NCBI RefSeq assembly: GCF_003790525.1
Contig: NZ_CP033635.1
DNA from: Escherichia coli
GTDB taxonomy: Bacteria > Pseudomonadota > Gammaproteobacteria > Enterobacterales > Enterobacteriaceae
Length of the DNA: 64,000 nucleotides
Reading direction: 5' to 3' (one strand)
Part shown: one piece after another, positions 1 to 64,000 of the stretch
How the letters are laid out: every line of letters starts with the position of its first letter
Position numbering within the stretch: the stretch's first letter is position 1
Program-made: the position numbers and the translations under genes
Notes under the pieces: model-generated
What the model saw: only the letters and a program-made list of their open reading frames with translations
What the model was told of the DNA's origin: nothing
Database searches by the model: none

Positions 1-1447
1 CAGCCGCGAAGGCGTGGAATACGCGTGGTTCAACAACGTGGAAACCAAGCCGGGCCAGGGCTTCCCGACTGACTGGGAAAACCAGGAAAAATACAAAGGC
101 GGCTGGATCCGTAAAATCAACGGCAAACTGCAGCCGCGCATGGGTAACCGCGCCATGCTGCTGGGTAAAATCTTCGCTAACCCGCATCTGCCGGGGATCG
201 ACGATTATTACGAGCCGTTCGATTTTGACTATCAGAACCTGCATACCGCGCCGGAAGGCAGCAAGTCGCAGCCGATTGCCCGTCCGCGTTCGCTGATTAC
301 CGGCGAACGGATGGCGAAAATCGAAAAAGGGCCGAACTGGGAAGATGACCTGGGCGGTGAGTTCGACAAGCTGGCGAAAGACAAGAACTTCGACAACATC
401 CAGAAGGCGATGTATAGCCAGTTCGAAAACACCTTCATGATGTATTTGCCGCGCCTGTGCGAACACTGCCTGAACCCGGCATGTGTGGCGACCTGCCCGA
501 GCGGTGCGATTTACAAGCGTGAAGAAGATGGCATCGTCCTGATCGACCAGGATAAATGCCGTGGCTGGCGTATGTGCATCACCGGATGCCCGTACAAAAA
601 AATCTATTTCAACTGGAAGAGCGGTAAGTCTGAGAAGTGCATCTTCTGCTATCCGCGTATTGAAGCGGGTCAGCCGACCGTGTGCTCAGAAACCTGTGTC
701 GGTCGTATCCGTTATCTCGGCGTGCTGTTGTACGATGCCGACGCTATTGAACGTGCAGCCAGCACTGAGAACGAGAAAGATCTTTACCAGCGTCAGCTGG
801 ACGTGTTCCTCGATCCGAACGATCCGAAAGTCATCGAGCAGGCGATTAAAGACGGTATTCCGCTGAGCGTTATTGAAGCCGCACAGCAGTCGCCGGTTTA
901 TAAAATGGCGATGGAATGGAAACTGGCGCTGCCGCTGCATCCGGAATATCGCACACTGCCGATGGTCTGGTACGTGCCGCCTCTGTCTCCGATTCAGTCT
1001 GCAGCAGACGCGGGTGAGCTGGGTAGCAACGGCATTCTGCCAGACGTCGAAAGCCTGCGTATTCCGGTGCAGTATCTGGCGAATCTGCTGACCGCCGGTG
1101 ATACCAAACCGGTACTGCGCGCGCTGAAACGTATGCTGGCGATGCGTCATTATAAACGTGCTGAAACCGTTGACGGGAAAGTGGATACCCGTGCGCTGGA
1201 AGAGGTCGGTCTGACCGAAGCCCAGGCACAGGAGATGTACCGTTATCTGGCGATTGCTAACTACGAAGATCGCTTTGTGGTGCCGAGTAGTCATCGTGAA
1301 CTGGCGCGGGAAGCCTTCCCGGAGAAAAATGGCTGCGGCTTTACCTTTGGTGATGGCTGCCACGGTTCAGATACCAAATTCAATCTGTTCAACAGCCGCC
1401 GTATCGATGCCATCGACGTAACCAGCAAAACGGAGCCGCACCCATGA
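1..1447 (+). CDS. narH: respiratory nitrate reductase beta subunit, 5'-partial (gene begins upstream of window)
   Basis: ORF 14..1447 translation carries iron-sulfur Cys clusters (CEHCLNPACVATCPSG, CRGWRMCITGCPYKK, CIFCYPR, CSETCVGRIRY) and is followed by narJ and narI; open frame reaches window edge. Confidence 0.9.
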   Translation, partial: SREGVEYAWFNNVETKPGQGFPTDWENQEKYKGGWIRKINGKLQPRMGNRAMLLGKIFANPHLPGIDDYYEPFDFDYQNLHTAPEGSKSQPIARPRSLITGERMAKIEKGPNWEDDLGGEFDKLAKDKNFDNIQKAMYSQFENTFMMYLPRLCEHCLNPACVATCPSGAIYKREEDGIVLIDQDKCRGWRMCITGCPYKKIYFNWKSGKSEKCIFCYPRIEAGQPTVCSETCVGRIRYLGVLLYDADAIERAASTENEKDLYQRQLDVFLDPNDPKVIEQAIKDGIPLSVIEAAQQSPVYKMAMEWKLALPLHPEYRTLPMVWYVPPLSPIQSAADAGELGSNGILPDVESLRIPVQYLANLLTAGDTKPVLRALKRMLAMRHYKRAETVDGKVDTRALEEVGLTEAQAQEMYRYLAIANYEDRFVVPSSHRELAREAFPEKNGCGFTFGDGCHGSDTKFNLFNSRRIDAIDVTSKTEPHP

Positions 1448-2154
1448 TCGAACTCGTGATTGTATCGCGTCTCCTTGAATATCCGGATGCTGCCTTATGG
1501 CAGCATCAACAAGAGATGTTTGAGGCGATTGCTGCGTCGAAAAATCTGTCGAAAGAAGATGCCCATGCGCTGGGCATTTTCCTGCGCGATTTAACGGCGA
1601 TGGATCCGCTCGATGCTCAGGCCCAGTACAGCGAACTGTTCGACCGTGGTCGTGCCACGTCACTGTTGCTGTTTGAACATGTGCACGGTGAATCCCGCGA
1701 CCGCGGTCAGGCGATGGTAGACCTGCTGGCGCAGTATGAGCAGCACGGTTTGCAGTTAAACAGCCGCGAATTGCCCGACCATCTGCCGCTGTATCTGGAG
1801 TACCTGGCGCAGCTGCCGCAAAGCGAAGCCGTGGAGGGTTTGAAAGATATTGCGCCGATTCTGGCATTGCTGAGTGCGCGTCTGCAACAGCGTGAAAGCC
1901 GTTATGCCGTGCTGTTTGATCTGCTGCTGAAACTGGCGAATACCGCTATCGACAGCGACAAAGTGGCGGAAAAAATTGCCGACGAAGCGCGCGACGATAC
2001 GCCGCAGGCGCTGGATGCCGTCTGGGAAGAAGAGCAGGTTAAATTCTTTGCTGACAAAGGCTGCGGTGATTCAGCAATCACTGCTCATCAGCGTCGCTTT
2101 GCCGGTGCCGTCGCGCCGCAATATCTGAATATCACCACCGGAGGACAGCACTAA
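1444..2154 (+). CDS. narJ: nitrate reductase assembly chaperone
   Basis: 236 aa ORF with 4-bp overlap after narH and immediately before narI; recognised NarJ sequence and synteny. Confidence 0.9.
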
Positions 2155-2831
2155 TGCAATTCCTGAATATGTTCTTCTTTGATATCTACCCGTACATAGC
2201 CGGGGCGGTCTTCCTGATTGGTAGCTGGCTGCGTTATGACTACGGGCAGTACACCTGGCGCGCGGCGTCCAGCCAGATGCTGGATCGCAAAGGGATGAAC
2301 CTGGCGTCGAACCTGTTCCATATCGGTATTCTGGGGATTTTTGTCGGTCACTTCTTCGGTATGCTGACGCCGCACTGGATGTATGAAGCCTGGCTGCCGA
2401 TTGAAGTGAAACAGAAAATGGCGATGTTTGCTGGTGGTGCCAGCGGTGTGCTGTGTCTGATTGGCGGCGTGCTGTTGCTGAAGCGTCGTCTGTTCAGCCC
2501 ACGCGTGCGTGCAACCACTACCGGAGCGGATATCCTGATCCTGTCGCTGCTCGTTATCCAGTGCGCGCTGGGCTTGCTGACCATTCCGTTCTCAGCCCAG
2601 CATATGGACGGTAGCGAGATGATGAAACTGGTTGGCTGGGCGCAGTCGGTAGTGACCTTCCACGGTGGTGCTTCTCAACATCTTGATGGTGTGGCATTTA
2701 TCTTCCGTCTGCACCTGGTGTTGGGGATGACGTTATTCCTGCTGTTCCCGTTCTCGCGTCTGGTGCACATCTGGAGCGTACCGGTGGAGTATCTGACACG
2801 TAAGTATCAGCTGGTGCGCGCCCGTCACTAA
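2154..2831 (+). CDS. narI: respiratory nitrate reductase gamma (cytochrome b) subunit
   Basis: 225 aa multi-TM ORF with His residues, last gene of the nar operon. Confidence 0.9.
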
Positions 2832-2852
2832 GCGAATTTTAGTTCACATAGA

Positions 2853-2877
2853 CCCTGCTTCGGCGGGGTTTTTTTAT
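2853..2877 (+). terminator. rho-independent terminator after narI
   Basis: hairpin ccctgc-ttcg-gcgggg followed by a run of nine T. Confidence 0.7.
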
Positions 2878-3009
2878 GGGCACGGTGCGGGGTGAGTTGT
2901 CGGATGCGCTTCGCTTATCCGAACTTCAGGGGAGGATATTTTAGGTCCGGTAAACGCGGTGCCATCGGGCAGAATTAGCTCGGAGTAACAGGTTTTGAGT
3001 ATTTCAGGA

Positions 3010-3190
3010 AGTAATGGTGGTGGGGGAAGGATTACTAGCGCTGCGCGCTTCACCCTTCGGATCGTTGCCTGCGGCAACGCTTTCTCGCTGGCGCTCGAGT
3101 CGCACCTTGGTCGAAGCTTCTCATCCCTCCCCGCATGGGCAGAATATTTAATTGCGGATTCGTTTGAGAGTTCACGGACTTTTGAAAAGT
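3010..3190 (-). repeat. tyrT operon distal repeat region (rtT/tpr-like) with partial tRNA 3'-end copy
   Basis: partial copy of the tRNA-Tyr 3' end (atggtggtgggggaagg) at about 3013-3031, downstream of the two full tRNA-Tyr copies; rtT/tpr identity is from memory of K-12 organisation. Confidence 0.4.
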
Positions 3191-3192
3191 GA

Positions 3193-3277
<85 letters not shown>

Positions 3278-3311
3278 AGGGGTAATTCAAATTTTGAGGT
3301 AATGCTTGAGA

Positions 3312-3396
<85 letters not shown>

Positions 3397-3439
3397 ACGG
3401 GGTAATGCTTTTTACTGGCCTGCTCCCTTATCGGGAAGC

Positions 3440-3480
3440 GGGGCGCATCATATCAAATGACGCGCCGCTGTAAAGTGTTA
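3440..3480 (-). promoter_or_regulatory. tyrT promoter (-35 TTTACA, -10 TATGAT, GC-rich discriminator)
   Basis: minus-strand sequence tttacagcggcgcgtcatttgatatgatgcgccccgc: hexamers 16 nt apart, followed by GCGCCCCGC discriminator typical of stringently controlled stable-RNA promoters. Confidence 0.75.
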
Positions 3481-3555
3481 CGTTGAGAAAAATGAACTGG
3501 TTGCGTAATTTTCATCCGTAACGGATTAAAGGTAACCAGTTATTTTTGCTGGCGA

Positions 3556-4398
3556 TTAAAGAATAATCGTCCGATTACCGTAAACAAAGACGCGCTGCGC
3601 CAGTACTTTGTAGAGTGCGCGACTTAAGACGTTTTTCTCGACGTCACGACCTGCGCGCATCATATCTTCAGCTGTGTAGGTATGATCGACATGAATAACG
3701 TCCTGCATGATGATTGGACCTTCGTCCAGATTGTCATTCACATAGTGAGCGGTTGCGCCAATAATCTTCACGCCACGTTCATAGGCCTGGTGATAAGGAC
3801 GTGCGCCGATAAACGCTGGCAGGAATGAATGGTGAATATTGATGATCTTATTCGGGAAGCGTGCCACAAATTCTGGCGTTAATACCCGCATATACTTCGC
3901 CAGCACCACGTAGTCAGGCTGATAAGCATCAATGGCATCCGCCATCTTTTGATCGTGCTCGTTGCGACTTAATCCTTCATGACTTACCAGCTCAAACGGA
4001 ATATCAAAACGCTCAACCAGAGAACGTAAAGTATCGTGGTTACCAATAACTGCCGCGATTTCGACATCCAGGCCGCCGTAATTGGCTTTCATCAACAAAT
4101 CGCCAAGGCAATGCGCCTCTTTAGTGACCAGAATCACTATCCGGCGACGACCGGCAGGATTCAGCTCACGTACGGAGCCTTCTGGCAATGCGCTATCGAG
4201 ATCCGCCAGCAGGGTGGAATCATTAAAAATCCCCTCCAGTTCCGTGCGCATAAAAAAGCGCCCGGTACGGTGATCAACAAATTCATTGTTCTGTACGATA
4301 TTTAACTCGTGCTTGTAGCAAATATTGGTGATACGTGCGATCAGACCTTTTTGGTCCGGACAAATAGTACGCAGAACTTTACGTTGGAGTGAATGCAT
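3556..4398 (-). CDS. purU: formyltetrahydrofolate deformylase
   Basis: 280 aa ORF with N-terminal ACT-like domain and C-terminal formyltransferase fold; position next to the tyrT operon. Confidence 0.9.
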   Translation of the reverse strand: MHSLQRKVLRTICPDQKGLIARITNICYKHELNIVQNNEFVDHRTGRFFMRTELEGIFNDSTLLADLDSALPEGSVRELNPAGRRRIVILVTKEAHCLGDLLMKANYGGLDVEIAAVIGNHDTLRSLVERFDIPFELVSHEGLSRNEHDQKMADAIDAYQPDYVVLAKYMRVLTPEFVARFPNKIINIHHSFLPAFIGARPYHQAYERGVKIIGATAHYVNDNLDEGPIIMQDVIHVDHTYTAEDMMRAGRDVEKNVLSRALYKVLAQRVFVYGNRTIIL

Positions 4399-4447
4399 TG
4401 CTGGAAAAACCTTGTTGAGAGTGTTTGCTAAACCGTACCGTCAACCA

Positions 4448-4906
4448 TTATTGGCCGCAGCACTTTTTAAATTTTTTACCTGAACCACAAGGGCAGGGAT
4501 CGTTGCGGCCAAACTGCGGACGTGTACCGTCAATATAGTACCATTGACCGTTTTCTTTCAAAAATCGCGAACGTTCAATGATTGCACCTGTTTTGCCACC
4601 TTCGGTAAATCGAGCAACAAAACTGACAAATCCGATATTGTCGCCGTCCTGCCAACAATGTTCAAATACGGTCAATCCCAACCATTCAGTATGCGCAAAT
4701 CCGGCCATCAATTCGGCACGTAACGCCGCTGCTCCACAAGATGGATGCCAGGTCTTTATTAAATAATCTGCGTCTTGCATCACAAAAGCGCAGTAACGCG
4801 AACGCATGAGATGTTCTGGATCAGGTGCAACCTTTTCACCAGACACATAAGGGTGGCAACATAGGCTATACTCGACAGCACTACCACAGGGACAAAGCTG
4901 AGACAC
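4448..4906 (-). CDS. ychJ: UPF0225 protein with SEC-C metal-binding motifs
   Basis: ORF with CPCGSG motifs at both ends; start placed at in-frame GTG giving 152 aa (MSQLCPCG...). Confidence 0.8.
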
Positions 4907-5018
4907 AAATAATCTCCCTGGAAACAATAACGGCGTATTAACCGCCTGAGTAGCACTATGTTAACCGAGCAGTAGCGATGTGGCTACGATTGCATTCCAG
5001 GGGAATCTTGCGGGAATA

Positions 5019-5924
5019 ATGAGAAAGATAAAAATAGGGCTGGCGCTGGGATCTGGCGCGGCGAGAGGTTGGTCGCATATTGGCGTTATTAATGCGCTAA
5101 AAAAAGTGGGTATTGAAATTGATATCGTTGCAGGATGCTCAATTGGTTCGCTGGTGGGCGCGGCCTATGCATGCGATCGATTATCTGCGCTGGAAGATTG
5201 GGTAACCTCTTTCAGTTATTGGGATGTTTTACGCCTGATGGATCTCTCCTGGCAGCGCGGTGGGTTACTGCGCGGCGAGCGTGTCTTCAATCAATATCGC
5301 GAAATAATGCCGGAAACAGAGATCGAAAATTGTTCCCGTCGCTTCGCGGCTGTTGCCACCAATTTAAGTACTGGGCGCGAATTATGGTTTACTGAAGGCG
5401 ATCTCCATCTTGCTATTCGTGCATCATGCAGTATTCCAGGACTAATGGCACCCGTTGCGCATAACGGCTACTGGCTGGTTGATGGCGCTGTAGTTAACCC
5501 AATTCCTATTTCGCTCACGCGTGCATTGGGTGCTGATATTGTGATAGCGGTCGACCTGCAGCACGATGCTCATTTGATGCAACAAGATCTGCTCTCCTTT
5601 AATGTCAGTGAAGAAAATAGCGAGAATGGTGATTCTCTGCCGTGGCATGCGCGTCTGAAAGAAAGGTTGGGCAGCATAACGACACGTCGGGCGGTGACAG
5701 CGCCAACGGCAACAGAGATTATGACCACTTCTATCCAGGTGCTGGAGAACCGCCTTAAAAGGAACCGCATGGCAGGTGATCCGCCCGATATTCTGATTCA
5801 ACCTGTTTGCCCGCAAATATCTACGCTTGATTTCCATCGCGCGCACGCTGCCATTGCGGCTGGGCAGCTGGCAGTGGAAAAGAAAATGGACGAACTTTTG
5901 CCGTTGGTACGCACCAACATTTGA
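5019..5924 (+). CDS. rssA: patatin-like phospholipase
   Basis: GxGxxRG and GCSIGS patatin motifs; start chosen at MRKIKIG (301 aa), longer ORF begins at 4980. Confidence 0.85.
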   Translation: MRKIKIGLALGSGAARGWSHIGVINALKKVGIEIDIVAGCSIGSLVGAAYACDRLSALEDWVTSFSYWDVLRLMDLSWQRGGLLRGERVFNQYREIMPETEIENCSRRFAAVATNLSTGRELWFTEGDLHLAIRASCSIPGLMAPVAHNGYWLVDGAVVNPIPISLTRALGADIVIAVDLQHDAHLMQQDLLSFNVSEENSENGDSLPWHARLKERLGSITTRRAVTAPTATEIMTTSIQVLENRLKRNRMAGDPPDILIQPVCPQISTLDFHRAHAAIAAGQLAVEKKMDELLPLVRTNI

Positions 5925-6015
5925 CCAGAATTTTTATCTACACTTAAGTTAATTCTGACAGGCGCAGGTGGCAATAGCATGCCACTATTGAGTAAAGCCA
6001 GTCAGGGGAGAGAAC

Positions 6016-7029
6016 ATGACGCAGCCATTGGTCGGAAAACAGATTCTCATTGTTGAAGATGAGCAGGTATTTCGCTCGCTTCTGGATTCGTGGTTTTCCT
6101 CATTGGGAGCGACAACGGTACTGGCGGCTGATGGGGTGGATGCCCTTGAGTTGCTGGGAGGTTTCACTCCAGACCTGATGATATGTGATATCGCGATGCC
6201 CAGAATGAACGGGCTTAAACTGCTGGAACATATACGCAACAGAGGTGACCAGACACCGGTTCTGGTGATATCTGCCACTGAAAATATGGCAGATATTGCC
6301 AAAGCGTTACGTCTGGGCGTTGAAGATGTTTTGCTGAAACCAGTTAAAGATCTGAATCGCTTGCGCGAGATGGTTTTTGCCTGTCTCTATCCCAGCATGT
6401 TTAATTCCCGCGTTGAGGAAGAGGAAAGGCTTTTTCGCGACTGGGATGCAATGGTTGATAACCCTGCCGCAGCGGCGAAATTATTACAGGAATTGCAACC
6501 GCCGGTTCAGCAGGTGATTTCCCATTGCCGGGTTAATTATCGTCAATTGGTTGCCGCGGACAAACCCGGCCTGGTGCTTGATATTGCCGCACTTTCGGAA
6601 AACGATCTGGCATTTTATTGCCTTGATGTCACCCGAGCTGGACATAATGGCGTACTTGCTGCCTTGTTATTACGCGCATTGTTTAACGGATTATTACAGG
6701 AACAGCTTGCACACCAAAATCAACGGTTGCCAGAGTTGGGCGCGTTATTGAAGCAGGTAAACCATTTACTCCGTCAGGCCAATCTGCCGGGGCAGTTTCC
6801 GCTATTAGTTGGCTATTATCATCGCGAACTGAAAAATCTCATTCTGGTTTCTGCGGGTCTGAATGCGACGTTAAATACCGGCGAACACCAGGTACAAATC
6901 AGTAATGGTGTTCCGTTAGGCACTTTAGGTAACGCTTATTTGAATCAATTGAGCCAGCGATGCGATGCCTGGCAATGCCAAATATGGGGAACCGGTGGTC
7001 GGCTGCGCTTGATGTTGTCTGCAGAATGA
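6016..7029 (+). CDS. rssB: RpoS-degradation adaptor response regulator
   Basis: 337 aa, N-terminal receiver domain (ILIVEDE, CDIAMP) and C-terminal PP2C-like domain; follows rssA. Confidence 0.9.
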   Translation: MTQPLVGKQILIVEDEQVFRSLLDSWFSSLGATTVLAADGVDALELLGGFTPDLMICDIAMPRMNGLKLLEHIRNRGDQTPVLVISATENMADIAKALRLGVEDVLLKPVKDLNRLREMVFACLYPSMFNSRVEEEERLFRDWDAMVDNPAAAAKLLQELQPPVQQVISHCRVNYRQLVAADKPGLVLDIAALSENDLAFYCLDVTRAGHNGVLAALLLRALFNGLLQEQLAHQNQRLPELGALLKQVNHLLRQANLPGQFPLLVGYYHRELKNLILVSAGLNATLNTGEHQVQISNGVPLGTLGNAYLNQLSQRCDAWQCQIWGTGGRLRLMLSAE

Positions 7030-7230
7030 GCAAACGATAACGCGGGCTAAATTTGCATTACCTGCTAATGTCGGCTGGTGGTACTATCGTCGCCATTCGT
7101 ATAAGTAATTGTCTTAATTATGCTAACTCGCCTCCTTTTCAGAACTTAGCCCCTTCGGGGTACTGATATACTGGGATGCGATACAGAAATATGAACACGT
7201 TCAAAACACGAACAGTCCAGGAGAATTTAA

Positions 7231-8139
7231 ATGGCTGCCATTAATACGAAAGTCAAAAAAGCCGTTATCCCCGTTGCGGGATTAGGAACCAGGATGTTGC
7301 CGGCGACGAAAGCCATCCCGAAAGAGATGCTGCCACTTGTCGATAAGCCATTAATTCAATACGTCGTGAATGAATGTATTGCGGCTGGCATTACTGAAAT
7401 TGTGCTGGTTACTCACTCATCTAAAAACTCTATTGAAAACCACTTTGATACCAGTTTTGAACTGGAAGCAATGCTGGAAAAACGTGTAAAACGTCAACTG
7501 CTTGATGAAGTGCAGTCTATTTGTCCGCCGCACGTGACTATTATGCAAGTTCGTCAGGGGCTGGCGAAAGGCCTGGGACACGCGGTATTGTGTGCTCACC
7601 CGGTAGTGGGTGATGAACCTGTGGCTGTTATTTTGCCTGACGTTATTCTGGATGAATATGAATCCGATTTGTCACAGGATAACCTGGCAGAGATGATCCG
7701 CCGCTTTGATGAAACGGGTCATAGCCAGATCATGGTTGAACCGGTTGCTGATGTGACCGCATATGGCGTTGTGGATTGCAAAGGCGTTGAATTAGCGCCG
7801 GGTGAAAGCGTACCGATGGTTGGCGTGGTTGAAAAACCAAAAGCGGATGTTGCGCCGTCTAATCTCGCTATTGTGGGTCGTTACGTTCTTAGCGCGGATA
7901 TTTGGCCGTTGCTGGCAAAAACCCCTCCGGGTGCTGGTGATGAAATTCAGCTCACCGACGCAATTGATATGCTGATCGAAAAAGAAACGGTGGAAGCCTA
8001 TCATATGAAAGGGAAGAGCCATGACTGCGGTAATAAATTAGGTTACATGCAGGCCTTCGTTGAATACGGTATTCGTCATAACACCCTTGGCTCGGAATTT
8101 AAAGCCTGGCTTGAAGAAGAGATGGGCATTAAGAAGTAA
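7231..8139 (+). CDS. galU: UTP-glucose-1-phosphate uridylyltransferase
   Basis: 302 aa, nucleotidyltransferase motif [24 protein letters not shown]; RBS ggaga upstream. Confidence 0.92.
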
Positions 8140-8162
8140 CATCCGTATCGGTGTTATCCACG

Positions 8163-8195
8163 AAACGGCGTTGAGCAATCGACGCCGTTTTTTTA
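8163..8195 (+). terminator. rho-independent terminator after galU
   Basis: hairpin aaacggcgt / acgccgttt followed by T run. Confidence 0.65.
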
Positions 8196-8230
8196 TAGCT
8201 TATTCTTATTAAATTGTCTTAAACCGGACA

Positions 8231-8264
8231 ATAAAAAATCCCGCCGATGGCGGGATTTTTAAGC
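8231..8264 (-). terminator. bidirectional hairpin terminator downstream of hns
   Basis: palindrome aatcccgcc-gatg-gcgggatt flanked by A and T runs on both sides. Confidence 0.65.
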
Positions 8265-8283
8265 AAGTGCAATCTACAAAAGA

Positions 8284-8697
8284 TTATTGCTTGATCAGGA
8301 AATCGTCGAGGGATTTACCTTGCTCATCCATTGCTTTTTTGATTACAGCTGGAGTACGGCCCTGGCCAGTCCAGGTTTTAGTTTCGCCGTTTTCGTCAAC
8401 GTAGCTATATTTTGCCGGACGCTGAGCACGTTTAGCTTTGGTGCCAGATTTAACGGCAGCAAGGCTATTCAGCAGTTCGTTCGGGTCAATACCGTCAGCG
8501 ATCAGCATTTCGCGATATTGCTGCAGTTTACGAGTGCGCTCTTCAACTTCAGCAGCAGCCGCGCTTTCTTCTTCGCGACGTTCGTTAACAACAACTTCTA
8601 ATTTTTCCAGCATTTCTTCCAGCGTTTCAAGTGTACATTCTCTTGCCTGCGCACGAAGAGTACGGATGTTGTTCAGAATTTTAAGTGCTTCGCTCAT
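8284..8697 (-). CDS. hns: nucleoid-associated protein H-NS
   Basis: 137 aa, [20 protein letters not shown]... with C-terminal [12 protein letters not shown]-binding motif. Confidence 0.95.
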
Positions 8698-9300
8698 TGT
8701 AGTAATCTCAAACTTATATTGGGGTGGTTTGTTGAGGTAATAATAGAGCCTTAAATTCAGTTGTGCAATAGCCAGGAATGTAAGGAATTCAAAATTGTTC
8801 TTTATTTTGTGCCGCCAATAAATATCTTTTCATAAAATTAGCCAGAAAAGACGCGGCATATAGCCCTATTTGCACCGATGATTTCGCAGCACGTGAGGTT
8901 AAAACTTCCTGATTCATGTCACATTTTATGGGGAGATTATCGTAGGCTGACGACCTTTCAGTCTTCTGTATTAGTCGTGTTTACGAGAATTCCCTATTAA
9001 GCGAATGATGAAAAGTAGAACAGTCGCAATAAGAGCAGGGACTTAGTATTGCACTATCTCCAGGAGGTCAACAGAGGGCTATTACTTGCGCAACAGGTTA
9101 AAGATTGTGAATAGTTACCAGCAGTCATTTACCCGCTTATAACAAGCGAGGCAGTTGTAATGATAGCTCAGAAGGATTATGCAAGGCTTCGTAAGGGAGA
9201 ACGCATATACCACTTCTGTGCATACTGTTGAGCTGAAAAACTGACGAATTATGATAAACTCCAGCCAACTTTAATTCATATCATTGAGGGCCTGTGGCTG

Positions 9301-9918
9301 ATGGCACAGCTATATTTCTACTATTCCGCAATGAATGCGGGTAAGTCTACAGCATTGTTGCAATCTTCATACAATTACCAGGAGCGCGGCATGCGCACTG
9401 TCGTATATACGGCAGAAATTGATGATCGCTTTGGTGCCGGGAAAGTCAGCTCGCGTATAGGTTTGTCATCGCCTGCAAAATTATTTAACCAAAATTCATC
9501 ATTATTTGATGAGATTCGTGCGGAACATGAACAGCAGGCAATTCATTGCGTACTGGTTGATGAATGCCAGTTTTTAACCAGACAACAAGTATATGAATTA
9601 TCGGAGGTTGTCGATCAACTCGATATACCCGTACTTTGTTATGGTTTACGTACCGATTTTCGAGGTGAGTTATTTATTGGCAGCCAATACTTACTGGCAT
9701 GGTCCGACAAACTGGTTGAATTAAAAACCATCTGTTTTTGTGGCCGCAAAGCAAGCATGGTGCTGCGTCTTGATCAAGCAGGCAGACCTTATAACGAAGG
9801 TGAGCAGGTGGTTATTGGTGGTAATGAACGCTACGTTTCTGTATGCCGTAAACACTATAAAGAAGCGTTAGAAGTCGGCTCATTAACGGCTATTCAGGAA
9901 AGGCATCGCCACGATTAA
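9301..9918 (+). CDS. tdk: thymidine kinase
   Basis: 205 aa, P-loop MNAGKST and zinc-binding Cys pairs (CFCG, CRKHY). Confidence 0.92.
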
Positions 9919-10169
9919 TAAGAATTTCTTTACTGACAGGGTGAGCAGGGCGCTTTTATCCTGTCAGTTCATTTTACGCACTTCATCCGGTGTATATACC
10001 CTTCTCGACAGTTCTTTAACGCCACTATACCCCTCACAGATCGCTTTTACAGTGACGTTGACTTGTGACCTGTAAAGTACAATATCGCTGTGTGTAGGCG
10101 TTATACATCGCCGTAAATATGATGAAGGCAAATGCTGTCGGTTTATGGGAAAGTTGCTTTGGGTAAAAC

Positions 10170-10197
10170 AAAAAAACGGCCCCAGAAGGGACCGTTT
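10170..10197 (-). terminator. rho-independent terminator after adhE
   Basis: minus-strand hairpin aacggtccc / ggggccgtt followed by seven T. Confidence 0.65.
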
Positions 10198-10220
10198 ATG
10201 TTGCCAGACAGCGCTACTGA

Positions 10221-12896
10221 TTAAGCGGATTTCTTCGCTTTTTTCTCAGCTTTAGCCGGAGCGGCTTCTTTTTTCGCTGCAGTTTCACCTTCTACATAAT
10301 CACGACCGTAGTAGGTATCCAGCAGAATCTGTTTCAGCTCGGAGATCAGTGGGTAACGCGGGTTAGCGCCGGTGCACTGGTCATCGAATGCATCTTCAGA
10401 CAGTTTATCCACATTCGCCAGGAAGTCTGCTTCCTGAACGCCAGCTTCACGGATAGATTTCGGAATACCCAGTTCAGCTTTCAGCGTTTCCAGCCATGCC
10501 AGCAGTTTCTCGATCTTAGCAGCAGTACGGTCGCCCGGTGCGCTCAGACCCAGGTGGTCAGCAATTTCAGCATAACGACGGCGAGCCTGCGGACGGTCAT
10601 ACTGGCTGAATGCAGTCTGCTTGGTCGGGTTGTCGTTCGCGTTGTAGCGAATAACGTTACAAATCAGCAGGGCGTTTGCCAGACCGTGCGGAATATGGAA
10701 CTGGGAACCCAGTTTGTGCGCCATTGAGTGACATACACCCAGGAAGGCGTTCGCAAACGCGATACCCGCGATAGTTGCTGCACTGTGAACACGTTCACGC
10801 GCTACCGGATTTTTAGAACCTTCGTGGTAGGACGCTGGCAGATATTCTTTCAGCAGTTTCAGTGCCTGCAGTGCCTGACCATCAGAGAACTCAGATGCCA
10901 GTACAGAAACATAAGCTTCCATGGCGTGAGTTACTGCGTCCAGACCACCGAAAGCACACAGAGACTTCGGCATGTCCATAACCAGGTTGGCATCGACAAT
11001 CGCCATATCCGGGGTCAGCGCATAGTCTGCCAGCGGATATTTCTGACCAGTAGCGTCGTCAGTTACAACCGCAAACGGAGTGACTTCAGAACCTGTACCA
11101 GAAGTGGTGGTGACAGCGATCATTTTCGCTTTCACGCCCATTTTCGGGAACTTGTAGATACGTTTACGGATATCCATAAAGCGCAGCGCCAGCTCTTCGA
11201 AGTGAGTTTCCGGATGTTCGTACATAACCCACATGATCTTCGCGGCGTCCATCGGGGAACCACCACCTAGCGCGATAATCACGTCTGGTTTGAAGGAGTT
11301 TGCCAGTTCTGCACCTTTACGAACGATGCTCAGGGTCGGGTCAGCTTCTACTTCGAAGAAGACTTCAGTTTCAACGCCTGCTGCTTTCAGTACGGAAGTG
11401 ATCTGATCAGCATAACCATTGTTGAACAGGAAGCGGTCAGTCACGATGAGCGCACGTTTGTGGCCATCAGTAATCACTTCATCCAGCGCGATTGGCAGGG
11501 AGCCACGGCGGAAGTAGATAGATTTCGGAAGTTTGTGCCACAACATGTTTTCAGCTCGCTTAGCAACGGTTTTCTTGTTGATCAGGTGTTTCGGACCAAC
11601 GTTTTCAGAGATGGAGTTACCACCCCAGGAACCACAACCCAGAGTCAGGGAAGGTGCGAGTTTGAAGTTATACAGGTCACCGATACCACCCTGAGAAGCC
11701 GGGGTGTTAATCAGGATACGAGCCGTTTTCATTTTCTGACCGAAGTAAGAAACGCGAGCCGGTTGGTTATCCTGGTCAGTGTACAGGCAAGAGGTATGAC
11801 CGATACCGCCCATAGCAACCAGTTTCTCTGCTTTTTCTACCGCATCTTCGAAATCTTTAGCACGGTACATTGCCAGAGTCGGGGACAGTTTTTCATGTGC
11901 GAACGGTTCGCTTTCATCAACAACGGTCACTTCACCGATCAGAATCTTGGTGTTTTCTGGTACAGAGAAGCCTGCCAGTTCAGCAATTTTATAGGCTGGC
12001 TGACCAACGATAGCCGCGTTCAGCGCACCGTTTTTCAGGATAACATCCTGAACAGCTTTCAGCTCTTTACCCTGCAACAGATAGCCGCCGTGGGTTGCGA
12101 AACGTTCACGTACTGCGTCATAAACAGAGTCAACAACAACAACAGACTGTTCAGAAGCACAGATTACGCCGTTGTCGAAGGTTTTGGACATCAGCACAGA
12201 TGCAACTGCACGTTTGATATCAGCAGTTTCATCGATAACAACAGGCGTGTTACCCGCGCCTACACCGATAGCTGGTTTACCGGAGCTGTATGCGGCTTTA
12301 ACCATGCCCGGACCACCAGTCGCGAGGATCAGGTTGATGTCTGGGTGGTGCATCAGTGCGTTAGACAGTTCAACCGAAGGTTGATCGATCCAGCCGATCA
12401 GATCTTTCGGAGCACCGGCAGCGATAGCAGCCTGCAGAACGATATCAGCTGCTTTGTTGGTTGCATCTTTTGCACGCGGGTGCGGGGAGAAGATAATAGC
12501 GTTACGGGTCTTCAGGCTGATCAGCGATTTGAAGATAGCAGTTGAAGTCGGGTTAGTGGTCGGAACGATACCGCAAATAATACCGATTGGTTCAGCGATA
12601 GTGATGGTACCAAAAGTGTCGTCTTCAGACAGAACACCACAGGTTTTTTCATCTTTATAGGCGTTGTAGATATATTCAGAAGCAAAGTGGTTTTTGATCA
12701 CTTTATCTTCGACGATACCCATGCCGGATTCGGCAACGGCCATTTTCGCGAGTGGGATTCGAGCATCTGCAGCAGCCAGAGCGGCGGCGCGGAAGATTTT
12801 GTCTACTTGCTCTTGAGTGAAACTGGCATATTCACGCTGGGCTTTTTTTACACGCTCTACGAGTGCGTTAAGTTCAGCGACATTAGTAACAGCCAT
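10221..12896 (-). CDS. adhE: bifunctional aldehyde/alcohol dehydrogenase
   Basis: 891 aa, N-terminal aldehyde dehydrogenase and C-terminal iron-alcohol dehydrogenase domains. Confidence 0.95.
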
Positions 12897-13372
12897 AATG
12901 CTCTCCTGATAATGTTAAACTTTTTTAGTAAATCATCTGCTCGAATACGAGAGTATAGTCAGTGCGGTGATGATTTGCTTAACCGATGGAAATCAAAAGC
13001 TTACTCGCGCTCACACTCACTGTGATTTACTAAAAGAGTTTAAACATTAGAGTTATTATCTCTAATGCGTCACTTCCAGGTGGCGTAAGCAAGATTACTC
13101 ACTTCTGGGTACTGATTACGTGATCTAAATCAAAATTTTGCAAAGCTGACACCTTTCAGCATGGCTTTTCGCCATTATAGCTAACAGTTAATAAATTGTA
13201 GTATGATTTGTTGACTACATTAGCATGTTTTGCACAAATAGATAACAATAACGAATGATAGCAATTTTAAGTAGTTAGGAGGTGAAAAATGCTGTCAAAA
13301 GGCGTATTGTCAGCGCGTCTTTTCAACCTTATTTATGGCTAACATTATCCGGCTTTTGCTTCGGAGCTAACC

Positions 13373-14020
13373 GTGATTCAGACCCTTTTTGATTTTCCCG
13401 TTTACTTCAAATTTTTCATCGGGTTATTTGCGCTGGTCAACCCGGTAGGGATTATTCCCGTCTTTATCAGCATGACCAGTTATCAGACAGCGGCAGCGCG
13501 AAATAAAACTAACCTTACAGCCAACCTGTCTGTGGCCATTATCTTGTGGATCTCGCTTTTTCTCGGCGACACGATTCTACAACTTTTTGGTATATCAATT
13601 GATTCATTCCGTATCGCCGGTGGCATCCTGGTGGTGACAATAGCGATGTCGATGATCAGCGGCAAGCTTGGCGAGGATAAACAGAACAAGCAAGAAAAAT
13701 CAGAAACCGCGGTACGTGAAAGCATTGGTGTGGTGCCGTTGGCGTTGCCGTTGATGGCGGGGCCAGGGGCGATCAGTTCTACCATCGTCTGGGGTACGCG
13801 TTATCACAGCATTAGCTATCTGTTTGGTTTCTTTGTGGCTATTGCTTTGTTCGCTTTATGTTGCTGGGGATTGTTCCGCATGGCACCGTGGCTGGTACGG
13901 GTTTTACGCCAGACCGGCATCAACGTGATTACGCGTATTATGGGGCTATTGCTGATGGCATTGGGGATTGAATTTATCGTTACTGGTATTAAGGGGATTT
14001 TCCCCGGCTTGCTTAATTAA
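13373..14020 (+). CDS. ychE: MarC-family inner membrane protein
   Basis: 215 aa multi-TM ORF between adhE and oppA. Confidence 0.85.
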   Translation: MIQTLFDFPVYFKFFIGLFALVNPVGIIPVFISMTSYQTAAARNKTNLTANLSVAIILWISLFLGDTILQLFGISIDSFRIAGGILVVTIAMSMISGKLGEDKQNKQEKSETAVRESIGVVPLALPLMAGPGAISSTIVWGTRYHSISYLFGFFVAIALFALCCWGLFRMAPWLVRVLRQTGINVITRIMGLLLMALGIEFIVTGIKGIFPGLLN

Positions 14021-14757
14021 TTCCTTTCAAATGAAACGGAGCTGCCATGCTCCGTTTACTTCGTCATTATTTTTACTTTGTTCCGGTGCAGTTATCAAAA
14101 GCAAAAGGAATGGGTAAAAATATTCTTCTTAAATTACAGTTTGTTATAAGGATTTCCTTAACTGCTTCTCGTCACCATCATGTTATTTTCGCCACATCAT
14201 AATCCTGGGCTTGCTGAAGAATAATTGAAATGATATTAGTAATTCCACTGCCTTTGGTAGAGGAAAGTGCTAAATAATAATCAATTGTTAAATTATTGTG
14301 CATTTCACTACTGGAACTGTAATCAGAAAAGATAGACATGCTTAACCCATCTCTATTTGATTGAATTGAAAGATGTTTGTTAAGACATGGATGCAAGCTA
14401 TAGATTCTGATACGGTCAATAAAAGAGAATTGCTTAACAATTTTGCAAAATGTATTGGCGAGTAAGAACCGCATTTGGTACTTTCCGGGCAACCGCCAGG
14501 CGATTCTTTATTGGTAATGAGAATAATTAACAATTAAAGAGCGTCGTGAAAGAATAATGTGTCTCGACAGGGGAGACACAGTACGAATCGACATAAGGTG
14601 ATCGTCTGAATCACCAGAATAAATAAAGTCGGTGATAGCAATCCGTAACGATAAAGTAACCTGACAGCAGAAAGTCTCCGAGCCTGTGCAGGGTCCCAAT
14701 CCGGGATTACACATGCTGGTTAATACCAGTAATTATAATGAGGGAGTCCAAAAAACA

Positions 14758-16389
14758 ATGACCAACATCACCAAGAGAAGTTTAGTAGCAGCTGGCGTTT
14801 TGGCTGCGCTTATGGCAGGGAATGTCGCGCTGGCAGCTGATGTACCCGCAGGTGTCACACTGGCGGAAAAACAAACGCTGGTACGTAACAATGGTTCAGA
14901 AGTTCAGTCATTAGATCCGCACAAAATTGAAGGTGTTCCGGAGTCTAATATCAGCCGAGACCTGTTTGAAGGCTTACTGGTTAGCGATCTTGACGGCCAT
15001 CCGGCACCTGGCGTCGCTGAATCCTGGGATAATAAAGACGCGAAAGTCTGGACCTTCCATTTGCGTAAAGATGCGAAATGGTCTGATGGCACGCCAGTCA
15101 CAGCACAAGACTTTGTGTATAGCTGGCAACGTTCTGTTGATCCAAACACTGCTTCTCCGTATGCCAGTTATCTGCAATATGGGCATATCGCCGGTATTGA
15201 TGAAATTCTTGAAGGGAAAAAACCGATTACCGATCTCGGCGTGAAAGCTATTGATGATCACACATTAGAAGTCACCTTAAGTGAACCTGTTCCGTACTTC
15301 TATAAATTACTTGTTCACCCATCAACTTCACCGGTGCCAAAAGCCGCTATCGAGAAATTCGGCGAAAAATGGACCCAGCCTGGTAATATCGTCACCAACG
15401 GTGCCTATACCTTAAAAGATTGGGTCGTAAACGAACGAATCGTTCTTGAACGCAGCCCGACCTACTGGAACAACGCGAAAACCGTTATTAACCAAGTAAC
15501 CTATTTGCCTATTGCTTCTGAAGTTACCGATGTCAACCGCTACCGTAGTGGTGAAATCGACATGACTTATAACAACATGCCGATCGAATTGTTCCAGAAG
15601 CTGAAAAAAGAGATCCCGGACGAAGTTCACGTTGATCCATACCTGTGCACTTACTATTACGAAATTAACAACCAGAAACCGCCATTTAATGACGTGCGTG
15701 TGCGTACCGCACTGAAATTGGGTATGGACCGCGATATCATTGTTAATAAAGTGAAAGCGCAGGGCGACATGCCCGCCTATGGTTACACTCCACCATATAC
15801 TGATGGCGCAAAATTGACTCAGCCGGAATGGTTTGGCTGGAGTCAGGAAAAACGTAACGAAGAAGCGAAAAAACTGCTGGCTGAAGCGGGTTATACCGCA
15901 GACAAACCGTTGACCATCAACCTGTTGTATAACACCTCCGATCTGCATAAAAAGCTGGCGATTGCTGCCTCTTCATTGTGGAAGAAAAACATTGGTGTAA
16001 ACGTCAAACTGGTTAACCAGGAGTGGAAAACGTTCCTCGACACCCGTCACCAGGGCACTTTTGATGTGGCCCGTGCAGGCTGGTGTGCAGACTACAACGA
16101 ACCAACTTCCTTCCTGAACACCATGCTGTCGAACAGCTCGATGAATACCGCGCATTATAAGAGCCCGGCCTTTGACAGCATTATGGCGGAAACGCTGAAA
16201 GCGACTGACGAGGCGCAGCGCACAGCTCTGTACACTAAAGCAGAACAACAGCTGGATAAGGATTCGGCCATTGTTCCTGTTTATTACTACGTGAATGCGC
16301 GTCTGGTGAAACCGTGGGTTGGTGGCTATACCGGCAAAGATCCGCTGGATAATACCTACACCCGGAATATGTACATTGTGAAGCACTAA
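14758..16389 (+). CDS. oppA: oligopeptide ABC transporter periplasmic binding protein
   Basis: start chosen at MTNITKRSLVAAGVLAALMAGNVALA signal peptide; substrate-binding family 5 fold; first gene of opp operon. Confidence 0.92.
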   Translation: MTNITKRSLVAAGVLAALMAGNVALAADVPAGVTLAEKQTLVRNNGSEVQSLDPHKIEGVPESNISRDLFEGLLVSDLDGHPAPGVAESWDNKDAKVWTFHLRKDAKWSDGTPVTAQDFVYSWQRSVDPNTASPYASYLQYGHIAGIDEILEGKKPITDLGVKAIDDHTLEVTLSEPVPYFYKLLVHPSTSPVPKAAIEKFGEKWTQPGNIVTNGAYTLKDWVVNERIVLERSPTYWNNAKTVINQVTYLPIASEVTDVNRYRSGEIDMTYNNMPIELFQKLKKEIPDEVHVDPYLCTYYYEINNQKPPFNDVRVRTALKLGMDRDIIVNKVKAQGDMPAYGYTPPYTDGAKLTQPEWFGWSQEKRNEEAKKLLAEAGYTADKPLTINLLYNTSDLHKKLAIAASSLWKKNIGVNVKLVNQEWKTFLDTRHQGTFDVARAGWCADYNEPTSFLNTMLSNSSMNTAHYKSPAFDSIMAETLKATDEAQRTALYTKAEQQLDKDSAIVPVYYYVNARLVKPWVGGYTGKDPLDNTYTRNMYIVKH

Positions 16390-16474
16390 TGGCAATACGT
16401 GGGGCAGGAGTGTCCTGCTCCACGGTGTCTGATTTTTATCGCATTACAGAAGGCACAGGCCAGAAGGTAGGGCA

Positions 16475-17395
16475 ATGTTAAAATTTATTCTACGTCGCTG
16501 TCTGGAAGCGATTCCGACGCTATTTATTCTTATTACTATTTCGTTCTTTATGATGCGCCTCGCACCGGGCAGTCCTTTTACCGGCGAACGTACTTTACCA
16601 CCGGAAGTGATGGCCAATATCGAAGCGAAATATCATCTTAATGATCCGATCATGACACAGTATTTCAGCTACCTGAAACAACTGGCGCATGGCGATTTCG
16701 GTCCATCGTTTAAATATAAAGATTATTCGGTCAACGACCTGGTTGCATCCAGTTTTCCCGTTTCTGCCAAACTGGGAGCCGCAGCATTTTTCCTTGCGGT
16801 AATACTGGGTGTTAGTGCTGGCGTTATTGCCGCATTAAAACAAAACACCAAATGGGACTATACCGTGATGGGGCTGGCAATGACCGGGGTTGTTATCCCC
16901 AGTTTTGTGGTTGCGCCATTATTAGTCATGATATTTGCGATCATTTTGCATTGGCTGCCGGGCGGTGGCTGGAATGGTGGTGCGCTTAAATTCATGATAC
17001 TGCCAATGGTGGCGTTGTCACTCGCCTATATCGCCAGTATTGCGCGTATTACCCGTGGCTCTATGATTGAAGTATTACACTCCAACTTTATTCGTACTGC
17101 CCGGGCGAAAGGGTTACCTATGCGGCGGATCATTTTACGCCACGCATTAAAACCTGCTCTGTTACCCGTGCTCTCCTATATGGGCCCTGCATTTGTCGGC
17201 ATTATTACCGGTTCTATGGTCATCGAAACCATTTATGGTTTGCCGGGGATTGGGCAATTGTTCGTTAATGGTGCATTGAACCGTGACTATTCCTTAGTGT
17301 TAAGCCTGACCATCCTGGTTGGTGCTTTAACCATTTTGTTTAATGCCATTGTCGATGTGCTATATGCGGTTATCGACCCGAAAATCCGTTACTGA
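16475..17395 (+). CDS. oppB: oligopeptide ABC transporter permease
   Basis: 306 aa multi-TM permease. Confidence 0.92.
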   Translation: MLKFILRRCLEAIPTLFILITISFFMMRLAPGSPFTGERTLPPEVMANIEAKYHLNDPIMTQYFSYLKQLAHGDFGPSFKYKDYSVNDLVASSFPVSAKLGAAAFFLAVILGVSAGVIAALKQNTKWDYTVMGLAMTGVVIPSFVVAPLLVMIFAIILHWLPGGGWNGGALKFMILPMVALSLAYIASIARITRGSMIEVLHSNFIRTARAKGLPMRRIILRHALKPALLPVLSYMGPAFVGIITGSMVIETIYGLPGIGQLFVNGALNRDYSLVLSLTILVGALTILFNAIVDVLYAVIDPKIRY

Positions 17396-17409
17396 TACTG
17401 GAGCTCGCG

Positions 17410-18318
17410 ATGATGTTAAGTAAGAAAAACAGCGAGACGCTGGAAAATTTCAGTGAAAAGCTGGAGGTCGAAGGGCGCAGCTTGTGGCAGGACGCACGTC
17501 GACGTTTTATGCATAACCGTGCGGCGGTTGCCAGTCTGATAGTGCTGGTGCTGATCGCGTTATTTGTCATCCTGGCACCGATGCTTTCGCAGTTTGCCTA
17601 TGACGATACTGACTGGGCGATGATGTCCAGCGCCCCGGATATGGAGTCCGGTCACTACTTTGGTACTGACTCATCTGGTCGCGACCTGCTTGTGCGCGTT
17701 GCGATTGGCGGGCGTATCTCACTCATGGTCGGTGTTGCTGCGGCACTGGTGGCAGTGGTCGTGGGGACACTTTATGGTTCGCTTTCCGGTTATCTGGGCG
17801 GTAAAGTGGATTCGGTAATGATGCGTCTGCTGGAAATCCTCAACTCCTTCCCATTCATGTTCTTCGTCATTTTGCTGGTGACCTTTTTCGGTCAAAACAT
17901 CCTGCTGATTTTCGTGGCGATTGGCATGGTTTCCTGGCTGGATATGGCTCGTATTGTGCGTGGGCAAACCCTGAGTCTGAAGCGCAAAGAGTTTATTGAG
18001 GCGGCACAAGTTGGCGGTGTATCGACGCCGGGCATTGTTATTCGCCACATTGTGCCGAACGTACTCGGTGTGGTGGTGGTCTACGCATCGCTATTGGTGC
18101 CCAGCATGATCCTCTTTGAATCTTTCCTTAGCTTCCTGGGGTTGGGGACGCAAGAGCCGTTAAGCAGCTGGGGCGCATTGCTGAGTGATGGCGCGAACTC
18201 GATGGAAGTCTCTCCATGGTTACTGTTGTTCCCAGCGGGATTCCTCGTGGTGACGCTATTTTGTTTCAACTTTATCGGCGATGGCTTGCGTGATGCCCTC
18301 GACCCGAAAGATCGTTAA
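17410..18318 (+). CDS. oppC: oligopeptide ABC transporter permease
   Basis: 302 aa multi-TM permease. Confidence 0.92.
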   Translation: MMLSKKNSETLENFSEKLEVEGRSLWQDARRRFMHNRAAVASLIVLVLIALFVILAPMLSQFAYDDTDWAMMSSAPDMESGHYFGTDSSGRDLLVRVAIGGRISLMVGVAAALVAVVVGTLYGSLSGYLGGKVDSVMMRLLEILNSFPFMFFVILLVTFFGQNILLIFVAIGMVSWLDMARIVRGQTLSLKRKEFIEAAQVGGVSTPGIVIRHIVPNVLGVVVVYASLLVPSMILFESFLSFLGLGTQEPLSSWGALLSDGANSMEVSPWLLLFPAGFLVVTLFCFNFIGDGLRDALDPKDR

Positions 18319-18329
18319 GGAGTGCAGCC

Positions 18330-19343
18330 ATGAGCGTAATTGAAACTGCAACTGTGCCGCTCGCACAACAACAGGCTGACGCACTGCTGAACGTGAAAGA
18401 TTTGCGTGTCACCTTTAATACCCCGGACGGCGACGTCACGGCGGTCAATGATCTGAATTTTTCCCTACGTGCCGGAGAAACGCTGGGCATTGTAGGTGAG
18501 TCTGGTTCGGGTAAATCGCAAACTGCATTTGCGTTGATGGGCCTGTTGGCTGCCAACGGACGTATTGGCGGATCGGCAACCTTCAATGGGCGTGAAATCC
18601 TCAATTTGCCAGAGCGTGAACTCAATAAACTGCGCGCTGAACAAATCTCAATGATTTTTCAGGACCCAATGACTTCGTTGAATCCCTATATGCGCGTCGG
18701 TGAGCAGTTGATGGAAGTGCTGATGCTGCATAAGAACATGAGCAAAGCTGAGGCGTTTGAAGAGTCGGTGCGGATGCTCGATGCGGTAAAAATGCCGGAA
18801 GCGCGTAAACGCATGAAAATGTACCCGCACGAATTTTCTGGCGGCATGCGTCAGCGAGTTATGATTGCGATGGCATTGCTATGTCGACCTAAGCTGCTGA
18901 TTGCGGATGAACCCACTACTGCGCTGGACGTCACCGTACAGGCGCAGATCATGACGCTATTGAATGAACTGAAGCGGGAATTTAATACCGCCATCATTAT
19001 GATTACCCACGATCTTGGCGTGGTGGCGGGGATCTGCGACAAAGTGCTGGTAATGTACGCCGGGCGCACGATGGAATATGGCAACGCGCGCGATGTCTTT
19101 TATCAACCCGTTCATCCTTATTCTATCGGTTTGCTCAACGCGGTGCCGCGTCTCGATGCGGAAGGTGAAACAATGTTGACCATCCCTGGTAATCCGCCAA
19201 ACCTGCTGCGATTACCGAAAGGTTGCCCGTTCCAGCCACGTTGTCCGCATGCGATGGAAATTTGTAGTAGCGCACCGCCGCTGGAAGAGTTTACGCCTGG
19301 CCGTCTGCGTGCTTGCTTTAAACCGGTGGAGGAACTGTTATGA
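18330..19343 (+). CDS. oppD: oligopeptide ABC transporter ATP-binding protein
   Basis: Walker A GESGSGKS, signature FSGGMRQR, Walker B LLIADEPTTALD. Confidence 0.92.
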   Translation: MSVIETATVPLAQQQADALLNVKDLRVTFNTPDGDVTAVNDLNFSLRAGETLGIVGESGSGKSQTAFALMGLLAANGRIGGSATFNGREILNLPERELNKLRAEQISMIFQDPMTSLNPYMRVGEQLMEVLMLHKNMSKAEAFEESVRMLDAVKMPEARKRMKMYPHEFSGGMRQRVMIAMALLCRPKLLIADEPTTALDVTVQAQIMTLLNELKREFNTAIIMITHDLGVVAGICDKVLVMYAGRTMEYGNARDVFYQPVHPYSIGLLNAVPRLDAEGETMLTIPGNPPNLLRLPKGCPFQPRCPHAMEICSSAPPLEEFTPGRLRACFKPVEELL

Positions 19344-20344
19344 ATGCTGTAACCGAAGGAAGAAAAGTCCTCCTCGAAATCGCCGATCTGAAAGTGCACT
19401 TTGAAATCAAAGATGGCAAACAGTGGTTCTGGCAACCGCCGAAAACGCTCAAAGCCGTCGATGGTGTAACTCTTCGCCTGTATGAAGGGGAAACATTAGG
19501 TGTGGTAGGGGAATCGGGATGCGGTAAGTCCACCTTTGCTCGCGCCATCATCGGTTTGGTCAAGGCGACCGACGGTCATGTTGCCTGGTTAGGTAAAGAG
19601 TTGCTGGGCATGAAGCCCGATGAATGGCGTGCCGTTCGCAGTGATATTCAGATGATTTTCCAGGATCCGTTGGCATCGCTGAACCCGCGTATGACCATCG
19701 GCGAGATCATCGCTGAACCACTGCGTACTTATCATCCGAAAATGTCACGCCAGGAAGTTCGCGAGCGCGTGAAGGCGATGATGCTGAAAGTCGGGTTATT
19801 GCCTAACCTGATTAACCGCTATCCGCATGAGTTCTCTGGTGGGCAGTGCCAGCGTATCGGGATTGCACGTGCACTTATTCTTGAACCGAAGCTGATTATC
19901 TGTGATGAGCCGGTGTCGGCGCTGGATGTGTCAATTCAGGCGCAGGTGGTCAACCTGCTCCAGCAGTTACAACGTGAGATGGGATTGTCATTAATTTTTA
20001 TCGCTCACGACCTGGCCGTGGTAAAACACATTTCCGATCGTGTGTTGGTGATGTATCTCGGCCATGCGGTAGAACTGGGGACCTATGATGAGGTCTACCA
20101 CAATCCACTACATCCTTACACCAGGGCATTGATGTCGGCAGTCCCCATACCTGATCCGGATCTGGAGAAGAACAAAACCATCCAGTTACTGGAAGGGGAA
20201 TTACCGTCGCCGATCAACCCGCCTTCCGGTTGTGTTTTCCGTACCCGTTGCCCGATTGCCGGTCCGGAGTGCGCCAAAACACGTCCTGTGCTGGAGGGCA
20301 GTTTCAGACACGCCGTTTCTTGCCTGAAAGTCGATCCACTTTAA
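19340..20344 (+). CDS. oppF: oligopeptide ABC transporter ATP-binding protein
   Basis: Walker A GESGCGKST, signature FSGGQCQR, 4-bp overlap with oppD. Confidence 0.92.
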   Translation: MNAVTEGRKVLLEIADLKVHFEIKDGKQWFWQPPKTLKAVDGVTLRLYEGETLGVVGESGCGKSTFARAIIGLVKATDGHVAWLGKELLGMKPDEWRAVRSDIQMIFQDPLASLNPRMTIGEIIAEPLRTYHPKMSRQEVRERVKAMMLKVGLLPNLINRYPHEFSGGQCQRIGIARALILEPKLIICDEPVSALDVSIQAQVVNLLQQLQREMGLSLIFIAHDLAVVKHISDRVLVMYLGHAVELGTYDEVYHNPLHPYTRALMSAVPIPDPDLEKNKTIQLLEGELPSPINPPSGCVFRTRCPIAGPECAKTRPVLEGSFRHAVSCLKVDPL

Positions 20345-20353
20345 ACACAATAA

Positions 20354-20378
20354 GGGCTGACAGTTGTCAGCCCTTTTT
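20354..20378 (+). terminator. rho-independent terminator after oppF
   Basis: hairpin gggctgaca-gt-tgtcagccc followed by TTTTT. Confidence 0.7.
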
Positions 20379-20396
20379 CACGCCGAAAGCGATTAT

Positions 20397-22221
<1,825 letters not shown>

Positions 22222-22591
22222 AGATTAGAAATCCTTTTGAAAGCGCATTGTTATGAGTTTACGCATATGGATTCATCTGGCAAATAAAAACGCGGGAAAA
22301 GCACTGGTCAGCGTCGGGGGGGGGGGTATAATGACCATTCTGTTATTGCATAGAGTAGTTAACATGAAGCGGAGTAGAACGGAAGTGGGGCGCTGGCGCA
22401 TGCAGCGTCAGGCTAGCCGACGTAAATCGCGTTGGCTTGAGGGGCAGTCGCGCCGAAATATGCGTATCCACAGCATCAGGAAGTGCATTCTAAACAAACA
22501 GCGTAACTCGTTATTGTTTGCGATCTACAATATCTAAATGTACTGGGCACCATTGCGGTGCCCAATAAGTTTACTCTTCCGTCTTTAAAGT

Positions 22592-23845
22592 CTATTTTTG
22601 CGCTGATTCTTTATTGTCAGCTTTCGTTTCTTGTTCATCGTTATCGCTGAAAATACCATGACCGGAGTTCAACAACATTGAAACGAGCATATCATTATTA
22701 ATCTCTTCACCATTTAAAACTCGTGCCAGAATTTCGCTGCCAAACAGTTGCGGCGAGAGAATGATATCCGGATGTACCATCTTAATCTTATTCAGGTTTT
22801 TGCTATCACTGACGGCGAGAACTGTTTTGACATCACTGCTCATATCTTTTGCCGAGAGTACAACAAACGCGTTATCTGCATCGTTATCACTCAGCGCCAG
22901 AATGGCCCGGCATCGATCGATTCCTGCTTTCTTTAATACTGAACTGTCATTACTGTCACCGGGGATAACATCAGCGTTATCACCTAAGCGTTGCTCAAGT
23001 TGCTTGATATCATCTTCAGGCAAGTTGCTGATAACCGTTACATTTTGTCCGCGTTGATTCAGTTGCAGAATCGTATTGATGGCGAGAATCGAATGTCCGC
23101 AAACAATAAAATGATCTTTACGATGCATTGTATGATTGTTTCCTTTTACAAGTTTGTTGAATCCCCCGCGGATAAGCGGGCCAAAAATTGAAGTCATGGA
23201 GGTGGCAAAAACGGTAATGCCGGAAATAATGACCGAAATAGTGAACAATCGTGCTGATTCAGAAACAGGGACAATATCGCCGTAGCCGACGGTTGACATG
23301 GTTTCTATCGAAAAATAGAACGCGGTCATCAAACTTTCTATTCGCGGATTAAAACCTTCGCTTAAATAAAGCGCACCGTAGGTGGAGTAAAACAGTAACG
23401 TCGTGAAACTAATAAATGCGAAAATTGTCCCGGCTGCGGCGCTACTGTGGGAGAAGTCTTTGCGCAGTATCAGCAAAAACACCAGCGTAAAAATGCAAAA
23501 TCCAATACTAAATTTCAGCCAGGGATAAAAATGCAGGGTGTAAATTAGCGCTATCAACAACAAAATGATACTGATTGCCCATGCGAGCTTTGCCCGGAAC
23601 AGTAAGCCAATGGAGTTCAGGACAAGAAAGACGCCGAGCATAAATAGAGGGGCGTTTGCCAGCAAGGAGAGATCCAACTCTGAAAATGCTTTGATATGGA
23701 AAATATCTAGCAAATTGACCGACATACCATAGATTGTTTTAAAAATAAGCAATCCATTTAAAAAGACGGCCAGCGCGAGAATGTCGTGCCGTAGGGTCAC
23801 CCATAAATTAGTTGCTGTTTGTTTGAATGTAGCCCAGTGACTCAC
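22592..23845 (-). CDS. kch: voltage-gated potassium channel Kch
   Basis: TM helices, selectivity filter TVGYGD, C-terminal RCK/TrkA-like domain; start placed at GTG giving MSHWATF (417 aa). Confidence 0.88.
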   Translation of the reverse strand: MSHWATFKQTATNLWVTLRHDILALAVFLNGLLIFKTIYGMSVNLLDIFHIKAFSELDLSLLANAPLFMLGVFLVLNSIGLLFRAKLAWAISIILLLIALIYTLHFYPWLKFSIGFCIFTLVFLLILRKDFSHSSAAAGTIFAFISFTTLLFYSTYGALYLSEGFNPRIESLMTAFYFSIETMSTVGYGDIVPVSESARLFTISVIISGITVFATSMTSIFGPLIRGGFNKLVKGNNHTMHRKDHFIVCGHSILAINTILQLNQRGQNVTVISNLPEDDIKQLEQRLGDNADVIPGDSNDSSVLKKAGIDRCRAILALSDNDADNAFVVLSAKDMSSDVKTVLAVSDSKNLNKIKMVHPDIILSPQLFGSEILARVLNGEEINNDMLVSMLLNSGHGIFSDNDEQETKADNKESAQK

Positions 23846-24348
23846 TGATACCTCTGTAACCACAATTTTGTTTAATTATCTCAACGTGCACATTTTCTGA
23901 ACATACATGCAGCGCGTGAATGTGTTAAACAATAGTAGATGACTTTATCCGCAGTAATCAAAGGTTTTGAGTGAGCAACTCTGCGTCAGGAAAGGGCATT
24001 TTCCTGAATATGTTCACATCATATAAAGAAATACAGATAAAGTTATTATCTGCTTGTGGTGGTGAATGCACTGACCGACCTATAAGGAAAGGCCAAACAA
24101 GAACACGGTTGCAAAAACCGTGCCCTTAAATATTGAATTTCTATTCAGAACACTTTCTTAAAATGTCATTCAGACCATTTCGAAGAATTTCGCATAAAAA
24201 CGTTCTGTTACGTTGAACCCTTACGCCATCTGCCTTTCAGCCCCTAAGCCATCACACTTCGAGTACAAGTGTTACATTGCGGGTATCTTTGAGCAACGAG
24301 TTTTGTGTACACTTTTGCGTACTCGCAAGCCAGATGTGTACACATTCA

Positions 24349-25407
<1,059 letters not shown>

Positions 25408-25408
25408 A

Positions 25409-25828
25409 TCAGGGAATATTCAGGTAGCAAACGCAAGCTCAGGAACCACATGGAGCTTTATGAAATCAACTGGTAACGCTGTAGCGCCTGGAGCATGGGT
25501 TCCGAATTCAGATGGCCGCCTGAAAGATGGAGTGTCCAGAATTGGAGACCCGCTCAGTAAGATGGAAATGCTAAAAGGTTGTTCCTGGACGCGAAAAGAT
25601 ACCGGACAATGGGGGATTGGGTTTATCGCGCAGGATGTTAAGAAAATCTTCCCCCAGGCAGTAACTGAGGGAGGTGATCGTCAACTTCCTGATGGAACTA
25701 TGGTGGAAGGAGTACTCTCTCCAGATACTTACGGCGTTGCGGCAGCGTTGCATCATGAAGCGATTCTGGCACTAATGAACGAACTCAGTGAATTACGAGA
25801 AGAAGTGAATGCGCTGAAAAGTGAGTAA
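25409..25828 (+). pseudogene. phage tail fibre/tailspike C-terminal fragment (intramolecular chaperone-like domain)
   Basis: translation ...NSDGRLKDGVSRIGDPLSKMEMLKGCSWTRKD...ELSELREEVNALKSE resembles the self-cleaving chaperone C-terminus of tail fibres; no N-terminal part, starts at the IS boundary. Confidence 0.45.
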
Positions 25829-25916
25829 GGGAATCATTCTTATAATCTGGAAGCCGCAACCACGCCGGATTGTACTTAATCAGTGTGACGGTTCAAGGCG
25901 TTTAATCTGAAAACAG

Positions 25917-26144
25917 CTACATATCAGTCTCTTCAAACATTTCCTGAACAGTACGGCTTATCTGTTCATTCTCATGCTTGTTGGCGTCAGTGTTGATCGC
26001 CGGCAATGTCATCATCGGTTTAACCCGGACATCAGCGCCGGGGAAAATCCGGTGAACCCTCTTGGTCAACTCGCCCAGAATGATATCTTTTGCACCGGGC
26101 AGTCCATCAAAATTCCTTTTGCCATAAACGAGTTCCACGAACAT
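25917..26144 (-). CDS. DinI-family (damage-inducible protein I / MsgA-like) protein
   Basis: 75 aa, MFVELVYGKRNFDGLPGAKDIILGELTKRVHRIFPGADVRVKP... matches DinI family pattern. Confidence 0.65.
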   Translation of the reverse strand: MFVELVYGKRNFDGLPGAKDIILGELTKRVHRIFPGADVRVKPMMTLPAINTDANKHENEQISRTVQEMFEETDM

Positions 26145-26219
26145 TGCTCATTGCCTCTTTACTGGGTGTATATACAGTATTTATACTGTGTTTTTATCCG
26201 GTATTCAAGAGAGGGCGTA

Positions 26220-26573
26220 ATGATGCCACGACGCAGCGATATTGAAATAGCCTGGTATTCTTCGATACAGCAAGAGCCGAATGGCCGGAAGACCGTCACT
26301 ACACAGCGATTTGTTCAGGGGTTGAGCAAAGTTAACTGGGAATTCTCACTCAAAGATGCTAATGCCTGGATCGAATCCAGCGTGAGCACTTTTAAATATT
26401 TATCAATGGTAGAGGGGGAAGAACGCACTTTCATGCTCTATAGCCTTGATTTATGCGATGCACATTTCCACAACCTAGTCAGGACAACCTCTTTTCTAAT
26501 AAAATGTAGATGCCTAATTTTAGGCGTCTACATAATTAATGATGATTTATTACAATTATTTTCTAGATACTAA
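26220..26573 (+). CDS. hypothetical protein
   Basis: ATG at 26220 with gagaggg RBS upstream; earlier part of the listed ORF is antisense to the DinI-like gene; 3' end runs into AT-rich DNA. Confidence 0.3.
   Translation: MMPRRSDIEIAWYSSIQQEPNGRKTVTTQRFVQGLSKVNWEFSLKDANAWIESSVSTFKYLSMVEGEERTFMLYSLDLCDAHFHNLVRTTSFLIKCRCLILGVYIINDDLLQLFSRY
26504..26533 (-). terminator. hairpin terminator downstream of the sulfatase-like gene
   Basis: 12-bp inverted repeat atgtagatgcct-aatttt-aggcgtctacat, T-rich flank on minus strand. Confidence 0.5.
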
Positions 26574-28363
26574 TCGTGAAATAATGACATTGAATAAATC
26601 CACGACGGGGTCATGTTAATTAACTTATCATAATTAAAGTTATCACTGTTTTCACAGACATGCTTTGCGTTGTGATTAAATGATACCAATCCAGATTGAA
26701 TGAAATGTTTATCAACTAATGAAGATACACAGAAAAAAGGTTTTCCATTGGCGTCGGTTATGAATTTTTTAATGGCGTCTTTATCATTTGATTTAATAAG
26801 TACAGGAACATCACCAAAATCGAGTGGGGTTGTGCTCATTTTAAAGACGAAATCTTCATCTTTTTCTTCTCCGATTTTGTTGAAAATATTACTTGGTAGC
26901 ACCCCATTTTCGACGAAATATTTATTTAGTGGTGGTTTATGGTCACCGTAAAAGACGATTACAGCATTTGGATCTATTTTTTCTACTTGCTGTGAAAATT
27001 GAACGAATCTTTTGACTGCCTCATTAATCTCATAGGTATAAACACCTTCACCATAATCATTAATGTGTTGATAAGGACCATGAGTTGACATAGTGATCAA
27101 ATGTACAAAAATATCTTTGTTTCCTGCATTTTGGATGGCTTTTAATGCTGCATTGTAAAGCAGGTAGTCATCAGGTTGCCACTGCCATGGTTTTTTAATA
27201 CTGCTATACTCTGGTGGTAAATCTCCCATATTAATAATGCTATCAAATCTATCAAATCCAAATTTAGGGTAAATTTTATTCCTATACCAAAAGTCTGCTT
27301 GGTAATTATGTGCTGCGAAAGTAATATAGCCTTTGTTTTTCAGGGCATTAGGTAATGCGTCAACTTTTGGTTTGAATGCATCTGAATATTCTTGATAGAT
27401 GATTCCTGATATTTTATCTGAATTACTTGGTAGTCCTGTCAGCATTTCAAATTCGGCATTTGCGGTACCTCCACCGTAAACTGGTGAGATGGCCCGTAAT
27501 TCACTGTAACCTTCATCAATAACAGGTTTGAAATTTTCTCGGAAGTTTTTTTTATCATACCAACATGATTCACATAAAACATAAATAATGGTTTTATTTT
27601 TTATATGAGTGGATACTAAAGATCTTTTTTCATCTAAATATCTTAATTGTTCTGCATCAGTTGCATGTGGTACAGATTTTCTGACACTTGTTTGTATTAT
27701 ATGCATTGGCAAGCCATTAACGCCAATATTTTGAGACCAATTCCAGTAAATATATTTTATATTTAAGTTGTTCGCGCTGGAGTTTATGATTTCAGAAATC
27801 CTATTGTTAGGGCTAAAAATGGTTCCAATATAGGGGTAGAATGAAAAGGGGATCGTAATGATAATTAAAAGAAATAACGATATATAATTTTTTCTTGTTG
27901 TGACCGTTTTTTTGCTAAGTAGGATTGAGATTATTGCGCCAATTAGAATAGCGACAGAGTAAGTAATGGATGATAAGTTGAGGTATTTTCCTGCGACACT
28001 CAAATTGAATCCAGAAACAATGTCATTAAATGATAAAGGCTCACCGGTTAACGCCATTTTAGTACTGTTCACAAACATCAATGTTATAATTGCGATGCCT
28101 GATAAATAAGAACATAGAAAAATTGGAATGTTTATTATTCTAAATAACAAATAAATAAACAAAATGGGGGATGAACGCCAGATGAAATTCAATATTGCAC
28201 CAATTAACTCTTTAGGCGGTTCAATATTTCCTATGATAACTATTGACTGATTTAGAAAACAAAATAAGTACAATAAAAACATAACGTTGACAATGTCGAA
28301 AACATATGATTTCAACTTTAAGTTTTTATATCTTGTAACGACTTTGCTCAAACCGATACTCAT
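26570..28363 (-). CDS. sulfatase/LTA-synthase-like membrane protein (alkaline phosphatase superfamily; possible phosphoglycerol or phosphoethanolamine transferase)
   Basis: 597 aa; N-terminal multi-TM region, C-terminal domain with metal-site-like motifs HLITMSTHGPYQ and VIVFYGDHKPP; visibly AT-rich compared with flanks. Confidence 0.7.
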   Translation of the reverse strand: MSIGLSKVVTRYKNLKLKSYVFDIVNVMFLLYLFCFLNQSIVIIGNIEPPKELIGAILNFIWRSSPILFIYLLFRIINIPIFLCSYLSGIAIITLMFVNSTKMALTGEPLSFNDIVSGFNLSVAGKYLNLSSITYSVAILIGAIISILLSKKTVTTRKNYISLFLLIIITIPFSFYPYIGTIFSPNNRISEIINSSANNLNIKYIYWNWSQNIGVNGLPMHIIQTSVRKSVPHATDAEQLRYLDEKRSLVSTHIKNKTIIYVLCESCWYDKKNFRENFKPVIDEGYSELRAISPVYGGGTANAEFEMLTGLPSNSDKISGIIYQEYSDAFKPKVDALPNALKNKGYITFAAHNYQADFWYRNKIYPKFGFDRFDSIINMGDLPPEYSSIKKPWQWQPDDYLLYNAALKAIQNAGNKDIFVHLITMSTHGPYQHINDYGEGVYTYEINEAVKRFVQFSQQVEKIDPNAVIVFYGDHKPPLNKYFVENGVLPSNIFNKIGEEKDEDFVFKMSTTPLDFGDVPVLIKSNDKDAIKKFITDANGKPFFCVSSLVDKHFIQSGLVSFNHNAKHVCENSDNFNYDKLINMTPSWIYSMSLFHD

Positions 28364-28471
28364 ATTAATGCTCTATCTCTAGAATAATGAACTTTTATGC
28401 AGAATATCACAAAATGACATTTTGGTTAAATAAATCATGGTAGTCTCTCTTACTAATCATGAGTTTAAAAT

Positions 28472-28729
28472 CTAATTAGTAGAGTATCTAATCTGTCTTT
28501 GGTATGTGTAAAAATCCAGGTTTATCCCACCATCCGGGGCGTATCCCCAGAAAACTGGATCAAGATGGAGTTTCTCGTCACGTTCGCTCAGAAGCAGAAC
28601 TTTGGTGCCTGGCGCAACGTTGAAACGTCCGATCGGTTCAGGGTCATATGGAATGTCTTGCTCGACTTCATCTGCGAGAAGGGCGAGATAGTCTTCACGC
28701 GTCATTGACTGTGAAAAGCGTCCGCACAT
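28472..28729 (-). pseudogene. SOS-response-associated peptidase (SRAP/YedK-like), truncated
   Basis: begins MCGRF (Cys2 nucleophile hallmark) but is only 85 aa, far shorter than an intact family member; C-terminus diverges next to the AT-rich insert. Confidence 0.55.
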
Positions 28730-28881
28730 AGAAACCTCCAGCCAGATGTCAGACTGAAAGTATAAGTCGTAGCGAAAAAAAAGGGGCGCTTAGATTAATG
28801 TGTACTTAAATGCGCCCTTTATTATTGATTATGTTGACTGTCTTTCGTTATTGCTTTGAATTTAAATAATATTTAATTTAT

Positions 28882-29178
28882 TCAAAACACTTTCTTAAAT
28901 GGTTTCACTGAAACGTGTTCATAGACTCCTGCCGCTACGTACGGGTCAGCATCGGCCCAGGCCTGAGCTGCTTCCAGCGACTCAAATTCAGCAATAACGG
29001 TTGAGCCAGTAAATCCCGCAGCCCCTGGATCGTTACTGTCTACTGCTGGCATTGGACCGGCGGTCAACAAACGACCTTCATCATGCAGTAACTGTAAACG
29101 TGCTAAATGTGCCGGACGAACGGAAAGGCGTTTTTCGAGGCTATCAGCTTTGTCTTGAGCGTAAATAACATACAACAC
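28882..29178 (-). CDS. yciI: YciI-like protein
   Basis: start placed at in-frame GTG giving 98 aa ([10 protein letters not shown]...); located beside tonB. Confidence 0.8.
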
Positions 29179-29401
29179 AGGCACAACTCCTTGTTCGGGA
29201 AAGTTGTAAAGTACGTTATTTGAAAGGGCGAAGATCTGCAACGGAAAGATGATGTCTTTGTTAAGACCATGCATAAAGTAAGGTCAATTACGCCAAAAAT
29301 GACATTTTCACTGATCCTGATCGTCTTGCCTTATTGAATATGATTGCTATTTGCATTTAAAATCGGGGCCTGGTTTTTCTACTGAAATGATTATGACTTC
29401 A

Positions 29402-30118
29402 ATGACCCTTGATTTACCTCGCCGCTTCCCCTGGCCGACGTTACTTTCGGTCTGCATTCATGGTGCTGTTGTGGCGGGTTTGATCTATACCTCGGTACAT
29501 CAGGTTATTGAACTACCTGCGCCCGCGCAGCCGATTTCTGTCACGATGGTTGCGCCAGCGGATCTCGAACCGCCACAAGCCGTTCAACCACCACCGGAGC
29601 CGGTGGTAGAGCCAGAACCGGAACCTGAGCCGATCCCTGAACCGCCAAAAGAAGCTCCGGTGGTCATTGAAAAGCCGAAGCCGAAACCTAAGCCAAAACC
29701 GAAGCCGGTGAAAAAGGTGGAGCAGCCAAAACGCGATGTCAAACCCGTAGAGTCGCGTCCGGCATCACCGTTTGAAAATACGGCACCCGCGCGCCCGACA
29801 TCAAGTACGGCAACGGCTGCAACCAGCAAGCCGGTTACCAGTGTGGCTTCAGGACCACGCGCATTAAGCCGTAATCAGCCGCAGTATCCGGCACGAGCAC
29901 AGGCATTGCGCATTGAAGGGCAGGTTAAAGTTAAATTTGATGTCACGCCAGATGGTCGCGTGGATAACGTACAAATCCTCTCAGCCAAGCCTGCGAACAT
30001 GTTTGAGCGTGAAGTGAAAAATGCGATGCGCAGATGGCGTTATGAGCCGGGTAAGCCAGGCAGTGGGATTGTGGTGAATATCCTGTTTAAAATTAACGGC
30101 ACTACCGAAATTCAGTAA
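29402..30118 (+). CDS. tonB: energy transducer TonB
   Basis: start at [17 protein letters not shown]; Pro-rich EP/KP repeats; C-terminal domain ...[19 protein letters not shown]... Confidence 0.92.
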
Positions 30119-30157
30119 GCATAAAGTCAAAAGCCTCCGACCGGAGGCTTTTGACTA

Positions 30158-30556
30158 TTACTCAACAGGTAAGGCGCGAGGTTTTCCTTCAGGATCAACC
30201 GCGACATACTTAAATAATGCTTCTGTCGCTTTATAGCGTTGCCCGATGGGTTCAGACGCGACTTTTTTCACCCACACTTCAATATTAATGCTGACCGATG
30301 TCGTCCCTTTCTGGACACAGCGTGCATAGCAGCACACCACATCGCCGACCGCAACCGGTCGTAAGAAAGTCATTCCTTCAACCCGCACGGTCACTACACG
30401 ACCGTGGGCAATTTCTTTCGCCAGAATAGCGCCGCCAATATCCATTTGTGACATTAACCAACCACCAAAGATGTCACCATTGGCATTGGTATCGGCGGGC
30501 ATGGCTAAAGTACGTAAAACAAGATCGCCCTGAGGGACGTTATGTGTTGTAGACAT
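30158..30556 (-). CDS. yciA: acyl-CoA thioester hydrolase (hotdog fold)
   Basis: 132 aa, position after tonB. Confidence 0.88.
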   Translation of the reverse strand: MSTTHNVPQGDLVLRTLAMPADTNANGDIFGGWLMSQMDIGGAILAKEIAHGRVVTVRVEGMTFLRPVAVGDVVCCYARCVQKGTTSVSINIEVWVKKVASEPIGQRYKATEALFKYVAVDPEGKPRALPVE

Positions 30557-30660
30557 GGTAAAACCGACTTAAAAGGAAAATCACAGGCGCGATGCTACTA
30601 TGATTTTCCTGAGGAGAACAGAGGAGATACAGCGCCAGCCCCGAAGGACTGGCAGTCTGG

Positions 30661-31200
30661 TTAGGATTTATCTTCCTGCGGCATGTGGCGGTAGATATAG
30701 ATACCGCTTAACAATGTGAAGATTAAGGTAAGGGCGGTCAGGCCAAAGACTTTAAAGTTGACCCAAATATTTTGCGGCAGCCAGAATGCGATGTAGATGT
30801 TTGCCAGGCCGCAAAGGATAAAGAAAACAGCCCAGGCCAGATTCAGCTTCGACCATACCGATTGCGGCAGGGTGAGTTCTTTACCCAGCATCCGCTGAAT
30901 TAGCGGCTTTTTCATCACCCATTGACTGACTAACAGGGCACCCGCAAACAGGGCATAAATGACAGTAACCTTCCATTTAATAAACTCATCATTGTGGAAG
31001 AACAGCGTTAAGCCACCGAAGACGACCACCAGAACAAAAGTGATCAGGGCCATCTTCTCAACCTTACGAAAGCGAACCCAGCTATAGATAAGCACAATCG
31101 CCGTGGCGACGATGAGCGCCGCAGTAGCCGCATAGATGTCATAAATCTTGTAGAACGCGAAAAAGACAACCAGCGGTAAAAAATCAAGAAACTGCTTCAT
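30661..31200 (-). CDS. yciB: inner membrane protein YciB (intracellular septation protein A family)
   Basis: 179 aa multi-TM. Confidence 0.88.
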
Positions 31201-31229
31201 TTTACGATTCCGTAATCAAATGCTTAAGG

Positions 31230-31973
31230 TTATTGGCGAATCAACATATACAGGCGGAACAGATAGATGAGCAATACGGCTGAAATCAGGTTGCTCAAGG
31301 TGTTCGCCAGTACGGCACCAATTTCCGGGGTTAATGCGGCAAAAGAAGAGGCAAAAAGCAGCAACAGTGTTTTTGCCAGCAACCAGCTCAGTACTGCGGG
31401 TGCCACCAGACGCATATTCGCCCATGTCAGCCGCATACTGCTACGCATCGAGGCAAAAATGCCCATTTTGTCCTGTACCAACATCACCGGTGCCAGAGCC
31501 AGTAAAATGGCCATGATAATTCCCGGAACGACCACCAGCATGATGCCAATCTGTACTAAAAGGGTAGTCAGAAAAATCAGAATAAATAACTTTGGCAATA
31601 TCGGCGCACTGGCACCAATAGCTCGAAGCGCACTGACTCTCTGACCCGCAGACACCAGCTGGATAATTAATATTACGCCTCCGGCTAGAATGGCGTTACC
31701 GATTAATCCTGAAAAAGTGGACGCCGCTGAAGCCTGCAGCAAAATTTGTTGCTGTTCAGGTGACATATTCTGAACCAGGTCGAACAACCCACTACTGCCG
31801 CTAACGGGCACGCCGTCATTGAGCTGAGCAAGCTGTGCATCACTGGGTGAGAAAACATGCCCTAACACCACTGTGATAAACGCACATAGCAACGATACCA
31901 ACAGAATGGTCATAAATTGATTACGGAAGAAATTTCCGGTGTCACGGTATACGGACTGCGCCGTGATAGACAT
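31230..31973 (-). CDS. yciC: inner membrane protein YciC
   Basis: 247 aa multi-TM. Confidence 0.88.
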
Positions 31974-32327
31974 GCACTCTCCTTGAGTTTTATGCAGGTG
32001 TTAATTAGCGGGCAATTGTACCCTGGTTAAGCCTCGGGTGGCAGCATCAGGTCTTGTATGGAAAAGCATATCTTTGTAAAGCGGAGGTAATTGCGGGTCT
32101 AAGCTATGGGCAAACCGCAGCAAGTGGCGAGCGAGTTAATGTTTGCGTAGTGAAATATATAGGAATTGATTTAAATCACATTAACCAGGATTCACAGTGC
32201 AACTTCTAAATTAATCCAGATCAATAAAGGGTGAATTATCATATATAATGTGATCTGTGTAGGATCATTTGTTACTCCAATGTGGGTATATTCGTCACGT
32301 TTTTATAACCATAACGACGGAGCGGAT

Positions 32328-32966
32328 ATGAAAAAGTTAACAGTGGCGGCTTTGGCAGTAACAACTCTTCTCTCTGGCAGTGCCTATGCGCATGAAGCAG
32401 GCGAATTTTTTATGCGTGCAGGGTCTGCAACCGTACGTCCAACAGAAGGTGCTGGTGGTACGTTAGGAAGTCTGGGTGGATTCAGCGTGACCAATAACAC
32501 GCAACTGGGCCTGACGTTTACTTATATGGCGACCGACAACATTGGTGTGGAATTACTGGCTGCGACGCCGTTCCGCCATAAAATCGGCACCCGGGCGACC
32601 GGCGATATTGCAACCGTTCATCATCTGCCGCCAACACTGATGGCGCAGTGGTATTTTGGTGATGCCAGCAGCAAATTCCGTCCTTACGTTGGGGCAGGTA
32701 TTAACTACACCACCTTCTTTGATAATGGATTTAACGATCATGGCAAAGAGGCGGGGCTTTCCGATCTCAGTCTGAAAGATTCCTGGGGAGCTGCCGGGCA
32801 GGTGGGGGTTGATTATCTGATTAACCGTGACTGGTTGGTTAACATGTCAGTGTGGTACATGGATATCGACACCACCGCCAGCTATAAATTTAATGGAACC
32901 CCCGTGAAAGACGCGGTACGACTGGATCCGTGGGTGTTTATGTTCTCTGCCGGATACCGCTTCTAA
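32328..32966 (+). CDS. ompW: outer membrane protein W
   Basis: start at MKKLTVAALAVTTLLSGSAYA signal peptide; beta-barrel ending ...SAGYRF (212 aa). Confidence 0.92.
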   Translation: MKKLTVAALAVTTLLSGSAYAHEAGEFFMRAGSATVRPTEGAGGTLGSLGGFSVTNNTQLGLTFTYMATDNIGVELLAATPFRHKIGTRATGDIATVHHLPPTLMAQWYFGDASSKFRPYVGAGINYTTFFDNGFNDHGKEAGLSDLSLKDSWGAAGQVGVDYLINRDWLVNMSVWYMDIDTTASYKFNGTPVKDAVRLDPWVFMFSAGYRF

Positions 32967-33002
32967 TTTTCTCTGCAAAACCTCTGCAAAACTCTTCTGC
33001 AA

Positions 33003-33029
33003 AACTGGTTATCAAATAACCAGTTTTTT
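33003..33029 (+). terminator. ompW terminator hairpin overlapping the prophage integrase stop codon (probable attL core region)
   Basis: perfect palindrome aactggttat-caa-ataaccagtt followed by TTTTTT; int stop codon lies at 33012-33014 inside the hairpin. Confidence 0.55.
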
Positions 33030-34142
33030 CCACTCTTTACCGCGTGCGTCGTTGTAAATATCGGTCATTTTTTGATTCGAATGGCCCAGCAAAATTTTGG
33101 TATCAATTCCCTGTTCTCTGAACAATCGTTCTGATAAAGATCTTTGCTCATGGAAAGAGGGTGGCGTGCCATTAGCACGCCAGTTGTAATCCACAGAATC
33201 CCGGGCTTTTTTAAATGCGACTGTTAATGTTGCTGGTTTAACCATCCCGCCGCGCTTACCCATCCCCTTAGCGTGATGATGGTGCAATAACCACGGACTA
33301 AGGATGTAATCACGACAGGATGACACCACGTCACCCAGGGTAAGATTTAATTTGTCGCAACGCAGAGCCAGAGGAATGGCTATCCGGGCTCCTGTTTTTT
33401 GCTGTTCGACATGAAGGTAACCATCCCGGATATCCGAAAACTGCATTTTGCAAATATCCGAAAGACGCTGGCCCGTCATCAGTGCCAGCAGCATGCCGCG
33501 CTGTAAAAAGTAACCATCCTTTTCCGCTGCGTTATAAATCATCATCCACTCATCAAAAGTCAGTCGCTGTCTTGATATCCGCACTTGCGGTTTTTTTGCC
33601 GATTCAGCCGGGTTAAAGCCTGGCGGAACATCACCAGTTTGTTGAGCCTCCCGGAAAACATCGATCAATACCTTCCTGAAAATTTGTCCCATTCTGTTAT
33701 GTCCCTTTGCCTTGTATTCTTCCAGCACCGATACCACATCTTTTACGGTTATGGCATCTAGCGGCCTGGCTCCAAAACGTTCATCAAACACCCTGAGAGG
33801 AGCCGCTTTTTGCTTCAGCGTGCTGAGTTTGATCTCTCCGTTCTCATATCTTTCCTGTTGAATTTTTCTGTAATTATTCAGAAAAATGGAAACGGTTGAT
33901 GCGCCGCCGGTATCACTAATAATTTTCTCCTGCAGACTGAGCATTTGCTCCATTTGTTGTCTGGCAAGACGGCTGTTCGCTTCTGCTGAAATGGTTTCCG
34001 CCAGTTTCTGGTCAATACTGCCGAGTCCATGATTTTTACCTGTGATGGGATTCCTGTAACGCCAGTAAACTTTGTTATTTCTTTTGTCAAAATACGGAGA
34101 TAAACCCGGAACATCGGTTTTATATTTTCTCGGGCGCGCCAT
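33012..34142 (-). CDS. int: prophage tyrosine integrase
   Basis: 376 aa, lambda-Int-like catalytic C-terminus (...HEQRSLSERLFREQGIDTKILLGHSNQKMTDIYNDARG) with catalytic Tyr in DIYND. Confidence 0.9.
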   Translation of the reverse strand: MARPRKYKTDVPGLSPYFDKRNNKVYWRYRNPITGKNHGLGSIDQKLAETISAEANSRLARQQMEQMLSLQEKIISDTGGASTVSIFLNNYRKIQQERYENGEIKLSTLKQKAAPLRVFDERFGARPLDAITVKDVVSVLEEYKAKGHNRMGQIFRKVLIDVFREAQQTGDVPPGFNPAESAKKPQVRISRQRLTFDEWMMIYNAAEKDGYFLQRGMLLALMTGQRLSDICKMQFSDIRDGYLHVEQQKTGARIAIPLALRCDKLNLTLGDVVSSCRDYILSPWLLHHHHAKGMGKRGGMVKPATLTVAFKKARDSVDYNWRANGTPPSFHEQRSLSERLFREQGIDTKILLGHSNQKMTDIYNDARGKEWKKLVI

Positions 34143-34368
34143 CTTCCAGTATCCTCTTCAAAGCAGGGTGATCTGTGGCGATCACCTCCGGCTTGTTTAC
34201 CATTCCGACAAAGCGAGCGCGTGGATCCACTCGCCAGTGCCTTCCTACTTTTTTGGGGAGAGGAAATATCATTCCGGCTTTAGCGTATTTACTTAACGTA
34301 CCCGGAGTAGGGACTGGTTCACTGAATTCCTCTTTTGCCCACTCAGTGAGCAGAATAAGTCTTGCCAT
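34120..34368 (-). CDS. xis: excisionase
   Basis: 82 aa ORF overlapping int start; winged-helix motif GMIFPLPKKVGRHWRVDPRARF similar to lambdoid Xis. Confidence 0.65.
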   Translation of the reverse strand: MARLILLTEWAKEEFSEPVPTPGTLSKYAKAGMIFPLPKKVGRHWRVDPRARFVGMVNKPEVIATDHPALKRILEDGAPEKI

Positions 34369-34432
34369 GAGCGTCGTTCGCTAATCATGGTCGCCGCCAC
34401 TATAGCCGGTGGGCGACGACCGGGGTTGAACA

Positions 34433-36886
34433 TTAAAAATCAGCCTGATTCGGGATCAGTTTTTGTATAGTGGCTGTTACGTATTTTGCCTGGTGAAGAG
34501 CGTCATCCAGAGCATTATGGCGCACGCCTTCGAATGGAATTACGCTTCTGGCATTGAAGTCTGTGATTTTCCCCATCTCAACGATTGTGCGTACATCACG
34601 ATCGTTGCTGTAATGCCACGGACAGGGGATGTCCAGACGTTCGTATGAGGTGCGCAAAATTGCGTTATCGAACGTTGCGCCATTACCCCACACCTGAACG
34701 AATTTTTCATCAGAGTGTTCATTGACGAATTCCCGAAAACGCAAAAGGGCATCTTTCATTTTTACCTGGTCAGTTAAAATGGCAGCTCTGGCTTCGCTGG
34801 ACTGCTTCAGCCACCATTCGATGGTGCCACCATCAGGAACAGCCCCTGTATTCATTGCGTCAGTCAGGCTGATAACGATATAAAATACCGGCCCGATTTC
34901 CCCTGTTTCCGGGTCGAAGAAAACCGCACCAATAACTACTATGGGTGCATTGGTGTTGGCTCCCATTGTTTCAAGGTCGACTGACAGGTGATTCCATACT
35001 CTGCTGGTGGATGTGATTTCACGATGACCGTTCATCTTAATTAAGGAATTTTCTGTTTCGCCAGTTTTATTATCGCTGGCGTGGCCCTGAGCGCCGCCAG
35101 TGTTCTCCTTGTGCGGATGCTCAGTGCCTTCCGTTTCCTCCGGATTTTTTTCCTGAGATTCAGCCTGATTTTCTCCATTGAATGTTTCCTGGTATGTTGC
35201 GTCACCCATTACTGAGCCACAATCAGGGCAGTTGCCGCCGCTGGTCTGACCGCAGGCGGTGCAGACTTTTTCCGGTTCCTGTTGCGCTACTGGCTCAGGT
35301 TGTTTCGTTTCTGGCTCGTTTTGTAACGCATTTTGGCTGTTTTGTTCCGCTTTCTGGTCGTTCTGTTCCGTTTCTTGCTGGTTCTGGTTCACTGAATCGC
35401 GAGTCTGGACTCCCTTAACCCATTTCAGATCATTCGGGTCGCTAATCCCTTCAACGAACTCACCACGCGAGGCCGCCAGTAATTTGTCTGCATCGACAGG
35501 ATTTTTGGGCGGAATGTTTTTCCTAGCTTCATGGAGTTCTGCCCGCAGTTTCTGATATTTCGCATCAACAGAATTCACCTGCGGCTGAGCATCCAGCGGC
35601 TGCGTGTCCGGATGATGTTCAGTTGTATCCGGTTCCACTGTTTCAGTCGTTGGCTGTTCATCTGCCATTGCGCCAGACGGTTGCGGTTTTTCTTCATCAT
35701 CCTGTTTTCCTTCTTCTGTTACACGCTGCGGCATTGGGGCAGAGGAACGACCGCAGGCAATATCCACGATTTCCGGATCAGGGTTGGCATGATCGGTTTC
35801 GGTCAGCACTTTATTCAGGTATTCGGTGACGCGCTGGGGCATAGCCTCTATACCAACCGGTGCTTCTTTCACGGAGGCAACCACGATGGCGCGGGAATAA
35901 TCCATCCCGCCTGGCATGTTCAGAAAAGCCTTAAGGAAGACGGAGAAACAGGGATCATTTTCTGCGATAATTTCGTTAACACGTCTGGTATGTGAAGGAT
36001 GCATGTTGTAAATATCCACATCCATCGAACGAGCCAGTTTTCCTGTAGCAACATCGAATGCCATTGACGCATTATCATGCACAAAACCTTCGCCGCGATC
36101 GGTAAGGATACCGCCGCCAGCGTTAGCGCCGGATGGTGTGCGACTGATGCGAGAAACACGATTTCCTTTCATCCACTCTTTTGTAAGCAGACCACGATCA
36201 GTGTAGTCAGCGTCCAGGTATGCTTCGATGAAGGAGGTCATCAGTCCCAGGTCTGAATTTACGGGGGCGGGAAAAACTTTGTCAGTGTCCCGCACCAGTT
36301 TGTACAAATCCCGAATCTCCAGCGGTTCGAGTTGCGCTGCTTTATTTGAGATGGCCAGCGCGGTAACGGCGGGAAGTTTTTCTTCCTGTGCGTTATGTAA
36401 TGAGCGCAGTTCATCCCGCGAAACGTGCGTTACTGGTTTTTCGCCGCCGTGTTGCGCCAGCCAGCGAACAGGCAGAATCTGACCTGAAACCGGCAGAAGC
36501 ATATTCTCCTCAATCTCAGTCATGTCTTCGCCATTAACATTGGTGTTGTCAGTGCTGGCTGGTTTGTCCTGCGCGGATGGCGGGGGCGCGATAAATATCA
36601 TTGTGATGCCATCTTCGCCGCCTTTTTCATACCGGTTACAGAATTCGGTATCAAACACGCCTTCCGGTGGAAGGTCATCAACAACGGGCAAATGGACGCG
36701 AACAGGTTTTTTAAAGTCGTCTTCATCATAATCGTTATCATCCATTGCGGTAATACAGCGGGAGATGGCAACAGATAATTTTTTTGCTGTAGTCCAGTAA
36801 AAACCACCTTTAATCCCAAGGCGTTTTCTGACTTTGTCATTTTTAGCTTCGCAATATAGCGCAAAAGTTTCTTTATCAGTGCTCAT
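34433..36886 (-). CDS. phage exonuclease family protein with C-terminal DEDDh (DnaQ-like) 3'-5' exonuclease domain
   Basis: 817 aa; C-terminus [23 protein letters not shown]...[13 protein letters not shown]...HNALDDA; central zinc-ribbon [16 protein letters not shown]. Confidence 0.75.
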
Positions 36887-37005
36887 TGATAAACCTCATT
36901 GCTGTTTTAAGGTTGTGCGAATCCCTGCCATTGCTGGCATATGAGAATCGACCCTTATGTATTTATTAAGCTGAATGTCGTATTGGGTCAGTTATTTATT
37001 ACAGC

Positions 37006-37227
37006 TCACCATGCCTCCGCCTTTACAGGTAAACCATCACGACCGAGGAAGACTTTAATCATGCGGTCAGTAATGCATGTTTTTGTAGTGAAATCACGGA
37101 TATAAAGTTTTTGCTTTTCGATATTGTTTGCCGATGCAACATATGTCCGGCCTTCGTAAATAACGTAATCGCCGGGAGTGACGCACTGGCGTGGTATTTC
37201 ATCGGTTCCGAAGTGATGAGCAATCAT
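37006..37227 (-). CDS. hypothetical phage protein
   Basis: 73 aa ORF with strong RBS aaggag 7 nt upstream of ATG. Confidence 0.55.
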
Positions 37228-37272
37228 AATAATCTCCTTAATAATTTGTGATATGAAGGAAATTCCAGAAAA

Positions 37273-37818
37273 CTATTTAATACTCAGCAACTGCTCGACG
37301 GTCATATTTTTAATTGCGCCCCGGTTTATGAGAGTCCATCCCTGCTTTTCCAGATAAAAACGGAAAGTATCCAGAGTACAGACCAGTGCGCCATCAGGAA
37401 CGGTTTCGGTGAATTTGATGTAGCCGTGTTCGTCGAAGCGGATAACCAGGGTGTGGTCATCACCCGGGATTATTTTGTCAGCGGGTGTGGTGTTATTCCG
37501 GCGCAGTTCTTCCTCCATGCGGTCGAACTCGGCAATGTAGGCTTCCTTGAATGCAGCGGCTTTTTTGCCGGTGAAGCCCATCACCAGGAAAACGAAGCCG
37601 TTTTTGGTGATTTGGTAGGCATTGTAGGTATTGCCACGGTGCTCGAATTTAACCCGCGAAAAGTTGCTGGTTAAAAAGCGTTCAGAACATTCGAGGGCTT
37701 CTATTTTTTGAACAACATGGTGATGCTGCTTGCCGAAGAATTCTGCGATCGCAATAGACGTAGTGACAGCGCGACCATTTTCAATGGTTACGTCAGGGTG
37801 AGAAAGGGTAGTAGCCAT
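37273..37818 (-). CDS. Rha-family phage regulatory protein (antirepressor-like)
   Basis: start placed at MATTLSHPD (RBS gagga); N-terminal Rha motif GRAVTTSIAIAEFFGKQHHHVVQKIE; frame stays open upstream to 38115. Confidence 0.7.
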   Translation of the reverse strand: MATTLSHPDVTIENGRAVTTSIAIAEFFGKQHHHVVQKIEALECSERFLTSNFSRVKFEHRGNTYNAYQITKNGFVFLVMGFTGKKAAAFKEAYIAEFDRMEEELRRNNTTPADKIIPGDDHTLVIRFDEHGYIKFTETVPDGALVCTLDTFRFYLEKQGWTLINRGAIKNMTVEQLLSIK

Positions 37819-38298
37819 GATGGCATCCTCAAGTGTTAAGTTAATTAACTCACCACCGAGGCTTTCCACGACCATAAGGGTGGCGAGACGTACAGGGGTG
37901 GAAATACCGGTCACTCGAGAACCCGGCCAGCCTTGCAGCTGCCCTGCACGCCCCACCATTATCTGAATGTGGCTGTGCTTAACGCATAAAAAAACCGCTT
38001 CGGCGCGGTTATGCGCTCGAGTAACTTTCGGGTTTCCACGCCCGGCACCCGTTTTATGAGGTGCAGGTGCACTATAATTCCACCCGTACTGGTTTTCAAT
38101 AGCTACATTCAACATTTTCTCTTACCTTTCATCACCGAAGTGAACTTTGTTGATGCGGTGCCAGGTGCCTCCAGGTGACGTTAACCAGTTAACAATTAAC
38201 GCCGGATACAGAGAATCCACCCATAACACTGTTTTTGGTTTTAACTGTTCCGCGTGCGCTGAGCCGCATTCACCACATCACAAAATTCACTTTAAAAA

Positions 38299-38349
38299 GG
38301 GCGGCAGAGCAGTCACGGAGTAAAACTGATACCGCCACGTCACCAGAAA
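38299..38349 (-). ncRNA. dicF: DicF-like small RNA
   Basis: minus strand reads tttctggtgacgtggcggtatcagttttactccgtgactgctctgccgccc, near-identical to the remembered Qin DicF sequence (2-nt difference), followed by a T run. Confidence 0.6.
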
Positions 38350-38540
38350 ATTGATAACAGAGGGCGTTGCAGCGGGGTTGTCACTCAGGCGCATGGTCAA
38401 CCTGACAACCCGGTGTCCTCAAGGGGAAGGGAACCCCGCCATGCTTACCGCCGCGCGCTTTCGTGTTGTGTGCCTGCTTTTAACCACGTCAGGCGAGGTG
38501 GTATCCTCTGAGGGGTCTGTTACCCGAGAGGAAATTGGTT

Positions 38541-38741
38541 ATGAATACAATCAAGTTTTCTTGCCCAGAATGTGGTGGCGAAGTCTTCGACACATCCTTT
38601 AAGCCGCAGGGCTCTGACAGTTTCGCGGGAGCCATCTGCAAAAATTGTGGTCACCTTGTAACTGAAGATGAGTCCTCGCAATTCGATGAGGAAATCGTTG
38701 ACAATATCTTCGGTGTAATCACCGGAGCCTTTCTGAAGTAA
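38541..38741 (+). CDS. small zinc-ribbon protein
   Basis: 66 aa with two CxxC pairs (CPECGG ... CKNCGH) and acidic tail; RBS gagagg; an overlapping minus-strand ORF (38520..38876) is a competing call. Confidence 0.4.
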   Translation: MNTIKFSCPECGGEVFDTSFKPQGSDSFAGAICKNCGHLVTEDESSQFDEEIVDNIFGVITGAFLK

Positions 38742-39060
38742 AGGCACATACCGCTTAGTTACCGCTCTGATAATTCTTACCTGTCCGGCAATGGCGCTGA
38801 TGTCAATATAAAGCGCCATTGCTGCTTCTTTGCCGATCCCGGGATGCCTTCCATTCTGATGTTTGACTTCGCCCACTGAGAAATCCTCTGTTTCCCCTTA
38901 ACGCCGGGGTAGCGGAACAAAAACCTGCTGCATAGTTAAAGTTAAACCCTGCCGTCATGTTCATACGCCTCGGGCTGGCTACTTAACCCCTGACCACTGC
39001 CTGGTAACTCGAAGTATTGCCCTGCGTTCTGTGGGGCGGGGTGGGTTGGTATGAAAGAAA

Positions 39061-39100
39061 GGATACCCATGGGTATCCAAAAAGTAAATACCCATGGGTA
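39061..39100. promoter_or_regulatory. operator palindromes downstream of the repressor gene (OL-like)
   Basis: perfect 18-bp palindrome GGATACCCATGGGTATCC and a second TACCCATGGGTA 11 bp away. Confidence 0.6.
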
Positions 39101-39144
39101 ATTTTTTTTGATGTATCTTAACTGGTGACTGGTTGTTTGGTGAG

Positions 39145-39564
39145 TTATGATGCGTTTTGTGCTTTCTTTTTACGGATTTCTTCGTAGATCATATTGTAAT
39201 ACTGTTTTTTCTCTTCAAGAGTTTTTAATAAGTTATCCGCTTCACTTTCAGGCAGTTCGTCTAAGAGATCTAAAAAAATACGTTGTCGTGGCGTTAGAAC
39301 CCTTGTTTCATAATTGGAGGCTGTGTTCGTTGATGATGAAACGATACCATCCATCCATCCCCGGGGTAACCCAAAGGACTCTTCTATAATCTCCACCATA
39401 TCATCAGCGATCCGTTTTTTTCCTTTTTTCCCCTCTGGGTACAACATTCTTGATACATAAGAAGGCTCGCGACCGATCTTTCTGGCCACGTTAACCGCTT
39501 TACCATCGCATTTCTCATCACGAATTTTGATGAGTTGTTGTCGTCTAAATTCATATTTGTCCAT
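39145..39564 (-). CDS. prophage repressor (HTH, RacR/DicA-like position)
   Basis: start at MDKYEFRRQQL (listed ORF starts further upstream at a TTG inside the operator region); divergent from the cro-like gene. Confidence 0.7.
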   Translation of the reverse strand: MDKYEFRRQQLIKIRDEKCDGKAVNVARKIGREPSYVSRMLYPEGKKGKKRIADDMVEIIEESFGLPRGWMDGIVSSSTNTASNYETRVLTPRQRIFLDLLDELPESEADNLLKTLEEKKQYYNMIYEEIRKKKAQNAS

Positions 39565-39583
39565 AGGTAAATAATAGATGCGA

Positions 39584-39638
39584 TTACCGCAAGGTAAACA
39601 ACCCAAGGGTATTGACTTTTGTTTACCTGTGGGTATTC
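39584..39638. promoter_or_regulatory. divergent promoter/operator region between repressor and cro-like gene
   Basis: three related palindromic sites TTACCgcaaGGTAA, ACCCaaGGGT, TACCtgtgGGTA sharing half-sites with the sites at 39061-39100. Confidence 0.55.
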
Positions 39639-39665
39639 TTTTGCTGTGTTTACTAAGGAGTAGCT

Positions 39666-39947
39666 ATGGAAGAATTAAGAATATTTCTCAATTCTCTTTC
39701 GTCAGATGAACAGCGTATGTTTGCATGTGAGTGTGGTACTAGCATCGGTTATCTAAGAAAGGCATTGAGTAAAGGTCAAATGTTAGGGGCATCGTTATGT
39801 GTCCTTATTGAGCGAGCCAGTAATGGTGAAGTTACACGTCAGCAACTAAGGCCTTTTGATTGGATGAATATTTGGCCCGAGCTGGAAGATACCAAAACGT
39901 TAACACAACCACTTACTAGGAGCTTGATTCATGAAAATCAAGCATGA
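39666..39947 (+). CDS. Cro-like transcriptional regulator (YdaS family)
   Basis: 93 aa, RBS aaggag, divergent from repressor, similar to Rac YdaS. Confidence 0.7.
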   Translation: MEELRIFLNSLSSDEQRMFACECGTSIGYLRKALSKGQMLGASLCVLIERASNGEVTRQQLRPFDWMNIWPELEDTKTLTQPLTRSLIHENQA

Positions 39948-40356
39948 ACACATCCGCATGGCGATGAATGCCTGGGCGCGTCCTGATGGCGAAAAAGTTC
40001 CGGCAGCTGAAATAACCCGGGCTTATTTTGAGCTGGGTATGACGTTCCCGGAACTGTATGACGACAGCCATCCCGAAGCCCTGGCCCGTAATACCCAGAA
40101 AATTTTCCGCTGGGTGGAGAAAGACACCCCTGATGCGGTTGTAAAAATTCAGGCGTTACTACCAGCGATCGAAAAGGCAATGCCGCCTTTGCTGGTGGCC
40201 AGAATGCGTAGCCACAGCTCAGCCTATTTCAGGGAGCTGCTGGAGACACGAGAACGGCTGGTGAGAGACGCTGATGATTTTATCGCAGTGGCAATCGCCG
40301 GTTTCAATCAGATGAATCGTGGTGGCCCGGCGGGTAATGCTGTGGTGATGCACTGA
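39931..40356 (+). CDS. YdaT-like regulatory protein (CII-like position)
   Basis: 141 aa ORF overlapping the cro-like stop; arrangement as in Rac ydaS-ydaT. Confidence 0.6.
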   Translation: MKIKHEHIRMAMNAWARPDGEKVPAAEITRAYFELGMTFPELYDDSHPEALARNTQKIFRWVEKDTPDAVVKIQALLPAIEKAMPPLLVARMRSHSSAYFRELLETRERLVRDADDFIAVAIAGFNQMNRGGPAGNAVVMH

Positions 40357-40426
40357 CTGGCAATAGTTATACCGGATCGCTTTCGGTAGTACGTGATTAA
40401 GGAATTCGGTATCAGAAGAGGCAATT

Positions 40427-41437
40427 ATGGCCGCATTACCATACATGCAACTGTACATCGCTGATTACCTGGCTGACACCATGCATTTATCAGCAGAGGA
40501 GCACGGTGCGTATTTGTTGCTGATGTTCAATTACTGGCAAACAGGAAAGCCAATACCTAAAAACAGGCTGGCAAAAATTGCCCGTCTGACTAATGAGCGA
40601 TGGGCTGATGTGGAGCCATCCTTGCGGGAGTTTTTTCACGATAACGGCGATGAATGGGTGCATCTTCGGATTGAGGAAGATCTGGCATCAGTCAGGGAAA
40701 AATTAACCAAAAAATCAGCCGCCGGAAAAGCATCTGTTCAGGCCAGAAGAAGCAGAAAGGAAGCAGATGTTCAAACAAAACAAGAGAGAGATTTAACAGG
40801 TGTTCAAACAAATGTTGGTGTGGTGTTTGAACATAACGCAAACACAAAGGCAACTAATAAAGATACAGATAAAGAATTAAACCCCACACATAACGCGCGC
40901 GTGCGCGAGAGTGCTCCGACCAGTGAACCGAACGGTACGCCGTTGCAGGTGGCGGAACCTGAATTTCCGGATGGCCTGAGTGAACCCATCGGGAAATTTC
41001 CGATGGCCGATGGCTGGCATCCGTCGCTGGATTTTCGACGACGGGCTGCGTTGTGGGGAGCAGCTTTGCCGGAACCGGAATTTACACCTGCTGAACTTGC
41101 CGCCTTCCGGGATTACTGGATGGCGGAGGGGAAAGTGTTCACACAGGTTCAGTGGGAGCAGAAATTCGCCCGTCACGTAAATCACGTCAGGGCGCAGGTT
41201 AAACCAGTCAGCAAGGGGGTGAACCATGCAGCAGCACCAGGTGGCACCGCATCACGGGCAGTTCAGGAAATTCGGGCAGCACGTGAGCAGTGGGAACGTG
41301 AAAACGGATTTTTCAGCGACGGAAACAGCCTGGAAGCTGTGGGAACTCATGGGGGAGGTTTATTCGGACCGCTGGACCCGGAAGAACGGGACCGCACCTT
41401 CGAAGCTCTGGATTGCACAGATTGGTGCGATGACTGA
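40427..41437 (+). CDS. replication initiation-associated protein (YdaU/DUF1376-like N-terminus)
   Basis: 336 aa; N-terminus MAALPYMQLYIADYLADTMHLSAEEHGAYLLLMFNYWQTGKP typical of DUF1376. Confidence 0.65.
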   Translation: MAALPYMQLYIADYLADTMHLSAEEHGAYLLLMFNYWQTGKPIPKNRLAKIARLTNERWADVEPSLREFFHDNGDEWVHLRIEEDLASVREKLTKKSAAGKASVQARRSRKEADVQTKQERDLTGVQTNVGVVFEHNANTKATNKDTDKELNPTHNARVRESAPTSEPNGTPLQVAEPEFPDGLSEPIGKFPMADGWHPSLDFRRRAALWGAALPEPEFTPAELAAFRDYWMAEGKVFTQVQWEQKFARHVNHVRAQVKPVSKGVNHAAAPGGTASRAVQEIRAAREQWERENGFFSDGNSLEAVGTHGGGLFGPLDPEERDRTFEALDCTDWCDD

Positions 41438-41891
41438 GCAGCAAATCCGGCAGGTCTGCCGCCAGTGCATGGACCGCTGCCGGGCGGGTGAAACATGGCC
41501 TCCTGACCTGGCTGAGTTTGTGGCGCTGATTTCTGAAAGCGGAGCCAATCCATTCGGTCTGACGTTGGATGCCGTGATGGAGGAGTACCGTCGCTGGCGC
41601 AACGAGTCCTGGCGATACGACGGGAGCGATAAATACCCGTGGTCTCAGCCTGTGCTGTATCACATATGCCTCGAGATGCGTTCAAAGGGGATTGAGCGGC
41701 AGATGACCGAAGGGGAGTTAAAACGGCTTGCAGAACGGCAACTGACGAAATGGTCAAAGCATGTTGGTATGGGCCTCAGCGTTCCGCCAGTCCGGCGACA
41801 ACTGGCGGCCCCCAAACGCCCGTCGGGACCAACGCCAATTGAGTTGCTGAAACAGGAGTATGAACGCCGGAAAGCGGCTGGTTTTGTCTGA
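41430..41891 (+). CDS. replication protein P-like (helicase loader-like)
   Basis: ATGA start/stop overlap with upstream gene; alternative in-frame starts at 41226 and 41349 would overlap the upstream gene. Confidence 0.5.
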   Translation: MTEQQIRQVCRQCMDRCRAGETWPPDLAEFVALISESGANPFGLTLDAVMEEYRRWRNESWRYDGSDKYPWSQPVLYHICLEMRSKGIERQMTEGELKRLAERQLTKWSKHVGMGLSVPPVRRQLAAPKRPSGPTPIELLKQEYERRKAAGFV

Positions 41892-41923
41892 GTTGAGAAG
41901 TAATTTTTACCGGGAGGAAATTT

Positions 41924-42688
41924 ATGGAGACTGTTTTTGACGCACTGAAAGCGATGGGAAAAGCCACATCGGTAGAACTGGCTACGCGACTTGATATCAG
42001 TCGTGAAGAAGTGCTGAACGAGCTGTGGGAACTCAAAAGAAATGGCGTCGTTGATAAAACTGGTCACACCTGGTTTCTGGCTGGCGAAGGTGAATCCCGG
42101 GTAACCGAAGAGCGACCAGAAAAATCTGAAGCACAGGATATGCTGACCGGGGAGGTTGAACAAAAAGTTACCGCAGACATGATGATTGAGTTTATCAGTC
42201 AGGAGGGGGCTAAAACGTGTGAGGAACTGGCGGGTAAGTTCGGTGTCAGCACTCGCAAGGTTGCTTCCACACTGGCGGTAGTAACCGCAACGGGGCGGCT
42301 GGCACGCGTTAATCGGAACGGTAAATTTCGTTACTGCATGCCGGGCGGTAATTTACCAGCAGAGCCGAAAGCGGCATCGGTAGCGGAAACTGATGGTAAA
42401 GCCTTTCCTCAGCCTGCATGTGTTGCGTTACCAGTACAGGAAGCTGCAACACAGGAAGATATTAAAACAGAAACTGTGGCGGACATTGTGCAGTCGCTGC
42501 CATCGTTCACCGAAACGCGAGCGGATGACCTGATTTTACCATCGCTGCATATGGCAAACCGCGAACTGCGTCGGGCGAAAAGTCATGTCCAGAAGTGGGA
42601 GCGAGTCTGCGCCGCGCTGCGGGAGCTGAATAAATATCGCGATATTGTCGCCCAGCTTTGCCAGGAGGAAACCAGTGAGCAACATTAA
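41924..42688 (+). CDS. hypothetical phage protein with two winged-helix-like segments
   Basis: 254 aa, RBS ggagga; two similar segments ([15 protein letters not shown] and [17 protein letters not shown]). Confidence 0.6.
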
Positions 42689-43244
42689 TTACCAGGCACT
42701 GCGAATGGCGGCAGAAAATGCAACCCCTGGCGAATGGTGTTCTGATGATTACTATGGGGTAATTGCTGATGCCGGACTGAACGCAAATTACTACATAGCA
42801 TCATGCTCAGGACCAGATAATCGCGCTAATAAGCGATTCATAGCAGCAGCCAATCCGGCTACCGTGCTGGCAGTGCTTGATGAACGGGAAGCCCAAAACA
42901 AACGCATTGCTGAACTGGAAATTAATCTTGCTGCACTTGCGGCGGAGAATGCGGGGCTGAAACACGCAATGGCCGTAACTCTTGAGCATGTGTCGGTCAC
43001 GGATGCAGGGCAGGCCGGAGTTGCTGCGATGATTATTAATGATGCCCTGCACCACAGCGAAACGCCAGCTACCGACGCTTTCCTGGCGGAAGTGCGGGCG
43101 CAGGGGGTGGATATGGCTCGTAACGCGATGATTGATTTTGTTGATGGTGAAGTTGGGCCAAACAAGAACGTTCCGGGGCTGATTAGAGGCGCAGAGATAT
43201 GCGTAAGTATTGCTGAACAGCTTCGCAAAGGAGGCAACCAGTGA
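42675..43244 (+). CDS. Ea22/ead-like protein, paralog 1
   Basis: GTG start after RBS aggagga; N-terminus [13 protein letters not shown]; coiled-coil segment [11 protein letters not shown]. Confidence 0.65.
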
Positions 43245-43870
43245 GCGAAATTAATTACCAGGCACTGCGTGAGGCGGCGGAACGTGCAATTCCAGCAATG
43301 GAACGCCTGTTAATGTTGCCAGCTGATGATGATTTGTTAAGTGAACAGGAACTTAAAGATTACGGTGTGGATATTGATGCGCTCAACGCCTTCAAATTTC
43401 TGACCGGACCAGAAACCGTGCTGGCGCTGCTGGATGAACGGGAAAGAAACCAGCAATACATAAAACGCCGTGACCAGGAGAACGAGGATATTGCGCTAAC
43501 GGTAGGGAAGCTGCGCGTTGAGCTGGAAGCCGCAGAGAAGCGCATTGCAGAGCTGGAGGGTAATTTCACGGTGCTGGCAGTGGAGAATGCCTCAATGAAG
43601 CTGTTTATCAGGGGTTGTTGCTACGTGTTTGATGGTCAGCAGGATGAAATATCTGATGCGTATATCTGCGCAACAGACGGAGGGATGCCGCAAACCTCGA
43701 CTACAGATGCTTTCCTGGCTGATGTACGGGCGGTGGCGTTTAACGAGCTTCGCGCGGCGTTTGTCAGGCACGCAAAAGTTGCAGGACTGGATGATGCCGA
43801 TACCGTAACGCTTAAGGAAGTGACAGAAGCATTGTTGCATTGTGCGGAACAGATTCGCGCGCCTGAATAA
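43241..43870 (+). CDS. Ea22/ead-like protein, paralog 2
   Basis: GTGA overlap with paralog 1; N-terminus [13 protein letters not shown]; coiled-coil EKRIAELE. Confidence 0.65.
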   Translation: MSEINYQALREAAERAIPAMERLLMLPADDDLLSEQELKDYGVDIDALNAFKFLTGPETVLALLDERERNQQYIKRRDQENEDIALTVGKLRVELEAAEKRIAELEGNFTVLAVENASMKLFIRGCCYVFDGQQDEISDAYICATDGGMPQTSTTDAFLADVRAVAFNELRAAFVRHAKVAGLDDADTVTLKEVTEALLHCAEQIRAPE

Positions 43871-43965
43871 TTAAATTTAGTGTTGTAAATAAAATTTAAT
43901 CCTTAACCGGAGGGATTTCTGCACCTTCAGAACAGCAGGAGGCCACCCGAAAGGGCGGTAGTGAA

Positions 43966-44148
43966 ATGCGAAAGTTCAAAATAATTATTGAAACTGGAAT
44001 AGCTGGTGGAGATTTTGAGGATGTATTCGAAGTGGACGATGACGCAACACCTGATGAAATTCATGACGAAGCAAAAGAAATTTTCTTTAACTACTGCAAT
44101 TACTCATATCACGAAATAAAAGACGAAGAGGAAGAACAAAATGGCTGA
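43966..44148 (+). CDS. small acidic phage protein
   Basis: 60 aa highly acidic ORF. Confidence 0.4.
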   Translation: MRKFKIIIETGIAGGDFEDVFEVDDDATPDEIHDEAKEIFFNYCNYSYHEIKDEEEEQNG

Positions 44149-44317
44149 TTTTGGTTCAACTAAATACAACGTCAGTTTTGAAGAATGGCATGAACTGTTA
44201 ATGGATTATGCAGAGTTACGTGGTGGAAGTGCTGCTGATGCTGAAGCCTGGCGTGATGACTACGAAGCAGGAAAAACTCCGGTCGAAGCATATTGTGATG
44301 AGTGGGGCGATGAATGA
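44141..44317 (+). CDS. small phage protein
   Basis: 58 aa ORF (MADFGSTKYNVSFEEWHELL...) found by manual translation, below the ORF-track cutoff; overlaps neighbours at both ends (ATGA at 3' end). Confidence 0.4.
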   Translation: MADFGSTKYNVSFEEWHELLMDYAELRGGSAADAEAWRDDYEAGKTPVEAYCDEWGDE

Positions 44318-44829
44318 GCGAGATTAATTATCAGGAAGGGCATGAAATGGCAGGGCAGGCAAAACCAGTTGCATGGCGATATCGCTACGTGAAAAAAGGC
44401 GTTACGGACTTTCAGGAGAAGATGTGGGTTGGTGACTGGAAATATGTACCGACAAAAGAGGATTGCAACGACAGGCCGAGCTATGAGATTCAGGCCTTAT
44501 TCACTGCCCCGTCAGTCCCGGTGACATCAGAAGGACTGGTTAAAGCCGTGCGCTTTTATGAACAGGTAAAGCGTGAGAATCCACCAGTCGAAACAGGAGC
44601 ATGGAAAGATGCTGTTGATTGGGTGCTCAAAGAGGCCTGCTGTGCTGTCATTCTGAGTAAAGCCGACAATCCACTGGCATCCAGTAATCAGGTTGGCGAA
44701 TTAACAATGTGGGTTAAACGACTGGTCAGTCAACTGAAAAAAGCTCAGCCGGACTGCAAATTACCGGAGAAGGCGATGGATTACCTGAAACGAAATGGAC
44801 TGATAAGCGCGGAGGATATTTTACGATGA
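44314..44829 (+). CDS. Ea22/ead-like protein, paralog 3
   Basis: N-terminus MSEINYQEGHEMAG shares the conserved start of the two upstream paralogs; C-terminal part differs. Confidence 0.6.
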   Translation: MSEINYQEGHEMAGQAKPVAWRYRYVKKGVTDFQEKMWVGDWKYVPTKEDCNDRPSYEIQALFTAPSVPVTSEGLVKAVRFYEQVKRENPPVETGAWKDAVDWVLKEACCAVILSKADNPLASSNQVGELTMWVKRLVSQLKKAQPDCKLPEKAMDYLKRNGLISAEDILR

Positions 44830-45033
44830 CCTGGCCTGAAGCATTCACAACGGCAGGAATTGCAATGGCGGAGGCGCTGGTGATGTATTCTATTTGCGGT
44901 TGGGGATAAATCGTTGAAAAAAGCTCCCGACACAAACATGAGTCGGGAGCTTTGATTTATATGGCTTACGAATCCGCCAGCAAGAGAGCGGGCGGACATT
45001 TTATTCTAACACCGGAATTCTGTGGGGACAAGT

Positions 45034-45333
45034 TTATAAGAAATCGGTTTCATAACTTTGTCCGCCATGATAAACACCTGCGATAAAGACTTTATTGTCA
45101 TCAACGGCAAAAGCAATAATCGTTCTGTGGCGGAAATGAGTTACCCGCATCCCCTGGCGAATATCATCGCGTTTATTGCCCCGATGCGGAAATGCAGAAA
45201 ACCCATCAAGATAATCAAGAAGCGCATTGGCATAATTGTCAGCAATGACGCCTCCTGCTTTCTCCGTTATATATCTGTGCAGGTTTATTATCTGCTGTTC
45301 GGCCTCGGGGGTAATGATGACTTCAAATGTCAT
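45034..45333 (-). CDS. parE: type II toxin, RelE/ParE family
   Basis: 99 aa ParE-like pattern; 5 bp downstream of antitoxin gene. Confidence 0.7.
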   Translation of the reverse strand: MTFEVIITPEAEQQIINLHRYITEKAGGVIADNYANALLDYLDGFSAFPHRGNKRDDIRQGMRVTHFRHRTIIAFAVDDNKVFIAGVYHGGQSYETDFL

Positions 45334-45338
45334 GCAGA

Positions 45339-45596
45339 CTACTTCCCGGATCTAATCGCGGCGCGAACCTGTGAAATGGAGCGTCCGTTGTTTGGGTTTT
45401 CGCGGATAGAATCAAGAGAGGGGGCGACTGAATGCGTTAACCACGCTTCGATTGCTTTATCGCGCTCATTCAGTGCGCGAAGCCCTTCACGAATGACCTC
45501 GCTTTCTGAAGCATAGGCACCGGAAGCCACACGGGAGCGCACCATGTCAGCCATCTCGTTAGTTAATGTAATACTGAATTGTTGGGTTGTACGCAT
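45339..45596 (-). CDS. parD: type II antitoxin, ParD/ribbon-helix-helix family
   Basis: start at MRTTQQFSITL (RBS gtgagg); RHH motif SESEVIREGLRALNERDKAIEAWL. Confidence 0.7.
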   Translation of the reverse strand: MRTTQQFSITLTNEMADMVRSRVASGAYASESEVIREGLRALNERDKAIEAWLTHSVAPSLDSIRENPNNGRSISQVRAAIRSGK

Positions 45597-45731
45597 GGTA
45601 AACCTCACGGAGTAGGATAGAACACCATTCGATGATAGCACGCTGCCTGTTGACGACAACAGAAATCAGAGACAATATTGCCTCCAGCCAGCCTGAACAA
45701 CTGGCACCTGCTGCGCCAGCAGAGACAACGG

Positions 45732-46010
45732 ATGGCGCACGATACCAGATTACACAATTCTGATAATCTCGCCGTCTTTGCCAGCAGGCACGGGCGGCAT
45801 TCACACGCATTCAAATCTGACTGGTTCCGGCATGATCCATGTACTGAAGAACAGGCAGAGTGGCTAATTCAGAACTACCGCAGACGTGGTTACGAGTTTC
45901 AGAAAGACCTAAGTCTTGACCGCCTGTACTGGATCATCTCCGTCAGGCTCCCTTATTCCGAACGCCCACCGCGTCCATCCCGCACGTACCAGCAACGGAT
46001 CTGGAGGTAA
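45732..46010 (+). CDS. hypothetical phage protein (nin-region)
   Basis: ORF preceding DUF968 gene; start uncertain (ATG at 45732 or upstream TTG at 45678). Confidence 0.35.
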   Translation: MAHDTRLHNSDNLAVFASRHGRHSHAFKSDWFRHDPCTEEQAEWLIQNYRRRGYEFQKDLSLDRLYWIISVRLPYSERPPRPSRTYQQRIWR

Positions 46011-46011
46011 C

Positions 46012-47064
46012 GTGAGGGTATTAGTGACACCTGAAATTGCTCACCGTCTGGGGATTGTACTTTTCAGACCCGGTCCTGATGCGATGCCTTTGTTTATGCA
46101 GGGGCGTGTGCTGGTGGAGCCTGAACCGAAAAGCATGCGCGGTCTGCCGTCCGGAGTCGTTCCTGCCGTTCGCCAGCCGTTGGCGGAAGATAAATCATTA
46201 CTCCCATTTTTCAGCAATGAGCGTGTGATTCGTGCTGCCGGCGGCGCTGGTGCACTGTCTGACTGGCTGTTGCGTCATGTCAAATCCTGCCAGTGGCCTC
46301 ATGGTGACTATCATCACAGTGAAACCGTCATACATCGTTACGGTACCGGAGCGATGGTGTTGTGCTGGCACTGCGACAACCAGCTGCGTGACCAGACATC
46401 CGAATCACTTGAGCAACTTGCTCAACAAAACCAGGCAGAATGGATGATTGACGTCATACGCCATGCAATGAACGGCACGCAGGAGCGGGAATTATCGCTG
46501 GCTGAATTATGCTGGTGGGCGGTGTGCAATCAGGTGACGGATGCACTACCCGAGACAGTATTGAGTCGTTCGATGGGATTACCTGCGGAAAAAATACGCT
46601 CTGTATACCGCGAAAGCGACATCATACCAGGAGAAAAGACCGCCACCAGCATACTGAAACAGCGCACAAAAAATCTTGTGCTGCCGACCCACCAGCAACA
46701 GAACCGACCACAGGAAAATAAGGTGGTCACCCTTACCGTTGATCCCGATTCTCCGGCTCAGTATCTCCGGCGCCAGAAACCACAACGGGAAGAGATGCCC
46801 GTATACACGCGCTGGGTAAAAACGCAGAAATGCATGACGTGTGGCAATCAGGCAGATGATCCGCATCACATCATTGGTCATGGACTGGGAGGGATGGGAA
46901 CAAAGGCTGACGATTTATTTGTTATTCCGCTGTGTCGTAAATGCCACAACGAACTGCATGCCGGGGTAAAAGAATTTGAAGAAAAACACGGCAGCCAGCT
47001 GTTGTTGTTGATTTGTTTTTTAATGCACGCGAAAAATTCGGGCGTCCTGAAGTGGAATGCATAA
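46012..47064 (+). CDS. DUF968-like phage protein with C-terminal zinc-finger/HNH-like motif
   Basis: GTG start after ggagg RBS; C-terminal CMTCGNQADDPHHIIGHGLGGMG...CRKCHNELH. Confidence 0.65.
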   Translation: MRVLVTPEIAHRLGIVLFRPGPDAMPLFMQGRVLVEPEPKSMRGLPSGVVPAVRQPLAEDKSLLPFFSNERVIRAAGGAGALSDWLLRHVKSCQWPHGDYHHSETVIHRYGTGAMVLCWHCDNQLRDQTSESLEQLAQQNQAEWMIDVIRHAMNGTQERELSLAELCWWAVCNQVTDALPETVLSRSMGLPAEKIRSVYRESDIIPGEKTATSILKQRTKNLVLPTHQQQNRPQENKVVTLTVDPDSPAQYLRRQKPQREEMPVYTRWVKTQKCMTCGNQADDPHHIIGHGLGGMGTKADDLFVIPLCRKCHNELHAGVKEFEEKHGSQLLLLICFLMHAKNSGVLKWNA

Positions 47065-47430
47065 ATGACTGAACACATAGAATTTGTTTTGCCTTACCCG
47101 CCAACGGTGAATACTTACTGGCGACGTCGTGGCAGCACATATTTTGTATCAAAAGTCGGTGAACGTTATCGCCGGGATGTGGCGTTAATTGTTCGCCAAC
47201 AGCGGTTGAAATTAAACCTGTCCGGAAGGCTGGCAATAAAAATTATTGCAGAGCCACCGGATAAGCGCCGCCGCGACCTGGACAATATCCTGAAGGCACC
47301 ACTGGATGCACTGACGCATGCCGGACTATTCATAGACGACGAGCAGTTTGATGAAATTAATATTGTGCGCGGTCAGCCCGTTCCTGGTGGGCGGCTGGGG
47401 ATAAAAATCACAGAACTGGAGTGCGCATGA
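47065..47430 (+). CDS. rusA: Holliday junction resolvase RusA
   Basis: 121 aa with conserved RRDLDNILKAPLDAL motif. Confidence 0.85.
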   Translation: MTEHIEFVLPYPPTVNTYWRRRGSTYFVSKVGERYRRDVALIVRQQRLKLNLSGRLAIKIIAEPPDKRRRDLDNILKAPLDALTHAGLFIDDEQFDEINIVRGQPVPGGRLGIKITELECA

Positions 47431-48095
47431 ATAACCAGTATTTACAGTTTGTGCGTGAGCAGCTCATTATCGCCACCGCTGATTTGAGTGGGGCAACAAA
47501 AGGTCAGCTTGAAGCCTGGCAGGAGAATGCCATGTTCGATACAGGGCGTTACAGGCGTAAAAAAATCCGGTACCGCGATGAAGTGACTGGAAAAATGATA
47601 ACGCGGGATAATCCACCAATCCCGGGAAAACAATCGCTGGCGAAAGGCTCATCAATTGCCCTGGTCAGCCCGGTTGAGTTTTCGACATCATCATGGCGGC
47701 GGGCGGTTCTGTCTATTGAAGAACATCAGAAAGCCTGGTTGTTGTGGTGTTACAGCGGGAGTATTTGCTGGGAGTATCAGGTCACTATAACCCACTGGGC
47801 ATGGGAAGAGTTTAAGGCCCATTGTGGCAACAGGAAAATTGCAGAGAAAACACGGGAACGCCTGAAAAAATTAATCTGGCTGGCGGCGCAGGCAGTAAAA
47901 GCAGAAATTTTTGGTAAGGAAGGTTACGAATACCAGGATCTGGCATTACTGGCGGGAGTGACAGCCAAAAACTGGTCCAAAACATTTACTGGTCACTGGA
48001 TTGCAATGAAACACATTTTTCACCGGCTGGATAGTGAGGCTTTATTGTTTGTGACGAGAACACGTTCAAAACAAAAGGCGGCATTTTCACAGTAA
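47427..48095 (+). CDS. late-gene antiterminator Q-like protein
   Basis: ATGA overlap with rusA stop; sits before a promoter-terminator pair and the lysis genes, the lambdoid Q position. Confidence 0.6.
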   Translation: MNNQYLQFVREQLIIATADLSGATKGQLEAWQENAMFDTGRYRRKKIRYRDEVTGKMITRDNPPIPGKQSLAKGSSIALVSPVEFSTSSWRRAVLSIEEHQKAWLLWCYSGSICWEYQVTITHWAWEEFKAHCGNRKIAEKTRERLKKLIWLAAQAVKAEIFGKEGYEYQDLALLAGVTAKNWSKTFTGHWIAMKHIFHRLDSEALLFVTRTRSKQKAAFSQ

Positions 48096-48180
48096 AGTAT
48101 TGCAAAAGTAGATTAAAAGGCATATATTTCGTGTGAATTTGATATTCTGCCGATTTTGTACGTAATGGCAAATCAAGCAA

Positions 48181-48205
48181 AACCCGCCGCCGAGTGGGTT
48201 TTTTT
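48181..48205 (+). terminator. tR'-like terminator downstream of Q (late promoter region)
   Basis: hairpin aacccgc-cgccga-gtgggtt followed by seven T. Confidence 0.65.
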
Positions 48206-48345
48206 ATACCTGAAAAAGACACAGAACATTAAATGTGATGGCTATTGTGCTATGAGTTTTTCCTGCTATGAAGCTTCTTGACTACATGGAGCTCCATTTG
48301 TTATGCAATATATTGTTATGTTTTTGAGTTGTTAATGGTGTTGCT

Positions 48346-49059
48346 ATGGATGACAGTACTCTGCTCAGGTACTCTTCACTTTTTGTTGCTTATATGGGAT
48401 GTCTTGGGTGGGGAAGCGCTTACTTTTATGGCTGGGGTACATCCTTTTATTATGGTTTCCCATGGTGGGTGGTTGGGGCTGGTGTCGATGATGTGGCCAG
48501 AAGCCTTTTTTATGCCGTTACAGTCATTGTTATATTCCTGATTGGGTGGGGAGTCGGTGTTGTTTTCTTCCTGGGGATCAAACAAAAAAATAATGTGCAG
48601 GATCTGAGTTTTATCAGACTTTTTCTGGCGATATTGTTGCTTTTTGTTCCGCCTGCTCTGGAGTTTTCAGTAATTCATCGACGCGTTGCGCTAGATGCAT
48701 TGGTTTTATGCGTTATTGCTGCCTTAATAATTACGGTTTTTGTCAGGTCAGGAAGAAGACTTATTTCAGTCAAATGTTTTTCGGAAATGTCTTTTATTCG
48801 TCATCACTGGATTGAGTGTATGATGGTCGGATTCATGATCTATTTCTGGGGATTTTCACTTATTGCCGGTTGGTACAAACCCCAGTTTAAGAAGGAATAT
48901 CAGATGCTCCACTATGATAGTGTCTGGTATTATGTTCTTGCACGCTATGATGACAGGCTGGTGTTGTCGAAATCGTACAGTAATGGGAGTTCTACATTCG
49001 TTATACTTAATAGCGGGCAGATTGATGACTTCGAAGTTAATGTAGTCAGAGTGCGTTAA
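48346..49059 (+). CDS. membrane protein of unknown function (cargo between Q and tRNA genes)
   Basis: 237 aa; Trp/Gly-rich N-terminal TM helices plus hydrophilic C-terminal region; visibly AT-richer than flanking prophage genes. Confidence 0.6.
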   Translation: MDDSTLLRYSSLFVAYMGCLGWGSAYFYGWGTSFYYGFPWWVVGAGVDDVARSLFYAVTVIVIFLIGWGVGVVFFLGIKQKNNVQDLSFIRLFLAILLLFVPPALEFSVIHRRVALDALVLCVIAALIITVFVRSGRRLISVKCFSEMSFIRHHWIECMMVGFMIYFWGFSLIAGWYKPQFKKEYQMLHYDSVWYYVLARYDDRLVLSKSYSNGSSTFVILNSGQIDDFEVNVVRVR

Positions 49060-49181
49060 TATTGCCTGAGTAATTTTCTGTTGACCGCTCAAATTCTTTT
49101 ACCATGTGTAGGCCAATATGCAGGATTTAATCAGGGAAGGGTATTGCAGAGCAAAACTGGCATAAGTATTATTCCGCATAC

Positions 49182-49257
49182 GTCCCTTTAGCTCAGTGGT
49201 GAGAGCGAGCGACTCATAATCGCCAGGTCGCTGGTTCAAATCCAGCAAGGGCCACCA
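49182..49257 (+). tRNA. tRNA with CAU anticodon (Ile2/Met-type, ileZ-like)
   Basis: cloverleaf folds by eye: D stem GCTC/GAGC, anticodon loop CTCATAA, T loop TTCAAAT, CCA encoded; one mismatch at pair 2-71. Confidence 0.8.
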
Positions 49258-49258
49258 A

Positions 49259-49335
49259 CCGCCACTAGCTCATCAGGAGAGAGCATCAGCCTTCTAAGCT
49301 GACTGTGCGGGGTTCGAGTCCCCGGTGGCGGTCCA
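49259..49335 (+). tRNA. tRNA-Arg (UCU)
   Basis: cloverleaf folds by eye: D stem GCTC/GAGC, anticodon stem TCAGC/GCTGA, loop CTTCTAA, T stem CGGGG/CCCCG, CCA encoded. Confidence 0.85.
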
Positions 49336-49336
49336 G

Positions 49337-49410
49337 CGCCGACTTACCTCAGTCGGCAGAACAGTTTAGTTGTAACCATCAGGCCACCACTTCAATTCCG
49401 GTAGTCGGCA
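49337..49410 (+). tRNA. tRNA-like sequence, possibly degenerate third tRNA
   Basis: perfect 7-bp acceptor stem GCCGACT/AGTCGGC and TTCAATT T-loop-like motif, but no canonical D or anticodon arm and no CCA. Confidence 0.25.
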
Positions 49411-49750
49411 CTAAATTTCCAGGCTCGTGCTCACGGCCTGCTTCATATCCGCGCCAGGTCCGTCGCGATTAAACCACAGGGCTTTTCAGGAGGGGCCACA
49501 GAGAGCGTCACACTGACCATTCCCTGTGGCTTGTGCTGAGATCCGGTCAGTGAAATTGTGCAAAGGGAATCTTCGGGAGCTTTGGGCAGAATGTCAGTTA
49601 TTGATGTTGACATCCTCCACACCCTGAAGGTCGGGGTTTTACGGCGCACTGGATAAAATACCTGAACAAACAGCCTCTTCGTGCGGCTTTTTTATAACGA
49701 GATTCTGACTTGCTGCCGTCCGTAATGTCGGATGGCGGAGGTGAGGGACT

Positions 49751-50023
49751 ATGAGAATGGACGAACGATACAGTAACGCTGCATACGGCAGCGCAGGACT
49801 TGTTGCGTTCTTTGCCAGCCTGTCACTGCAGGATTGGGGATTTATTATCGGCGTGGCGTTCAGTATCATTCTTGGTGTTCTTACTTATCGCCTTAACAAA
49901 CGGGAGCAGGAAAAACGAACCCGCATATTGCTCGAAATTCTGGAACGAACTAATGCCGGTAATGTTCCGGCTACGGCACATGCTGTGGCTGAGATTGCGA
50001 AAAAGGCACCAAAAGAAATATGA
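49751..50023 (+). CDS. holin (two-TM, pinholin-like) with dual-start motif
   Basis: 90 aa; MRM dual start, two hydrophobic helices, charged C-terminus; RBS ggaggtgaggg. Confidence 0.7.
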   Translation: MRMDERYSNAAYGSAGLVAFFASLSLQDWGFIIGVAFSIILGVLTYRLNKREQEKRTRILLEILERTNAGNVPATAHAVAEIAKKAPKEI

Positions 50024-50179
50024 CGAATATCCCGGGAGTGAGGGGATAATATACCTTTTAACAAAATCCGGGAACATGAAACGCCCGGAACGTTTCATGA
50101 GACATGCCCCGTGGGGAGCAGGGCATAACTGTGCGGAATAGCTTTCATTGTGATATCAATAATCACGGTATTCAAAATA

Positions 50180-50557
50180 TTACGGGCCTGTGGGATCAGG
50201 TTGTTTTTTGTCTGATTCCAGAGGGAAGGGACGCTGTTTCGGTTCTCTGAACTTTAGTGATAATGAATTGAAAATCCTCATTTTTTGCTGCCATGCATAA
50301 TGTCTGTCCCATGAACAGGGGGGGCTCAATTCTTCATTCACCCATGCGTTAATATCTTGTTTCAGGTGTTGAAGCATATGGGGTGTTAATGCACTCATAA
50401 TAATATCCAGCGTTTTATGCGAGAGTTTACCGTAAGGGTCTGCAAGGATGCTGCTCGTTGCTTCGTTATTATCCACCATAAGTGGAAGTAGCGCTGATTT
50501 AACTTTTTCTGTCATTAGTTGCAAAAATCTACTGCGCAAATTTTCTTTACTGTTCAT
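50180..50557 (-). CDS. hypothetical protein encoded antisense inside the lysis cassette
   Basis: 125 aa hydrophilic ORF with gagg RBS; lies between 11-bp direct repeats at 50087 and 50607. Confidence 0.45.
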   Translation of the reverse strand: MNSKENLRSRFLQLMTEKVKSALLPLMVDNNEATSSILADPYGKLSHKTLDIIMSALTPHMLQHLKQDINAWVNEELSPPCSWDRHYAWQQKMRIFNSLSLKFREPKQRPFPLESDKKQPDPTGP

Positions 50558-50680
50558 TTCTGAAGCCTCATCTGTTGTCGTTTGGTTTTCCTGAACGGGT
50601 ATGTTTATGAGACATGCTGGTACTGGATTATATACCTGATATATCCAGGGCTATAAACCTTTAGATCCTGATAAATATAC

Positions 50681-51214
50681 ATGAACGCAAAAATCAGATA
50701 CGGCCTGTCGGCTGCCGTTCTGGCGCTGATTGGTGCTGGCGCATCTGCTCCTCAGATACTTGATCAGTTTCTGGACGAAAAAGAGGGTAACCACACAACG
50801 GCATACCGCGATGGTTCTGGCATATGGACCATCTGCCGCGGTGCCACGGTGGTGGATGGAAAACACGTTTTTCCCGGAATGAAGCTGTCGAAGGAAAAAT
50901 GCGCTCAGGTTAATGCCATTGAGCGTGATAAGGCGCTGGCATGGGTGGAGCGCAATATTAAAGTTCCACTGACCGAAGCACAGAAAGCGGGTATTGCGTC
51001 ATTCTGTCCCTATAACATTGGCCCCGGTAAGTGTTTCCCGTCGACGTTTTATAAGCGGCTTAATGCCGGTGATCGAAAAGGCGCCTGCGAGGCGATTCGC
51101 TGGTGGATAAAGGATGGTGGGCGCGATTGCCGCATACGTTCAAATAACTGCTATGGACAGGTTATTCGTCGTGACCAGGAAAGCGCATTAGCCTGTTGGG
51201 GGATAGATCAGTGA
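50681..51214 (+). CDS. SAR-type endolysin (phage lysozyme)
   Basis: 177 aa; N-terminal signal-anchor-release-like segment [15 protein letters not shown] followed by lysozyme-like catalytic region; precedes Rz/Rz1. Confidence 0.8.
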
Positions 51215-51678
51215 GCAGAGTCGCCGCGATTATTTATGCTCTGGTTATCTGCATCATCGTCTGCCTGTCGTTGGCGGTCAATCATTACCGTGATAACGCC
51301 ATAGCCTACAAAGAACAGCGTGATAAAAAAGTCAGTGAACTGAAGCAGGCGACCGCCACCATTACTGACATGCAGCAGCGTCAGCGTGATGTTGCTGCGC
51401 TCGATGCAAAGTACTCGAGAGAATTAGCCAATGCGAAAGCTGAAAATGAAACTCTGCGCGCTGATGTTGCCGCTGGCCGTAAGCGCCTGCGGGTCAATGC
51501 CAGTTGCTCCGAAGCCGTGCGTGAAGCCACCGGACCCACCAGCGTGGATAATGCAACCAGCCCCCGACTGGCAGACACCGCTGAACGGGATTATTTCACC
51601 CTCAGAGAACGGTTGATGACGATGCAGAAGCAACTGGAAGGGGCACAGGAGTATATCCGCACTCAGTGCATTAAGTAG
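51211..51678 (+). CDS. i-spanin Rz
   Basis: GTGA overlap with endolysin stop; N-terminal TM helix, coiled-coil periplasmic domain. Confidence 0.8.
51431..51616 (+). CDS. o-spanin Rz1 (lipoprotein embedded in Rz, +1 frame)
   Basis: [22 protein letters not shown] lipobox and Pro-rich [28 protein letters not shown], very similar to lambda Rz1. Confidence 0.8.
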
Positions 51679-51701
51679 CCTTTTTGTTATCAGGAGAATG
51701 T

Positions 51702-51971
51702 ATGAAGAAATTACTGGTAACCGCAAAGCTCTTTAATGGAAGAATCCCGTTCCGGATTTTACAGCGTGGTCGTGTTCTGGCTGAAGGTACATTCAGTGGT
51801 AAATGCACGGAATGTTATTCACGAATATATGAAGTGGATGCCACGGATGAAGATATAATCGTTGAGTGTAATGCCGGGATTGTATCGGCCACATTGCTTC
51901 ATGGGCGAATTGAGTTGTCGCTGGAGGATGCGGCAAATGAATTACCAACTGGCAAAACTTTATCGCGGTAA
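51702..51971 (+). CDS. hypothetical phage protein
   Basis: start MKKLLVTAK with RBS aggaga; overlaps next ORF in another frame. Confidence 0.45.
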   Translation: MKKLLVTAKLFNGRIPFRILQRGRVLAEGTFSGKCTECYSRIYEVDATDEDIIVECNAGIVSATLLHGRIELSLEDAANELPTGKTLSR

Positions 51972-52137
51972 ACATTTCGCAGGGTATGGGATTGCAGTTA
52001 ATGGTGAGTTACTGGAGGGGCAGCTTTCCGCCAGGACAGAGTCACGCGGAGGCGAGCCACCAACAGTCACTGTGACTTTCAGACTGACAGCAGAACATAT
52101 CGAGAATCAGCCCGTCATTCAACTGAACAGGGTGTGA
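51937..52137 (+). CDS. hypothetical phage protein
   Basis: start MNYQLAKLY with RBS ggagga; reading frame is open upstream to 51862. Confidence 0.4.
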   Translation: MNYQLAKLYRGKHFAGYGIAVNGELLEGQLSARTESRGGEPPTVTVTFRLTAEHIENQPVIQLNRV

Positions 52138-52144
52138 GGTATTT

Positions 52145-52231
52145 ATGCCATCACGAATCCCACGTGCCTGCCGTAAGCGTGGATGCGCAGGTACAATCAC
52201 AGACAGTTCTGGTTACTGCGATAAACATCGT
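52145..52231 (+). pseudogene. HNH endonuclease, N-terminal remnant
   Basis: MPSRIPRACRKRGCAGTITDSSGYCDKHR matches the characteristic start of phage HNH endonucleases; downstream sequence is unrelated AT-rich DNA. Confidence 0.45.
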
Positions 52232-52313
52232 GTGCGACCGTGGTTGCTCGGTATCTTTGTCTCTCTTGGTAACTTATTTGTTCGAACCGGTTTACAACTT
52301 ACAGGATATAAAC

Positions 52314-52763
52314 ATGCAAGAAGAAGCAAATAAAATTCTTGTTGATTTATTGACGAAGGCCAGCGATGGAATTGATTCCGCCATTGCATTCAGTCAGGCT
52401 CAGATTCCGGATGTTGTTCATCAGTTGCTGGTATGGAATATGGTTGATAGCCTGATTAAAACATTAATAGCCATTTCAACAATCCCTCTGGTTTTCTGGT
52501 TTATGAAGAAGCAGTGCCAAAGAGTTGAGACAGGTAAAATCGGTGATGAAGGATATTCATGGGAGAAGGGAAATCCCAAATACAGGCCGACAATGGTTTG
52601 GGATAGCAAAGGTGATATTAATCTTCTTATCGTGCCATTGGTTGGAGTTTTGACTATGTGGGGGATTTTTATTATTTGTGCAGTAACCAATATGACATGG
52701 TTAAAAATCTGGCTGGCACCTAAGTTATATCTAATCGAATACGCAGCATCACTAATTAAATAG
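52314..52763 (+). CDS. membrane protein of unknown function (AT-rich moron)
   Basis: start MQEEANKIL with agga RBS; two predicted TM helices; hairpin terminator just downstream. Confidence 0.55.
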   Translation: MQEEANKILVDLLTKASDGIDSAIAFSQAQIPDVVHQLLVWNMVDSLIKTLIAISTIPLVFWFMKKQCQRVETGKIGDEGYSWEKGNPKYRPTMVWDSKGDINLLIVPLVGVLTMWGIFIICAVTNMTWLKIWLAPKLYLIEYAASLIK

Positions 52764-53194
52764 TCCATTACAAAAGCCATTCGCTACAGAGTGGCTTTGA
52801 TAATGGCTTATACCCTGTACGGGATAACTTAATTGATATCCCTTTTAACGGATAAAGGTATTCAAGCCTGACACATCATTCGCTATATAGTCGCCGTATT
52901 CCCGTATGAACAGAAACCGTAGCCCGACGGGGAACTCCTTCTGCGCGAGTGTGCGGGAATAATCAAAAACGATGTACACCGGGTTTTTACCGCGTTAATG
53001 ATTCGCGGGTTTATCCCTCATAGTCGCCTGTCCGGTGCGATGGTGGAAGAAACCGGAAGCTGTATTACAGAAAGTGCTACTACTGTATCCTGATGCGATG
53101 TATGTAATGTGAGTCAGATAATGGCACAGGATGTGGTGATGTGGCAGTCTGGAACACAGGATATATTGTCAGAATAAGACCCGTAGGAATAAAA

Positions 53195-53521
53195 ATGAAA
53201 AGACGCCTTTCACTACTTTTTCTGTTATCTGCCCTGGCAGTGGGATGCTCGCAGCAAAAAGCTGATGAGCCCCGGCAATTAGTGACGGTGTATCCACGAT
53301 ATCCGGAATATGCTGCAGCAAATTATATCAAGGGGCTGGTTGAGGTTAAGTTCGATATTGGTGCTGACGGGACTGTGACACGGATCGTTTTTCTCCGCTC
53401 AGAGCCTCATAATTTGTTTCGTGATGAAGTGGTGAAGGCCATGGCGAAATGGAGATTTGAAAAGAATAGTCCCCGTCAGGGAGTGAAGAGACAATTTATC
53501 TTTACGCCATCACGTCCCTGA
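53195..53521 (+). CDS. lipoprotein consisting of a TonB C-terminal-like domain
   Basis: start MKRRLSLLFLLSALAVGCSQQ (lipobox LAVGC); region YPRYPEYAAANYIKGLVEVKFDIGADGTVTRIVFL...FRDEVVKAMAKWRFE aligns with host TonB C-terminus [32 protein letters not shown]...[15 protein letters not shown] in this window. Confidence 0.7.
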   Translation: MKRRLSLLFLLSALAVGCSQQKADEPRQLVTVYPRYPEYAAANYIKGLVEVKFDIGADGTVTRIVFLRSEPHNLFRDEVVKAMAKWRFEKNSPRQGVKRQFIFTPSRP

Positions 53522-53885
53522 TGCTTCCAGGTAGAGAGGGGCTGGAAGCAGGAGAAAAATGAAAGAGCCAGCGGTTATATTTTTGTCATGGCTGACGAGA
53601 AATGATGGAAGAAGGCGTTGTATGCCACACAACGCCTCACTGTTCATTTCTTCTTTTTCTCTGGTGTAACCCGATGAATAAGAGTTGCACTGGTTTCCGG
53701 TGAGATGGCGATATGCTCGGGCAAAGTATGCTGGCAGTTTTCCAACTGGTCAAAAATATCTGCTCTCGTCTGTTGCAATGCCTGCAGCATGCGGCGGCAA
53801 TGCGCCTTTGCTTTTGCTAACCATCTTTCCTTCCTCTATCAGTCGCTGCGTGAACTCATCATGGAATACCAGGTAAATGCGGATG

Positions 53886-54137
53886 TTATCGGTTTTGGCT
53901 ACGCAGCATAGTACAAAACGGACAGGTGCATCCCGGAATGGGGGAGGCGTCACATGTCCCTGTGATGGTTGTTCCGGGTAATGCACTGTGTGGGGCATAA
54001 AAATGTCCGATAATTTTACTTTCTACCGCAGTTAGTTGATTCGTTGGTCCTGGTAGCACATTGGGCGAGGGTTTAAATGCCAGGCAACTGAAGGATGATG
54101 TTGCAAGGGAGATAGCGAGAATATTTCTGATTTTCAT
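53886..54137 (-). CDS. small secreted Cys-rich protein
   Basis: start MKIRNILAISLATSSFSCLA signal peptide; C-terminal Cys cluster TGTCDASPIPGCTCPFC. Confidence 0.45.
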   Translation of the reverse strand: MKIRNILAISLATSSFSCLAFKPSPNVLPGPTNQLTAVESKIIGHFYAPHSALPGTTITGTCDASPIPGCTCPFCTMLRSQNR

Positions 54138-54287
54138 TTGATGATGCCTCTGTGTGAAATGACGGTAAACGACGCACTTGTGCCGGCACATAATAGCAAG
54201 CATCAGAATAGATCAGATTCGATTCTTGCTGTAAGTGATAATTATTCTCGTTTTTTCGGGTCCTTTCCGGCGATCCAACAGGTTACG

Positions 54288-54299
54288 GGGCGTCGACCT
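54288..54299 (+). other. cos site cohesive-end sequence (cosN), lambda-like
   Basis: ...ccggcgatccaacaggttacg GGGCGTCGACCT cgcgggttttcgctatttatg closely matches the remembered lambda cos junction; about 180 bp upstream of Nu1. Confidence 0.7.
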
Positions 54300-54476
54300 C
54301 GCGGGTTTTCGCTATTTATGAAAATTTTCCGGTTTAAGGCATTTCCGTTCTTCTTCGTCGTAACTTAATGTTTTTATTTAAAATACCCCCTGAAAAGAAA
54401 GGAAACGACAGGTGCTGAAAACGAGCTTTTGGGCCTCTGTCGTTTCCTTTCTCTGTTTTTGGCCGTGGAATGAACA

Positions 54477-55025
54477 ATGGAAGTCAACAAAAAGCAGCTG
54501 GCTGACATTTTCGGTGCGAGTATCCGTACCATTCAGAACTGGCAGGAGCAGGGAATGCCCGTTCTGCGAGGCGGTGGGAAGGGTAATGAGGTGCTTTATG
54601 ACTCTGCCGCCGTCATAAAATGGTATGCCGAAAGGGATGCTGAAATTGAGAACGAAAAGCTGCGCCGGGAGGTTGAAGAACTGCGGCAGGCCAGCGAGAC
54701 AGATCTGCAGCCCGGTACGATTGATTACGAACGCTACCGTCTCACAAAAGCACAGGCAGATGCGCAGGAACTGAAAAATGCTCGTGAAGAAGGGCTGGTT
54801 CTTGAAACGGAATTATTTACCTACATTTTTCAGCGAGTTGCGCAGAATATATCCGGGATCCTTGTTCGTGTTCCGCAGACACTGCAGCGTAAATACCCTG
54901 ATATATCACCAGCACATCTTGATGCTGTGAAAACTGAAATCGCGAAAGCATCCGATGTGGCTTCTGAATCAGGTGAGAATGTGTGGAGGTGGATTGATGA
55001 TTTCAGACGAGCTGAGGGCGGCTAA
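54477..55025 (+). CDS. nu1: terminase small subunit
   Basis: [42 protein letters not shown] matches lambda Nu1 N-terminus. Confidence 0.92.
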
Positions 55026-56925
55026 CTCTACAGGAGCGATAACGACTGGTCTCCTTGCGCTAAAAATTCCTGTACCCCTGACGACAGTTCAGTGGGCAGA
55101 TCAACATTATTACCTGCCGAAAGAGTCGTCTTACACACCAGGGCGGTGGGAAACATTGCCGTTTCAGGTTGCCATAATGAACAGTATGGGTAATGACCTG
55201 ATCCGCACTGTTAATCTGATTAAATCTGCCCGTGTTGGTTATACAAAAATGCTGTTGGGAGTGGAGGCTTATTTTATTGAGCATAAATCCCGCAACAGTC
55301 TGCTTTTTCAGCCCACGGACTCAGCTGCTGAAGATTTTATGAAATCTCATGTTGAGCCAACGATAAGGGATGTTCCTGCATTGCTGGAGCTGGCTCCATG
55401 GTTCGGAAGAAAACACCGCGATAATACGCTCACCCTGAAGCGTTTTTCCTCCGGTGTGGGGTTCTGGTGTCTGGGTGGTGCGGCAGCAAAAAACTACCGT
55501 GAAAAATCCGTGGATGTGGTCTGTTATGACGAGCTTTCCTCGTTCGAACCGGATGTTGAAAAAGAGGGCTCGCCAACCCTGCTGGGGGATAAGCGTATTG
55601 AGGGCTCTGTATGGCCAAAATCCATTCGCGGCTCGACGCCTAAAATCAAAGGCTCCTGCCAGATCGAAAAAGCCGCTAACGAGTCGGCACATTTCATGCG
55701 TTTTTATGTGCCCTGCCCGCACTGTGGGGAGGAGCAGTATCTGAAATTTGGCGATGAATCCACGCCTTTTGGCCTTAAATGGGAGAAGGAAAGCCCCGAA
55801 AGCGTTTTCTACCTTTGTGAGCATCATGGCTGTGTGATCCATCAGTCTGAGCTTGACCAGAGTAACGGGCGGTGGATCTGTGAAAACACGGGCATGTGGA
55901 CCCGTGACGGCCTGATGTTTTTCAGCGCCCGGGGTGATGAAATTCCGCCGCCGCGCTCCATCACTTTCCATATCTGGACGGCGTACAGTCCGTTCACCAC
56001 CTGGGTACAGATTGTCTATGACTGGCTGGATGCACTGAAAGATCCCAACGGCCTGAAAACCTTTGTGAACACCACGCTGGGCGAGACCTGGGAAGAGGCC
56101 GTGGGCGAAAAACTCGATCACCAGGTACTGATGGATAAGGTTGTGCGTTACACGGCGGCGGTGCCTGCCCGGGTGGTTTATCTGACGGCGGGCATTGACT
56201 CGCAGCGAAACCGTTTTGAGATGTATGTCTGGGGATGGGCTCCGGGAGAGGAAGCCTTTCTGGTGGATAAAATCATTATTATGGGGCGTCCCGATGAGGA
56301 AGAGACACTGTTACGTGTGGATGCAGCGATCAACAAAAAATACTGCCATGCAGACGGAACCGAAATGACCATTTCCCGTGTCTGCTGGGACATCGGGGGG
56401 ATCGATGGCGAAATCGTTTATCAGAGGTCAAAAAAACACGGTGTTTTCCGGGTGCTGCCGGTAAAAGGCGCATCTGTCTATGGCAAGCCGGTGATCACCA
56501 TGCCAAAAACCCGCAATCAGCGGGGCGTGTATCTGTGTGAAGTGGGCACGGACACCGCAAAAGAAATTCTCTATGCCCGTATGAAAGCCGCTCCCACGCC
56601 TGCGGATGAATCCACGTCGTATGCCATCCGTTTTCCTGATGATCCGGAGATTTTTTCGCAGACAGAGGCGCAGCAACTGGTCGCGGAAGAGCTTGTGGAG
56701 AAGTGGGAAAAAGGAAAGATGCGTCTGCTGTGGGATAACAAAAAGCGGCGTAACGAAGCGCTGGACTGCCTGGTGTATGCCTACGCGGCATTACGTGTGT
56801 CCGTGCAACGCTGGCAGCTTGATCTGGCTGTACTGGCAAAATCCCGGGAAGAAGAGACGACCCGGCCAACCCTTAAAGAACTGGCAGCGAAGCTGTCCGG
56901 AGGAGTGAATGGTTACAGTCGCTGA
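54997..56925 (+). CDS. A: terminase large subunit
   Basis: start [11 protein letters not shown] overlapping Nu1 3' end; Walker-like ATPase region and close match to lambda gpA. Confidence 0.92.
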
Positions 56926-57115
56926 ACTGCAGGCGCTGCGTCAGGCGCGCCTTGATTTATTAACCGGTAAACGGGTGGTGTCTGTCCAGAAAGATGGTCG
57001 CAGAATTGAATATACGGCGGCTTCTCTGGATGAGCTTAACCGGGCGATCAATGATGCGGAGTCGGTACTGGGGACAACCCGACGTCGCCGTCGTCCGCTG
57101 GGAGTGAGGTTATGA
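56909..57115 (+). CDS. W: head-tail joining protein W
   Basis: 68 aa, ...LTGKRVVSVQKDGRRIEYTAASL... matches lambda gpW. Confidence 0.88.
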   Translation: MVTVAELQALRQARLDLLTGKRVVSVQKDGRRIEYTAASLDELNRAINDAESVLGTTRRRRRPLGVRL

Positions 57116-58704
57116 AAAGAACGCCTGTCCTGATTGATGTGAACGGCGTTCCGCTTCGTGAGAGTCTCAGCTACAACGGGGGCGGCGCAGGATTTGGCGG
57201 GCAAATGGCGGAGTGGTTGCCACCGGCGCAGAGTGTCGATGCGGCCCTGCTGCCCGCGTTGCGTCTGGGGAATGCCCGGGCAGATGATCTGGTGCGCAAT
57301 AACGGAATAGCGGCTAATGCGGTGGCCCTGCATAAGGATCACATAGTCGGGCATATGTTTCTGATCAGCTACCGTCCGAACTGGCGCTGGCTGGGGATGC
57401 GGGAGACCGCAGCAAAAAGCTTTGTCGATGAGGTGGAGGCGGCCTGGTCGGAATACGCCGAAGGGATGTCTGGCGAGATCGACGTGGAAGGAAAACGCAC
57501 GTTCACGGAATTTATCCGGGAAGGCGTGGGCGTTCATGCGTTTAACGGCGAAATCTTTGTGCAGCCGGTCTGGGATGCGGAGACTACGCAGCTGTTTCGT
57601 ACGCGTTTTAAAGCCGTGAGTCCGAAACGGGTGGACACGCCAGGATACGGTTTGGGGAACCGCTTTCTGCGGGCCGGGGTGGAGGTCGATCGGCATGGAC
57701 GGGCCGTTGCGTACCATATCTGTGAGGATGATTTTCCGCTCTCTGGTAGTGGACGATGGGAACGGATCCCGCGTGAACTTCCCACCGGGCGTCCGGCCAT
57801 GCTGCATATTTTCGAGCCGGTTGAGGACGGGCAGACCCGTGGGGCTAATCAGTTTTACAGCGTCATGGAACGGCTGAAAATGCTCGATTCCCTGCAGGCA
57901 ACACAGCTTCAGTCAGCCATAGTGAAGGCGATGTATGCAGCGACGATTGAAAGTGAACTTGATACCGAAAAGGCCTTTGAATATATCGCCGGTGCGCCGC
58001 AGGGGCAGAAGGATAATCCGCTTATTAATATTCTGGAGAAGTTCTCCAGCTGGTATGACACGAATAACGTGACACTGGGCGGTGTCAAAATTCCGCACCT
58101 TTTCCCCGGTGATGATCTGAAACTACAGACTGCGCAGGATTCAGACAATGGATTTTCTGCGCTTGAACAGGCGCTGCTGCGGTATATCGCCGCCGGTCTT
58201 GGCGTTTCCTACGAACAGTTGTCCCGTGATTACTCGAAGGTCAGTTATTCAAGTGCCCGCGCCTCCGCCAATGAGTCGTGGCGCTATTTTATGGGGCGGC
58301 GAAAATTTATTGCGGCCCGGCTGGCCACGCAGATGTTTTCCTGCTGGCTGGAAGAGGCTCTTCTGCGGGGGATTATTCGTCCGCCACGGGCGCGTTTTGA
58401 TTTTTATCAGGCGCGTTCATCCTGGTCACGGGCAGAGTGGATTGGAGACGGAAGAATGGCCATTGACGGGCTCAAGGAGGTCCAGGAATCGGTGATGCGC
58501 ATTGAGGCCGGACTGAGCACGTATGAGAAAGAGCTGGCGCTGATGGGTGAGGATTATCAGGACATTTTCCGCCAGCAGGTCAGGGAATCTGCAGAGCGGG
58601 AAAAAGCCGGACTCTCACGTCCGGTGTGGATAGCGCAGGCGTATCAGCAGCAGATAGCGGCGAGTCGCAGGCCGGAAGAGGAGACAACACCACGTGAGAC
58701 GTAA
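57112..58704 (+). CDS. B: portal protein
   Basis: 530 aa, lambda gpB-like, position after W. Confidence 0.9.
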   Translation: MKRTPVLIDVNGVPLRESLSYNGGGAGFGGQMAEWLPPAQSVDAALLPALRLGNARADDLVRNNGIAANAVALHKDHIVGHMFLISYRPNWRWLGMRETAAKSFVDEVEAAWSEYAEGMSGEIDVEGKRTFTEFIREGVGVHAFNGEIFVQPVWDAETTQLFRTRFKAVSPKRVDTPGYGLGNRFLRAGVEVDRHGRAVAYHICEDDFPLSGSGRWERIPRELPTGRPAMLHIFEPVEDGQTRGANQFYSVMERLKMLDSLQATQLQSAIVKAMYAATIESELDTEKAFEYIAGAPQGQKDNPLINILEKFSSWYDTNNVTLGGVKIPHLFPGDDLKLQTAQDSDNGFSALEQALLRYIAAGLGVSYEQLSRDYSKVSYSSARASANESWRYFMGRRKFIAARLATQMFSCWLEEALLRGIIRPPRARFDFYQARSSWSRAEWIGDGRMAIDGLKEVQESVMRIEAGLSTYEKELALMGEDYQDIFRQQVRESAEREKAGLSRPVWIAQAYQQQIAASRRPEEETTPRET

Positions 58705-60199
58705 TCTTTCACACATTATTGCCGCAGCATTCAATGAACCGCTGCTTCTGGAGCCCGCCTATGCGCGGGTTTTCTTTTGCGCGCTCGGGCGCGAGATGGG
58801 GGCAGCAAGTCTTTCGGTACCACAACAGCAGGTACAGCTTGATGCTCCCGGAATGCTGGCTGAAACGGACGAGTACATGGCCGGAGGTAAACGACCGGCC
58901 CGTGTTTACCGGGTGGTGAACGGTATTGCTGTACTGCCGGTGACCGGCATGCTGGTGCACCGGCTGGGTGGTATGCGGCCATTTTCCGGAATGACAGGCT
59001 ATGACGGCATTGTCGCCTGTCTTCAGCAGGCAATGGCGGACACCGCTGTCCGGGGCGTACTGCTGGACATTGACAGTCCGGGCGGGCAGGCCGCAGGCGC
59101 GTTTGACTGCGCTGACATGATTTACCGCCTCCGTCAGCAGAAGCCGGTCTGGGCAGTGTGCAATGACACGGCCTGTTCTGCAGCCATGCTGCTGGCGTCG
59201 GCCTGCTCCCGACGGCTGGTTACCCAGACATCCCGTATCGGCTCCATTGGCGTGATGATGAGCCATCTCAGCTATGCCGGTCATCTGGCGCAGGCCGGTG
59301 TGGATATCACGCTGATTTATGCCGGGGCGCACAAGGTGGATGGCAATCAGTTTGAAGCCTTACCGGAAGAGGTGCGTCAGGACATGCAGCAGCGCATTGA
59401 TGCGGCACACCGGATGTTTGCCGAAAAAGTGGCGATGTATACCGGGCTGTCTGTGGATGTGGTCACGGGAACAGAGGCCGCCGTTTTTGAAGGTCAGTCC
59501 GGCATTGAGGCCGGGCTGGCGGATGAATTAGTCAATGCGTCGGATGCCATCAGTGTGATGACCACGGCGCTGTACACACATGATACAGGAGGCACTATGC
59601 CGCAATTAACTGCAACGGAAGCCGCCGCGCAGGAGAACCAGCGAGTGATGGGGATCCTGACGAGTAAGGAAGCGAAAGGACGTGAACAGCTTGCCACGAT
59701 GCTGGCGGGACAACAGGGCATGAGCGTTGAACAGGCCCGGGAGATCCTGGCCGCGGCGGCACCACAGCAGCCGGTGGCATCCGCGCAGAGTGAAGCCGAT
59801 CGCATTATGGCGTGTGAAGAGGCGAAAGGTCGTGAACAACTGGCGGCAACGCTGGCGGCGATGCCGGAGATGACGGTGGAAAAAGCCCGCCCGATCCTGG
59901 CAGCTTCACCGCAGGCGGATGCCGGACCATCACTCCGTGATCAGATCATGGCCCTGGATGAGGCAAAAGGGGCTGAGGCGCAGGCTGAACAGCTGGCTGC
60001 CTGCCCGGGAATGACCGTGGAGAACGCCCGGGCTGTGCTGGCTGCGGGATCAGGTAAGGCAGAACCGGTCTCTGCATCCACAACCGCCATGTTTGAACAT
60101 TTCATGGCGAACCATTCACCGGCAGCGGTACAGGGTGGCGTGCCACAGACGTCAGCAGACGGTGATGCGGACGTGAAAATGCTCATGGCCATGCCATGA
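58694..60199 (+). CDS. C: head maturation protease C with nested scaffold (Nu3-like) region, carrying internal tandem repeats
   Basis: GTG start; N-terminal ClpP/S49-like protease region matches lambda gpC; C-terminal part has three copies of an approx 40-aa motif (EAKGREQLA...MTVE.AR.ILAA). Confidence 0.85.
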   Translation: MRRNLSHIIAAAFNEPLLLEPAYARVFFCALGREMGAASLSVPQQQVQLDAPGMLAETDEYMAGGKRPARVYRVVNGIAVLPVTGMLVHRLGGMRPFSGMTGYDGIVACLQQAMADTAVRGVLLDIDSPGGQAAGAFDCADMIYRLRQQKPVWAVCNDTACSAAMLLASACSRRLVTQTSRIGSIGVMMSHLSYAGHLAQAGVDITLIYAGAHKVDGNQFEALPEEVRQDMQQRIDAAHRMFAEKVAMYTGLSVDVVTGTEAAVFEGQSGIEAGLADELVNASDAISVMTTALYTHDTGGTMPQLTATEAAAQENQRVMGILTSKEAKGREQLATMLAGQQGMSVEQAREILAAAAPQQPVASAQSEADRIMACEEAKGREQLAATLAAMPEMTVEKARPILAASPQADAGPSLRDQIMALDEAKGAEAQAEQLAACPGMTVENARAVLAAGSGKAEPVSASTTAMFEHFMANHSPAAVQGGVPQTSADGDADVKMLMAMP

Positions 60200-60235
60200 A
60201 GCCAGTGCTGACCATCAATAGGAGGTTTTGACAAT

Positions 60236-60583
60236 ATGGTAACGAAAACCATCACTGAACAGCGTGCGGAAGTACGTATTTTTGCCGGTAATGATCCGGC
60301 TCACACCGCCACAGGCAGCAGCGGGATTTCCTCGGCAACACCGGCACTGACGCCCCTGATGCTGGATGAAGCCACCGGGAAACTGGTGGTCTGGGACGGA
60401 CAGAAAGCCGGAGGTGCGGTTGGCATACTGGTACTGCCGCTTGAAGGCACAGAGACGGTGCTGACGTATTACAAGTCGGGGACTTTTGCGACGGAGGCAA
60501 TCCGCTGGCCTGACAGTGTGGATGAACACAAAAAGGCCAACGCCTTTGCAGGCAGTGTCCTGAGTCACGCGGCGCTGCCGTAA
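60236..60583 (+). CDS. D: head decoration protein D
   Basis: 115 aa, ...DPAHTATGSSG...TPLMLDEATGKLVVWDG... matches lambda gpD. Confidence 0.88.
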   Translation: MVTKTITEQRAEVRIFAGNDPAHTATGSSGISSATPALTPLMLDEATGKLVVWDGQKAGGAVGILVLPLEGTETVLTYYKSGTFATEAIRWPDSVDEHKKANAFAGSVLSHAALP

Positions 60584-60640
60584 CACGTTATCAGGCCACC
60601 GCGGTGGCCTGACTGATTTCTGAATGAAAGGAACTGATTT

Positions 60641-61669
60641 ATGGGATTGTTTACGACCCGCCAGTTACTCGGTTATACCGAACAAAAAGTGAAATTTCGT
60701 GCGCTGTTTCTGGAGCTGTTTTTCCGTCGTACGGTGAATTTCCATACCGAAGAGGTGATGCTGGACAAAATTACCGGAAAAACGCCGGTGGCGGCCTATG
60801 TCTCCCCGGTTGTTGAAGGAAAAGTGCTGCGTCATCGTGGTGGTGAAACCCGCGTCTTGCGTCCGGGATACGTCAAGCCGAAACACGAATTTAATTCCCG
60901 GCAGGCGGTTGAGCGCCTTCCTGGTGAAGATCCGGCTCAACTGAACGATCCGGCTTACCGCCGTCTGCGTATCATTACCGATAACCTCAAACAGGAAGAG
61001 TACGCGATTGTCCAGGTGGAAGAAATGCAGGCGGTAAATGCCGTGCTGTATGGCAAATACACCATGGAAGGAGACCAGTTCGAGAAAATTGAGGTCGATT
61101 TTGGCAGATCGCCGGCGAATAACATTACGCAGGCCAGTGGTAAAAAATGGTCTGAGCACGATCGTGACACGTTCGATCCTGCGCATGATATTGACCTCTA
61201 CTGCGACCAGGCCAGCGGCCTTGTGAATATTGCCATTATGGACGGTAGCGTCTGGCGTCTGCTGAATGGTTTTAAGCTGTTCCGCGAAAAACTGGATACC
61301 CGTCGCGGTTCAAATTCGCAACTCGAAACGGCAGTGAAAGACCTGGGGGCGGTGGTGTCTTTCAAAGGGTATTACGGTGATCTGGCCATTGTGGTGGCGA
61401 AAACGTCTTATGTGGCAGAGGACGGTACCGAAAAACGTTATCTGCCAGACGGCACGCTGGTCCTGGGGAATACTGCTGCAGATGGGATCCGTTGTTACGG
61501 TGCCATTCAGGATGCACAGGCGTTGTCTGAAGGCGTGGTGGCCTCTTCCCGTTATCCGAAACACTGGCTGACGGTGGGGGATCCCGCCCGTGAATTTACC
61601 ATGACGCAGTCCGCGCCGCTGATGGTGTTGCCGGACCCGGATGAGTTTGTGGTGGTACAGGTGAAATAA
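60641..61669 (+). CDS. E: major capsid protein E
   Basis: 342 aa, ...TPGYVKPKHE..., ...TRRGSNS.LETAVKDLG..., ...YPKHW.TVGDPAREFTM.QSAPLM matches lambda gpE. Confidence 0.92.
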   Translation: MGLFTTRQLLGYTEQKVKFRALFLELFFRRTVNFHTEEVMLDKITGKTPVAAYVSPVVEGKVLRHRGGETRVLRPGYVKPKHEFNSRQAVERLPGEDPAQLNDPAYRRLRIITDNLKQEEYAIVQVEEMQAVNAVLYGKYTMEGDQFEKIEVDFGRSPANNITQASGKKWSEHDRDTFDPAHDIDLYCDQASGLVNIAIMDGSVWRLLNGFKLFREKLDTRRGSNSQLETAVKDLGAVVSFKGYYGDLAIVVAKTSYVAEDGTEKRYLPDGTLVLGNTAADGIRCYGAIQDAQALSEGVVASSRYPKHWLTVGDPAREFTMTQSAPLMVLPDPDEFVVVQVK

Positions 61670-61720
61670 TCCGTGAGCGGGGGCGAAATGCCCCCGTGTC
61701 TTTTTTCACAGAGGCCTGAT

Positions 61721-62083
61721 ATGGCAACGAAAGAGCAAAATCTGAAACGGCTTGATGAACTGGCCCGGATTCTGGGGCGTGAGCCGGATATATCCGGGAG
61801 TGCCGCAGAGATAGCGCAGCGGGTGGCGGAATGGGAAGAGGAAGCAGAGGACAAAAACCAGGAGAGTGATGAGAACGAAAGGCATTTGATGACGTATAGC
61901 TACTCCACTGGCGGGGATGAAATGAGCACTGTTCGTGTACTCAAAACCCTGCATGTGGCGGGAAAACATCCGCATGATGACAGTGATATGGAGATTGTTG
62001 TTACAGGTATGACTGTCAGAGTTGATCCAGTGAATGTTGCGGAACTTGTCCTGGAGGGGCTTGTTACAGATGAAAGTTATTAA
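61721..62083 (+). CDS. FI: DNA packaging protein FI-like
   Basis: start MATKEQNLKRL; position between E and FII; acidic central region. Confidence 0.6.
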   Translation: MATKEQNLKRLDELARILGREPDISGSAAEIAQRVAEWEEEAEDKNQESDENERHLMTYSYSTGGDEMSTVRVLKTLHVAGKHPHDDSDMEIVVTGMTVRVDPVNVAELVLEGLVTDESY

Positions 62084-62432
62084 TATCAGGGATAACGGTT
62101 TTGATACAGCCATTGCCCGGGCTGATGAAACGATACGCGGGCATATGGGAACGTCAGCCACCATTACATCCGGTGAGCAGCCCGGCGCAGTAATACGTGG
62201 TGTTTTTGATGACCCTGAAAATATCAGCTATGCCGGACAGGGCGTGCGCGTTGAAGGCTCCAGCCCGTCCCTGTTTGTCCGGACTGATGATGTGCGGCAA
62301 CTGCGGCGTGGAGACACGCTGACCATCGGTGAGGAAAACTTCTGGATAGACCGGGTTTCGCCGGATGATGGCGGAAGCTGTCATCTCTGGCTTGGGCGTG
62401 GCGTGCCGCCTGCCGTTAACCGTCGTCGCTGA
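62070..62432 (+). CDS. FII: head-tail connector protein FII
   Basis: start MKVINIRDNGFDTAIARADETIRGHMGTSATITSGEQPGAVIRG matches lambda gpFII. Confidence 0.85.
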   Translation: MKVINIRDNGFDTAIARADETIRGHMGTSATITSGEQPGAVIRGVFDDPENISYAGQGVRVEGSSPSLFVRTDDVRQLRRGDTLTIGEENFWIDRVSPDDGGSCHLWLGRGVPPAVNRRR

Positions 62433-62443
62433 AAGGGGGATGT

Positions 62444-63019
62444 ATGGCCATACAGGGTCTTGAGCAGGCCGTTGAAAACCTCAGTCGTATCAGCAGAACG
62501 GCGGTGCCCGGTGCGTCAGCAATGGCCATTAACCGCGTGGCCACAACGGCGATTAATCAGTCTTCGTCTCAGGTCGCCCGTGAAACCCGGGTGCCGAGAA
62601 AACTGGTTAAACAGCGATCCAGACTGAAACGGGCTACGGTCAGAAATCCGAATGCAAAAATTATCGTTAACCGAGGTGATCTCCCTGCTATTAAGCTGGG
62701 GATCAGGATGCTTGGTCATCGCCCGAACAGCATACTCAAAGCCGGTCAGCATCGTTATCAGCGGGCATTCATCCAGCGATTAAATAATGGGCGCTGGCAT
62801 GTTATGCAACGTCTGCCAGAAGCCAGGTATGCGAAGGGCAATGACGATAAGGGAAGGAAAAAGCGTAATCGTCTTCCCATTCAGGTGGTGAAAATTCCGA
62901 TGGCGGTCCCACTGAAACAGGCTTTTGATGAGAACGTTAACCGTATCCGGCGAGAACGTCTGCCAAAAGAACTGAGCTATGCGCTGAAACAACAACTGAG
63001 GATTGTGATAAAGCGATGA
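62444..63019 (+). CDS. Z: tail completion protein Z
   Basis: 191 aa, MAIQGLEQAVENLSRIS...ERLPKEL.YAL...LR.VIKR matches lambda gpZ. Confidence 0.88.
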   Translation: MAIQGLEQAVENLSRISRTAVPGASAMAINRVATTAINQSSSQVARETRVPRKLVKQRSRLKRATVRNPNAKIIVNRGDLPAIKLGIRMLGHRPNSILKAGQHRYQRAFIQRLNNGRWHVMQRLPEARYAKGNDDKGRKKRNRLPIQVVKIPMAVPLKQAFDENVNRIRRERLPKELSYALKQQLRIVIKR

Positions 63020-63411
63020 AACATACTGAACTCCGTGCAGCCGTACTGGATGCACTGGAGAAGCATGACACCGGGGCGACGCTTTTTGATGGTCGCCCCG
63101 CTGTTTTTGATGAGGCGGATTTTCCGGCAATTGCCGTTTATCTCACCGGCGCTGAATACACGGGCGAAGAGCTGGACAGCGATACCTGGCAGGCAGAGCT
63201 GCATATTGAAGTTTTCCTGCCTGCTCAGGTGCCGGATTCAGAGCTGGATTCGTGGATGGAGTCCCGGATTTATCCGGTGATGAGTGATATCCCGGCACTG
63301 TCAGATTTGATCACCAGTATGGTGGCCAGCGGCTATGACTACCGGCGCGACGATGATGCGGGCCTGTGGAGTTCAGCCGATCTGACTTATGTCATTACCT
63401 ATGAAATGTGA
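63016..63411 (+). CDS. U: tail terminator protein U
   Basis: 131 aa, [37 protein letters not shown] matches lambda gpU. Confidence 0.9.
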
Positions 63412-63418
63412 GGACGCT

Positions 63419-64000
63419 ATGCCTGTACCAAATCCTGTAATGCCGGTGAAAGGTGCCGGGACCACACTGTGGGTTTATAAGGGGAACGGTGACCCTTATG
63501 CGAATCCGCTTTCAGACGTTGACTGGTCGCGTCTGGCTAAAGTTAAAGACCTGACGCCCGGCGAACTGACCGCTGAGTCCTATGACGACAGTTATCTCGA
63601 TGATGAAGATGCGGACTGGGCCGCGACCGGACAGGGGCAGAAATCCGCCGGAGATACCAGCTTCACGCTGGCGTGGATGCCCGGAGAGCAGGGGCAGCAG
63701 GCGCTGCTGGCGTGGTTTAATGAAGGTGATACCCGTGCCTATAAAATCCGCTTCCCGAACGGCACGGTCGATGTGTTCCGCGGCTGGGTCAGCAGCATCG
63801 GTAAGGCGGTGACGGCGAAAGAAGTGATCACCCGCACGGTGAAAGTCACTAACGTGGGTAAACCTTCTGTAGCGGAAGAACGCAGCAAAATTACGCCGGT
63901 CAGTGCGATTAAGGTGACGCCGACATCCGGTACGGTGGCAAAAGGGAAAACAACCACCCTGACGGTTTCTTTTGAGCCGGAAAGTGCAACCGACAAGACG
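63419..64000 (+). CDS. V: major tail protein V, 3'-partial (runs off window)
   Basis: frame from ATG 63419 reads [57 protein letters not shown]..., lambda gpV-like; no stop before window end. Confidence 0.85.

Follow-up and report, generated by a model that had tools for sequence, protein, structure and literature searches.

A prophage exonuclease gene of Escherichia coli joins a RecE-type N-terminal region to a DEDDh exonuclease domain

The window analysed here, a stretch of 64,000 nucleotides from the E. coli contig NZ_CP033635.1 (assembly GCF_003790525.1), carries a prophage whose exonuclease gene is, with near certainty, a three-part mosaic. It combines the N-terminal region of RecE and an acidic linker with a DEDDh exonuclease domain, while the PD-(D/E)XK nuclease of RecE is missing. 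Because two-thirds of the protein is RecE, we regard this chimera as a derivative of RecE whose catalytic domain has been exchanged rather than as an unrelated exonuclease. The gene is already annotated and common among prophages, and on present evidence it is not a new kind of system. A preliminary description of this locus, made from the sequence alone, had recognized the open reading frame, the DEDDh domain, the neighboring genes and the lack of an annealase, all of which hold, whereas its orphan N-terminus and its zinc ribbon had to be corrected.

Modular Organization of the Exonuclease Gene

The gene spans positions 34433..36886 on the minus strand and starts with ATG; the list of open reading frames contains the 817-amino-acid frame exactly as previously described. 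A 100% nucleotide match was found for this interval, the PGAP annotation agrees with it, and the product is 100% identical to RefSeq WP_097733765.1, annotated as "exonuclease". AlphaFold predicts two confidently folded parts, aa 1-388 and aa 628-812, and between them a disordered, acidic linker some 240 aa long. The first fold, hereafter the N-module (35723..36886, minus strand), is an acidic alpha/beta plus helical structure common to RecE, with a pI of 5.0. The linker (aa 389-627; 35006..35722, minus strand) is mostly disordered and rich in Q, E and P, and the second fold (aa 628-812; 34451..35005, minus strand) is a predicted 3'-5' exonuclease domain of the Rv2179c/DexA type, identified by Pfam, AlphaFold2 (AF2) and Foldseek.

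The RecE-Derived Region

BLASTP aligned aa 58-616 (35039..36715, minus strand) with residues 50-591 of K-12 RecE at 70% identity over 559 aa, up to the start of the RecE nuclease. The Pfam family PF06630 (Exonuc_VIII) also matched the N-terminal region (E=1e-26), identifying it as the N-terminal region and linker of RecE. The NCBIfam exoVIII model NF007259 was matched over positions 1-602 of 877, and the score of 1027.9 bits lies below the cutoff of 1269 that marks an equivalog. RecE (exodeoxyribonuclease VIII of the Rac prophage of K-12) resembles the chimera also through the acidic linker and a four-cysteine motif, and it occupies the same operon slot, between kil and xis-int. Its catalytic PD-(D/E)XK domain (PF12684/DUF3799, PDB 3H4R, residues ~564-866), however, is absent from the chimera, which carries the DEDDh domain instead. 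Homology ends at RecE residue 591 in BLASTP, Pfam detected PF12684 in K-12 RecE and not in the chimera, a sequence search of the PDB with the chimera gave no match to 3H4R, and the RecE nuclease domain, searched against the window by tblastn, reached a best E of only 0.94. The two genes also differ downstream, where recE is followed by recT and the chimera by xis, with no RecT in the window.

These results change the standing of the N-terminal region, which had been called long and uncharacterized. It is not an orphan, although the second half of that statement survives, since the corresponding part of RecE is itself described as of unknown function (PMC11611040). The preliminary description had also set a match to a well-characterized RecE family member against its own reading; such a match exists by half, as RecE covers two-thirds of the protein and the nuclease domain differs. 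The first 57 aa (36716..36886, minus strand) are unlike K-12 RecE and recur in a 682-aa protein of Stx phage 75/02. In this segment dS is 0.22, and it rises to about 1.0 in the next, a jump that indicates a mosaic junction.

The N-module has no structural relative in the PDB or BFVD. Being acidic, it more probably binds proteins or serves as a tether than it binds DNA. It occurs in several other arrangements: fused to the RecE nuclease and then followed by RecT, fused straight to a RecT domain (in P0121), and alone, directly upstream of gam-recT-exo in phage 75/02. Full-length RecE boosts linear-linear recombination, whereas its nuclease domain alone does not (PMC11611040).

The linker has a pI of 4.5. 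AF2 assigns pLDDT values under 50 to aa 389-439, 491-541 and 554-627, and short helices are predicted at aa 440-456 and 466-473. Its part from aa 465 to 616 is common to RecE and to the mEp460 and 75/02 proteins described below. Within it, a regular-expression search located the motif CxxC-x7-CxxC, 15 residues formed around C542, C545, C553 and C556 (aa 542-556; 35219..35263, minus strand), which is also present in K-12 RecE. The "central zinc ribbon" of the preliminary description corresponds to these four cysteines, which do exist, but no Pfam zinc-ribbon family matched them, and they lie inside the linker, which AlphaFold predicts with pLDDT below 50. Among distant representatives, two of the 13 DEDDh-type proteins and one of the 19 RecE-type proteins keep the motif; with 3 of 32 in total and such low pLDDT, a zinc ribbon was rejected as a feature of the family.

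The DEDDh Exonuclease Domain

Pfam PF16473 (Rv2179c-like) matched aa 632-805 with E=2.7e-66; the score of 223.1 bits exceeds the gathering score of 27, and the match spans profile positions 1-175 of 177. Alignment with T4 DexA and homologues places D637, E639, D740, H790 and D795 opposite DexA D7, E9, D119, H186 and D191, the catalytic residues listed in PMC12153337, and this D-E-D-H-D pentad is invariant in the alignment. On the minus strand, the codons lie at 34976-34978 (D637), 34970-34972 (E639), 34667-34669 (D740), 34517-34519 (H790) and 34502-34504 (D795). The domain is modeled with an AF2 pLDDT of about 90; its top Foldseek matches are the DexA structures 8KEL and 8KEN (E=1.3e-9 for 8KEL, TM about 0.64-0.74), followed by RNase T and Orn/REXO2. 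A sequence search of the PDB likewise ranks DexA first (E=6e-8), and the place of DexA as the closest structure rests on single-sequence and fold searches, a profile search of the PDB being circular with DexA in the alignment. The family match, the catalytic residues and the DexA fold bear out the earlier assignment of a C-terminal DEDDh domain, and from its resemblance to T4 DexA the nuclease is predicted to work 3'-5', opposite to the 5'-3' polarity of RecE. The namesake of PF16473 is called an exoribonuclease, whereas DexA is a DNase.

The domain was found in 4104 of 5426 complete E. coli genomes (76%), in up to 8 copies, and the median genome has 2 places that match the exonuclease gene as such. 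Compared with E. coli homologues, dN/dS is 0.06-0.29 on the folded modules, so both are under purifying selection. These ratios, together with the persistence of the fusion in homologues whose N-module identity falls to ~30%, argue that the gene is functional rather than decaying.

Operon Context and Expression

The exonuclease gene is the last before xis-int in a leftward early gene string that runs from the repressor through rha, kil and exo to xis and int, all on the minus strand. At its head lies a repressor-like transcriptional regulator (39145..39606; phrog_5736, E=7e-70, with the layout taken from PGAP), which faces Cro-like and CII/YdaT-like genes on the opposite strand. A Rha/Ash family regulator (37273..38115; PF09669 and PF10554) follows further along the string, and directly upstream of the exonuclease gene, in the same operon, is Kil, a KilR-like septation inhibitor (37006..37227; phrog_294, E=6e-34, PGAP "kil"). 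This is the 73-aa frame previously noted as one neighbor; the other, xis, is directly downstream and encodes an excisionase (34120..34368; PF07825, E=3.6e-7, PGAP "excisionase"). A lambda-type integrase (33012..34142; PF09003 and PF00589, PGAP) comes next, and the integration site of the prophage adjoins ompW.

The exonuclease gene is thus co-oriented with and downstream of kil and rha, as it is of dicB-ydfD in homologues, and consensus scans for a promoter or terminator of its own returned matches at chance level. The equivalent operon of the Qin prophage is repressed by DicA and has been likened to lambda PL (PMC10448788). Elsewhere in the prophage, the only recognizable recombination protein is the Holliday-junction resolvase RusA (47065..47430, plus strand; phrog_34, E=1e-55, PGAP). 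The set of structural genes appears complete within the window according to the PGAP layout.

A Nuclease Without an Annealase

Known phage recombination pairs of the SynExo type place a PD-(D/E)XK 5'-3' alkaline exonuclease beside an annealase. Pfam, BLASTP and tblastn revealed no such exonuclease at this locus, and no RecT/Redbeta, Erf, Rad52/Sak or Sak4 protein lies beside the gene, with 12 homologous loci negative as well. The search of the whole prophage that had earlier been proposed for annealases came out empty by each route. PHROGs scans of 27 early-region open reading frames found no annealase family, and none is named by PGAP in a prophage that matches this one at 99.6% identity over most of its length. 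In six-frame tblastn of the whole window, the lowest E was 0.22 among the queries, which were two RecT proteins, the RecT-annotated annealase of a Red-type module, Gam, a lambda-type Exo and the nuclease domain of RecE. The earlier statement that no annealase is adjacent therefore stands for the entire window.

The arrangement is constant, since in all 12 sampled fusion loci, with N-module identity down to ~30%, the fusion gene directly adjoins xis-int, and the fusion architecture persists to that level of identity in other genera and in metagenomes. Among relatives that carry the RecE nuclease, RecT followed in 2 of the 3 loci checked, and the third had a 271-aa protein without a known family in the slot of RecT. 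Classical recombineering by an exonuclease plus an annealase is unlikely for the chimera, because its DEDDh domain is predicted to act 3'-5' rather than 5'-3' as a PD-(D/E)XK enzyme would and because no annealase accompanies it. Of the interpretation offered in the preliminary description, the lack of an annealase partner is upheld; the protein nevertheless proves to be a RecE derivative, and the suggested anti-defence role is taken up below.

Relationship to Known Systems

The C-terminal domain shares the DEDDh pentad and the family PF16473 with T4 DexA (exonuclease A, PDB 8KEL/8KEN), although identity is only 23-29%. DexA, in contrast to the chimera, is a stand-alone protein of 227 aa from a virulent phage, with extra loops and neither N-module nor linker. 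Its tryptophan W152, which PMC12153337 ties to 5hmC recognition, corresponds to Ser760 of the chimera within the well-aligned block xxNDRDVRT; the position of D169, the acidic residue linked to the same recognition, does not align with confidence. D90 of DexA corresponds to D712, a match drawn from an alignment of 29% overall identity in which the local block is unambiguous.

EcD, also called "HREX" (PMC12153337), likewise comes from E. coli and belongs to the DEDDh superfamily; the catalytic core of DexA is conserved in the chimera. EcD stands alone and begins at the catalytic motif (MIDTET..., read from the primer), our comparison being based on primer-derived termini and published residues. 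EcD has A78 in place of D90 and so lacks the tetramer-forming aspartate, which the chimera keeps as D712.

Two families of prophage proteins share long segments with the chimera. The 682-aa "exodeoxyribonuclease VIII" of the Shigella Stx phages 75/02 and POCJ13 aligns with it at 60% identity over aa 1-574, a range that takes in the first 57 aa and the four cysteines, yet it has no recognizable nuclease domain, and its gene precedes gam, the gene of a RecT-annotated annealase and a lambda-type exo. The "exonuclease" of about 820 aa found in mEp460, CP-933O/P and O157 prophages, to which the YdfE fragment of K-12 Qin is related, shares instead the linker and the DEDDh domain (70% identity over aa 465-817), the slot before xis-int and the absence of an annealase. 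Its first ~470 aa are only remotely related, with nothing seen by BLASTP, although aa 245-626 are covered by the NCBIfam exoVIII model; dicB-ydfD lies upstream where the chimera gene has rha-kil.

Prophages of Klebsiella, Salmonella and Citrobacter encode stand-alone Rv2179c-like exonucleases of about 190 aa that share 56-62% identity with the C-terminal domain, carry the same catalytic residues and are also encoded by the last gene before xis/int. They differ in lacking N-module and linker, in having Ala, Ser or Thr at the D90-equivalent position, and in belonging to a different type of prophage (YfdP/DUF2303 context).

Proposed Function and Alternative Explanations

A search of the literature found no experiments on the chimera or on any fusion-type homologue. 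The gene encodes a domain-swapped RecE, which keeps the folded N-module (~390 aa) and the long, disordered acidic linker but has a DexA-like DEDDh domain in place of the 5'-3' PD-(D/E)XK nuclease. Our best guess at its biological role, which we consider about evenly balanced between right and wrong, is that of an exonuclease acting on DNA 3' ends, made when the prophage is induced, built on the RecE scaffold and working without a dedicated annealase. Judging from gene order, it would be produced together with Kil after release of prophage repression, whereas the quiescent lysogen would not make it. By analogy with T4 DexA, it would act as a metal-dependent 3'-5' exonuclease on free DNA 3' ends, and the N-module would deliver it to, or hold it at, the substrates or partners that RecE uses. 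The transactions served may be the 3'-end trimming of linear, recombination or replication intermediates of phage DNA with no dedicated annealing protein, relying either on host recombination functions plus the RusA of the prophage or on spontaneous annealing of the 5' overhangs created. DexA itself has an established role in intron homing, a double-strand-break repair process (PMC12153337).

Several observations pull in other directions. A 3'-5' exonuclease strips the 3' tails used by RecA and annealases, and a pro-recombination role is for this reason not obvious. Nor does the N-module, which has no structural relatives, carry an assigned function in RecE itself. Stand-alone DEDDh versions of 190 aa fill the same slot in other prophages without any N-module, so the role of the nuclease may be unrelated to RecE biology. 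Finally, the stand-alone DexA homologue of E. coli has been reported as a defence protein.

That report bears on a possible, though unlikely, role in prophage defence or superinfection exclusion, in which the DEDDh domain would degrade incoming phage DNA, for instance DNA with modified cytosines, and the N-module would be an accessory or a sensor. EcD expressed from a plasmid protects E. coli and digests T4 DNA (PMC12153337), and DEDDh exonucleases with variable auxiliary domains act against RNA phages (TONDOs, PMC13344964). The abundance of the domain in E. coli prophages (the 4104 of 5426 genomes given above) would suit such a role, as would DicB, which is encoded in the same operon of homologous prophages and blocks phages that need ManXYZ for DNA injection (PMC10448788). 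On the other hand, the gene sits in a repressor-controlled early operon with the toxic kil and shows no promoter of its own beyond chance. PADLOC-DB 2.0 returned no family at E<=0.01, in a library dated 2023 that predates HREX and TONDO. The mechanism residues also disagree, with DexA W152 replaced by Ser760 and the aspartate lost in the EcD-type dimer retained as D712. The 120 homologue clusters closest to the DEDDh domain do not include EcD, and the HREX result comes from one study with plasmid expression.

The early-operon position suits a function that benefits the phage, and this would favor the anti-defence role suggested in the preliminary description, which we nonetheless judge improbable. 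In the lytic phase, the nuclease would destroy host immune nucleic acids with free 3' ends, such as retron msDNA, RT-made cDNA or linear signaling oligonucleotides, or would blunt restriction. RecE degrades retron msDNA in vivo and has been discussed as an anti-restriction factor (bioRxiv 10.1101/2020.06.22.160242), and a swap of nuclease polarity on a constant scaffold could answer a changing target. In that same retron study, however, RecE triggers the retron-TA rather than blocking it. No known anti-defence family was matched in our libraries, which are not specific for anti-defence proteins, and recombination is the process suggested by the repeated pairing of the N-module with RecT and Red-type modules. 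The suggestion has no direct support: PADLOC is blank, and the only experimental precedent for a DexA homologue in E. coli is one of defence (PMC12153337), with mechanism residues that are unmatched here.

Nucleotide salvage, the breakdown of DNA fragments to mononucleotides for phage replication, is quite improbable. The scavenging of host DNA is one of the two established DexA roles (PMC12153337). A stand-alone homologue in Salmonella adjoins a protein with a dATP/dGTP pyrophosphohydrolase domain. Against salvage, no lambdoid temperate phage is known to degrade the host chromosome, neither PGAP nor PHROGs made a host-DNA endonuclease evident in the prophage, and the RecE N-module would be left unexplained.

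It is highly improbable that the chimera works in classical RecET-like recombination, with an annealase coming in trans from another prophage, such as Rac, or with one hidden in the same prophage. E. coli genomes usually hold several lambdoid prophages, and the gene itself matches at a median of two places. The present prophage includes products without a known function (DUF1627, Ea22-like, phrog_660 and phrog_1521), and the no-family protein in the RecT slot of one RecE-type locus indicates that unrecognized annealases may exist. Yet exonuclease-annealase pairs are specific and adjacent, the nuclease domain that interacts with RecT is missing from the chimera, the predicted polarity is wrong for making 3' tails, and a neighboring annealase was absent from all 12 sampled fusion loci. 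A non-functional relic, a chance recE x DEDDh recombinant decaying in a cryptic prophage, has next to no probability; dN/dS and the conserved architecture led to its rejection. In its favor, the early regions of lambdoid phages are strongly mosaic, dS differs ~5-fold along the gene, and disrupted copies exist (one split by IS100, with many partial copies according to PGAP), but here the 817-codon frame is intact, the folded modules are constrained, the catalytic pentad is invariant, the same fusion recurs at ~30% identity in other genera and metagenomes, and the structural gene set of the prophage is apparently complete.

Implications for RecE and Prophage Biology

RecE/RecT is a workhorse of recombineering, and all that is known of the N-terminal two-thirds of RecE is that they boost linear-linear recombination. 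In prophages carried by most E. coli genomes, this module also occurs, under purifying selection, together with a nuclease of predicted opposite polarity and no annealase. One scaffold with different effectors amounts to a natural comparative experiment that could reveal the job of the scaffold. In a bolder proposal, which we consider unlikely, the RecE N-module would be an autonomous adaptor of novel fold for interchangeable effectors (a 5'-3' PD-(D/E)XK nuclease, a 3'-5' DEDDh nuclease, RecT or none), and the DEDDh version would be self-sufficient and annealase-independent, resecting the strand opposite to the one attacked by every known exonuclease of phage recombination. If this were true, the DEDDh version would either run a mirror-image pathway of recombination or, in conflicts of phages with hosts or with each other, act as a weapon targeted at nucleic acids, and the binding target of the N-module would explain two-thirds of RecE as well. 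More broadly, the chimera belongs to an abundant, unstudied type of prophage enzyme that, in pathogenic E. coli such as O157 and the Stx-phage lineages, could have a bearing on recombination, on competition among phages or on defence.

Genomic Context of the Fusion Gene

The gene order around the prophage (tonB, yciA, yciB, yciC, ompW, then int) identifies an E. coli host and a lambdoid prophage beside ompW. Within it, the fusion gene is a single ORF of 817 codons with an ATG start in the ORF list (34433..36886, (-)). Family searches identified an 82-aa excisionase (34120..34368) and a 376-aa lambda-type integrase (33012..34142) downstream, and a 280-aa Rha/Ash regulator (37273..38115) upstream. 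The xis and 73-aa neighbors named in the preliminary description agree with these results, the latter being the septation inhibitor Kil (37006..37227; phrog_294). A prophage in strain TUM1886 matches that of the window at 99.6% identity along most of its length, and the TUM1886 protein identical to the 817-aa chimera, WP_097733765.1, is annotated plainly as 'exonuclease'.

TUM1886 encodes this protein twice (L001 20001-22454 and L002 15436-17889), in separate prophages at the ompW and tRNA-Ser/mtfA sites; the upstream kil product is also identical (WP_264831590.1), and the xis/int genes differ. Elsewhere in the window, two candidate ORFs, both with family support, overlap in antisense: a 118-aa ORF matching phrog_21318 at E=2e-61 (38520-38876, (-)) and a 68-aa ECs_2282-type zinc-binding protein called by PGAP (38535-38741, (+)). 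PGAP annotation of the near-identical TUM1886 prophage (L002 coordinates + 18997) places a RelE/ParE-ParD toxin-antitoxin pair at ~45033-45595 and tRNA-Ile and tRNA-Arg genes, downstream of antiterminator Q, at ~49181-49334. The stretch 26001-28729 has ~36% GC and may be a foreign island upstream of yciI-tonB; it includes a 597-aa multi-pass membrane ORF (26570-28363, (-)) and, next to it, an 85-aa ORF starting MCGRFSQ (28472-28729, (-)), which we take to resemble an N-terminal fragment of a SRAP/YedK-type protein.

Modular Architecture of the Chimera

Pfam returned two significant matches on the 817-aa protein. The first, PF16473 (Rv2179c-like 3'-5' exonuclease), covers aa 632-805 (E=2.7e-66), and the sole solved structure recovered by sequence search was a 227-aa 'exodeoxyribonuclease' (8KEL/8KEN, E=6e-8), which is T4 DexA. 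The active site is intact, the DEDDh pentad being invariant in an alignment of the chimera, DexA and six homologues (D637, E639, D740, H790 and D795, equivalent to DexA D7, E9, D119, H186 and D191). The C-terminal DEDDh domain described from the sequence is thereby borne out, and the chimera shows every sequence and fold feature that defines the Rv2179c/DexA DEDDh subfamily.

The second match, PF06630 (Exonuc_VIII; aa 57-189, E=1e-26), falls in the N-terminal region, earlier called uncharacterized, which proved to be RecE sequence: aa 58-616 are 70% identical to K-12 RecE residues 50-591 by BLASTP, and the match ends exactly at the start of the RecE nuclease domain. Pfam detects the PD-(D/E)XK domain PF12684 in RecE and not in the chimera, and the curated NCBIfam exoVIII model matches only over positions 1-602 of 877, with a score under its cutoff. 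The likeness to RecE over aa 58-616 does not amount to RecE/exoVIII membership: the defining catalytic domain is missing, the curated score falls short and there is no RecT neighbor. The chimera is most aptly seen as RecE-derived, with its effector domain exchanged.

Comparison with other relatives divides the protein further. Its first 57 aa, not shared with K-12 RecE, occur in a 682-aa protein of Stx phages 75/02 and POCJ13 that is 60% identical to chimera aa 1-574 but has no nuclease domain at all, whereas the ~820-aa 'exonuclease' of mEp460 and O157-type prophages shares only aa 465-817 (linker and DEDDh domain). Because the RecE, 75/02 and mEp460 proteins each match different parts, the chimera is a three-piece mosaic. 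Relative to an O157 homologue (L007 4001-6463), dS is ~0.22 at aa 1-57 and 391-560 and ~1.0 at aa 58-390 and 632-805; such shifts between ~0.2 and ~1.0 at piece boundaries point to reassembly of the gene by recombination at module borders.

An AlphaFold2 model of aa 1-460, built on a 50-sequence alignment, has a mean pLDDT of 84.8, and its folded part spans aa 1-388. The full-length model comprises this N-module, a mostly disordered linker (aa 389-627) and a confident DEDD fold (aa 628-812); with a pTM of 0.35, no fixed inter-domain arrangement is predicted. All three regions are acidic (pI 5.0, 4.5 and 4.9, respectively), which weakly suggests that the N-module may bind protein rather than DNA. 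The 'central zinc ribbon' of the preliminary description corresponds to a CxxC-x7-CxxC motif at aa 542-556. The four cysteines are present and are kept in K-12 RecE, but they lie in the low-confidence linker, are backed by no Pfam model and recur in just 3 of 32 distant representatives of the family. Conservation within the N-module is highest at window 36061-36145 (aa 248-275), a stretch that includes a glycine-rich loop, RTxSGxNAGGGxxTDR, just preceded by the nearly invariant F219 and W238; this loop, modelled at low confidence at aa 250-258, may be a ligand- or partner-binding site.

Absence of an Annealase Partner

The reported lack of an adjacent annealase holds across the prophage. No RecT, Bet or Erf appears in the PGAP annotation of the near-identical prophage in TUM1886, where the only recombination-type genes are RusA and a DUF968/HNH protein. 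Against PHROGs, 27 ORFs of the early region gave matches to regulators, replication proteins of the O/P type, RusA and several unknowns, but to no annealase family. Six-frame tblastn of the whole 64-kb window, using two RecT proteins, a RecT-annotated annealase from a Red-type module, Gam, a lambda-type Exo and the RecE nuclease domain, gave a best E of 0.22. A gene without an adjoining annealase is the general pattern: xis and int directly follow the fusion gene in 12 other loci. Among them are E. coli loci at four further integration sites, two phages (vB_EcoS-689R5 and mEp460), and relatives from metagenomes or other genera whose N-modules are only ~30-38% identical.

Relatives of other architectures differ. 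RecT comes next in two of the three RecE-nuclease loci checked, and downstream of the nuclease-less 75/02 protein lie gam, an annealase annotated as RecT, and exo. In the third RecE-nuclease locus (L018 6565-7380), RecT's slot is filled by a 271-aa protein, a candidate unrecognized annealase, with no Pfam match and a single PHROG of unknown function (phrog_3657). A 703-aa representative, P0121, has the N-module and linker fused straight to a RecT domain (PF03837, aa 528-678) and no nuclease domain; it could be a natural recE-recT deletion fusion.

Distribution and Selection

Exhaustive HMMER searching with aa 1-460 recovered only 187 cluster representatives among 1.8 billion proteins, and the N-module is therefore a narrow family. 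Among the 83 representatives that reach 450 aa, local phmmer gave 13 a DEDDh domain, 19 a RecE-type nuclease and 51 neither; when 39 of these 51 were scanned with Pfam, two RecT fusions and a single weak PD-(D/E)XK match were all that emerged. The DEDDh domain, by contrast, is very common: counted where a copy covers at least 80% of it, it is found in 4104 of 5426 complete E. coli genomes (median two copies per genome, maximum eight), and 1017 complete genomes have a match over at least 80% of the whole fusion gene. Measured pairwise against four homologues from E. coli, the gene has a dN/dS of 0.06-0.29 in its folded modules and the first part of the linker and of 0.54-0.60 in the second; the low values on the folded modules indicate that the gene is maintained, not decaying. 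The family is already in RefSeq, Pfam and PHROGs (phrog_607, phrog_2082, phrog_20376), and literature searches found neither an experimental nor a descriptive paper on the RecE-N/DEDDh fusion.

Stand-alone ~190-aa homologues from Klebsiella, Salmonella and Citrobacter prophages are 56-62% identical to the chimera's DEDDh domain and are also the final gene before xis/int. Those at L021 3703-5570, L023 and L024 5001-5573 lie in prophages with YfdP/DUF2303 genes, and the Salmonella homologue has immediately upstream a 432-aa protein with a dATP/dGTP pyrophosphohydrolase domain (PF04447), a possible sign of a connection with nucleotide metabolism. At the distant loci with a DEDDh fusion (L012, L015 and L016), a conserved 112-116-aa protein (at L012, for example, 5522-5860) takes the place of kil or ydfD immediately upstream; it has a precomputed PF02082 (Rrf2) match and belongs to a PHROG family without known function.

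Proposed Role and Alternative Explanations

By homology to DexA, the chimera would be a metal-dependent 3'-5' exonuclease acting on DNA 3' ends, with DNA as a predicted substrate only, the Pfam namesake (Rv2179c-like) being called an exoribonuclease. The reading that we favor, with moderate confidence, is a RecE-scaffolded enzyme that trims 3' ends without an annealase of its own; 3'-5' resection would leave 5' overhangs able to anneal directly. The enzyme would be made on prophage derepression, since its gene follows rha and kil in the same orientation (in homologues, dicB-ydfD) and showed no promoter signal of its own; the equivalent Qin operon is DicA-repressed and has been likened to lambda PL (PMC10448788). 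A role in phage DNA transactions would be expected because recombination genes accompany the N-module in every other architecture, because linear-linear recombination is boosted specifically by full-length RecE (PMC11611040), and because DexA, among its established roles, serves intron homing, a double-strand-break repair process (PMC12153337).

Anti-phage defense is an unlikely function, although EcD ('HREX'), a stand-alone E. coli DexA homologue, reportedly degrades T4 DNA and protects cells (PMC12153337), and DEDDh enzymes that carry auxiliary domains protect against RNA phages (PMC13344964). EcD is absent from the retrieved close homologues of the chimera's DEDDh domain, DexA W152 aligns with Ser760, the D90 equivalent is kept (D712), the gene occupies an early-operon position, and a PADLOC search gave no match. 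The earlier suggestion of anti-defense fits early expression timing and the degradation of retron msDNA by RecE (bioRxiv 10.1101/2020.06.22.160242), but gained no direct support here and seems quite improbable. An annealase supplied in trans, nucleotide salvage and a non-functional relic, the last at odds with the apparent constraint on the gene, are less likely. As a RecE derivative carrying a different nuclease, the chimera offers a useful way into the unexplained N-terminal module of RecE.

Follow-up and report, generated by a model that had tools for sequence, protein, structure and literature searches.

A DicF sRNA and an IsrK-C4-type antisense module upstream of rha in the probable early-left operon of an Escherichia coli prophage

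Introduction

The sRNA DicF depends on Hfq and pairs through its 3' half with the ribosome-binding site of ftsZ. In phage P1, the C4 RNA is excised from a precursor transcript, and antirepressor synthesis is repressed by C4. In E. coli K-12, the 5' end of DicF is cut from the upstream region by RNase E, and its 3' end has a described role in pairing with ftsZ (PMC5069750). The Salmonella prophage Gifsy-1 carries the gene order isrK-orf45(STnc1160)-anrP-isrJ (Hershko-Shalev et al. 2016, PMC4825925). [quoted passage not shown] In the model published for Gifsy-1, activation results from an alternative fold together with translation of orf45, the structure of the anrP ribosome-binding site apparently being unchanged (PMC4825925). 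The name "IsrK-C4 immunity system" has already been used (PMC3632133).

Here, we describe a locus within a window of 64,000 nucleotides of E. coli DNA (the whole stretch analysed), in which a DicF gene precedes neighbouring isrK, C4 and rha genes. In all likelihood, the locus represents the early-left operon of a lambdoid prophage of E. coli, built as a mosaic of two known RNA-based modules.

Results and discussion

Organisation of the locus

The elements on the minus strand were ordered DicF, IsrK, C4 and then the antirepressor-type gene rha (Table 1). All three RNA matches exceeded the curated gathering scores of their families and the arrangement recurred in dozens of independent loci; it is therefore not due to chance. 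IsrK and C4 were adjacent, 24-25 nt apart, in 77 of the 80 related viral loci and in eight divergent phages. DicF followed after ~229 nt by isrK was likewise a conserved and recurrent arrangement, found in at least 27 loci. The mechanisms of DicF, IsrK and C4, all of them curated RNA families, have been published, and the locus is an ordinary member rather than a new kind of element. None of the three RNAs was listed in the RefSeq/PGAP annotation, which calls a 280-aa Rha.

Table 1 Features of the locus, in window coordinates.
Feature	Coordinates	Strand	Basis or remark
CI-like repressor gene, 139 aa	39145..39564	-	heads the leftward region; phrog_5736 "transcriptional regulator", E 4.7e-70
Two perfect operator-like palindromes TACCCATGGGTA	39064-39075 and 39089-39100	.	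pattern search; upstream of DicF
DicF upstream flank, Qin-homologous	38349..38463	-	within the 311/328 (95%) K-12 Qin alignment
DicF sRNA, 51 nt	38299..38349	-	Rfam RF00039; cmscan match 38348..38299
U5 tail of DicF terminator	38294..38298	-	read from the sequence
Remnant of dicF-dicB intergenic region and dicB 5' leader	38141..38293	-	Qin homology, ending at 38141
280-aa ORF as annotated by PGAP	37273..38115	-	first 99 codons overlie PisrK, IsrK and C4
PisrK promoter, TTGAAA-17-TATAGT	38071..38099	-	sigma-70 match 10/12; predicted transcription start G38064
IsrK sRNA, 77 nt	37988..38064	-	Rfam RF01394, 67.2 bits (gathering score 50)
a1, GUGGAAA	38039..38033	-	inside IsrK
b1, UUACUCGAG	38024..38016	-	inside IsrK
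IsrK Rho-independent terminator stem	38010..37993	-	terminator scan
C4-type antisense RNA (equivalent of Gifsy-1 STnc1160/"orf45")	37876..37963	-	Rfam RF01695, 73.8 bits (gathering score 45)
In-frame ATG matching the orf45 start	37959..37957	-	inside C4
b' loop, GUUCUCGAGUGA	37922..37911	-	exposed segment of C4
a', AUUUCCAC	37905..37898	-	exposed segment of C4
Downstream C4 target region, rha translation-initiation region	37826..37869	-	pairing energies and covariation
a2, GUGGAAA	37869..37863	-	upstream of rha
GGUGGUGAG, possible alternative partner of the C4 outer-stem 3' strand	37849..37857	-	kept in 46/46 sequences
b2, CACUUGAGGA	37835..37826	-	includes Shine-Dalgarno GAGGA 37830..37826
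rha, Rha-family regulator, 181 aa from ATG 37818	37273..37818	-	TIGR02681, Pfam Phage_pRha
kil, FtsZ inhibitor, next operon gene after rha	37006..37227	-	NF008465, 151 bits (cut-off 92); phrog_294

The product of the CI-like repressor gene showed weak similarity to the C-terminus of DicA (24 bits, under the cut-off of 101), and in the PGAP annotation of a near-identical genome (L001) the gene is a hypothetical protein. A putative PL-like promoter (-35 TTTACT, 39088..39083; -10 TATCCT, 39065..39060) would overlap the palindromes; its hexamers agree with the consensus at only 8 of 12 positions and were absent from the promoter scan output. This layout, with the repressor gene and the two palindromes upstream of DicF, bears out the initial annotation, which had placed DicF in a repressor-controlled early-left operon in the same orientation as the repressor.

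IsrK, C4 and the pairing segments upstream of rha

PisrK was the best sigma-70 match within 37700-39700 in the promoter scan, and divergent phages carried TTGATT-17-TACACT, TTGACA-17-TATATT or TTGACG-17-TATATT at an equal distance from the IsrK 5' end. A search for TACCCATGGGTA-like sites with up to two mismatches found none near PisrK, although this is a weak test given that the true operator of the repressor is unproven. No connection to the prophage repressor is therefore apparent at PisrK, unlike at Oc4 in P1.

IsrK resembled the a1/b1-type leader of P1, ending in a terminator. Its family score, its own promoter and its terminator were all found at the locus, and leakiness of the terminator is taken here as a trait of the family only. 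The hairpin-like element that the initial annotation had singled out (ccgcttcggcgcgg, plus strand) proved to be the stem-loop of this terminator. In the helices of IsrK and C4, 98.4% of the cells were paired and 12 pairs were changed on both sides, values that were reached by none of 500 shuffles.

C4 had the fold expected of its family, exposed a' and b' segments complementary to a2 and b2, with b2 at the ribosome-binding site, and a1/b1 copies upstream. In the window, the duplex of b' with the b2 region had an energy of -15.0 kcal/mol with 11 consecutive pairs (reached by 6 of 1000 shuffles). The a'-a2 duplex, taken in the window alone, was weak (7 bp, -9.1 kcal/mol, reached by 101 of 1000 shuffles).

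Across 46 related phage and prophage sequences, a' and b' covaried with their copies both in IsrK (a1, b1) and upstream of rha (a2, b2). The segments were taken by anchors, and the duplex energies of cognate and non-cognate combinations were compared; counting a'-a2 and b'-b2 pairs by MAFFT columns was dropped because a 3-nt indel shifts the register of a2 in half of the rows. Eighteen b' loops and nine a' segments were distinguished as specificity types, each matching its own b1/a1 and b2/a2. Mean cognate and non-cognate energies in the four comparisons were -14.4 and -7.5, -13.0 and -5.5, -9.5 and -5.5, and -10.4 and -4.9 kcal/mol, and in every one of them the cognate mean was reached by none of 20000 permutations. 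Across the relatives, b2 adjoined or covered the Shine-Dalgarno sequence, except in L091, where it did so with the AUG. The GGUGGUGAG site covaried in L087 and L090 (UCCGCCACC with GGUGGUGGA), which is weak evidence from one lineage only.

Taken together, these features very probably represent an antisense control module of a known kind, the P1-immI/Gifsy-1 type, acting on an antirepressor-type gene and placed after a Qin-type dicF cassette. The cassette retains its processing flank and terminator, and the dicB coding sequence found next in Qin is replaced by a probable switch of the P1-immI or Gifsy-1-isrK type for translation of a Rha-family gene. In the proposed mechanism, the constitutive-looking promoter would initiate at 38064, and most transcripts would not pass the IsrK terminator and would form the 77-nt IsrK, with a1 and b1. 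Read-through transcripts would carry C4, presumably to be processed, and the exposed a' and b' could pair with the a2 and b2 sites immediately ahead of rha. Pairing of b' with b2 would block rha translation because b2 includes the Shine-Dalgarno sequence. Free IsrK, acting as a decoy through a1 and b1, would titrate a' and b' and so turn rha translation on, as measured for IsrK and anrP in Salmonella. It should be noted that the Gifsy-1 model, in which the structure of the ribosome-binding site is unchanged, fits poorly with a simple block of that site by b'.

The rha gene and the open frame upstream of it

The 181-aa form of Rha matched the profile TIGR02681 over residues 8-107 (88.7 bits, cut-off 45.95) and Pfam Phage_pRha (PF09669, E 9.4e-26), and it was similar to PHROG families labelled "anti-repressor" (phrog_373, phrog_63). 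By this similarity and by analogy to AnrP, Rha is a probable antirepressor. The gene had a clear coding signature, with 87% of single-base codon changes being synonymous and variable sites distributed 14/4/57 over the three codon positions.

The initial annotation had observed that the Rha frame is open for 99 codons upstream of a probable internal start, and the ORF beginning at 38115 is indeed open for exactly that length (38115..37819) ahead of the ATG at 37818. This leader of 297 nt had been called GC-rich, which holds locally for C4 (62%) and IsrK (56%) but does not hold overall (52%, compared with 49% for the window). It did not evolve like coding sequence: 37% of its single-base codon changes were synonymous, whereas the values were 87% for rha and 21-26% for the off-frames, and its variable sites were spread 32/34/33 over the codon positions without codon periodicity. 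The view that the segment is not coding but is structured RNA or takes the place of DicB fits the absence of coding-type substitutions and the end of Qin homology 18 nt before the dicB ATG position, but it does not account for the frame being kept stop-free. Rather than being a nondescript leader of the DicF transcript, the segment holds two separate curated RNA genes, IsrK and C4, with their own promoter and terminator.

Over the 99 codons in 41 sequences, the leader frame contained one stop; the other two frames contained 285 and 213. Since the frame is almost free of stops, ribosomes may pass through the leader, and translation through it is possible, judging from the sequence, although the protein sequence is not conserved. 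Conservation of an open leader frame is not what a purely non-coding model would predict. We considered whether the open frame could be a by-product of the constraints on C4, and rejected this as insufficient: the C4 of P1, Yersinia phage vB_YpM_39 and phage GER2 contains in-frame stops.

An extension of the antisense model holds that the leader is translated without yielding a functional peptide. The frame would be selected for the transit of ribosomes through IsrK and C4 into rha, either from the ATG at 37959 or, upon read-through from PL, from the ATG at 38115; this would couple or bypass C4 control and give an N-terminally extended Rha. The frame is stop-free across 18 b and nine a variant types and six divergent Rha-type lineages, with amino-acid conservation absent from the leader, whereas in-frame stops, either in the hairpin-1 loop or in the b' loop, occur in modules that precede another gene (L091, L092, P1). 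In P4, the ORF through the CI RNA terminates 8 nt past the epsilon start. Furthermore, orf45 of Gifsy-1 is translated and its translation is required for anrP expression, and a fused 287-aa form has been noted in S. dysenteriae (PMC4825925). However, independent lineages are few and the counts are inflated by relatedness, neither ATG is preceded by a good Shine-Dalgarno sequence, and three natural frameshift variants of the leader exist. Moreover, the ATG at 38115 lies upstream of the PisrK start, so that it would be present only on transcripts reading through the DicF terminator. Ribosome transit may be a part of the system, though on balance we lean against it.

The DicF cassette and the loss of dicB

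A covariance-model search with cmscan placed DicF on the minus strand, as the initial annotation had proposed from a near-exact resemblance with a 2-nt difference and a terminal T run. The match scored 65.1 bits (gathering score 48, E 5e-12), compared with 76.7 bits for the K-12 copy with the same model. Over 323 bp, the DicF stretch shared 95% identity with the dicF locus of K-12 Qin. Within the RNA, the sole difference was a 2-nt deletion, in which GACGUUUGGCGG of K-12 becomes GACGU--GGCGG, and the run consists of five T at 38298..38294. A Rho-independent terminator was present, formed by a GGCGG...CCGCC stem followed by the U5 tail; the simple terminator scan omitted it because the stem is interrupted. 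The 3' part that pairs with ftsZ was identical to that of K-12, and the predicted duplex with ftsZ (-60..+30) had an energy of -34.7 kcal/mol, compared with -38.5 kcal/mol for K-12 DicF.

Homology to Qin stopped 18 nt before the position of the dicB ATG, and the IsrK-C4-rha module begins there. In L001, PGAP annotates a partial DicB pseudogene, which maps to ~38229..38146.

Given the missing dicB coding sequence and the deletion, DicF could be a decaying, functionless remnant. The lower covariance-model score relative to K-12 is in line with this, as is the rarity of the deletion variant, which occurred in two of the 29 DicF copies examined (the window and the near-identical genome). However, the deletion is confined to the single-stranded linker of DicF, and the RNA retains an intact stem and loop, an intact 3' half complementary to ftsZ, its terminator and 115 nt of the flanking sequence upstream. 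In addition, the spacing of DicF and isrK is conserved among relatives, as described above. We thus consider a decayed DicF unlikely.

The 280-aa open reading frame

The 280-aa "Rha" is an annotation artefact, and its open leader is the IsrK and C4 genes. The rival view takes the ORF for a real protein of two domains, "Ash" at the N-terminus and Rha at the C-terminus, and regards the RNA matches as incidental; it can draw on the PGAP call itself, on the full-length alignment of phrog_995 to the ORF (E 1e-128), on a Pfam Phage_ASH (PF10554) match over residues 14-106 (E 5.5e-13) and on the scarcity of stops in the leader frame. Moreover, the leader ORF of phiP27 begins with an ATGA overlap on the upstream gene, and in Stx2a_1447 and cdtI a 383-aa ORF spans the region.

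However, constraint at the protein level was not found for "Ash": the underlying DNA is PisrK, IsrK and C4, and its substitutions follow the non-coding pattern given above. The stretch holds two RNA genes, whose helices and target sites covary as RNA, together with a strong promoter and a Rho-independent terminator. In three natural variants, single-base insertions shift the frame of the leader but leave rha and its ribosome-binding site intact, the Rha family model starts at the internal ATG, and P1, L091 and L092 have in-frame stops inside C4. Finally, PF10554 in P4 sits on an ORF overlying the CI RNA, and the P4 immunity factor has been reported as an RNA processed from an untranslated transcript (PMC4825925). 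A genuine two-domain protein is accordingly very improbable.

Implications for annotation and prophage regulation

The practical value of these results lies in annotation, since the RNAs are unlisted by RefSeq/PGAP and protein families in Pfam and PHROGs have been built on this translation. Recent papers refer to an "Ash domain of unknown function" in Rha proteins of Stx phages, and one used PF10554 as the profile of P4 epsilon. We rejected the statement in one paper that P4 "Ash" is the epsilon antirepressor: epsilon matches PF25738, and PF10554 matches the old "cI" ORF over the CI RNA. Seeing the region as RNA genes changes the reading of lysis-lysogeny circuitry in Stx and other lambdoid prophages. 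Matching a/b types predict which prophages can cross-regulate each other, and the arrangement of DicF, ~229 nt and isrK-C4-rha is present in many E. coli prophages.

A broader and rather doubtful proposal is that PF10554 and the long "Rha/Ash" or "antirepressor" ORFs of E. coli, Shigella and Salmonella phages and P4 might be conceptual translations of IsrK/C4 genes. Their frame would be held open for ribosome transit from an orf45-type AUG or from upstream genes, which would provide a promoter-dependent route to the antirepressor that escapes C4, and extended Rha isoforms. With at least 18 x 9 interchangeable a/b specificities, the system might then amount to a combinatorial, RNA-addressed insulation of antirepressors among co-resident prophages.

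Comparison with known systems

Compared with the dicBF region of K-12 Qin (dicA, ydfABC, dicF, dicB), the locus has 95% identical DicF and flanks, places DicF downstream of a repressor gene and operators in the same orientation, and has in common a 28-nt stretch of the operon 5' leader. It differs in that other DNA stands in place of ydfABC, the IsrK-C4-rha module and then kil stand in place of the dicB coding sequence, the repressor is not DicA, and DicF bears the 2-nt deletion.

P4 immunity (seqA, CI RNA, seqC) matches the Rfam isrK (60.8 bits) and C4 (74.9 bits) models in the same order, and the ORF through its CI RNA matches Pfam "Ash", as does the leader here. However, the P4 CI RNA has been reported to cause premature transcription termination rather than to block a ribosome-binding site (PMC4825925). 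The isrK-C4 spacing is 107 nt in P4 and 24 nt here, and the downstream gene in P4 is epsilon, of family PF25738.

Gifsy-1 has the same two Rfam families in the same order. It likewise has a 77-nt IsrK with its own promoter and a terminator whose leakiness is known from Gifsy-1 itself, an orf45-type AUG ~106 nt from the transcription start and within the C4 5' strand, complementarity of IsrK to the C4 region, and a downstream regulator described as an anti-repressor. In Gifsy-1, however, orf45 ends in an AUGA overlap with anrP, whereas here the equivalent stretch, 47 codons starting at ATG 37959, runs on into rha in the same frame without a stop, and the frame is open for 52 codons further upstream. 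The fused form found here is the form noted in S. dysenteriae (PMC4825925), and ST64B-type Salmonella phages carry a fused form as well. The module here also differs in following DicF in an early-left operon. The published Gifsy-1 model does not include pairing of a C4 part to the anrP ribosome-binding site, whereas the a2/b2 covariation found here suggests such pairing.

The P1/P7 immI locus (Oc4, P1c4/P2c4, a1, b1, c4 RNA, a2, b2, icd, ant1/ant2) differs in carrying a C1 operator on its c4 promoter, whereas no operator for the repressor of this prophage was seen at PisrK. P1 controls icd, which is translationally coupled to ant, whereas b2 lies directly before rha here; the P1 c4 frame meets a stop within the b' loop, whereas the frame here is open and in frame with rha; and the downstream protein families are Ant1/2 in P1 and Rha here. 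The order and spacing of the elements are nevertheless alike. The P1 record annotates promoter, a1, b1, c4, a2, b2 and ribosome-binding site in the order found here, and its a1/b1 region has a sub-threshold isrK match (35 bits) overlapping the Rfam c4-a1b1 model. In both systems, a promoter is followed by a 7-nt a1, a b1 of ~8 nt and a C4 of the same Rfam model (68.8 bits in P1, 73.8 bits here), b2 runs into the Shine-Dalgarno sequence of the next gene, and the final output is an antirepressor-type gene.

DicF and a remnant of the Qin dicBF locus

A covariance-model search against Rfam (cmscan) matched DicF above the gathering score (E 5e-12), and BLAST aligned the window from 38463 to 38141 to the K-12 Qin locus with 311/328 identities (95%). 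The position, the 2-nt difference and the terminal T run (a U5 tail on the 3' side) proposed in the initial annotation were thus borne out. The sole difference from K-12 within the RNA is a 2-nt deletion in the linker (GACGUUUGGCGG to GACGU--GGCGG), which is rare, occurring in the window lineage only among 29 copies. The DicF 5' end targets xylR and pykA. The 3' half, which pairs with ftsZ (PMC5069750), is identical to that of K-12, and the duplex with the ftsZ start region was predicted at -34.7 kcal/mol, compared with -38.5 kcal/mol for K-12 DicF.

DicF also lies, as had been described, in the same orientation as and downstream of a repressor-like gene and two operator-like palindromes. The operator-like sites flank the repressor gene, and none was found near PisrK, the promoter ahead of IsrK. 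Two overlapping ORFs occupy opposite strands at 38520-38876, of which likely just one is real. The minus-strand ORF (118 aa) matches phrog_21318 over its last 99 residues, has the orientation of the operon and is preceded by a 28-nt stretch common to the Qin ydfA leader. The plus-strand ORF (68 aa, with CxxC) is an "ECs_2282 family zinc-binding protein" according to PGAP and NCBIfam (57 bits, cut-off 37).

Homology to Qin stops 18 nt short of the dicB ATG position, indicating that dicB was replaced by an IsrK-C4-rha module; the dicB remnant carries a partial DicB pseudogene in the PGAP annotation of a 99.9%-identical genome. Since DicF is retained and kil follows rha, the operon still has two FtsZ-directed agents. 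DicF, antisense to ftsZ mRNA, is thereby combined with Kil in one operon from which the dicB coding sequence is gone. The curated record of phage P1 lists a "dicF-like region" within the ban operon (68791-68892), and P1 has a C4 module as well, the two not being adjacent.

Features of the early-left region and other RNA genes in the window
Feature	Coordinates	Strand	Remark
Repressor-like gene	39564..39145		same orientation as DicF, upstream of it
Perfect TACCCATGGGTA palindromes (two)	39100..39089, 39075..39064		operator-like; leftward early operon (PL) side of repressor gene
Degenerate copies AACCCAAGGGTA and TACCTGTGGGTA	39600-39635		operator-like; side facing cro-like gene
cro-like gene	39666-39947		divergent from repressor gene
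DicF	38348..38299	-	65.1 bits, gathering score 48
U5 tail	38298..38294		
280-aa ORF	38115..37273	-	rha internal ATG at 37818
Promoter	38099..38071		TTGAAA-17-TATAGT
PF10554 match	37798-38076	-	ORF residues 14-106
IsrK	38064..37988	-	67.2 bits, gathering score 50
a1	38039..38033	-	variants match a'
b1	38024..38016	-	within IsrK; variants match b'
IsrK terminator	38010..37993		plus T run
C4 antisense RNA	37963..37876	-	73.8 bits, gathering score 45
b'	37922..37911	-	loop of C4 hairpin 2
a'	37905..37898	-	single-stranded stretch after b'
CUCGCCACC	37879-37887	-	3' strand of C4 outer stem
a2	37869..37863	-	variants match a'
GGUGGUGAG	37849-37857	-	downstream of a2
b2	37835..37826	-	directly upstream of rha, running into Shine-Dalgarno GAGGA; variants match b'
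kil (FtsZ inhibitor)	37006-37227	-	next gene after rha; 151 bits, cut-off 92
isrC	25210-25332	-	145 bits
tRNA-Tyr (two), RtT	3015-3396	-	RtT 118.8 bits
tRNA-Met(CAT), tRNA-Arg(TCT)	49182-49335	+	adjacent

IsrK and C4 genes in the rha leader

The initial annotation had noted 99 open codons before the probable Rha start, and these form the first part of a 280-aa ORF. The Rfam scan that found DicF placed both IsrK and C4 within them. The top sigma-70 match across 37700-39700 puts the start of transcription at G38064, where the IsrK model begins, and a terminator was detected for IsrK. The 280-aa ORF therefore begins upstream of a promoter and crosses a start site for transcription, a terminator and both RNA genes. 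The suggestion that the leader is structured or replaces dicB was right in spirit, since it holds RNA genes and the module replaces dicB, but it overlooked that a known switch, IsrK-C4, with a promoter of its own occupies the leader.

When viral contigs were scanned with the 181-aa Rha, 80 loci were retrieved; in 77 of these, isrK and C4 precede the Rha ATG at a fixed distance. At least 27 loci also have DicF, ~229 nt ahead of where IsrK starts, which makes the DicF/IsrK junction an established arrangement. In one close relative (L048), TTGACG-17-TATATT has been swapped in at the same promoter place. Eight more distant phages (Salmonella 118970_sal3, Stx2a_1447, phiP27, cdtI, Stx2_131990, Stx1_14040, Yersinia vB_YpM_39 and GER2) all had an isrK-C4 gap of 24-25 nt with both RNAs above the gathering score. 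Their upstream DNA is unrelated, yet the IsrK 5' end is preceded at an unchanged distance by a good promoter (TTGATT-17-TACACT, TTGACA-17-TATATT and similar). These comparisons strongly support a primary transcript that would begin at IsrK +1.

In the Stx-type phages Stx2a_1447, cdtI and phiP27, isrK-C4-rha lies between cII and the replication genes, as part of the early-right operon, and is annotated as a single 383-aa "antirepressor"; the leader ORF of phiP27 starts in an ATGA overlap with an upstream "Ant" gene. In GER2, the isrK-C4 module is followed downstream by an Rfam match to sRNA-Xcc1 (1535-1618, 75.7 bits), just ahead of the antitermination gene.

Covariation and target specificity

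In an alignment of 46 sequences (40 distinct), the IsrK and C4 helices were 98.4% paired, compared with only 37-47% for slid controls, and 12 pairs had changed on both sides; the observed values were reached by 0/500 shuffles. The variable parts are the two exposed C4 segments, a' and b'. Mean duplex energies were compared over 18 b' types and 9 a' types, giving cognate versus non-cognate values of -14.4 and -7.5 kcal/mol for b'-b2, -13.0 and -5.5 for b'-b1, -9.5 and -5.5 for a'-a2, and -10.4 and -4.9 for a'-a1. The cognate target ranked first in nearly all rows, and its mean was reached by 0/20000 permutations. In the window, b' and b2 form 11 consecutive pairs (-15.0 kcal/mol), which was matched by 6/1000 shuffles. 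The a and b types combine differently, as in loci L076 and L037, which have the same a' and different b'.

In addition, GGUGGUGAG is complementary to CUCGCCACC, and this pair covaries in phiP27 and Stx1_14040 (GGUGGUGGA with UCCGCCACC or UCUGCCACC). The pairing could form an alternative helix freeing the AUG of the type of orf45, the Gifsy-1 ORF overlying the C4 region.

Coding potential of the 280-aa ORF

Over the 99 leader codons of 41 sequences, one stop was found in the ORF frame, compared with 285 and 213 in the others, and the frame is kept open in six divergent Rha-type lineages. Both observations count for translation of some kind. Read in the ORF frame, 37% of the single-base codon differences that separate gapless relatives in the leader were synonymous (other frames, 21% and 26%), with variable sites distributed 32/34/33 over codon positions; the rha values, taken over its first 100 conserved codons, were 87% and 14/4/57. 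Furthermore, the Rha family profile begins at the internal ATG, and the leader contains single-base insertions in three natural variants. These latter findings argue against a protein domain, and in our reading none is encoded. The frame is closed in modules with another downstream gene, by a GUAA loop that yields UAA in vB_YpM_39 and, within b', by UGA in GER2 and UAA in P1. By analogy with orf45, for which ribosome transit was demonstrated (PMC4825925), ribosome transit through the leader may be selected, with the reading frame here continuing into rha.

The ORF residues that match Pfam Phage_ASH (PF10554) are the translation of the -10 box, IsrK, C4 and a2/b2. In phage P4, the PF10554 match falls on the ORF historically termed "cI gene product (137 aa)" (8168-8584), which overlies an Rfam C4 match (the CI RNA) and has isrK upstream. 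The family seems to be a conceptual translation of RNA genes. Recent publications have regarded "Ash" in Stx-phage Rha proteins as a protein domain whose function is unknown (PMC8951638) and, in one case, employed PF10554 as an epsilon profile (PMC8628076). P4 epsilon was ruled out as a member, belonging to PF25738. It should be noted that PGAP lists no ncRNA here and calls the 280-aa ORF, which PHROG 995 spans entirely.

Other RNA genes in the window

A full-length isrC sRNA was matched outside the prophage early region. The two tRNA-Tyr genes followed by an RtT element represent a chromosomal locus of the tyrT-tyrV type. The tRNA-Met and tRNA-Arg genes lie within the prophage; lambdoid and Stx-type phages commonly carry such a pair ahead of their late genes.

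Comparison with known systems

The curated P1 record has the same order as the window: Oc4, promoters, a1 (7 nt), b1 (8 nt), c4 RNA, a2 and b2, with icd starting 10 nt after b2 and ant coupled to icd. The Rfam "c4-a1b1" model on its a1/b1 leader overlaps a sub-threshold isrK match, and its b2, UGUUAGUG, runs into GAGG like that of the window. In Gifsy-1, the 77-nt IsrK has its own promoter, transcription reads through into orf45-anrP, and an ~80-nt RNA, STnc1160, is processed out of the read-through transcript (Hershko-Shalev et al., PMC4825925). In trans, IsrK activates anrP translation ~140-fold by pairing with the orf45 region; orf45 is conserved in nucleotides and not in amino acids, and a 287-aa fused form exists in S. 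dysenteriae (PMC4825925). The "IsrK-C4 immunity system" was named earlier by Barquist et al., who regarded it as equivalent to P4 seqA/CI and to P1, P7 and N15 (PMC3632133).

Given these layouts and the prior naming, the module in the window belongs to a known kind, and all its elements are of known kinds, none being new. The points of interest left are the conserved stop-free frame, the large a/b specificity repertoire and the "Ash domain" artefact. In contrast to P1, the published Gifsy-1 model does not have the C4 part pair with the anrP ribosome-binding site; covariation of a2 and b2 suggests that a P1-type block of the ribosome-binding site would also apply here.

What the first reader, a model, noticed from the sequence alone, without database searches (positions are those of the whole stretch)
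38520..38876. Strand ambiguity: zinc-ribbon ORF versus overlapping antisense ORF
A 66-aa plus-strand ORF with two CxxC pairs and a good RBS overlaps a 118-aa minus-strand ORF (GTG start with AGAGGA RBS). The minus ORF is co-oriented with the repressor-to-DicF transcription unit (where Qin carries ydfABC). Both look coding-like by eye; at most one is likely real.
Basis: seen in the sequence. Interest (0 to 1): 0.35.

Follow-up and report, generated by a model that had tools for sequence, protein, structure and literature searches.

The report
Two conserved genes on opposite strands
The same ~300 bp of an E. coli prophage seems to encode two real proteins, one on each DNA strand, and both reading frames stay conserved across distantly related bacteria, which is rare and usually missed by annotation.

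Summary
Both ORFs exist as described. In this window alone the overlap is not unusual. The antisense frame of a 66-codon gene stays open about 19% of the time.

Comparison with homologs does not support "at most one is real".

- **Plus ORF (38541-38741).** It belongs to the ECs_2282 CxxC zinc-ribbon family (NF047912), which has about 80 divergent ~65-aa clusters. All four Cys are invariant.
- **Minus ORF (core 38520-38819, 99 aa; possibly from GTG 38876, 118 aa).** It matches phrog_21318. It is open in every homolog I checked, down to ~35% identity and in Citrobacter, Klebsiella and Enterobacter. About 26 codons lie outside the zinc-ribbon gene, each copy preceded by its own Shine-Dalgarno and start. 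It has no stop codon against about 9-13 expected.
- **Selection.** Changes synonymous in one frame are unusually conservative in the other, in both directions. No other frame gives a comparable signal apart from one correlated plus-strand frame.
- **Context.** The zinc-ribbon gene occupies the "sieB slot" of lambdoid left operons. It lies behind the element that forms the 3' part of phage P22 sas antisense RNA.
- **Annotation.** Public annotation is split between the two strands.

Expression and function remain untested.

The parts
38541..38741 (+). 66-aa CxxC...CxxC zinc-ribbon ORF of the ECs_2282 family (Cys 8, 11, 33, 36). It runs antisense to the early-left operon.
   Evidence: - It scores 57.1 bits against NF047912 (cut-off 37).
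- PGAP annotates it in an identical E. coli locus.
- A profile search finds 80 representative clusters of ~65-aa relatives with all four Cys invariant. All 19 of those tested hit NF047912.
- Changes synonymous in the minus frame are conservative in this frame (z 4.4-5.75).
38527..38532 (+). Shine-Dalgarno AGAGGA of the zinc-ribbon ORF. It is also the 3' arm of the second leader hairpin.
   Evidence: - The sequence is read directly.
- Homologs have GGAGG or AAGGA at the same distance from the start.
- In the predicted fold CCUCUG pairs with GAGAGG.
38520..38819 (-). Conserved core of the minus-strand ORF (99 aa, MALYIDISA...PLG), first ORF of the early-left operon after the repressor.
   Evidence: - It matches phrog_21318 at 1.2e-61 over the full length.
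- Homologs reach ~35% identity.
- The frame is open in all 48 unique modules.
- Stops observed are 0, against 8.7 + 4.2 expected.
- Changes synonymous in the plus frame are conservative in this frame (z 3.5-5.3). No other frame shows this among those changes.
- PGAP and phage GenBank records annotate it.
38820..38876 (-). Possible N-terminal extension of the minus ORF (GTG start, MGEVKHQNGRHPGIGKEAA), giving the 118-aa form. AGAGGA lies at 38884-38889.
   Evidence: - The ORF and its ribosome-binding site are read directly.
- MGEVK with a Shine-Dalgarno is also present in L090.
- The segment is much more variable than the core.
- It is frame-shifted in P0018-type alleles.
- The start site therefore remains undecided.
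38742..38819 (-). The part of the minus ORF that lies outside the zinc-ribbon ORF (~26 codons). This is the clean test region for minus-strand coding.
   Evidence: - Variable sites at minus positions 1/2/3 are 9/10/20 in the divergent clade.
- omega for the minus frame is 0.56-0.63, against 0.79-0.86 for the continued plus frame.
- Minus-frame stops are 0 against 4.2 expected. The continued plus frame gains stops at the expected rate (4 against 4.2).
- Every divergent homolog has a Shine-Dalgarno and start here.
38786..38824 (.). 13-bp stem-loop (CGGCAATGGCGCU ... AGCGCCAUUGCUG) 45 nt after the zinc-ribbon stop. It contains the minus-strand ATG 38819.
   Evidence: - The fold is predicted on both strands.
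- Eight pairs are conserved and three show compensatory changes.
- The core stem pairs better on the plus strand (83/88 against 73/88 cells). With the outer pairs included the result is ambiguous (102 against 99 of 121).
- It could be a 3' stem-loop of the zinc-ribbon mRNA. It could instead occlude the start on the minus mRNA.
38470..38531 (.). sas/sieB-leader-like element. It has a near-invariant 32-nt block with hairpin 1 (38483-38502), then hairpin 2 (38505-38531).
   Evidence: - The block is found upstream of lambda sieB (J02459 34395-34428) and in 142 phage records.
- It is identical in sequence to the 3' part of P22 sas RNA as printed in PMC13397905.
- Alignment A7 shows hairpin 2 kept by covariation: CTCG/CGAG, CTTGG/CCAAG and CCTCT/AGAGG.

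Best explanation
**What it is.**
- This is a bidirectionally coding cassette. Two protein-coding genes share the same DNA on opposite strands in the codon-aligned (sas13) register.
- The plus strand encodes a 66-aa ECs_2282-family zinc-ribbon protein.
- The minus strand encodes a 99-118-aa protein (phrog_21318). It fully contains the zinc-ribbon gene and is the first ORF of the prophage's early-left operon after the repressor.

**What is shown.**
- Both frames stay intact and are under purifying selection across genera.
- The zinc-ribbon gene sits where lambda and P22 carry sieB. It is antisense to the left operon and lies behind the same conserved leader/sas-like element.

**What is inferred.**
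- The zinc-ribbon gene is transcribed from its own promoter against the left operon, probably in the lysogen, as sieB is.
- The minus gene is expressed from the repressor-controlled early promoter on induction or infection.
- The two mRNAs are fully complementary and transcription is convergent. Expression of one should therefore antagonise the other.
- The pair may act as a coupled lysogeny/lytic module, for example an exclusion-type factor and its counter-factor.

The biochemical function of either protein is not known.
For: **Plus gene.**
- It scores 57 bits against NF047912, above the cut-off.
- The family has 80 clusters of ~65-aa relatives with invariant C8, C11, C33 and C36.
- It is exactly 66 aa, with a strong Shine-Dalgarno, in 12 diverged lineages.
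- The four Cys codons (TGY) hold the four-fold site of the minus Ala/Thr codons at A in every lineage.
- Changes synonymous in the minus frame are conservative in the plus frame (z 5.25-5.75; 4.39 with a codon-usage-weighted null).
- dNN/dSN is 0.37-0.42.

**Minus gene.**
- It is open in 48/48 unique modules. It is also open in Citrobacter, Klebsiella and Enterobacter loci that were retrieved through the plus protein.
- It is open in Klebsiella phages KP12 and ST974phi18.2. It is open in metagenomic relatives, including one at 40% GC.
- About 26 codons lie outside the plus gene, with a Shine-Dalgarno and start in each enterobacterial lineage.
- Stops observed are 0 against 8.7 expected in the overlap (P 1.6e-4) and 0 against 4.2 outside it (P 0.015). 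The continued plus frame outside the overlap gains stops as expected.
- Changes synonymous in the plus frame are conservative in the minus frame (z 4.9-5.3; 3.5 with codon-usage weighting). The other four frames give |z| < 0.9.
- Rare or non-preferred plus codons CCA, ATA and GTA are (near-)invariant (CCA, ATA) or 12/13 (GTA) where the minus strand reads Trp, Tyr and Tyr.
- Two independent nonsense alleles of the plus gene (E14*, E44*) leave the minus ORF intact.
- The minus ORF is co-oriented with the early operon in both PL-side and PR-side contexts.

**Context.** The shared sieB/sas element is documented.
Against: - There are no transcription or translation data for either strand.
- Minus-frame constraint inside the overlap is weak (dNN/dNS 0.69-0.75). 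The column-level test is only moderately significant (rho 0.29, P about 0.01-0.02). The control frame outside the overlap reached rho 0.375, P about 0.04-0.07.
- With a codon-usage-weighted null, the expected number of plus-synonymous stop-creating changes falls from 5.5 to 2.4.
- All counts rest on parsimony over saturated deep branches and on one short locus.
- Part of the sampling was through called minus proteins (L090-L092).
- The conserved hairpin overlaps the minus N-terminal codons. It could contribute to their conservation.
- AlphaFold confidence is low for both proteins: 63.6 for minus, with only the N-terminal helical hairpin at 75-82, and 56.5 for plus.
- One distant homolog (L102) has no canonical start for the minus ORF. 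In L101 and L094 the minus ORF ends early.
- Lambda has no minus-strand ORF of 40 aa or more spanning sieB, so a gene antisense to this slot is not a general feature.
Confidence: 0.68

Rival explanations
1. Only the plus-strand zinc-ribbon gene is real. The minus ORF is a persistent shadow ORF. The codon-aligned antisense frame is intrinsically stop-poor and mirrors the conservation of the sense protein. The conserved stretch beyond the zinc-ribbon stop is then the mRNA's 3' stem-loop or terminator, not a protein N-terminus.
For: - Inside the overlap the plus third position varies most (44/14/33).
- omega is lower for plus than for minus (0.42 against 0.75).
- A single sequence leaves the antisense frame open with P 0.19.
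- A conserved hairpin with compensatory changes, slightly better on the plus strand, covers the minus start region.
- AlphaFold models the minus C-terminal half poorly.
- L102 lacks a minus start.
- Current PGAP names the plus ORF.
Against: - Minus-frame stops are 0 against about 9-13 expected. The continued plus frame outside the overlap behaves neutrally.
- Plus-synonymous changes are selectively conservative in the minus frame and in no other frame.
- CCA, ATA and GTA are kept against codon preference.
- A Shine-Dalgarno and start lie outside the zinc-ribbon gene in every enterobacterial lineage.
- Third-position variability and omega of 0.56-0.63 extend across the non-overlapping 25 codons, well beyond the ~35-nt hairpin.
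- The minus ORF survives where the plus gene carries a nonsense mutation.
Confidence: 0.22
2. Only the minus-strand gene is real. The zinc-ribbon ORF and its family are annotation artefacts that mirror a conserved minus protein.
For: - Phage GenBank records and some PGAP genomes annotate only the minus ORF.
- phrog_21318 covers it fully.
- The plus ORF carries nonsense mutations in about 10% of the E. coli loci sampled. Its stop rate is not significantly below expectation (3 against 5.2).
- The AlphaFold pLDDT of the plus protein is 56.5.
Against: - Four Cys are invariant over 53 sequences at ~25% mean column identity.
- The minus four-fold sites opposite the Cys codons are always A.
- The plus ORF has constant length, start and strong Shine-Dalgarno in all lineages.
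- Minus-synonymous changes are conservative in the plus frame (z 4.4-5.75).
- In distant members the minus ORF is truncated or lacks a start while the zinc-ribbon ORF is complete.
- A dedicated conserved leader is shared with sieB.
Confidence: 0.05
3. The locus acts mainly at the RNA level, as a sieB-leader/sas-type sense-antisense RNA pair. Both ORFs would be incidental.
For: - The element upstream of the zinc-ribbon ORF equals the 3' part of P22 sas RNA.
- Two hairpins are conserved by covariation.
- The region is surrounded by regulatory RNAs: DicF, IsrK and C4.
Against: - RNA constraints do not predict frame-specific, amino-acid-aware substitution patterns in exactly two frames.
- They do not predict stop avoidance.
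- They do not predict invariant Cys ligands.
- The sas-like element lies almost entirely outside the zinc-ribbon ORF. It overlaps only the last few codons of the minus ORF.
Confidence: 0.04

Closest known systems
ECs_2282 family putative zinc-binding protein (NCBIfam NF047912)
   Same: The plus ORF scores above the family cut-off, has the CxxC...CxxC pattern and is ~66 aa long. PGAP gives this name to the identical E. coli locus.
   Different: The family entry says nothing about a gene on the opposite strand. It has no assigned function, and I found no paper mentioning ECs2282.
phrog_21318 (phage protein family of unknown function)
   Same: The 99-aa minus ORF matches the 99-position profile end to end at 1.2e-61.
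   Different: PHROGs treats it as an ordinary single-strand gene of unknown function. Its complete overlap with a zinc-ribbon gene is not recorded.
sieB / esc / sas superinfection-exclusion module of phages P22 and lambda
   Same: - Same position and orientation: a gene antisense to the PL operon, between the first early-left genes and kil.
- Same conserved upstream block and second hairpin.
- In P22 that block is the 3' part of the sas antisense RNA that switches sieB translation.
   Different: - The protein is unrelated. It is a 66-aa zinc ribbon, while lambda SieB is a 184-aa ORF.
- Esc is an in-frame product of sieB, not an antisense-strand protein.
- Lambda has no long minus-strand ORF opposite sieB.
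- No exclusion phenotype is known for the zinc-ribbon gene.
Antisense overlapping genes reported in E. coli O157:H7 and Pseudomonas (nog1/citC, ano/ECs2385, laoB, asa, pop/ompA, olg1/olg2)
   Same: A protein-coding ORF is embedded antisense in another gene. Annotation pipelines keep only one of the two.
   Different: - Those cases are described as evolutionarily young or lineage-restricted and rest mainly on expression data (abstracts).
- Here both partners are conserved across genera and beyond, the frame is sas13, and the evidence is purely comparative.
Lar/Ral-type small zinc-ribbon restriction-alleviation proteins of lambdoid left operons (TIGR03655)
   Same: Small CxxC...CxxC proteins encoded in the same operon region. 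The sequence resemblance is weak (7 of 19 family members, best E 3e-6).
   Different: The window protein scores 16.2 bits against a cut-off of 39.6. Lambda ral is co-oriented with PL, whereas this gene is antisense to it.

Membership tests
ECs_2282 family (NF047912) | HMM score at or above the curated cut-off (37 bits) | tested here: met
   57.1 bits, E 1.2e-15, profile positions 1-53 of 60.
ECs_2282 family (NF047912) | Two CxxC pairs in a ~60-70-aa protein | tested here: met
   C8, C11, C33 and C36 are invariant in 53 aligned members.
ECs_2282 family (NF047912) | Zinc binding | not testable with these tools
   The family name says only 'putative'. The AlphaFold model without metal has pLDDT 56.5.
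phrog_21318 | Full-length match to the family profile | tested here: met
   1.2e-61, 206 bits, residues 1-98 on profile positions 1-98 of 99.
Antisense overlapping protein-coding gene pair | Both ORFs intact in diverged homologs | tested here: met
   - 44 of 48 unique modules have both ORFs intact.
- The other 4 carry a plus nonsense mutation only.
- All deep lineages have both.
Antisense overlapping protein-coding gene pair | Purifying selection in each frame with the other held constant | tested here: met
   - dNN/dSN is 0.42 and dNN/dNS is 0.75.
- Event tests give z 5.3 and 5.75, or 3.5 and 4.4 with a codon-usage-weighted null.
- Column-level P is about 0.01-0.02 and 0.004.
- Minus-frame stops are 0 against 8.7 + 4.2 expected.
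- The minus-frame signal is moderate, not overwhelming.
Antisense overlapping protein-coding gene pair | Transcription and translation of both strands | not testable with these tools
   No expression data are available here. Only Shine-Dalgarno and start signals are seen for both.
sieB/esc/sas exclusion module | Gene antisense to PL, preceded by the conserved leader/sas element | tested here: met
   The 32-nt block and hairpin 2 align with the lambda sieB upstream region and with P22 sas.
sieB/esc/sas exclusion module | Protein homologous to SieB | tested here: not met
   The plus protein is a 66-aa zinc ribbon in NF047912. It has no SieB family hit in Pfam, NCBIfam or PADLOC. Lambda SieB is a 184-aa ORF of different sequence.
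sieB/esc/sas exclusion module | A sas-type antisense RNA is made and exclusion occurs | not testable with these tools
   This needs Northern blots or RNA-seq and superinfection assays.
Lar family restriction alleviation protein (TIGR03655) | HMM score at or above the cut-off (39.6 bits) | tested here: not met
   16.2 bits, E 0.01.
PADLOC defence candidate PDC-M14A | Significant full-length match to the model | tested here: inconclusive
   - The window protein gives E 0.0015 (16.9 bits).
- The distant family member P0077 gives E 2e-6.
- Both matches cover only positions 18-80 of a 152-position profile.

The most novel reading that the evidence does not exclude
The two mirror-encoded proteins form an ancient functional pair, for example a prophage-expressed exclusion or abortive factor and its early-expressed counter-factor.

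Encoding both on opposite strands of the same codons would have three effects:
- It forces them to be inherited together.
- It makes their expression mutually exclusive between lysogeny and lytic growth, through convergent transcription and full mRNA complementarity.
- It may let them bind each other.

This would be a protein-protein analogue of the sieB/esc/sas logic, and a deeply conserved bacterial case of sense-antisense dual coding.
Probability: 0.15. Interest if true: 0.85.

Novelty: new member of a known kind. Interest (0 to 1): 0.6.

Why it matters
- **A well-placed candidate in a disputed field.** Antisense overlapping genes in bacteria are contested. The cases retrieved here are described as novel or recently evolved and rest largely on expression data. 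This pair is short, and each partner already has its own database family. It is conserved from E. coli to Klebsiella, Citrobacter and Enterobacter and in metagenomic relatives.
- **Clean genetics are available.** Single-base mutations can separate the two genes. G38670T stops only the zinc-ribbon gene and occurs naturally. G38678A stops only the minus gene.
- **A concrete annotation problem.** The same pipeline annotates opposite strands of an identical sequence in different genomes, and each record keeps only one gene.
- **An unexplored cargo slot.** The locus ties an uncharacterised zinc-ribbon family to the sieB/sas slot of lambdoid prophages. That slot carries a superinfection-exclusion gene in P22 and lambda.

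Tried and rejected
- **Genome-contig scan.** A scan with the minus-protein alignment found nothing usable: 26 pattern hits, none confirmed.
- **Literature.** ECs2282 / ECs_2282 / Z2044 returned no relevant paper.
- **HK022 put-type antiterminator RNA.** I considered this for the two-hairpin element downstream of the minus ORF. I dropped it because Rfam gave no hit and the element turned out to be the sieB-leader/sas sequence.
- **Promoter and terminator scan.** It found nothing for either gene in 38100-39800 beyond chance level. My candidate extended -10 (TGgTATCCT, 38499-38507) is absent from lambda and P22, so I do not claim it.
- **Strand of the 38786-38824 hairpin.** The core pairs favour the plus strand and the outer pairs favour the minus strand. 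The result is undecided.
- **Structure prediction.** AlphaFold gave low confidence for both proteins, so I ran no fold searches.
- **Solved structures.** Profile searches found no informative relative.
- **A flawed count.** The first 'expected stops' figure mixed stops with other substitutions of equal cost. I discarded it in favour.
- **An early filtering error.** My first regex let zinc-ribbon alleles with premature stops pass as intact. This was found and corrected.
Full report
**1. The observation**

- The plus ORF runs from ATG 38541 to TAA 38741 and encodes 66 aa, with Cys at 8, 11, 33 and 36. AGAGGA lies 8 nt upstream of the ATG.
- The minus ORF runs from GTG 38876 to TAA 38520 and encodes 118 aa. 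AGAGGA lies 7 nt upstream of the GTG.
- The plus ORF is completely nested in the minus ORF. The two are codon-aligned: plus position 1 faces minus position 3, and position 2 faces position 2. OLGenie calls this relation sas13.
- In this register, antisense stops arise only from sense TTA, CTA or TCA codons. These make up 2.5% of codons in the window's long ORFs. A 66-codon gene therefore leaves the antisense frame open with P of about 0.19.
- The coincidence in one sequence is not evidence of anything. The question has to be settled by comparison.

**2. Context**

The window is a Rac/Qin-like lambdoid prophage of E. coli. On the minus strand the order is:

| Feature | Coordinates |
|---|---|
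| Repressor | 39144-39563 |
| Minus ORF | 38520-38876 |
| DicF | 38299-38348 |
| dicB remnant | 38146-38229 |
| IsrK and C4 RNAs, then a Rha-family ORF | 37273-38115 (region) |
| kil | 37006-37227 |
| RecE-like exonuclease | further left |

- In related prophages ydfC, or ydfB and ydfC, lie beside or in place of the cassette.

**3. Public annotation is split**

- PGAP names the plus ORF 'ECs_2282 family putative zinc-binding protein' in an identical locus of strain TUM1886.
- In strain GF60 both ORFs have exactly the same protein sequences, yet PGAP annotates only the 99-aa minus ORF.
- In strain E2863 PGAP marks a frameshifted minus-strand 'hypothetical protein'.
- Phage GenBank records (Evi, PPompW, KP12, ST974-OXA48phi18.2) annotate the minus strand.
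- The plus protein scores 57 bits against NF047912, whose cut-off is 37. The minus protein from ATG 38819 matches phrog_21318 end to end at 1.2e-61.

**4. Both ORFs persist over deep divergence**

- Plus-protein relatives at 56-65% identity occur in Citrobacter, Klebsiella and Enterobacter. In their DNA (L004-L009) the minus ORF is open at 93-174 aa.
- Minus-protein relatives reach ~35% identity. In their DNA (L090-L092) the plus ORF is exactly 66 aa with all four Cys and a Shine-Dalgarno.
- Klebsiella phages KP12 and ST974-OXA48phi18.2 carry both ORFs.
- A profile search finds 80 representative clusters of ~65-aa zinc-ribbon relatives. All 19 of those tested hit NF047912.
- In four metagenomic members the codon-aligned antisense frame is open beyond the zinc-ribbon stop. 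Where the sequence is available (L094, L101, L102) it shows a similar N-terminal motif (TLxFxFDxxxL). On L095 the contig ends 35 nt past the zinc-ribbon stop. One of these contigs has 40% G+C, and there the other two antisense frames are full of stops.
- There are exceptions. L102 has no canonical start for the minus ORF. In L101 and L094 the minus ORF ends inside the zinc-ribbon N-terminal region.
- The cassette lies after the repressor in the left operon in most prophages. In L004 and L005 it lies after cro in the right operon. The minus ORF is co-oriented with the early operon every time.

**5. Substitution patterns**

The alignment is gapless over 93 codons.

*Variable sites by codon position*

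| Region | Minus pos 1 / 2 / 3 | Reading |
|---|---|---|
| Overlap, 63 codons | 44 / 14 / 33 | The plus third position varies most |
| Outside the zinc-ribbon ORF, 25 codons, divergent clade | 9 / 10 / 20 | The minus third position varies most |

*Classified changes on a neighbour-joining tree with parsimony*

| Change class in the overlap | Rate |
|---|---|
| Non-synonymous in both frames (NN) | 0.24 |
| Non-synonymous in plus, synonymous in minus (NS) | 0.33 |
| Synonymous in plus, non-synonymous in minus (SN) | 0.58 |

- These rates give dNN/dSN of 0.42 for the plus frame and dNN/dNS of 0.75 for the minus frame.
- Outside the overlap, omega is 0.56 for the minus frame and 0.79 for the continued plus frame.

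*Test holding one frame constant*

- Among changes synonymous in plus, the BLOSUM62 cost in the minus frame is lower than for random plus-synonymous mutations of the same transition/transversion class on the same ancestor. The result is z 4.9-5.3, or 3.5 when targets are weighted by local codon usage.
- Among those plus-synonymous changes, the other four frames give |z| < 0.9.
- The reverse test, synonymous in minus with cost measured in plus, gives z 5.25-5.75, or 4.4 weighted. One correlated plus-strand frame also responds (z 3.9).
- Outside the overlap the minus frame gives z 3.5-3.9. The continued plus frame gives z 1.0-1.7.
- A more conservative per-column test with circular shifts gives rho 0.29 (P about 0.01-0.02) for the minus frame and rho 0.35 (P about 0.004) for the plus frame. 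Its control reached rho 0.375 (P about 0.04-0.07), so this version is only moderately discriminating.
- Split by region, the mutual constraint is strongest over the zinc-ribbon core: NN rate 0.13, z 4.5 in each direction.

**6. Codon-level illustration**

- Where the minus strand reads Trp, Tyr and Tyr, the plus gene keeps CCA (Pro; 12 of 12), ATA (Ile; 9 of 9) and GTA (Val; 12 of 13). Local usage of these codons is 0.23, 0.11 and 0.17.
- Plus-synonymous variation is seen where the minus change is mild: V/I, E/K, A/T, S/T, or synonymous L/L and R/R.
- Conversely, the four Cys codons (TGY) read GCA or ACA on the minus strand. Their four-fold third base is A in every lineage. Only the plus frame explains this.
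- The single TCA in the set is at codon 2 in L004 and L005. There it provides the minus ORF's own stop.

**7. Stop codons**

- Of the 48 unique modules, none interrupts the minus frame.
- Four E. coli haplotypes interrupt the plus gene. E14* (GAA to TAA) is F to L in the minus frame. E44* (GAG to TAG) is a silent Leu in the minus frame.
- Expected counts use the observed rates of the matching change classes:

| Frame and region | Observed | Expected | P |
|---|---|---|---|
| Minus, overlap | 0 | 8.7 | 1.6e-4 |
| Minus, outside overlap | 0 | 4.2 | 0.015 |
| Minus, overlap, without L090/L091 | 0 | 6.6 | 0.0014 |
| Minus, outside overlap, without L090/L091 | 0 | 3.0 | 0.048 |
| Continued plus frame, outside overlap (control) | 4 | 4.2 | not significant |
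| Plus, overlap | 3 | 5.2 | not significant |

- L090 and L091 were found through called minus proteins, which is why I also ran the test without them.
- Weighting by codon usage roughly halves the plus-synonymous part of the expectation (2.4 instead of 5.5). A fair overall figure is therefore 0 observed against about 9-13 expected.

**8. Signals around the pair**

- Every enterobacterial lineage has a purine-rich Shine-Dalgarno and a start for the minus ORF. These lie in DNA outside the zinc-ribbon gene.
- A stem-loop at 38786-38824 contains the minus ATG 38819. It lies 45 nt after the zinc-ribbon stop. Eight pairs are conserved and three show compensatory changes. Which strand it serves is undecided.
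- Upstream of the zinc-ribbon Shine-Dalgarno lies a near-invariant 32-nt block (38470-38501). A second hairpin follows, and its 3' arm is the Shine-Dalgarno itself.
- The block occurs in 142 phage records. In lambda it lies at 34395-34428, immediately upstream of the rightward sieB ORF.
- The block is identical to the 3' part of P22 sas RNA as printed in PMC13397905. The literature describes sas as the antisense RNA that switches translation of sieB.
- Alignment A7 shows the second hairpin maintained by covariation.
- The zinc-ribbon gene therefore occupies the sieB slot of the left operon, with the same leader element.

**9. What the proteins are**

- Neither protein has a solved relative or a confident AlphaFold model. 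The minus model has pLDDT 63.6, with a helical hairpin at residues 8-53 reaching 75-82. The plus model has pLDDT 56.5, with short strands and a C-terminal helix.
- The zinc-ribbon protein is below threshold for Lar (16 bits against 39.6). It has only a weak partial match to the PADLOC candidate PDC-M14A.
- Function is unknown. The mechanism I propose is inference from position, orientation and the sieB/sas parallel: the zinc-ribbon gene expressed against the left operon, the minus gene expressed from the early promoter, and the two antagonising each other as a coupled module.

**10. Verdict**

- The best reading is that both ORFs are real genes sharing the same codons on opposite strands (confidence about 0.68).
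- The main rival is that only the zinc-ribbon gene is real and the minus ORF is a shadow (about 0.22).
- 'Minus only' (about 0.05) and 'RNA only' (about 0.04) are unlikely.
- Each protein family is already in a database. As far as my searches show, their dual-coding relation and the link to the sieB/sas slot have not been described.
- The evidence is comparative, moderate in strength and drawn from one short locus. Expression data are needed.

Noticed in passing
window 38470-38531: A 32-nt block plus a following hairpin match the upstream region of lambda and P22 sieB. The block equals the 3' part of P22 sas antisense RNA and is present in 142 phage records. In this window hairpin 2 pairs with the zinc-ribbon Shine-Dalgarno.
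   Followed up: partly
window 37273-38115 (minus strand); C4 37876-37963, IsrK 37988-38064, c4-a1b1 38025-38077: The 280-aa 'Rha family' ORF, as PGAP annotates it in the identical locus, runs across full-length Rfam matches to C4 antisense RNA (73.8 bits) and IsrK (67.2 bits). Its N-terminal third is therefore probably leader RNA of a P1/Gifsy-type antirepressor module. The real start is likely the internal Met (MATTLSHPDV...).
   Followed up: no
window 38146-38229 and 38299-38348: DicF is intact (65 bits), but PGAP marks only a truncated dicB remnant next to it. The C4-IsrK-Rha module appears to have replaced the rest of dicB.
   Followed up: no
L022, L031 (14 loci), L042, L157; window equivalents 38580 and 38670: Two independent nonsense alleles of the zinc-ribbon gene circulate in E. 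coli prophages. E14* makes F to L in the minus frame. E44* is silent in the minus frame. No allele with a minus-frame stop was seen.
   Followed up: yes
L001 3192-3392 (+) versus L183 1056-1355 (-): PGAP annotates opposite strands in two E. coli genomes where both ORFs encode exactly the same proteins as in the window (TUM1886: plus; GF60: minus). Each record therefore carries only one of the two genes.
   Followed up: yes
window 39064-39100: A 16-bp perfect inverted repeat (TACCCATGGGTAT...ATACCCATGGGTA) lies between the repressor gene and the cassette. It was picked up as a 'terminator' and as a spurious mir-2041 hit. It looks like a pair of operator half-sites at the early-left promoter.
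   Followed up: no
L101 1867-2823 and L102 1394-2338: In two metagenomic contigs, distant zinc-ribbon family members lie next to IS1595-family transposase genes, not in an obvious prophage immunity region. The cassette may therefore move independently of lambdoid phages.
   Followed up: no
L007 and L008 2995-3519 (minus strand): In Citrobacter freundii the minus ORF is fused in frame to an upstream ORF (174 aa), with no stop between them. The internal GGAGG and ATG of the usual start are retained.
   Followed up: no
window 38541-38738; P0077: There are weak partial matches to the PADLOC defence candidate PDC-M14A (E 0.0015 for the window protein; 2e-6 for a distant family member). phrog_4852, a 194-position profile, also matches (E 1.5e-9). 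A related zinc ribbon may therefore form the N-terminal domain of longer proteins.
   Followed up: no

What the first reader, a model, noticed from the sequence alone, without database searches (positions are those of the whole stretch)
39061..39638. Five palindromic operator-like sites flanking the repressor gene
Perfect palindromes GGATACCCATGGGTATCC (39061-39078) and TACCCATGGGTA (39089-39100) lie just 3' of the repressor gene, and three related sites (TTACCgcaaGGTAA, ACCCaaGGGT, TACCtgtgGGTA) lie in the divergent repressor/cro intergenic region. They share TACCC / GGGTA half-sites, consistent with one repressor controlling both a leftward promoter (toward DicF and Rha) and the divergent pair.
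Basis: seen in the sequence. Interest (0 to 1): 0.4.

Follow-up and report, generated by a model that had tools for sequence, protein, structure and literature searches.

The report
Prophage repressor operator sites, left and right
The five palindromes are real and are almost certainly the left and right operators of a lambda-like E. coli prophage switch, which is a textbook arrangement, though for a repressor family whose DNA sites I could not find described.

Summary
TACC-N4-GGTA occurs four times in the 64-kb window against 0.34 expected, and all four lie in 39064-39635. A fifth, one-mismatch site (AACCCAAGGGTA) lies among them.

The sites flank a 139-aa repressor gene (39564..39145, minus strand), which has an HTH N-terminal domain and no S24 cleavage domain.
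- Three sites (OR1-3) overlap the divergent promoters pR and pRM. The pRM geometry predicts a leaderless repressor mRNA.
- Two sites (OL1/OL2) overlap a leftward promoter-like element pointing toward DicF and Rha.

In 36 non-redundant related loci from at least 7 genera, including phage mEp043, the layout is the same. OR sites sit about -66, -41 and -26 from the repressor ATG. An OL pair 25-26 bp apart lies 50-1950 bp past the stop codon.

Prophages with the same flanks but another DNA-binding domain (CP-933P, Tritos) carry different repeats at both positions.

There are four nuances:
- the invariant core is TACC/GGTA;
- the 18-bp palindrome is a minority variant;
- OR2 is a weak half-conserved site;
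- the OL pair also folds into a terminator-like hairpin.

This is an ordinary lambdoid immunity region and a new member of a known kind. Binding itself is inferred, not shown.

The parts
39053..39918 (.). Exchangeable immunity cassette (pL/OL, repressor, OR, cro)
   Evidence: Homology to CP-933P (L085) ends at 39052 and resumes at 39919. Tritos and vB_EcoS-673R7 give the same right edge and a left edge at 39046-39051. Phage hits stop at about 39060.
39061..39078 (.). OL1: core TACCCATGGGTA (39064-39075) inside the 18-bp perfect palindrome; overlaps the spacer and -10 of pL
   Evidence: In 10 diverse loci, 10/10 have perfect outer bases and 9/10 a YRYR centre. The GG..CC extension is not conserved.
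39089..39100 (.). OL2: TACCCATGGGTA, 25 bp from OL1, abutting the -35 of pL
   Evidence: An OL pair 25-26 bp apart occurs in 10/10 loci and in 24/24 further loci that have enough downstream DNA.
39060..39088 (-). Candidate leftward promoter pL: -35 TTTACT (39088..39083), 17-nt spacer, -10 TATCCT (39065..39060); predicted start near 39052
   Evidence: Read from the sequence. It scores 8/12, so the scan did not list it. The same GGTA+TTGACn ... GG+TATAtT geometry is seen in 10 loci. Its position matches the experimentally active PL933P.
39055..39109 (.). Terminator-like hairpin formed by OL2 pairing with OL1, flanked by AAGAAAGG and T8
   Evidence: One search reports a minus-strand stem of 16 pairs with tail TCCTTTCTTT. 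The minus-strand fold is -24.9 kcal/mol, z -3.5. The plus-strand fold has a 13-bp stem followed by AUUUUUUUU, z -3.5. Repeat I3.
39145..39564 (-). Repressor gene, 139 aa: N-terminal HTH domain (1-72), linker, DicA/PaaR2-like C-terminal helices; no S24 peptidase domain
   Evidence: (phrog_5736).
39571..39598 (-). pRM: -35 TTTACC (39598..39593), 16-nt spacer, -10 TATTAT (39576..39571); the -10 ends 6 nt before the ATG, so the mRNA is predicted to be leaderless
   Evidence: The -10 ends 6-7 nt (6 in most) before the ATG in 8 of the 10 loci. L004 and L088 do not fit as annotated. There is no obvious Shine-Dalgarno by eye. paaR2 was shown to be leaderless in CP-933P.
39585..39596 (.). OR3: TACCGCAAGGTA, overlapping the pRM -35 and spacer
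   Evidence: In 10 loci, 9/10 have perfect outer bases but 0/10 a YRYR centre. It always lies 15 bp from OR2.
39600..39611 (.). OR2: AACCCAAGGGTA, a weak site with one conserved half, centred 41.5 bp upstream of the repressor ATG and abutting the pR -35
   Evidence: The TACC half is perfect in 10/10 loci. The other half averages 1.5 mismatches.
39624..39635 (.). OR1: TACCTGTGGGTA, over the pR spacer and -10
   Evidence: 10/10 perfect outer bases and 10/10 YRYR centres.
39612..39639 (+). pR: TTGACT-16-TATTCT, reading into cro
39666..39947 (+). cro-like gene (93 aa, weak YdaS-type HTH)
   Evidence: It is 45-73% identical to the cro of every TACC-type locus, but only 32% to CP-933P YdaS and 27% to Tritos Cro.
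39924..39941 (.). Perfect YdaT operator OM (TTGATTCATGAAAATCAA) at the right edge of the cassette
   Evidence: The site is defined by footprinting in PMC9986795.
39931..40356 (+). ydaT (CII equivalent)
   Evidence: 84% identical to CP-933P YdaT. PDB 8bt1 and 3c4r match. Pfam YdaT_toxin.

Best explanation
The region 39053-39918 is the immunity cassette of a lambdoid (Rac/CP-933P-like) E. coli prophage inserted next to ompW. The five sites are 12-14-bp dyad-symmetric operators with consensus wTACC-YRYR-GGTAw. They are recognised by the HTH N-terminal domain of the 139-aa repressor and very probably also by the co-inherited Cro.

Inferred mechanism:
- Repressor dimers fill OR1 and, cooperatively, the weak OR2 24 bp away. 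This shuts pR (cro, ydaT, replication genes).
- Repressor at OR2, centred 41.5 bp upstream of the predicted leaderless pRM start, is placed to stimulate pRM.
- At high concentration OR3, which contains the pRM -35, is filled and the repressor limits its own synthesis.
- The OL1/OL2 pair (25 bp apart) covers the -35, spacer and -10 of pL. It silences the left operon (DicF, isrK/C4, Ash/Rha, kil, exonuclease, xis, int).
- The two pairs, 560 bp apart, could be bridged by a repressor oligomer.

Because the repressor has no S24 domain, induction presumably needs an antirepressor rather than RecA-stimulated cleavage.

Shown here: the sites, their promoter overlaps, their conservation and their co-variation with the DNA-binding domain. 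Inferred: binding, order of filling, activation, looping and the mode of induction.
For: **Statistics.** 4 TACC-N4-GGTA sites against 0.34 expected, all within 580 bp.

**Promoter overlap.** pR and pRM are found by the scan. pL is read from the sequence and is an inverted copy of pR/OR1-OR2.

**Repressor identity.**
- phrog_5736 'transcriptional regulator', E 5e-70.
- The N-terminal 86 aa are 65% identical to the annotated cI of phage mEp043.
- They are 70-85% identical to many S24 'LexA family' phage repressors.
- The AF2 model (pLDDT 84) has an HTH at residues 23-40, and its best PDB match is the SPC32H Rep repressor 5d50.
- The C-terminus matches DicA and PaaR2.

**Comparative evidence, 10 loci from E. 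coli phages, Salmonella, Pantoea, Yersinia, Serratia, Edwardsiella and a metagenome.**
- OR1, OR2 and OR3 lie near -66, -41 and -26 from the ATG.
- The OL pair is 25-26 bp apart.
- 40 of the 42 perfect sites in 50 kb are at these five positions.

**26 further non-redundant IMG/VR loci.** The same layout holds, with no perfect site anywhere else in up to 7.2 kb each.

**Position of the OL pair.** It lies 50 to 1950 bp past the repressor stop, beyond inserted cargo genes, so it tracks pL and not the end of the repressor gene.

**Within-clade variation in 80 near-identical copies.** Outer operator positions vary at 3 of 40. Central positions vary at 13 of 20. Other non-coding positions vary at 59 of 236. 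Fisher p = 0.013 (outer vs other non-coding) and 5e-6 (outer vs centre).

**Centre composition.** 27/30 YRYR centres at OR1, OL1 and OL2 against 0/10 at OR3.

**Co-variation.** Tritos and CP-933P share the flanks but have other DNA-binding domains, and they carry other repeats at both OL and OR.

**Cro.** It is orthologous in all TACC-type loci.

**Experimental precedent.** PRM933P, PR933P and PL933P are regulated by PaaR2 and YdaS, paaR2 is leaderless and PaaR2 is octameric (PMC8630535).
Against: - No binding or expression data exist for this repressor or these sites.
- pL matches consensus at only 8 of 12 positions and was not listed by the promoter scan.
- The OL pair also has the anatomy of an intrinsic terminator on both strands.
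- OR2 and OR3 are only 15 bp centre to centre, so simultaneous occupancy is uncertain.
- Co-variation cannot tell repressor binding from Cro binding, because both proteins travel with the sites.
- The promoter scan as a whole found no more promoter-like sites than shuffles do (2 against 2.2).
- No antirepressor was identified.
Confidence: 0.87

Rival explanations
1. The two palindromes at 39061-39100 are primarily a (bidirectional) intrinsic terminator that ends the repressor transcript, and their resemblance to the OR sites is secondary.
For: - The scan lists minus-strand hairpins followed by TCCTTTCTTT.
- The two sites pair into a 16-bp stem: -24.9 kcal/mol for the 111-nt minus-strand stretch, z -3.5.
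- On the plus strand a 13-bp stem is followed by AUUUUUUUU.
- An A-rich tract on one side and a T-rich tract on the other is the usual look of bidirectional terminators (I3).
- No other terminator-like element lies between the repressor stop and pL, and pRM read-through into the left operon would have to be stopped somewhere.
Against: - The same pair, with the same 25-26-bp spacing and the same overlap with -35 and -10 hexamers, lies up to 1.9 kb downstream of the repressor stop in relatives, after other genes. mEp043 has a separate canonical terminator-like hairpin upstream of its pair (by eye).
- U-rich tails are not conserved in those loci.
- The hairpin is an automatic by-product of two similar palindromes.
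- The core is identical to the OR sites, which lie in non-transcribed promoter DNA.
Confidence: 0.05
2. Dual role: the OL pair is an operator in DNA and also a terminator or roadblock in RNA for pRM read-through and for convergent plus-strand transcripts. This would apply to this compact variant, where only 45 bp separate the repressor stop from OL2.
For: As for the terminator rival, together with all the operator evidence. A U-rich tail is retained in the majority variant of 80 close copies: TCCTTCTTTTC on the minus strand and at least 5 T on the plus strand.
Against: - The T8 run is shortened in most close relatives (positions 39102 and 39107-39109 vary).
- There are no transcript-end data.
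- Termination efficiency of a 13-16-bp AT-rich-ended stem is not predictable from sequence alone.
Confidence: 0.3
3. Only some of the five sites are functional. OR2 (AACCCAAGGGTA) and/or OR3 (TACCGCAAGGTA) are promoter-sequence coincidences rather than operators, or they are bound by Cro only.
For: - OR2 has one degenerate half in every locus (mean 1.5 mismatches).
- Its conserved CAATACCC could simply reflect the pR -35 (TTGAC) next to it.
- The left half of OR3 is the pRM -35 itself.
- OR3 centres are never YRYR.
- 16 of 80 close copies carry TACT in OR3.
- The 15-bp OR2-OR3 spacing is tight.
Against: - The right half of OR3 (GGTA) lies in the pRM spacer, where a promoter needs no specific sequence. 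It is nevertheless perfect in 9/10 diverse loci and 26/26 further loci.
- The TACC half of OR2 is perfect in 10/10, and the whole site has at most 1 mismatch in 20/26 further loci, always 24-25 bp from OR1, mirroring the OL1-OL2 spacing.
Confidence: 0.12
4. The palindromes are chance or restriction-site-like features (both OL cores contain the NcoI site CCATGG) with no regulatory role.
For: Short palindromes are common. The OL cores contain CCATGG.
Against: - 4 observed against 0.34 expected, and all four clustered.
- Central bases, including the CCATGG, vary freely among relatives while TACC/GGTA stay fixed.
- The layout is conserved in 36 loci.
Confidence: 0.01

Closest known systems
Bacteriophage lambda CI/Cro switch with OR1-3, OL1-3, pR, pRM and pL (textbook; Ptashne)
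   Same: - The repressor and cro genes are divergent.
- A tripartite OR overlaps back-to-back pR and pRM, with a strong promoter-distal pair about 24 bp apart.
- A second operator cluster overlaps pL on the far side of the repressor gene.
- The repressor mRNA is leaderless.
- The site next to the pRM -35 is centred about 42 bp upstream of the start (lambda OR2 at -42 is from my own knowledge; here it is -41.5).
   Different: - The operators are 12-14 bp (wTACC-N4-GGTAw), not 17 bp.
- OR2-OR3 spacing is 15 bp.
- Two OL sites are recognisable, not three.
- The repressor has no S24 autocleavage domain.
- CII is replaced by YdaT.
- There is no rexAB and no N gene in the window.
CP-933P immunity region of E. 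coli O157:H7: PaaR2 / YdaS / YdaT with PRM933P, PR933P, PL933P (Jurenas et al., mBio 2021, PMC8630535; Prolic-Kalinsek et al. 2023, PMC9986795)
   Same: - Both flanks are the same: 96.6% identity up to 39052 and 82.7% from 39919.
- YdaT is 84% identical.
- The window carries the footprinted YdaT OM motif TTGATTN6AATCAA as a perfect match, at the same place, the end of the cro/ydaS gene.
- The repressor is short with a PaaR2/DicA-like C-terminal domain.
- The same leaderless pRM geometry is present.
- PL lies at the equivalent position.
   Different: - The cassette between the flanks is a different allele. The repressor is only 23% identical to PaaR2 and Cro 32% to YdaS.
- The operators are unrelated (GTTTAGTAA-type repeats in CP-933P; no TACC-N4-GGTA there).
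- There is no paaA2-parE2 toxin-antitoxin cargo between the repressor and PL.
cI / operators of coliphage mEp043 (PV340537, NC_019706) and S24-type 'LexA family' prophage repressors of Salmonella, Pantoea, Klebsiella, Edwardsiella
   Same: [quoted passage not shown]
- The five-site TACC-N4-GGTA layout and spacings are identical.
- Cro is orthologous.
   Different: - Their C-terminal domain is an S24 peptidase, so they are presumably RecA-cleavable. The window's is a short helical DicA/PaaR2-like domain.
- mEp043 has N downstream of pL and a cargo gene between cI and OL.
- I found no published description of the mEp043 operators.
Short non-cleavable prophage repressors inactivated by antirepressors: Gifsy GfoR/GtgR, DicA, RacR (Lemire et al. 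2011, PMC3121763); SPC32H Rep-Ant (PDB 5d50)
   Same: - The size is about 136-139 aa, with no Ala-Gly / Ser-Lys cleavage module.
- The C-terminus matches the DicA model.
- The best structural match is Rep of the Rep-Ant complex.
   Different: - No cognate antirepressor or LexA-controlled module was found in the part of the prophage in the window.
- Sequence similarity to these proteins is weak. The DicA hit scores 24 bits against a cut-off of 101.

Membership tests
Lambdoid immunity region (CI/Cro-type switch with OR and OL) | Divergent repressor and cro genes separated by a short region holding back-to-back promoters | tested here: met
   ORFs at 39564..39145 (-) and 39666-39947 (+). pR and pRM are both found by the scan.
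Lambdoid immunity region (CI/Cro-type switch with OR and OL) | Several related dyad-symmetric sites in OR that overlap pR and pRM | tested here: met
   Three sites at 39585-96, 39600-11 and 39624-35. Positions are conserved in 36 loci.
Lambdoid immunity region (CI/Cro-type switch with OR and OL) | A second cluster of the same sites (OL) overlapping a leftward promoter beyond the repressor gene | tested here: met
   OL1 and OL2 at 39064-75 and 39089-100 overlap TTTACT-17-TATCCT. The same geometry occurs in 10 loci. Promoter activity itself was not tested.
Lambdoid immunity region (CI/Cro-type switch with OR and OL) | Operators co-vary with the repressor's DNA-binding domain (immunity specificity) | tested here: met
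   With the same flanks and a different DNA-binding domain, different repeats appear at both OL and OR (Tritos; CP-933P). With the same domain, the sites are the same regardless of C-terminal domain.
Lambdoid immunity region (CI/Cro-type switch with OR and OL) | Repressor (and Cro) physically bind the sites and repress the promoters | not testable with these tools
   Needs EMSA or footprinting and reporter fusions. Shown only for the CP-933P allele.
LexA/CI S24 family of self-cleaving repressors | C-terminal peptidase S24 domain with cleavage site | tested here: not met
   No Pfam hit at E<=0.01. The protein ends at 139 aa, where the S24 relatives continue.
PaaR2-YdaS-YdaT (CP-933P-type) switch | Repressor homologous to PaaR2 | tested here: inconclusive
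   23% identity over 90 aa, pairwise E 9e-9. The domain order is the same, but the DNA-binding domain clearly differs.
PaaR2-YdaS-YdaT (CP-933P-type) switch | YdaT (CII equivalent) downstream of cro, with its TTGATTN6AATCAA operator | tested here: met
   84% identity. PDB 8bt1 matches. A perfect site lies at 39924-39941.
PaaR2-YdaS-YdaT (CP-933P-type) switch | paaA2-parE2 toxin-antitoxin genes co-transcribed with the repressor | tested here: not met
   Only 45 bp separate the repressor stop (39145) from OL2 (39100), and no ORF fits there.
PaaR2-YdaS-YdaT (CP-933P-type) switch | GTTTAGTAA-type repeats as operators | tested here: not met
   The window uses TACC-N4-GGTA. CP-933P has none of these in OR or OL.
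Leaderless repressor mRNA (as lambda cI, paaR2) | Transcript starts at or next to the A of the ATG; no Shine-Dalgarno | tested here: inconclusive
   The -10 hexamer ends 6 nt before the ATG in the window. It ends 6-7 nt (6 in most) before it in 8 of the 10 loci compared. L004 and L088 do not fit as annotated. No obvious Shine-Dalgarno is seen by eye. The 5' end was not mapped.
Intrinsic (rho-independent) terminator | Stable hairpin followed by a U tract | tested here: met
   Present on both strands in the window.
Intrinsic (rho-independent) terminator | Position at a gene end and U tract conserved in relatives | tested here: not met
   The pair lies 50-1950 bp from the repressor stop. Tails such as CACTAGCC or ATTACAACC follow it in relatives.

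The most novel reading that the evidence does not exclude
The window's short repressor has no cleavage domain, yet it carries the same recognition region and faces the same operator core as SOS-cleavable CI repressors of infectious phages such as mEp043. It also matches those of prophages in at least seven enterobacterial genera. If it binds their operators, this widespread E. coli prophage (at least 80% of the 1,051-bp query spanning the cassette is present in 821 of 5,426 complete genomes) would give SOS-proof superinfection immunity against a cross-genus phage group. That one specificity group would be served by at least four unrelated C-terminal domains. In addition, in this compact allele the OL operator pair may double as a bidirectional terminator, coupling operator DNA and terminator RNA in one 50-bp element.
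Probability: 0.35. Interest if true: 0.5.

Novelty: new member of a known kind. Interest (0 to 1): 0.28.

Why it matters
It assigns a function and a DNA motif (wTACC-YRYR-GGTAw) to a gene that RefSeq mostly calls 'hypothetical protein'. At least 80% of the 1,051-bp query spanning the cassette is present in about 15% of complete E. coli genomes, and related cassettes occur in prophages of Salmonella, Klebsiella, Yersinia, Serratia, Edwardsiella and Pantoea.

It defines the exact limits of an exchangeable immunity module, from the pL start to the YdaT operator. This is a clean example of modular exchange beside the experimentally studied CP-933P allele.

It predicts which prophages and phages should be homoimmune. 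It also predicts that the left operon, carrying DicF, isrK/C4 and an Ash/Rha regulator, is under this repressor.

None of this would surprise a phage specialist. It is the lambda design with new parts.

Tried and rejected
- **Pfam on the repressor:** no family.
- **PDB sequence search:** only noise, ADAR Z-alpha at E about 0.08. The HTH assignment therefore rests on homology to annotated cI genes and on the AF2 model.
- **First viral-contig scan:** it returned only 99-100% identical copies. These were useless for distant comparison, so I used them only for within-clade variation. A second scan with an N-terminal-domain alignment gave 26 new non-redundant loci.
- **Literature:** there are no papers on mEp043 operators, and none containing the operator strings in a regulatory context. 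Only open-access PMC and bioRxiv are covered.
- **Search for a LexA-controlled antirepressor module, as in Gifsy phages:** the only good LexA boxes (26160-26203) lie beyond tonB, yciABC and ompW, outside this prophage. CTGT-N8-ACAG gave two chance-level hits.
- **Chance or NcoI-site reading:** rejected on statistics and because the centres vary.
- **Terminator-only reading:** rejected because the pair tracks pL and not the repressor stop.
- **A possible sixth site at the repressor start** (TTTACCTATGGA, 39560-39571, D1): judged coincidental because it is absent from most related loci.
- **A third OL site:** none was recognisable in the window.
Full report
**1. Observation**

- GGATACCCATGGGTATCC at 39061-39078
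- TACCCATGGGTA at 39089-39100
- TTACCGCAAGGTAA at 39584-39597
- ACCCAAGGGT at 39601-39610
- TACCTGTGGGTA at 39624-39635

The pattern TACCNNNNGGTA occurs four times in the 64-kb window, and all four are inside the finding. Shuffles give 0.34 +/- 0.57, and none of 100 reached four. Allowing two mismatches to TACCCATGGGTA adds AACCCAAGGGTA at 39600-39611 and nothing elsewhere.

The repeat finder independently shows that the left stretch (39058-39115) is an inverted, 75-80% matching copy of the right stretch (39585-39641). The similarity extends beyond the palindromes into the promoter hexamers.

**2. Genes**

The minus-strand ORF 39564..39145 encodes 139 aa starting MDKYEF. That N-terminus is shared by all homologues and is the RefSeq gene model.

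- Pfam gives nothing for it. PHROGs gives phrog_5736 'transcriptional regulator' at E 5e-70.
- Residues 1-86 are 65% identical to the annotated cI of coliphage mEp043.
- They are 70-85% identical to the N-terminal domains of many 221-242-aa S24 'LexA family' prophage repressors.
- The C-terminal 55 residues instead match the end of DicA (NCBIfam, E 2.5e-5, below cut-off), PaaR2 of CP-933P (23% identity, E 9e-9) and the Tritos CI.
- An AlphaFold model (pLDDT 84) has helices at 23-30 and 34-40 (the HTH), a disordered linker at 77-86 and a long C-terminal helix.
- Its best PDB match is Rep of the Salmonella phage SPC32H Rep-Ant complex, 5d50 (E 7e-4). Xre-type HTH proteins follow.

There is no S24 domain. 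Divergently lie a 93-aa Cro-like gene (39666-39947; weak YdaS hit, phrog_35) and ydaT (39931-40356), which is 84% identical to the crystallised CP-933P YdaT.

**3. Promoters**

- **pR and pRM.** The scan finds exactly two promoter-like sites in 38700-39800. They are pR (TTGACT-16-TATTCT, 39612-39639) and pRM (TTTACC-16-TATTAT, 39598..39571).
- **Operator overlap on the right.** OR1 covers the pR spacer and -10. OR2 abuts the pR -35 and is centred 41.5 bp upstream of the repressor ATG. The left half of OR3 is the pRM -35.
- **Leaderless mRNA.** The pRM -10 ends six bases before the ATG and there is no Shine-Dalgarno sequence, so a leaderless mRNA is predicted. This was shown for lambda cI and, by 5'-RACE and mass measurement, for paaR2.
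- **pL.** On the minus strand the left pair overlaps TTTACT (39088..39083), a 17-nt spacer and TATCCT (39065..39060). OL2 abuts the -35 and OL1 lies over the spacer and -10. This scores 8/12, below the scan's reporting threshold, so it rests on my reading and on comparison.
- **What pL would transcribe.** A start about 7 nt downstream (near 39052) points toward DicF (38348..38299), isrK, C4 and the Ash/Rha gene.

**4. Comparison with relatives**

I fetched ten diverse loci whose repressors share the N-terminal domain. They are mEp043, phage CharmingMan, Salmonella (two types), Pantoea, Yersinia, Serratia, Edwardsiella and a metagenome contig, plus a truncated Klebsiella copy.

Layout:
- In every one, sites lie near -66, -41 and -26 from the repressor ATG.
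- A pair 25-26 bp apart lies downstream.
- 40 of the 42 perfect TACC-N4-GGTA sites in 50.2 kb are at these five positions.
- Spacings are fixed: OR1-OR2 24-25 bp, OR2-OR3 15 bp, OL2-OL1 25-26 bp.

Quality of each site:

| Site | Perfect outer bases | YRYR centre |
|---|---|---|
| OR1 | 10/10 | 10/10 |
| OL1 | 10/10 | 9/10 |
| OL2 | 10/10 | 8/10 |
| OR3 | 9/10 | 0/10 |
| OR2 | TACC half 10/10; other half mean 1.5 mismatches | 7/10 |

- The strong sites together have 27/30 alternating pyrimidine-purine centres. Fisher p against OR3 is 3e-7.
- The symmetrised half-site is w-T-A-C-C-Y-R.
- The promoter overlaps are conserved too. These are pRM -35 TTTACC inside OR3, GGGTA-TTGAC at pR and pL, and GG-TATAtT at pL. 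A -10 ends 6-7 nt before the ATG in eight of the ten loci; L004 and L088 do not fit as annotated.

A second IMG/VR scan gave 26 further non-redundant loci, all with S24-type repressors:
- OR1 and OR3 are perfect in 26/26.
- OR2 has at most 1 mismatch in 20/26.
- An OL pair is present in 24/24 loci with enough downstream DNA.
- There is not one additional perfect site in up to 7.2 kb per locus.

**5. The OL pair is not simply the end of the repressor gene**

Its distance from the repressor stop ranges from 50 bp (window) to about 1950 bp (Yersinia). Unrelated cargo lies in between, such as ParE-type toxin genes, a HipA-like gene, Bro-N and P63C. The pair travels with the promoter-like hexamers, not with the stop codon.

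**6. Co-variation**

Phage Tritos and prophage CP-933P share the window's flanks:
- On the left, homology to CP-933P runs up to 39052 at 96.6% identity. For Tritos it ends at 39046.
- On the right, it resumes at 39919.
- The primers of the CP-933P study match the window's flanks.
- Between these points the repressor N-terminal domain and Cro are different.

Tritos has four 17-bp sites of the type ATGTACT-N3-AGTACAT. Two are in OR and two in OL, each pair 24 bp apart. It has no TACC-N4-GGTA there. CP-933P uses GTTTAGTAA-type repeats at OR and at PL933P and has no TACC sites.

So both operator clusters change together with the DNA-binding domain. They stay the same when only the C-terminal domain changes.

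The cassette's left edge coincides with the predicted pL start. Its right edge coincides with the YdaT operator OM, TTGATTCATGAAAATCAA at 39924-39941.

**7. Variation among 80 near-identical copies (IMG/VR)**

- Outer operator positions are polymorphic at 3 of 40.
- Central positions are polymorphic at 13 of 20.
- Other non-coding positions are polymorphic at 59 of 236.
- Fisher p is 0.013 (outer vs other non-coding) and 5e-6 (outer vs centre).

The GG..CC extension that creates the 18-bp perfect palindrome is present in only a few copies. OR3 carries TACT in 16 copies, consistent with a weak site.

**8. Terminator question**

Because OL1 and OL2 are near-identical palindromes, any transcript crossing them folds into a long hairpin.
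- On the minus strand there are 16 pairs. The fold of the 111-nt stretch is -24.9 kcal/mol (z -3.5), and the hairpin is followed by UCCUUUCUUUC.
- On the plus strand there are 13 pairs followed by AUUUUUUUU (z -3.5).

Relatives form the same hairpin but without conserved U tracts.

I therefore treat termination as a possible secondary role in this compact allele, at about 0.3. Only 45 bp separate the repressor stop from OL2, and pRM read-through would otherwise enter the left operon. I do not treat it as the explanation of the sites.

**9. Mechanism (inferred by analogy, not shown)**

- The repressor fills OR1 and OR2 and the OL pair, and this silences pR and pL.
- The OR2 position suggests stimulation of pRM.
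- OR3 occupancy would auto-repress.
- Cro, which is orthologous in all TACC-type loci, presumably uses the same sites.
- PaaR2 is octameric, so OL-OR bridging over 560 bp is plausible.
- Without an S24 domain, induction probably needs an antirepressor, as for Gifsy GfoR/GtgR, DicA and RacR (PMC3121763). I did not find one. The only good LexA boxes in the window lie outside the prophage.

**10. Context and novelty**

The element is a lambdoid prophage next to ompW. In the best-matching genome the gene order is int, xis, exonuclease, kil, Rha, then the immunity region, replication genes, Q, lysis and terminase. At least 80% of the 1,051-bp query spanning the cassette is present in 821 of 5,426 complete E. 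coli genomes, and the repressor is usually annotated 'hypothetical protein'.

I found no description of these operators or of the mEp043 operators in the searchable literature.

The design is textbook lambda and is closely paralleled by the experimentally studied CP-933P allele. This is therefore a new member of a known kind. It is solidly supported at the sequence level and of modest interest.

Noticed in passing
window 37273-38348 (minus strand): Three Rfam sRNAs in a row lie downstream of pL: DicF (38348..38299), isrK (38064..37988) and C4 antisense RNA (37963..37876). They overlap or lead into a 280-aa Ash + Rha protein (38115..37273), parts of which match anti-repressor PHROGs. This is a P1 immI / Gifsy-1 isrK-like module inside the repressor-controlled left operon, and a candidate for the missing antirepressor circuit.
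   Followed up: partly
window 39924-39941: There is a perfect copy of the footprinted YdaT operator OM (TTGATTCATGAAAATCAA). It spans the cro stop region and the ydaT start codon, exactly where homology to CP-933P and Tritos resumes.
   Followed up: yes
window 26160-26203: Two adjacent LexA-box-like sites lie here, one a perfect match to TACTGTATATNNNNNCAG. They sit between a DinI-like gene (25917..26144, minus) and a divergent 117-aa ORF of unknown function (26220-26573; phrog_3893). They lie beyond tonB, yciABC and ompW, outside this prophage, next to an IS3-type transposase fragment and a tail-fibre-like ORF. This could be an SOS-controlled module of a neighbouring phage remnant.
   Followed up: partly
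window 38541-38741 (+): A 66-aa zinc-ribbon gene (RefSeq 'ECs_2282 family putative zinc-binding protein') is convergent with pL, so pL transcripts run antisense to it. It is also present in CP-933P.
   Followed up: no
L003 about 2551-2577 (mEp043); also L088 and, degenerate, L086/L090: A wider-spaced palindrome TTACCTG-N10-CAGGTAA lies about 20 bp upstream of OL2 in several relatives. It may be a third, differently spaced OL site or a site for another factor. It is absent from the window.
   Followed up: no
L086 3233-3798; L092 3253-4856; L090 3083-4626; L091 3148-4122; L085 2024-2495: The gap between the repressor gene and the OL pair is a cargo slot. It holds ParE-type toxin-antitoxin pairs, a HipA-like gene, Bro-N and P63C proteins in different relatives, like rexAB in lambda. 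The window's allele is the empty version.
   Followed up: partly
proteins P0016, P0019: Some database copies of the repressor begin in another frame (MNLDDSNSSKFV..., equal to the window's 39554..39384 alternative ORF) and rejoin the normal frame mid-protein. These are frameshifted or miscalled alleles of the repressor in some E. coli genomes.
   Followed up: no
window 39102-39116: The A/T run just upstream of OL2 (T8 on the plus strand) is a hotspot of length and base variation among 80 near-identical copies. It sits where an UP-like element of pL, or the U tract of a plus-strand terminator, would be.
   Followed up: no
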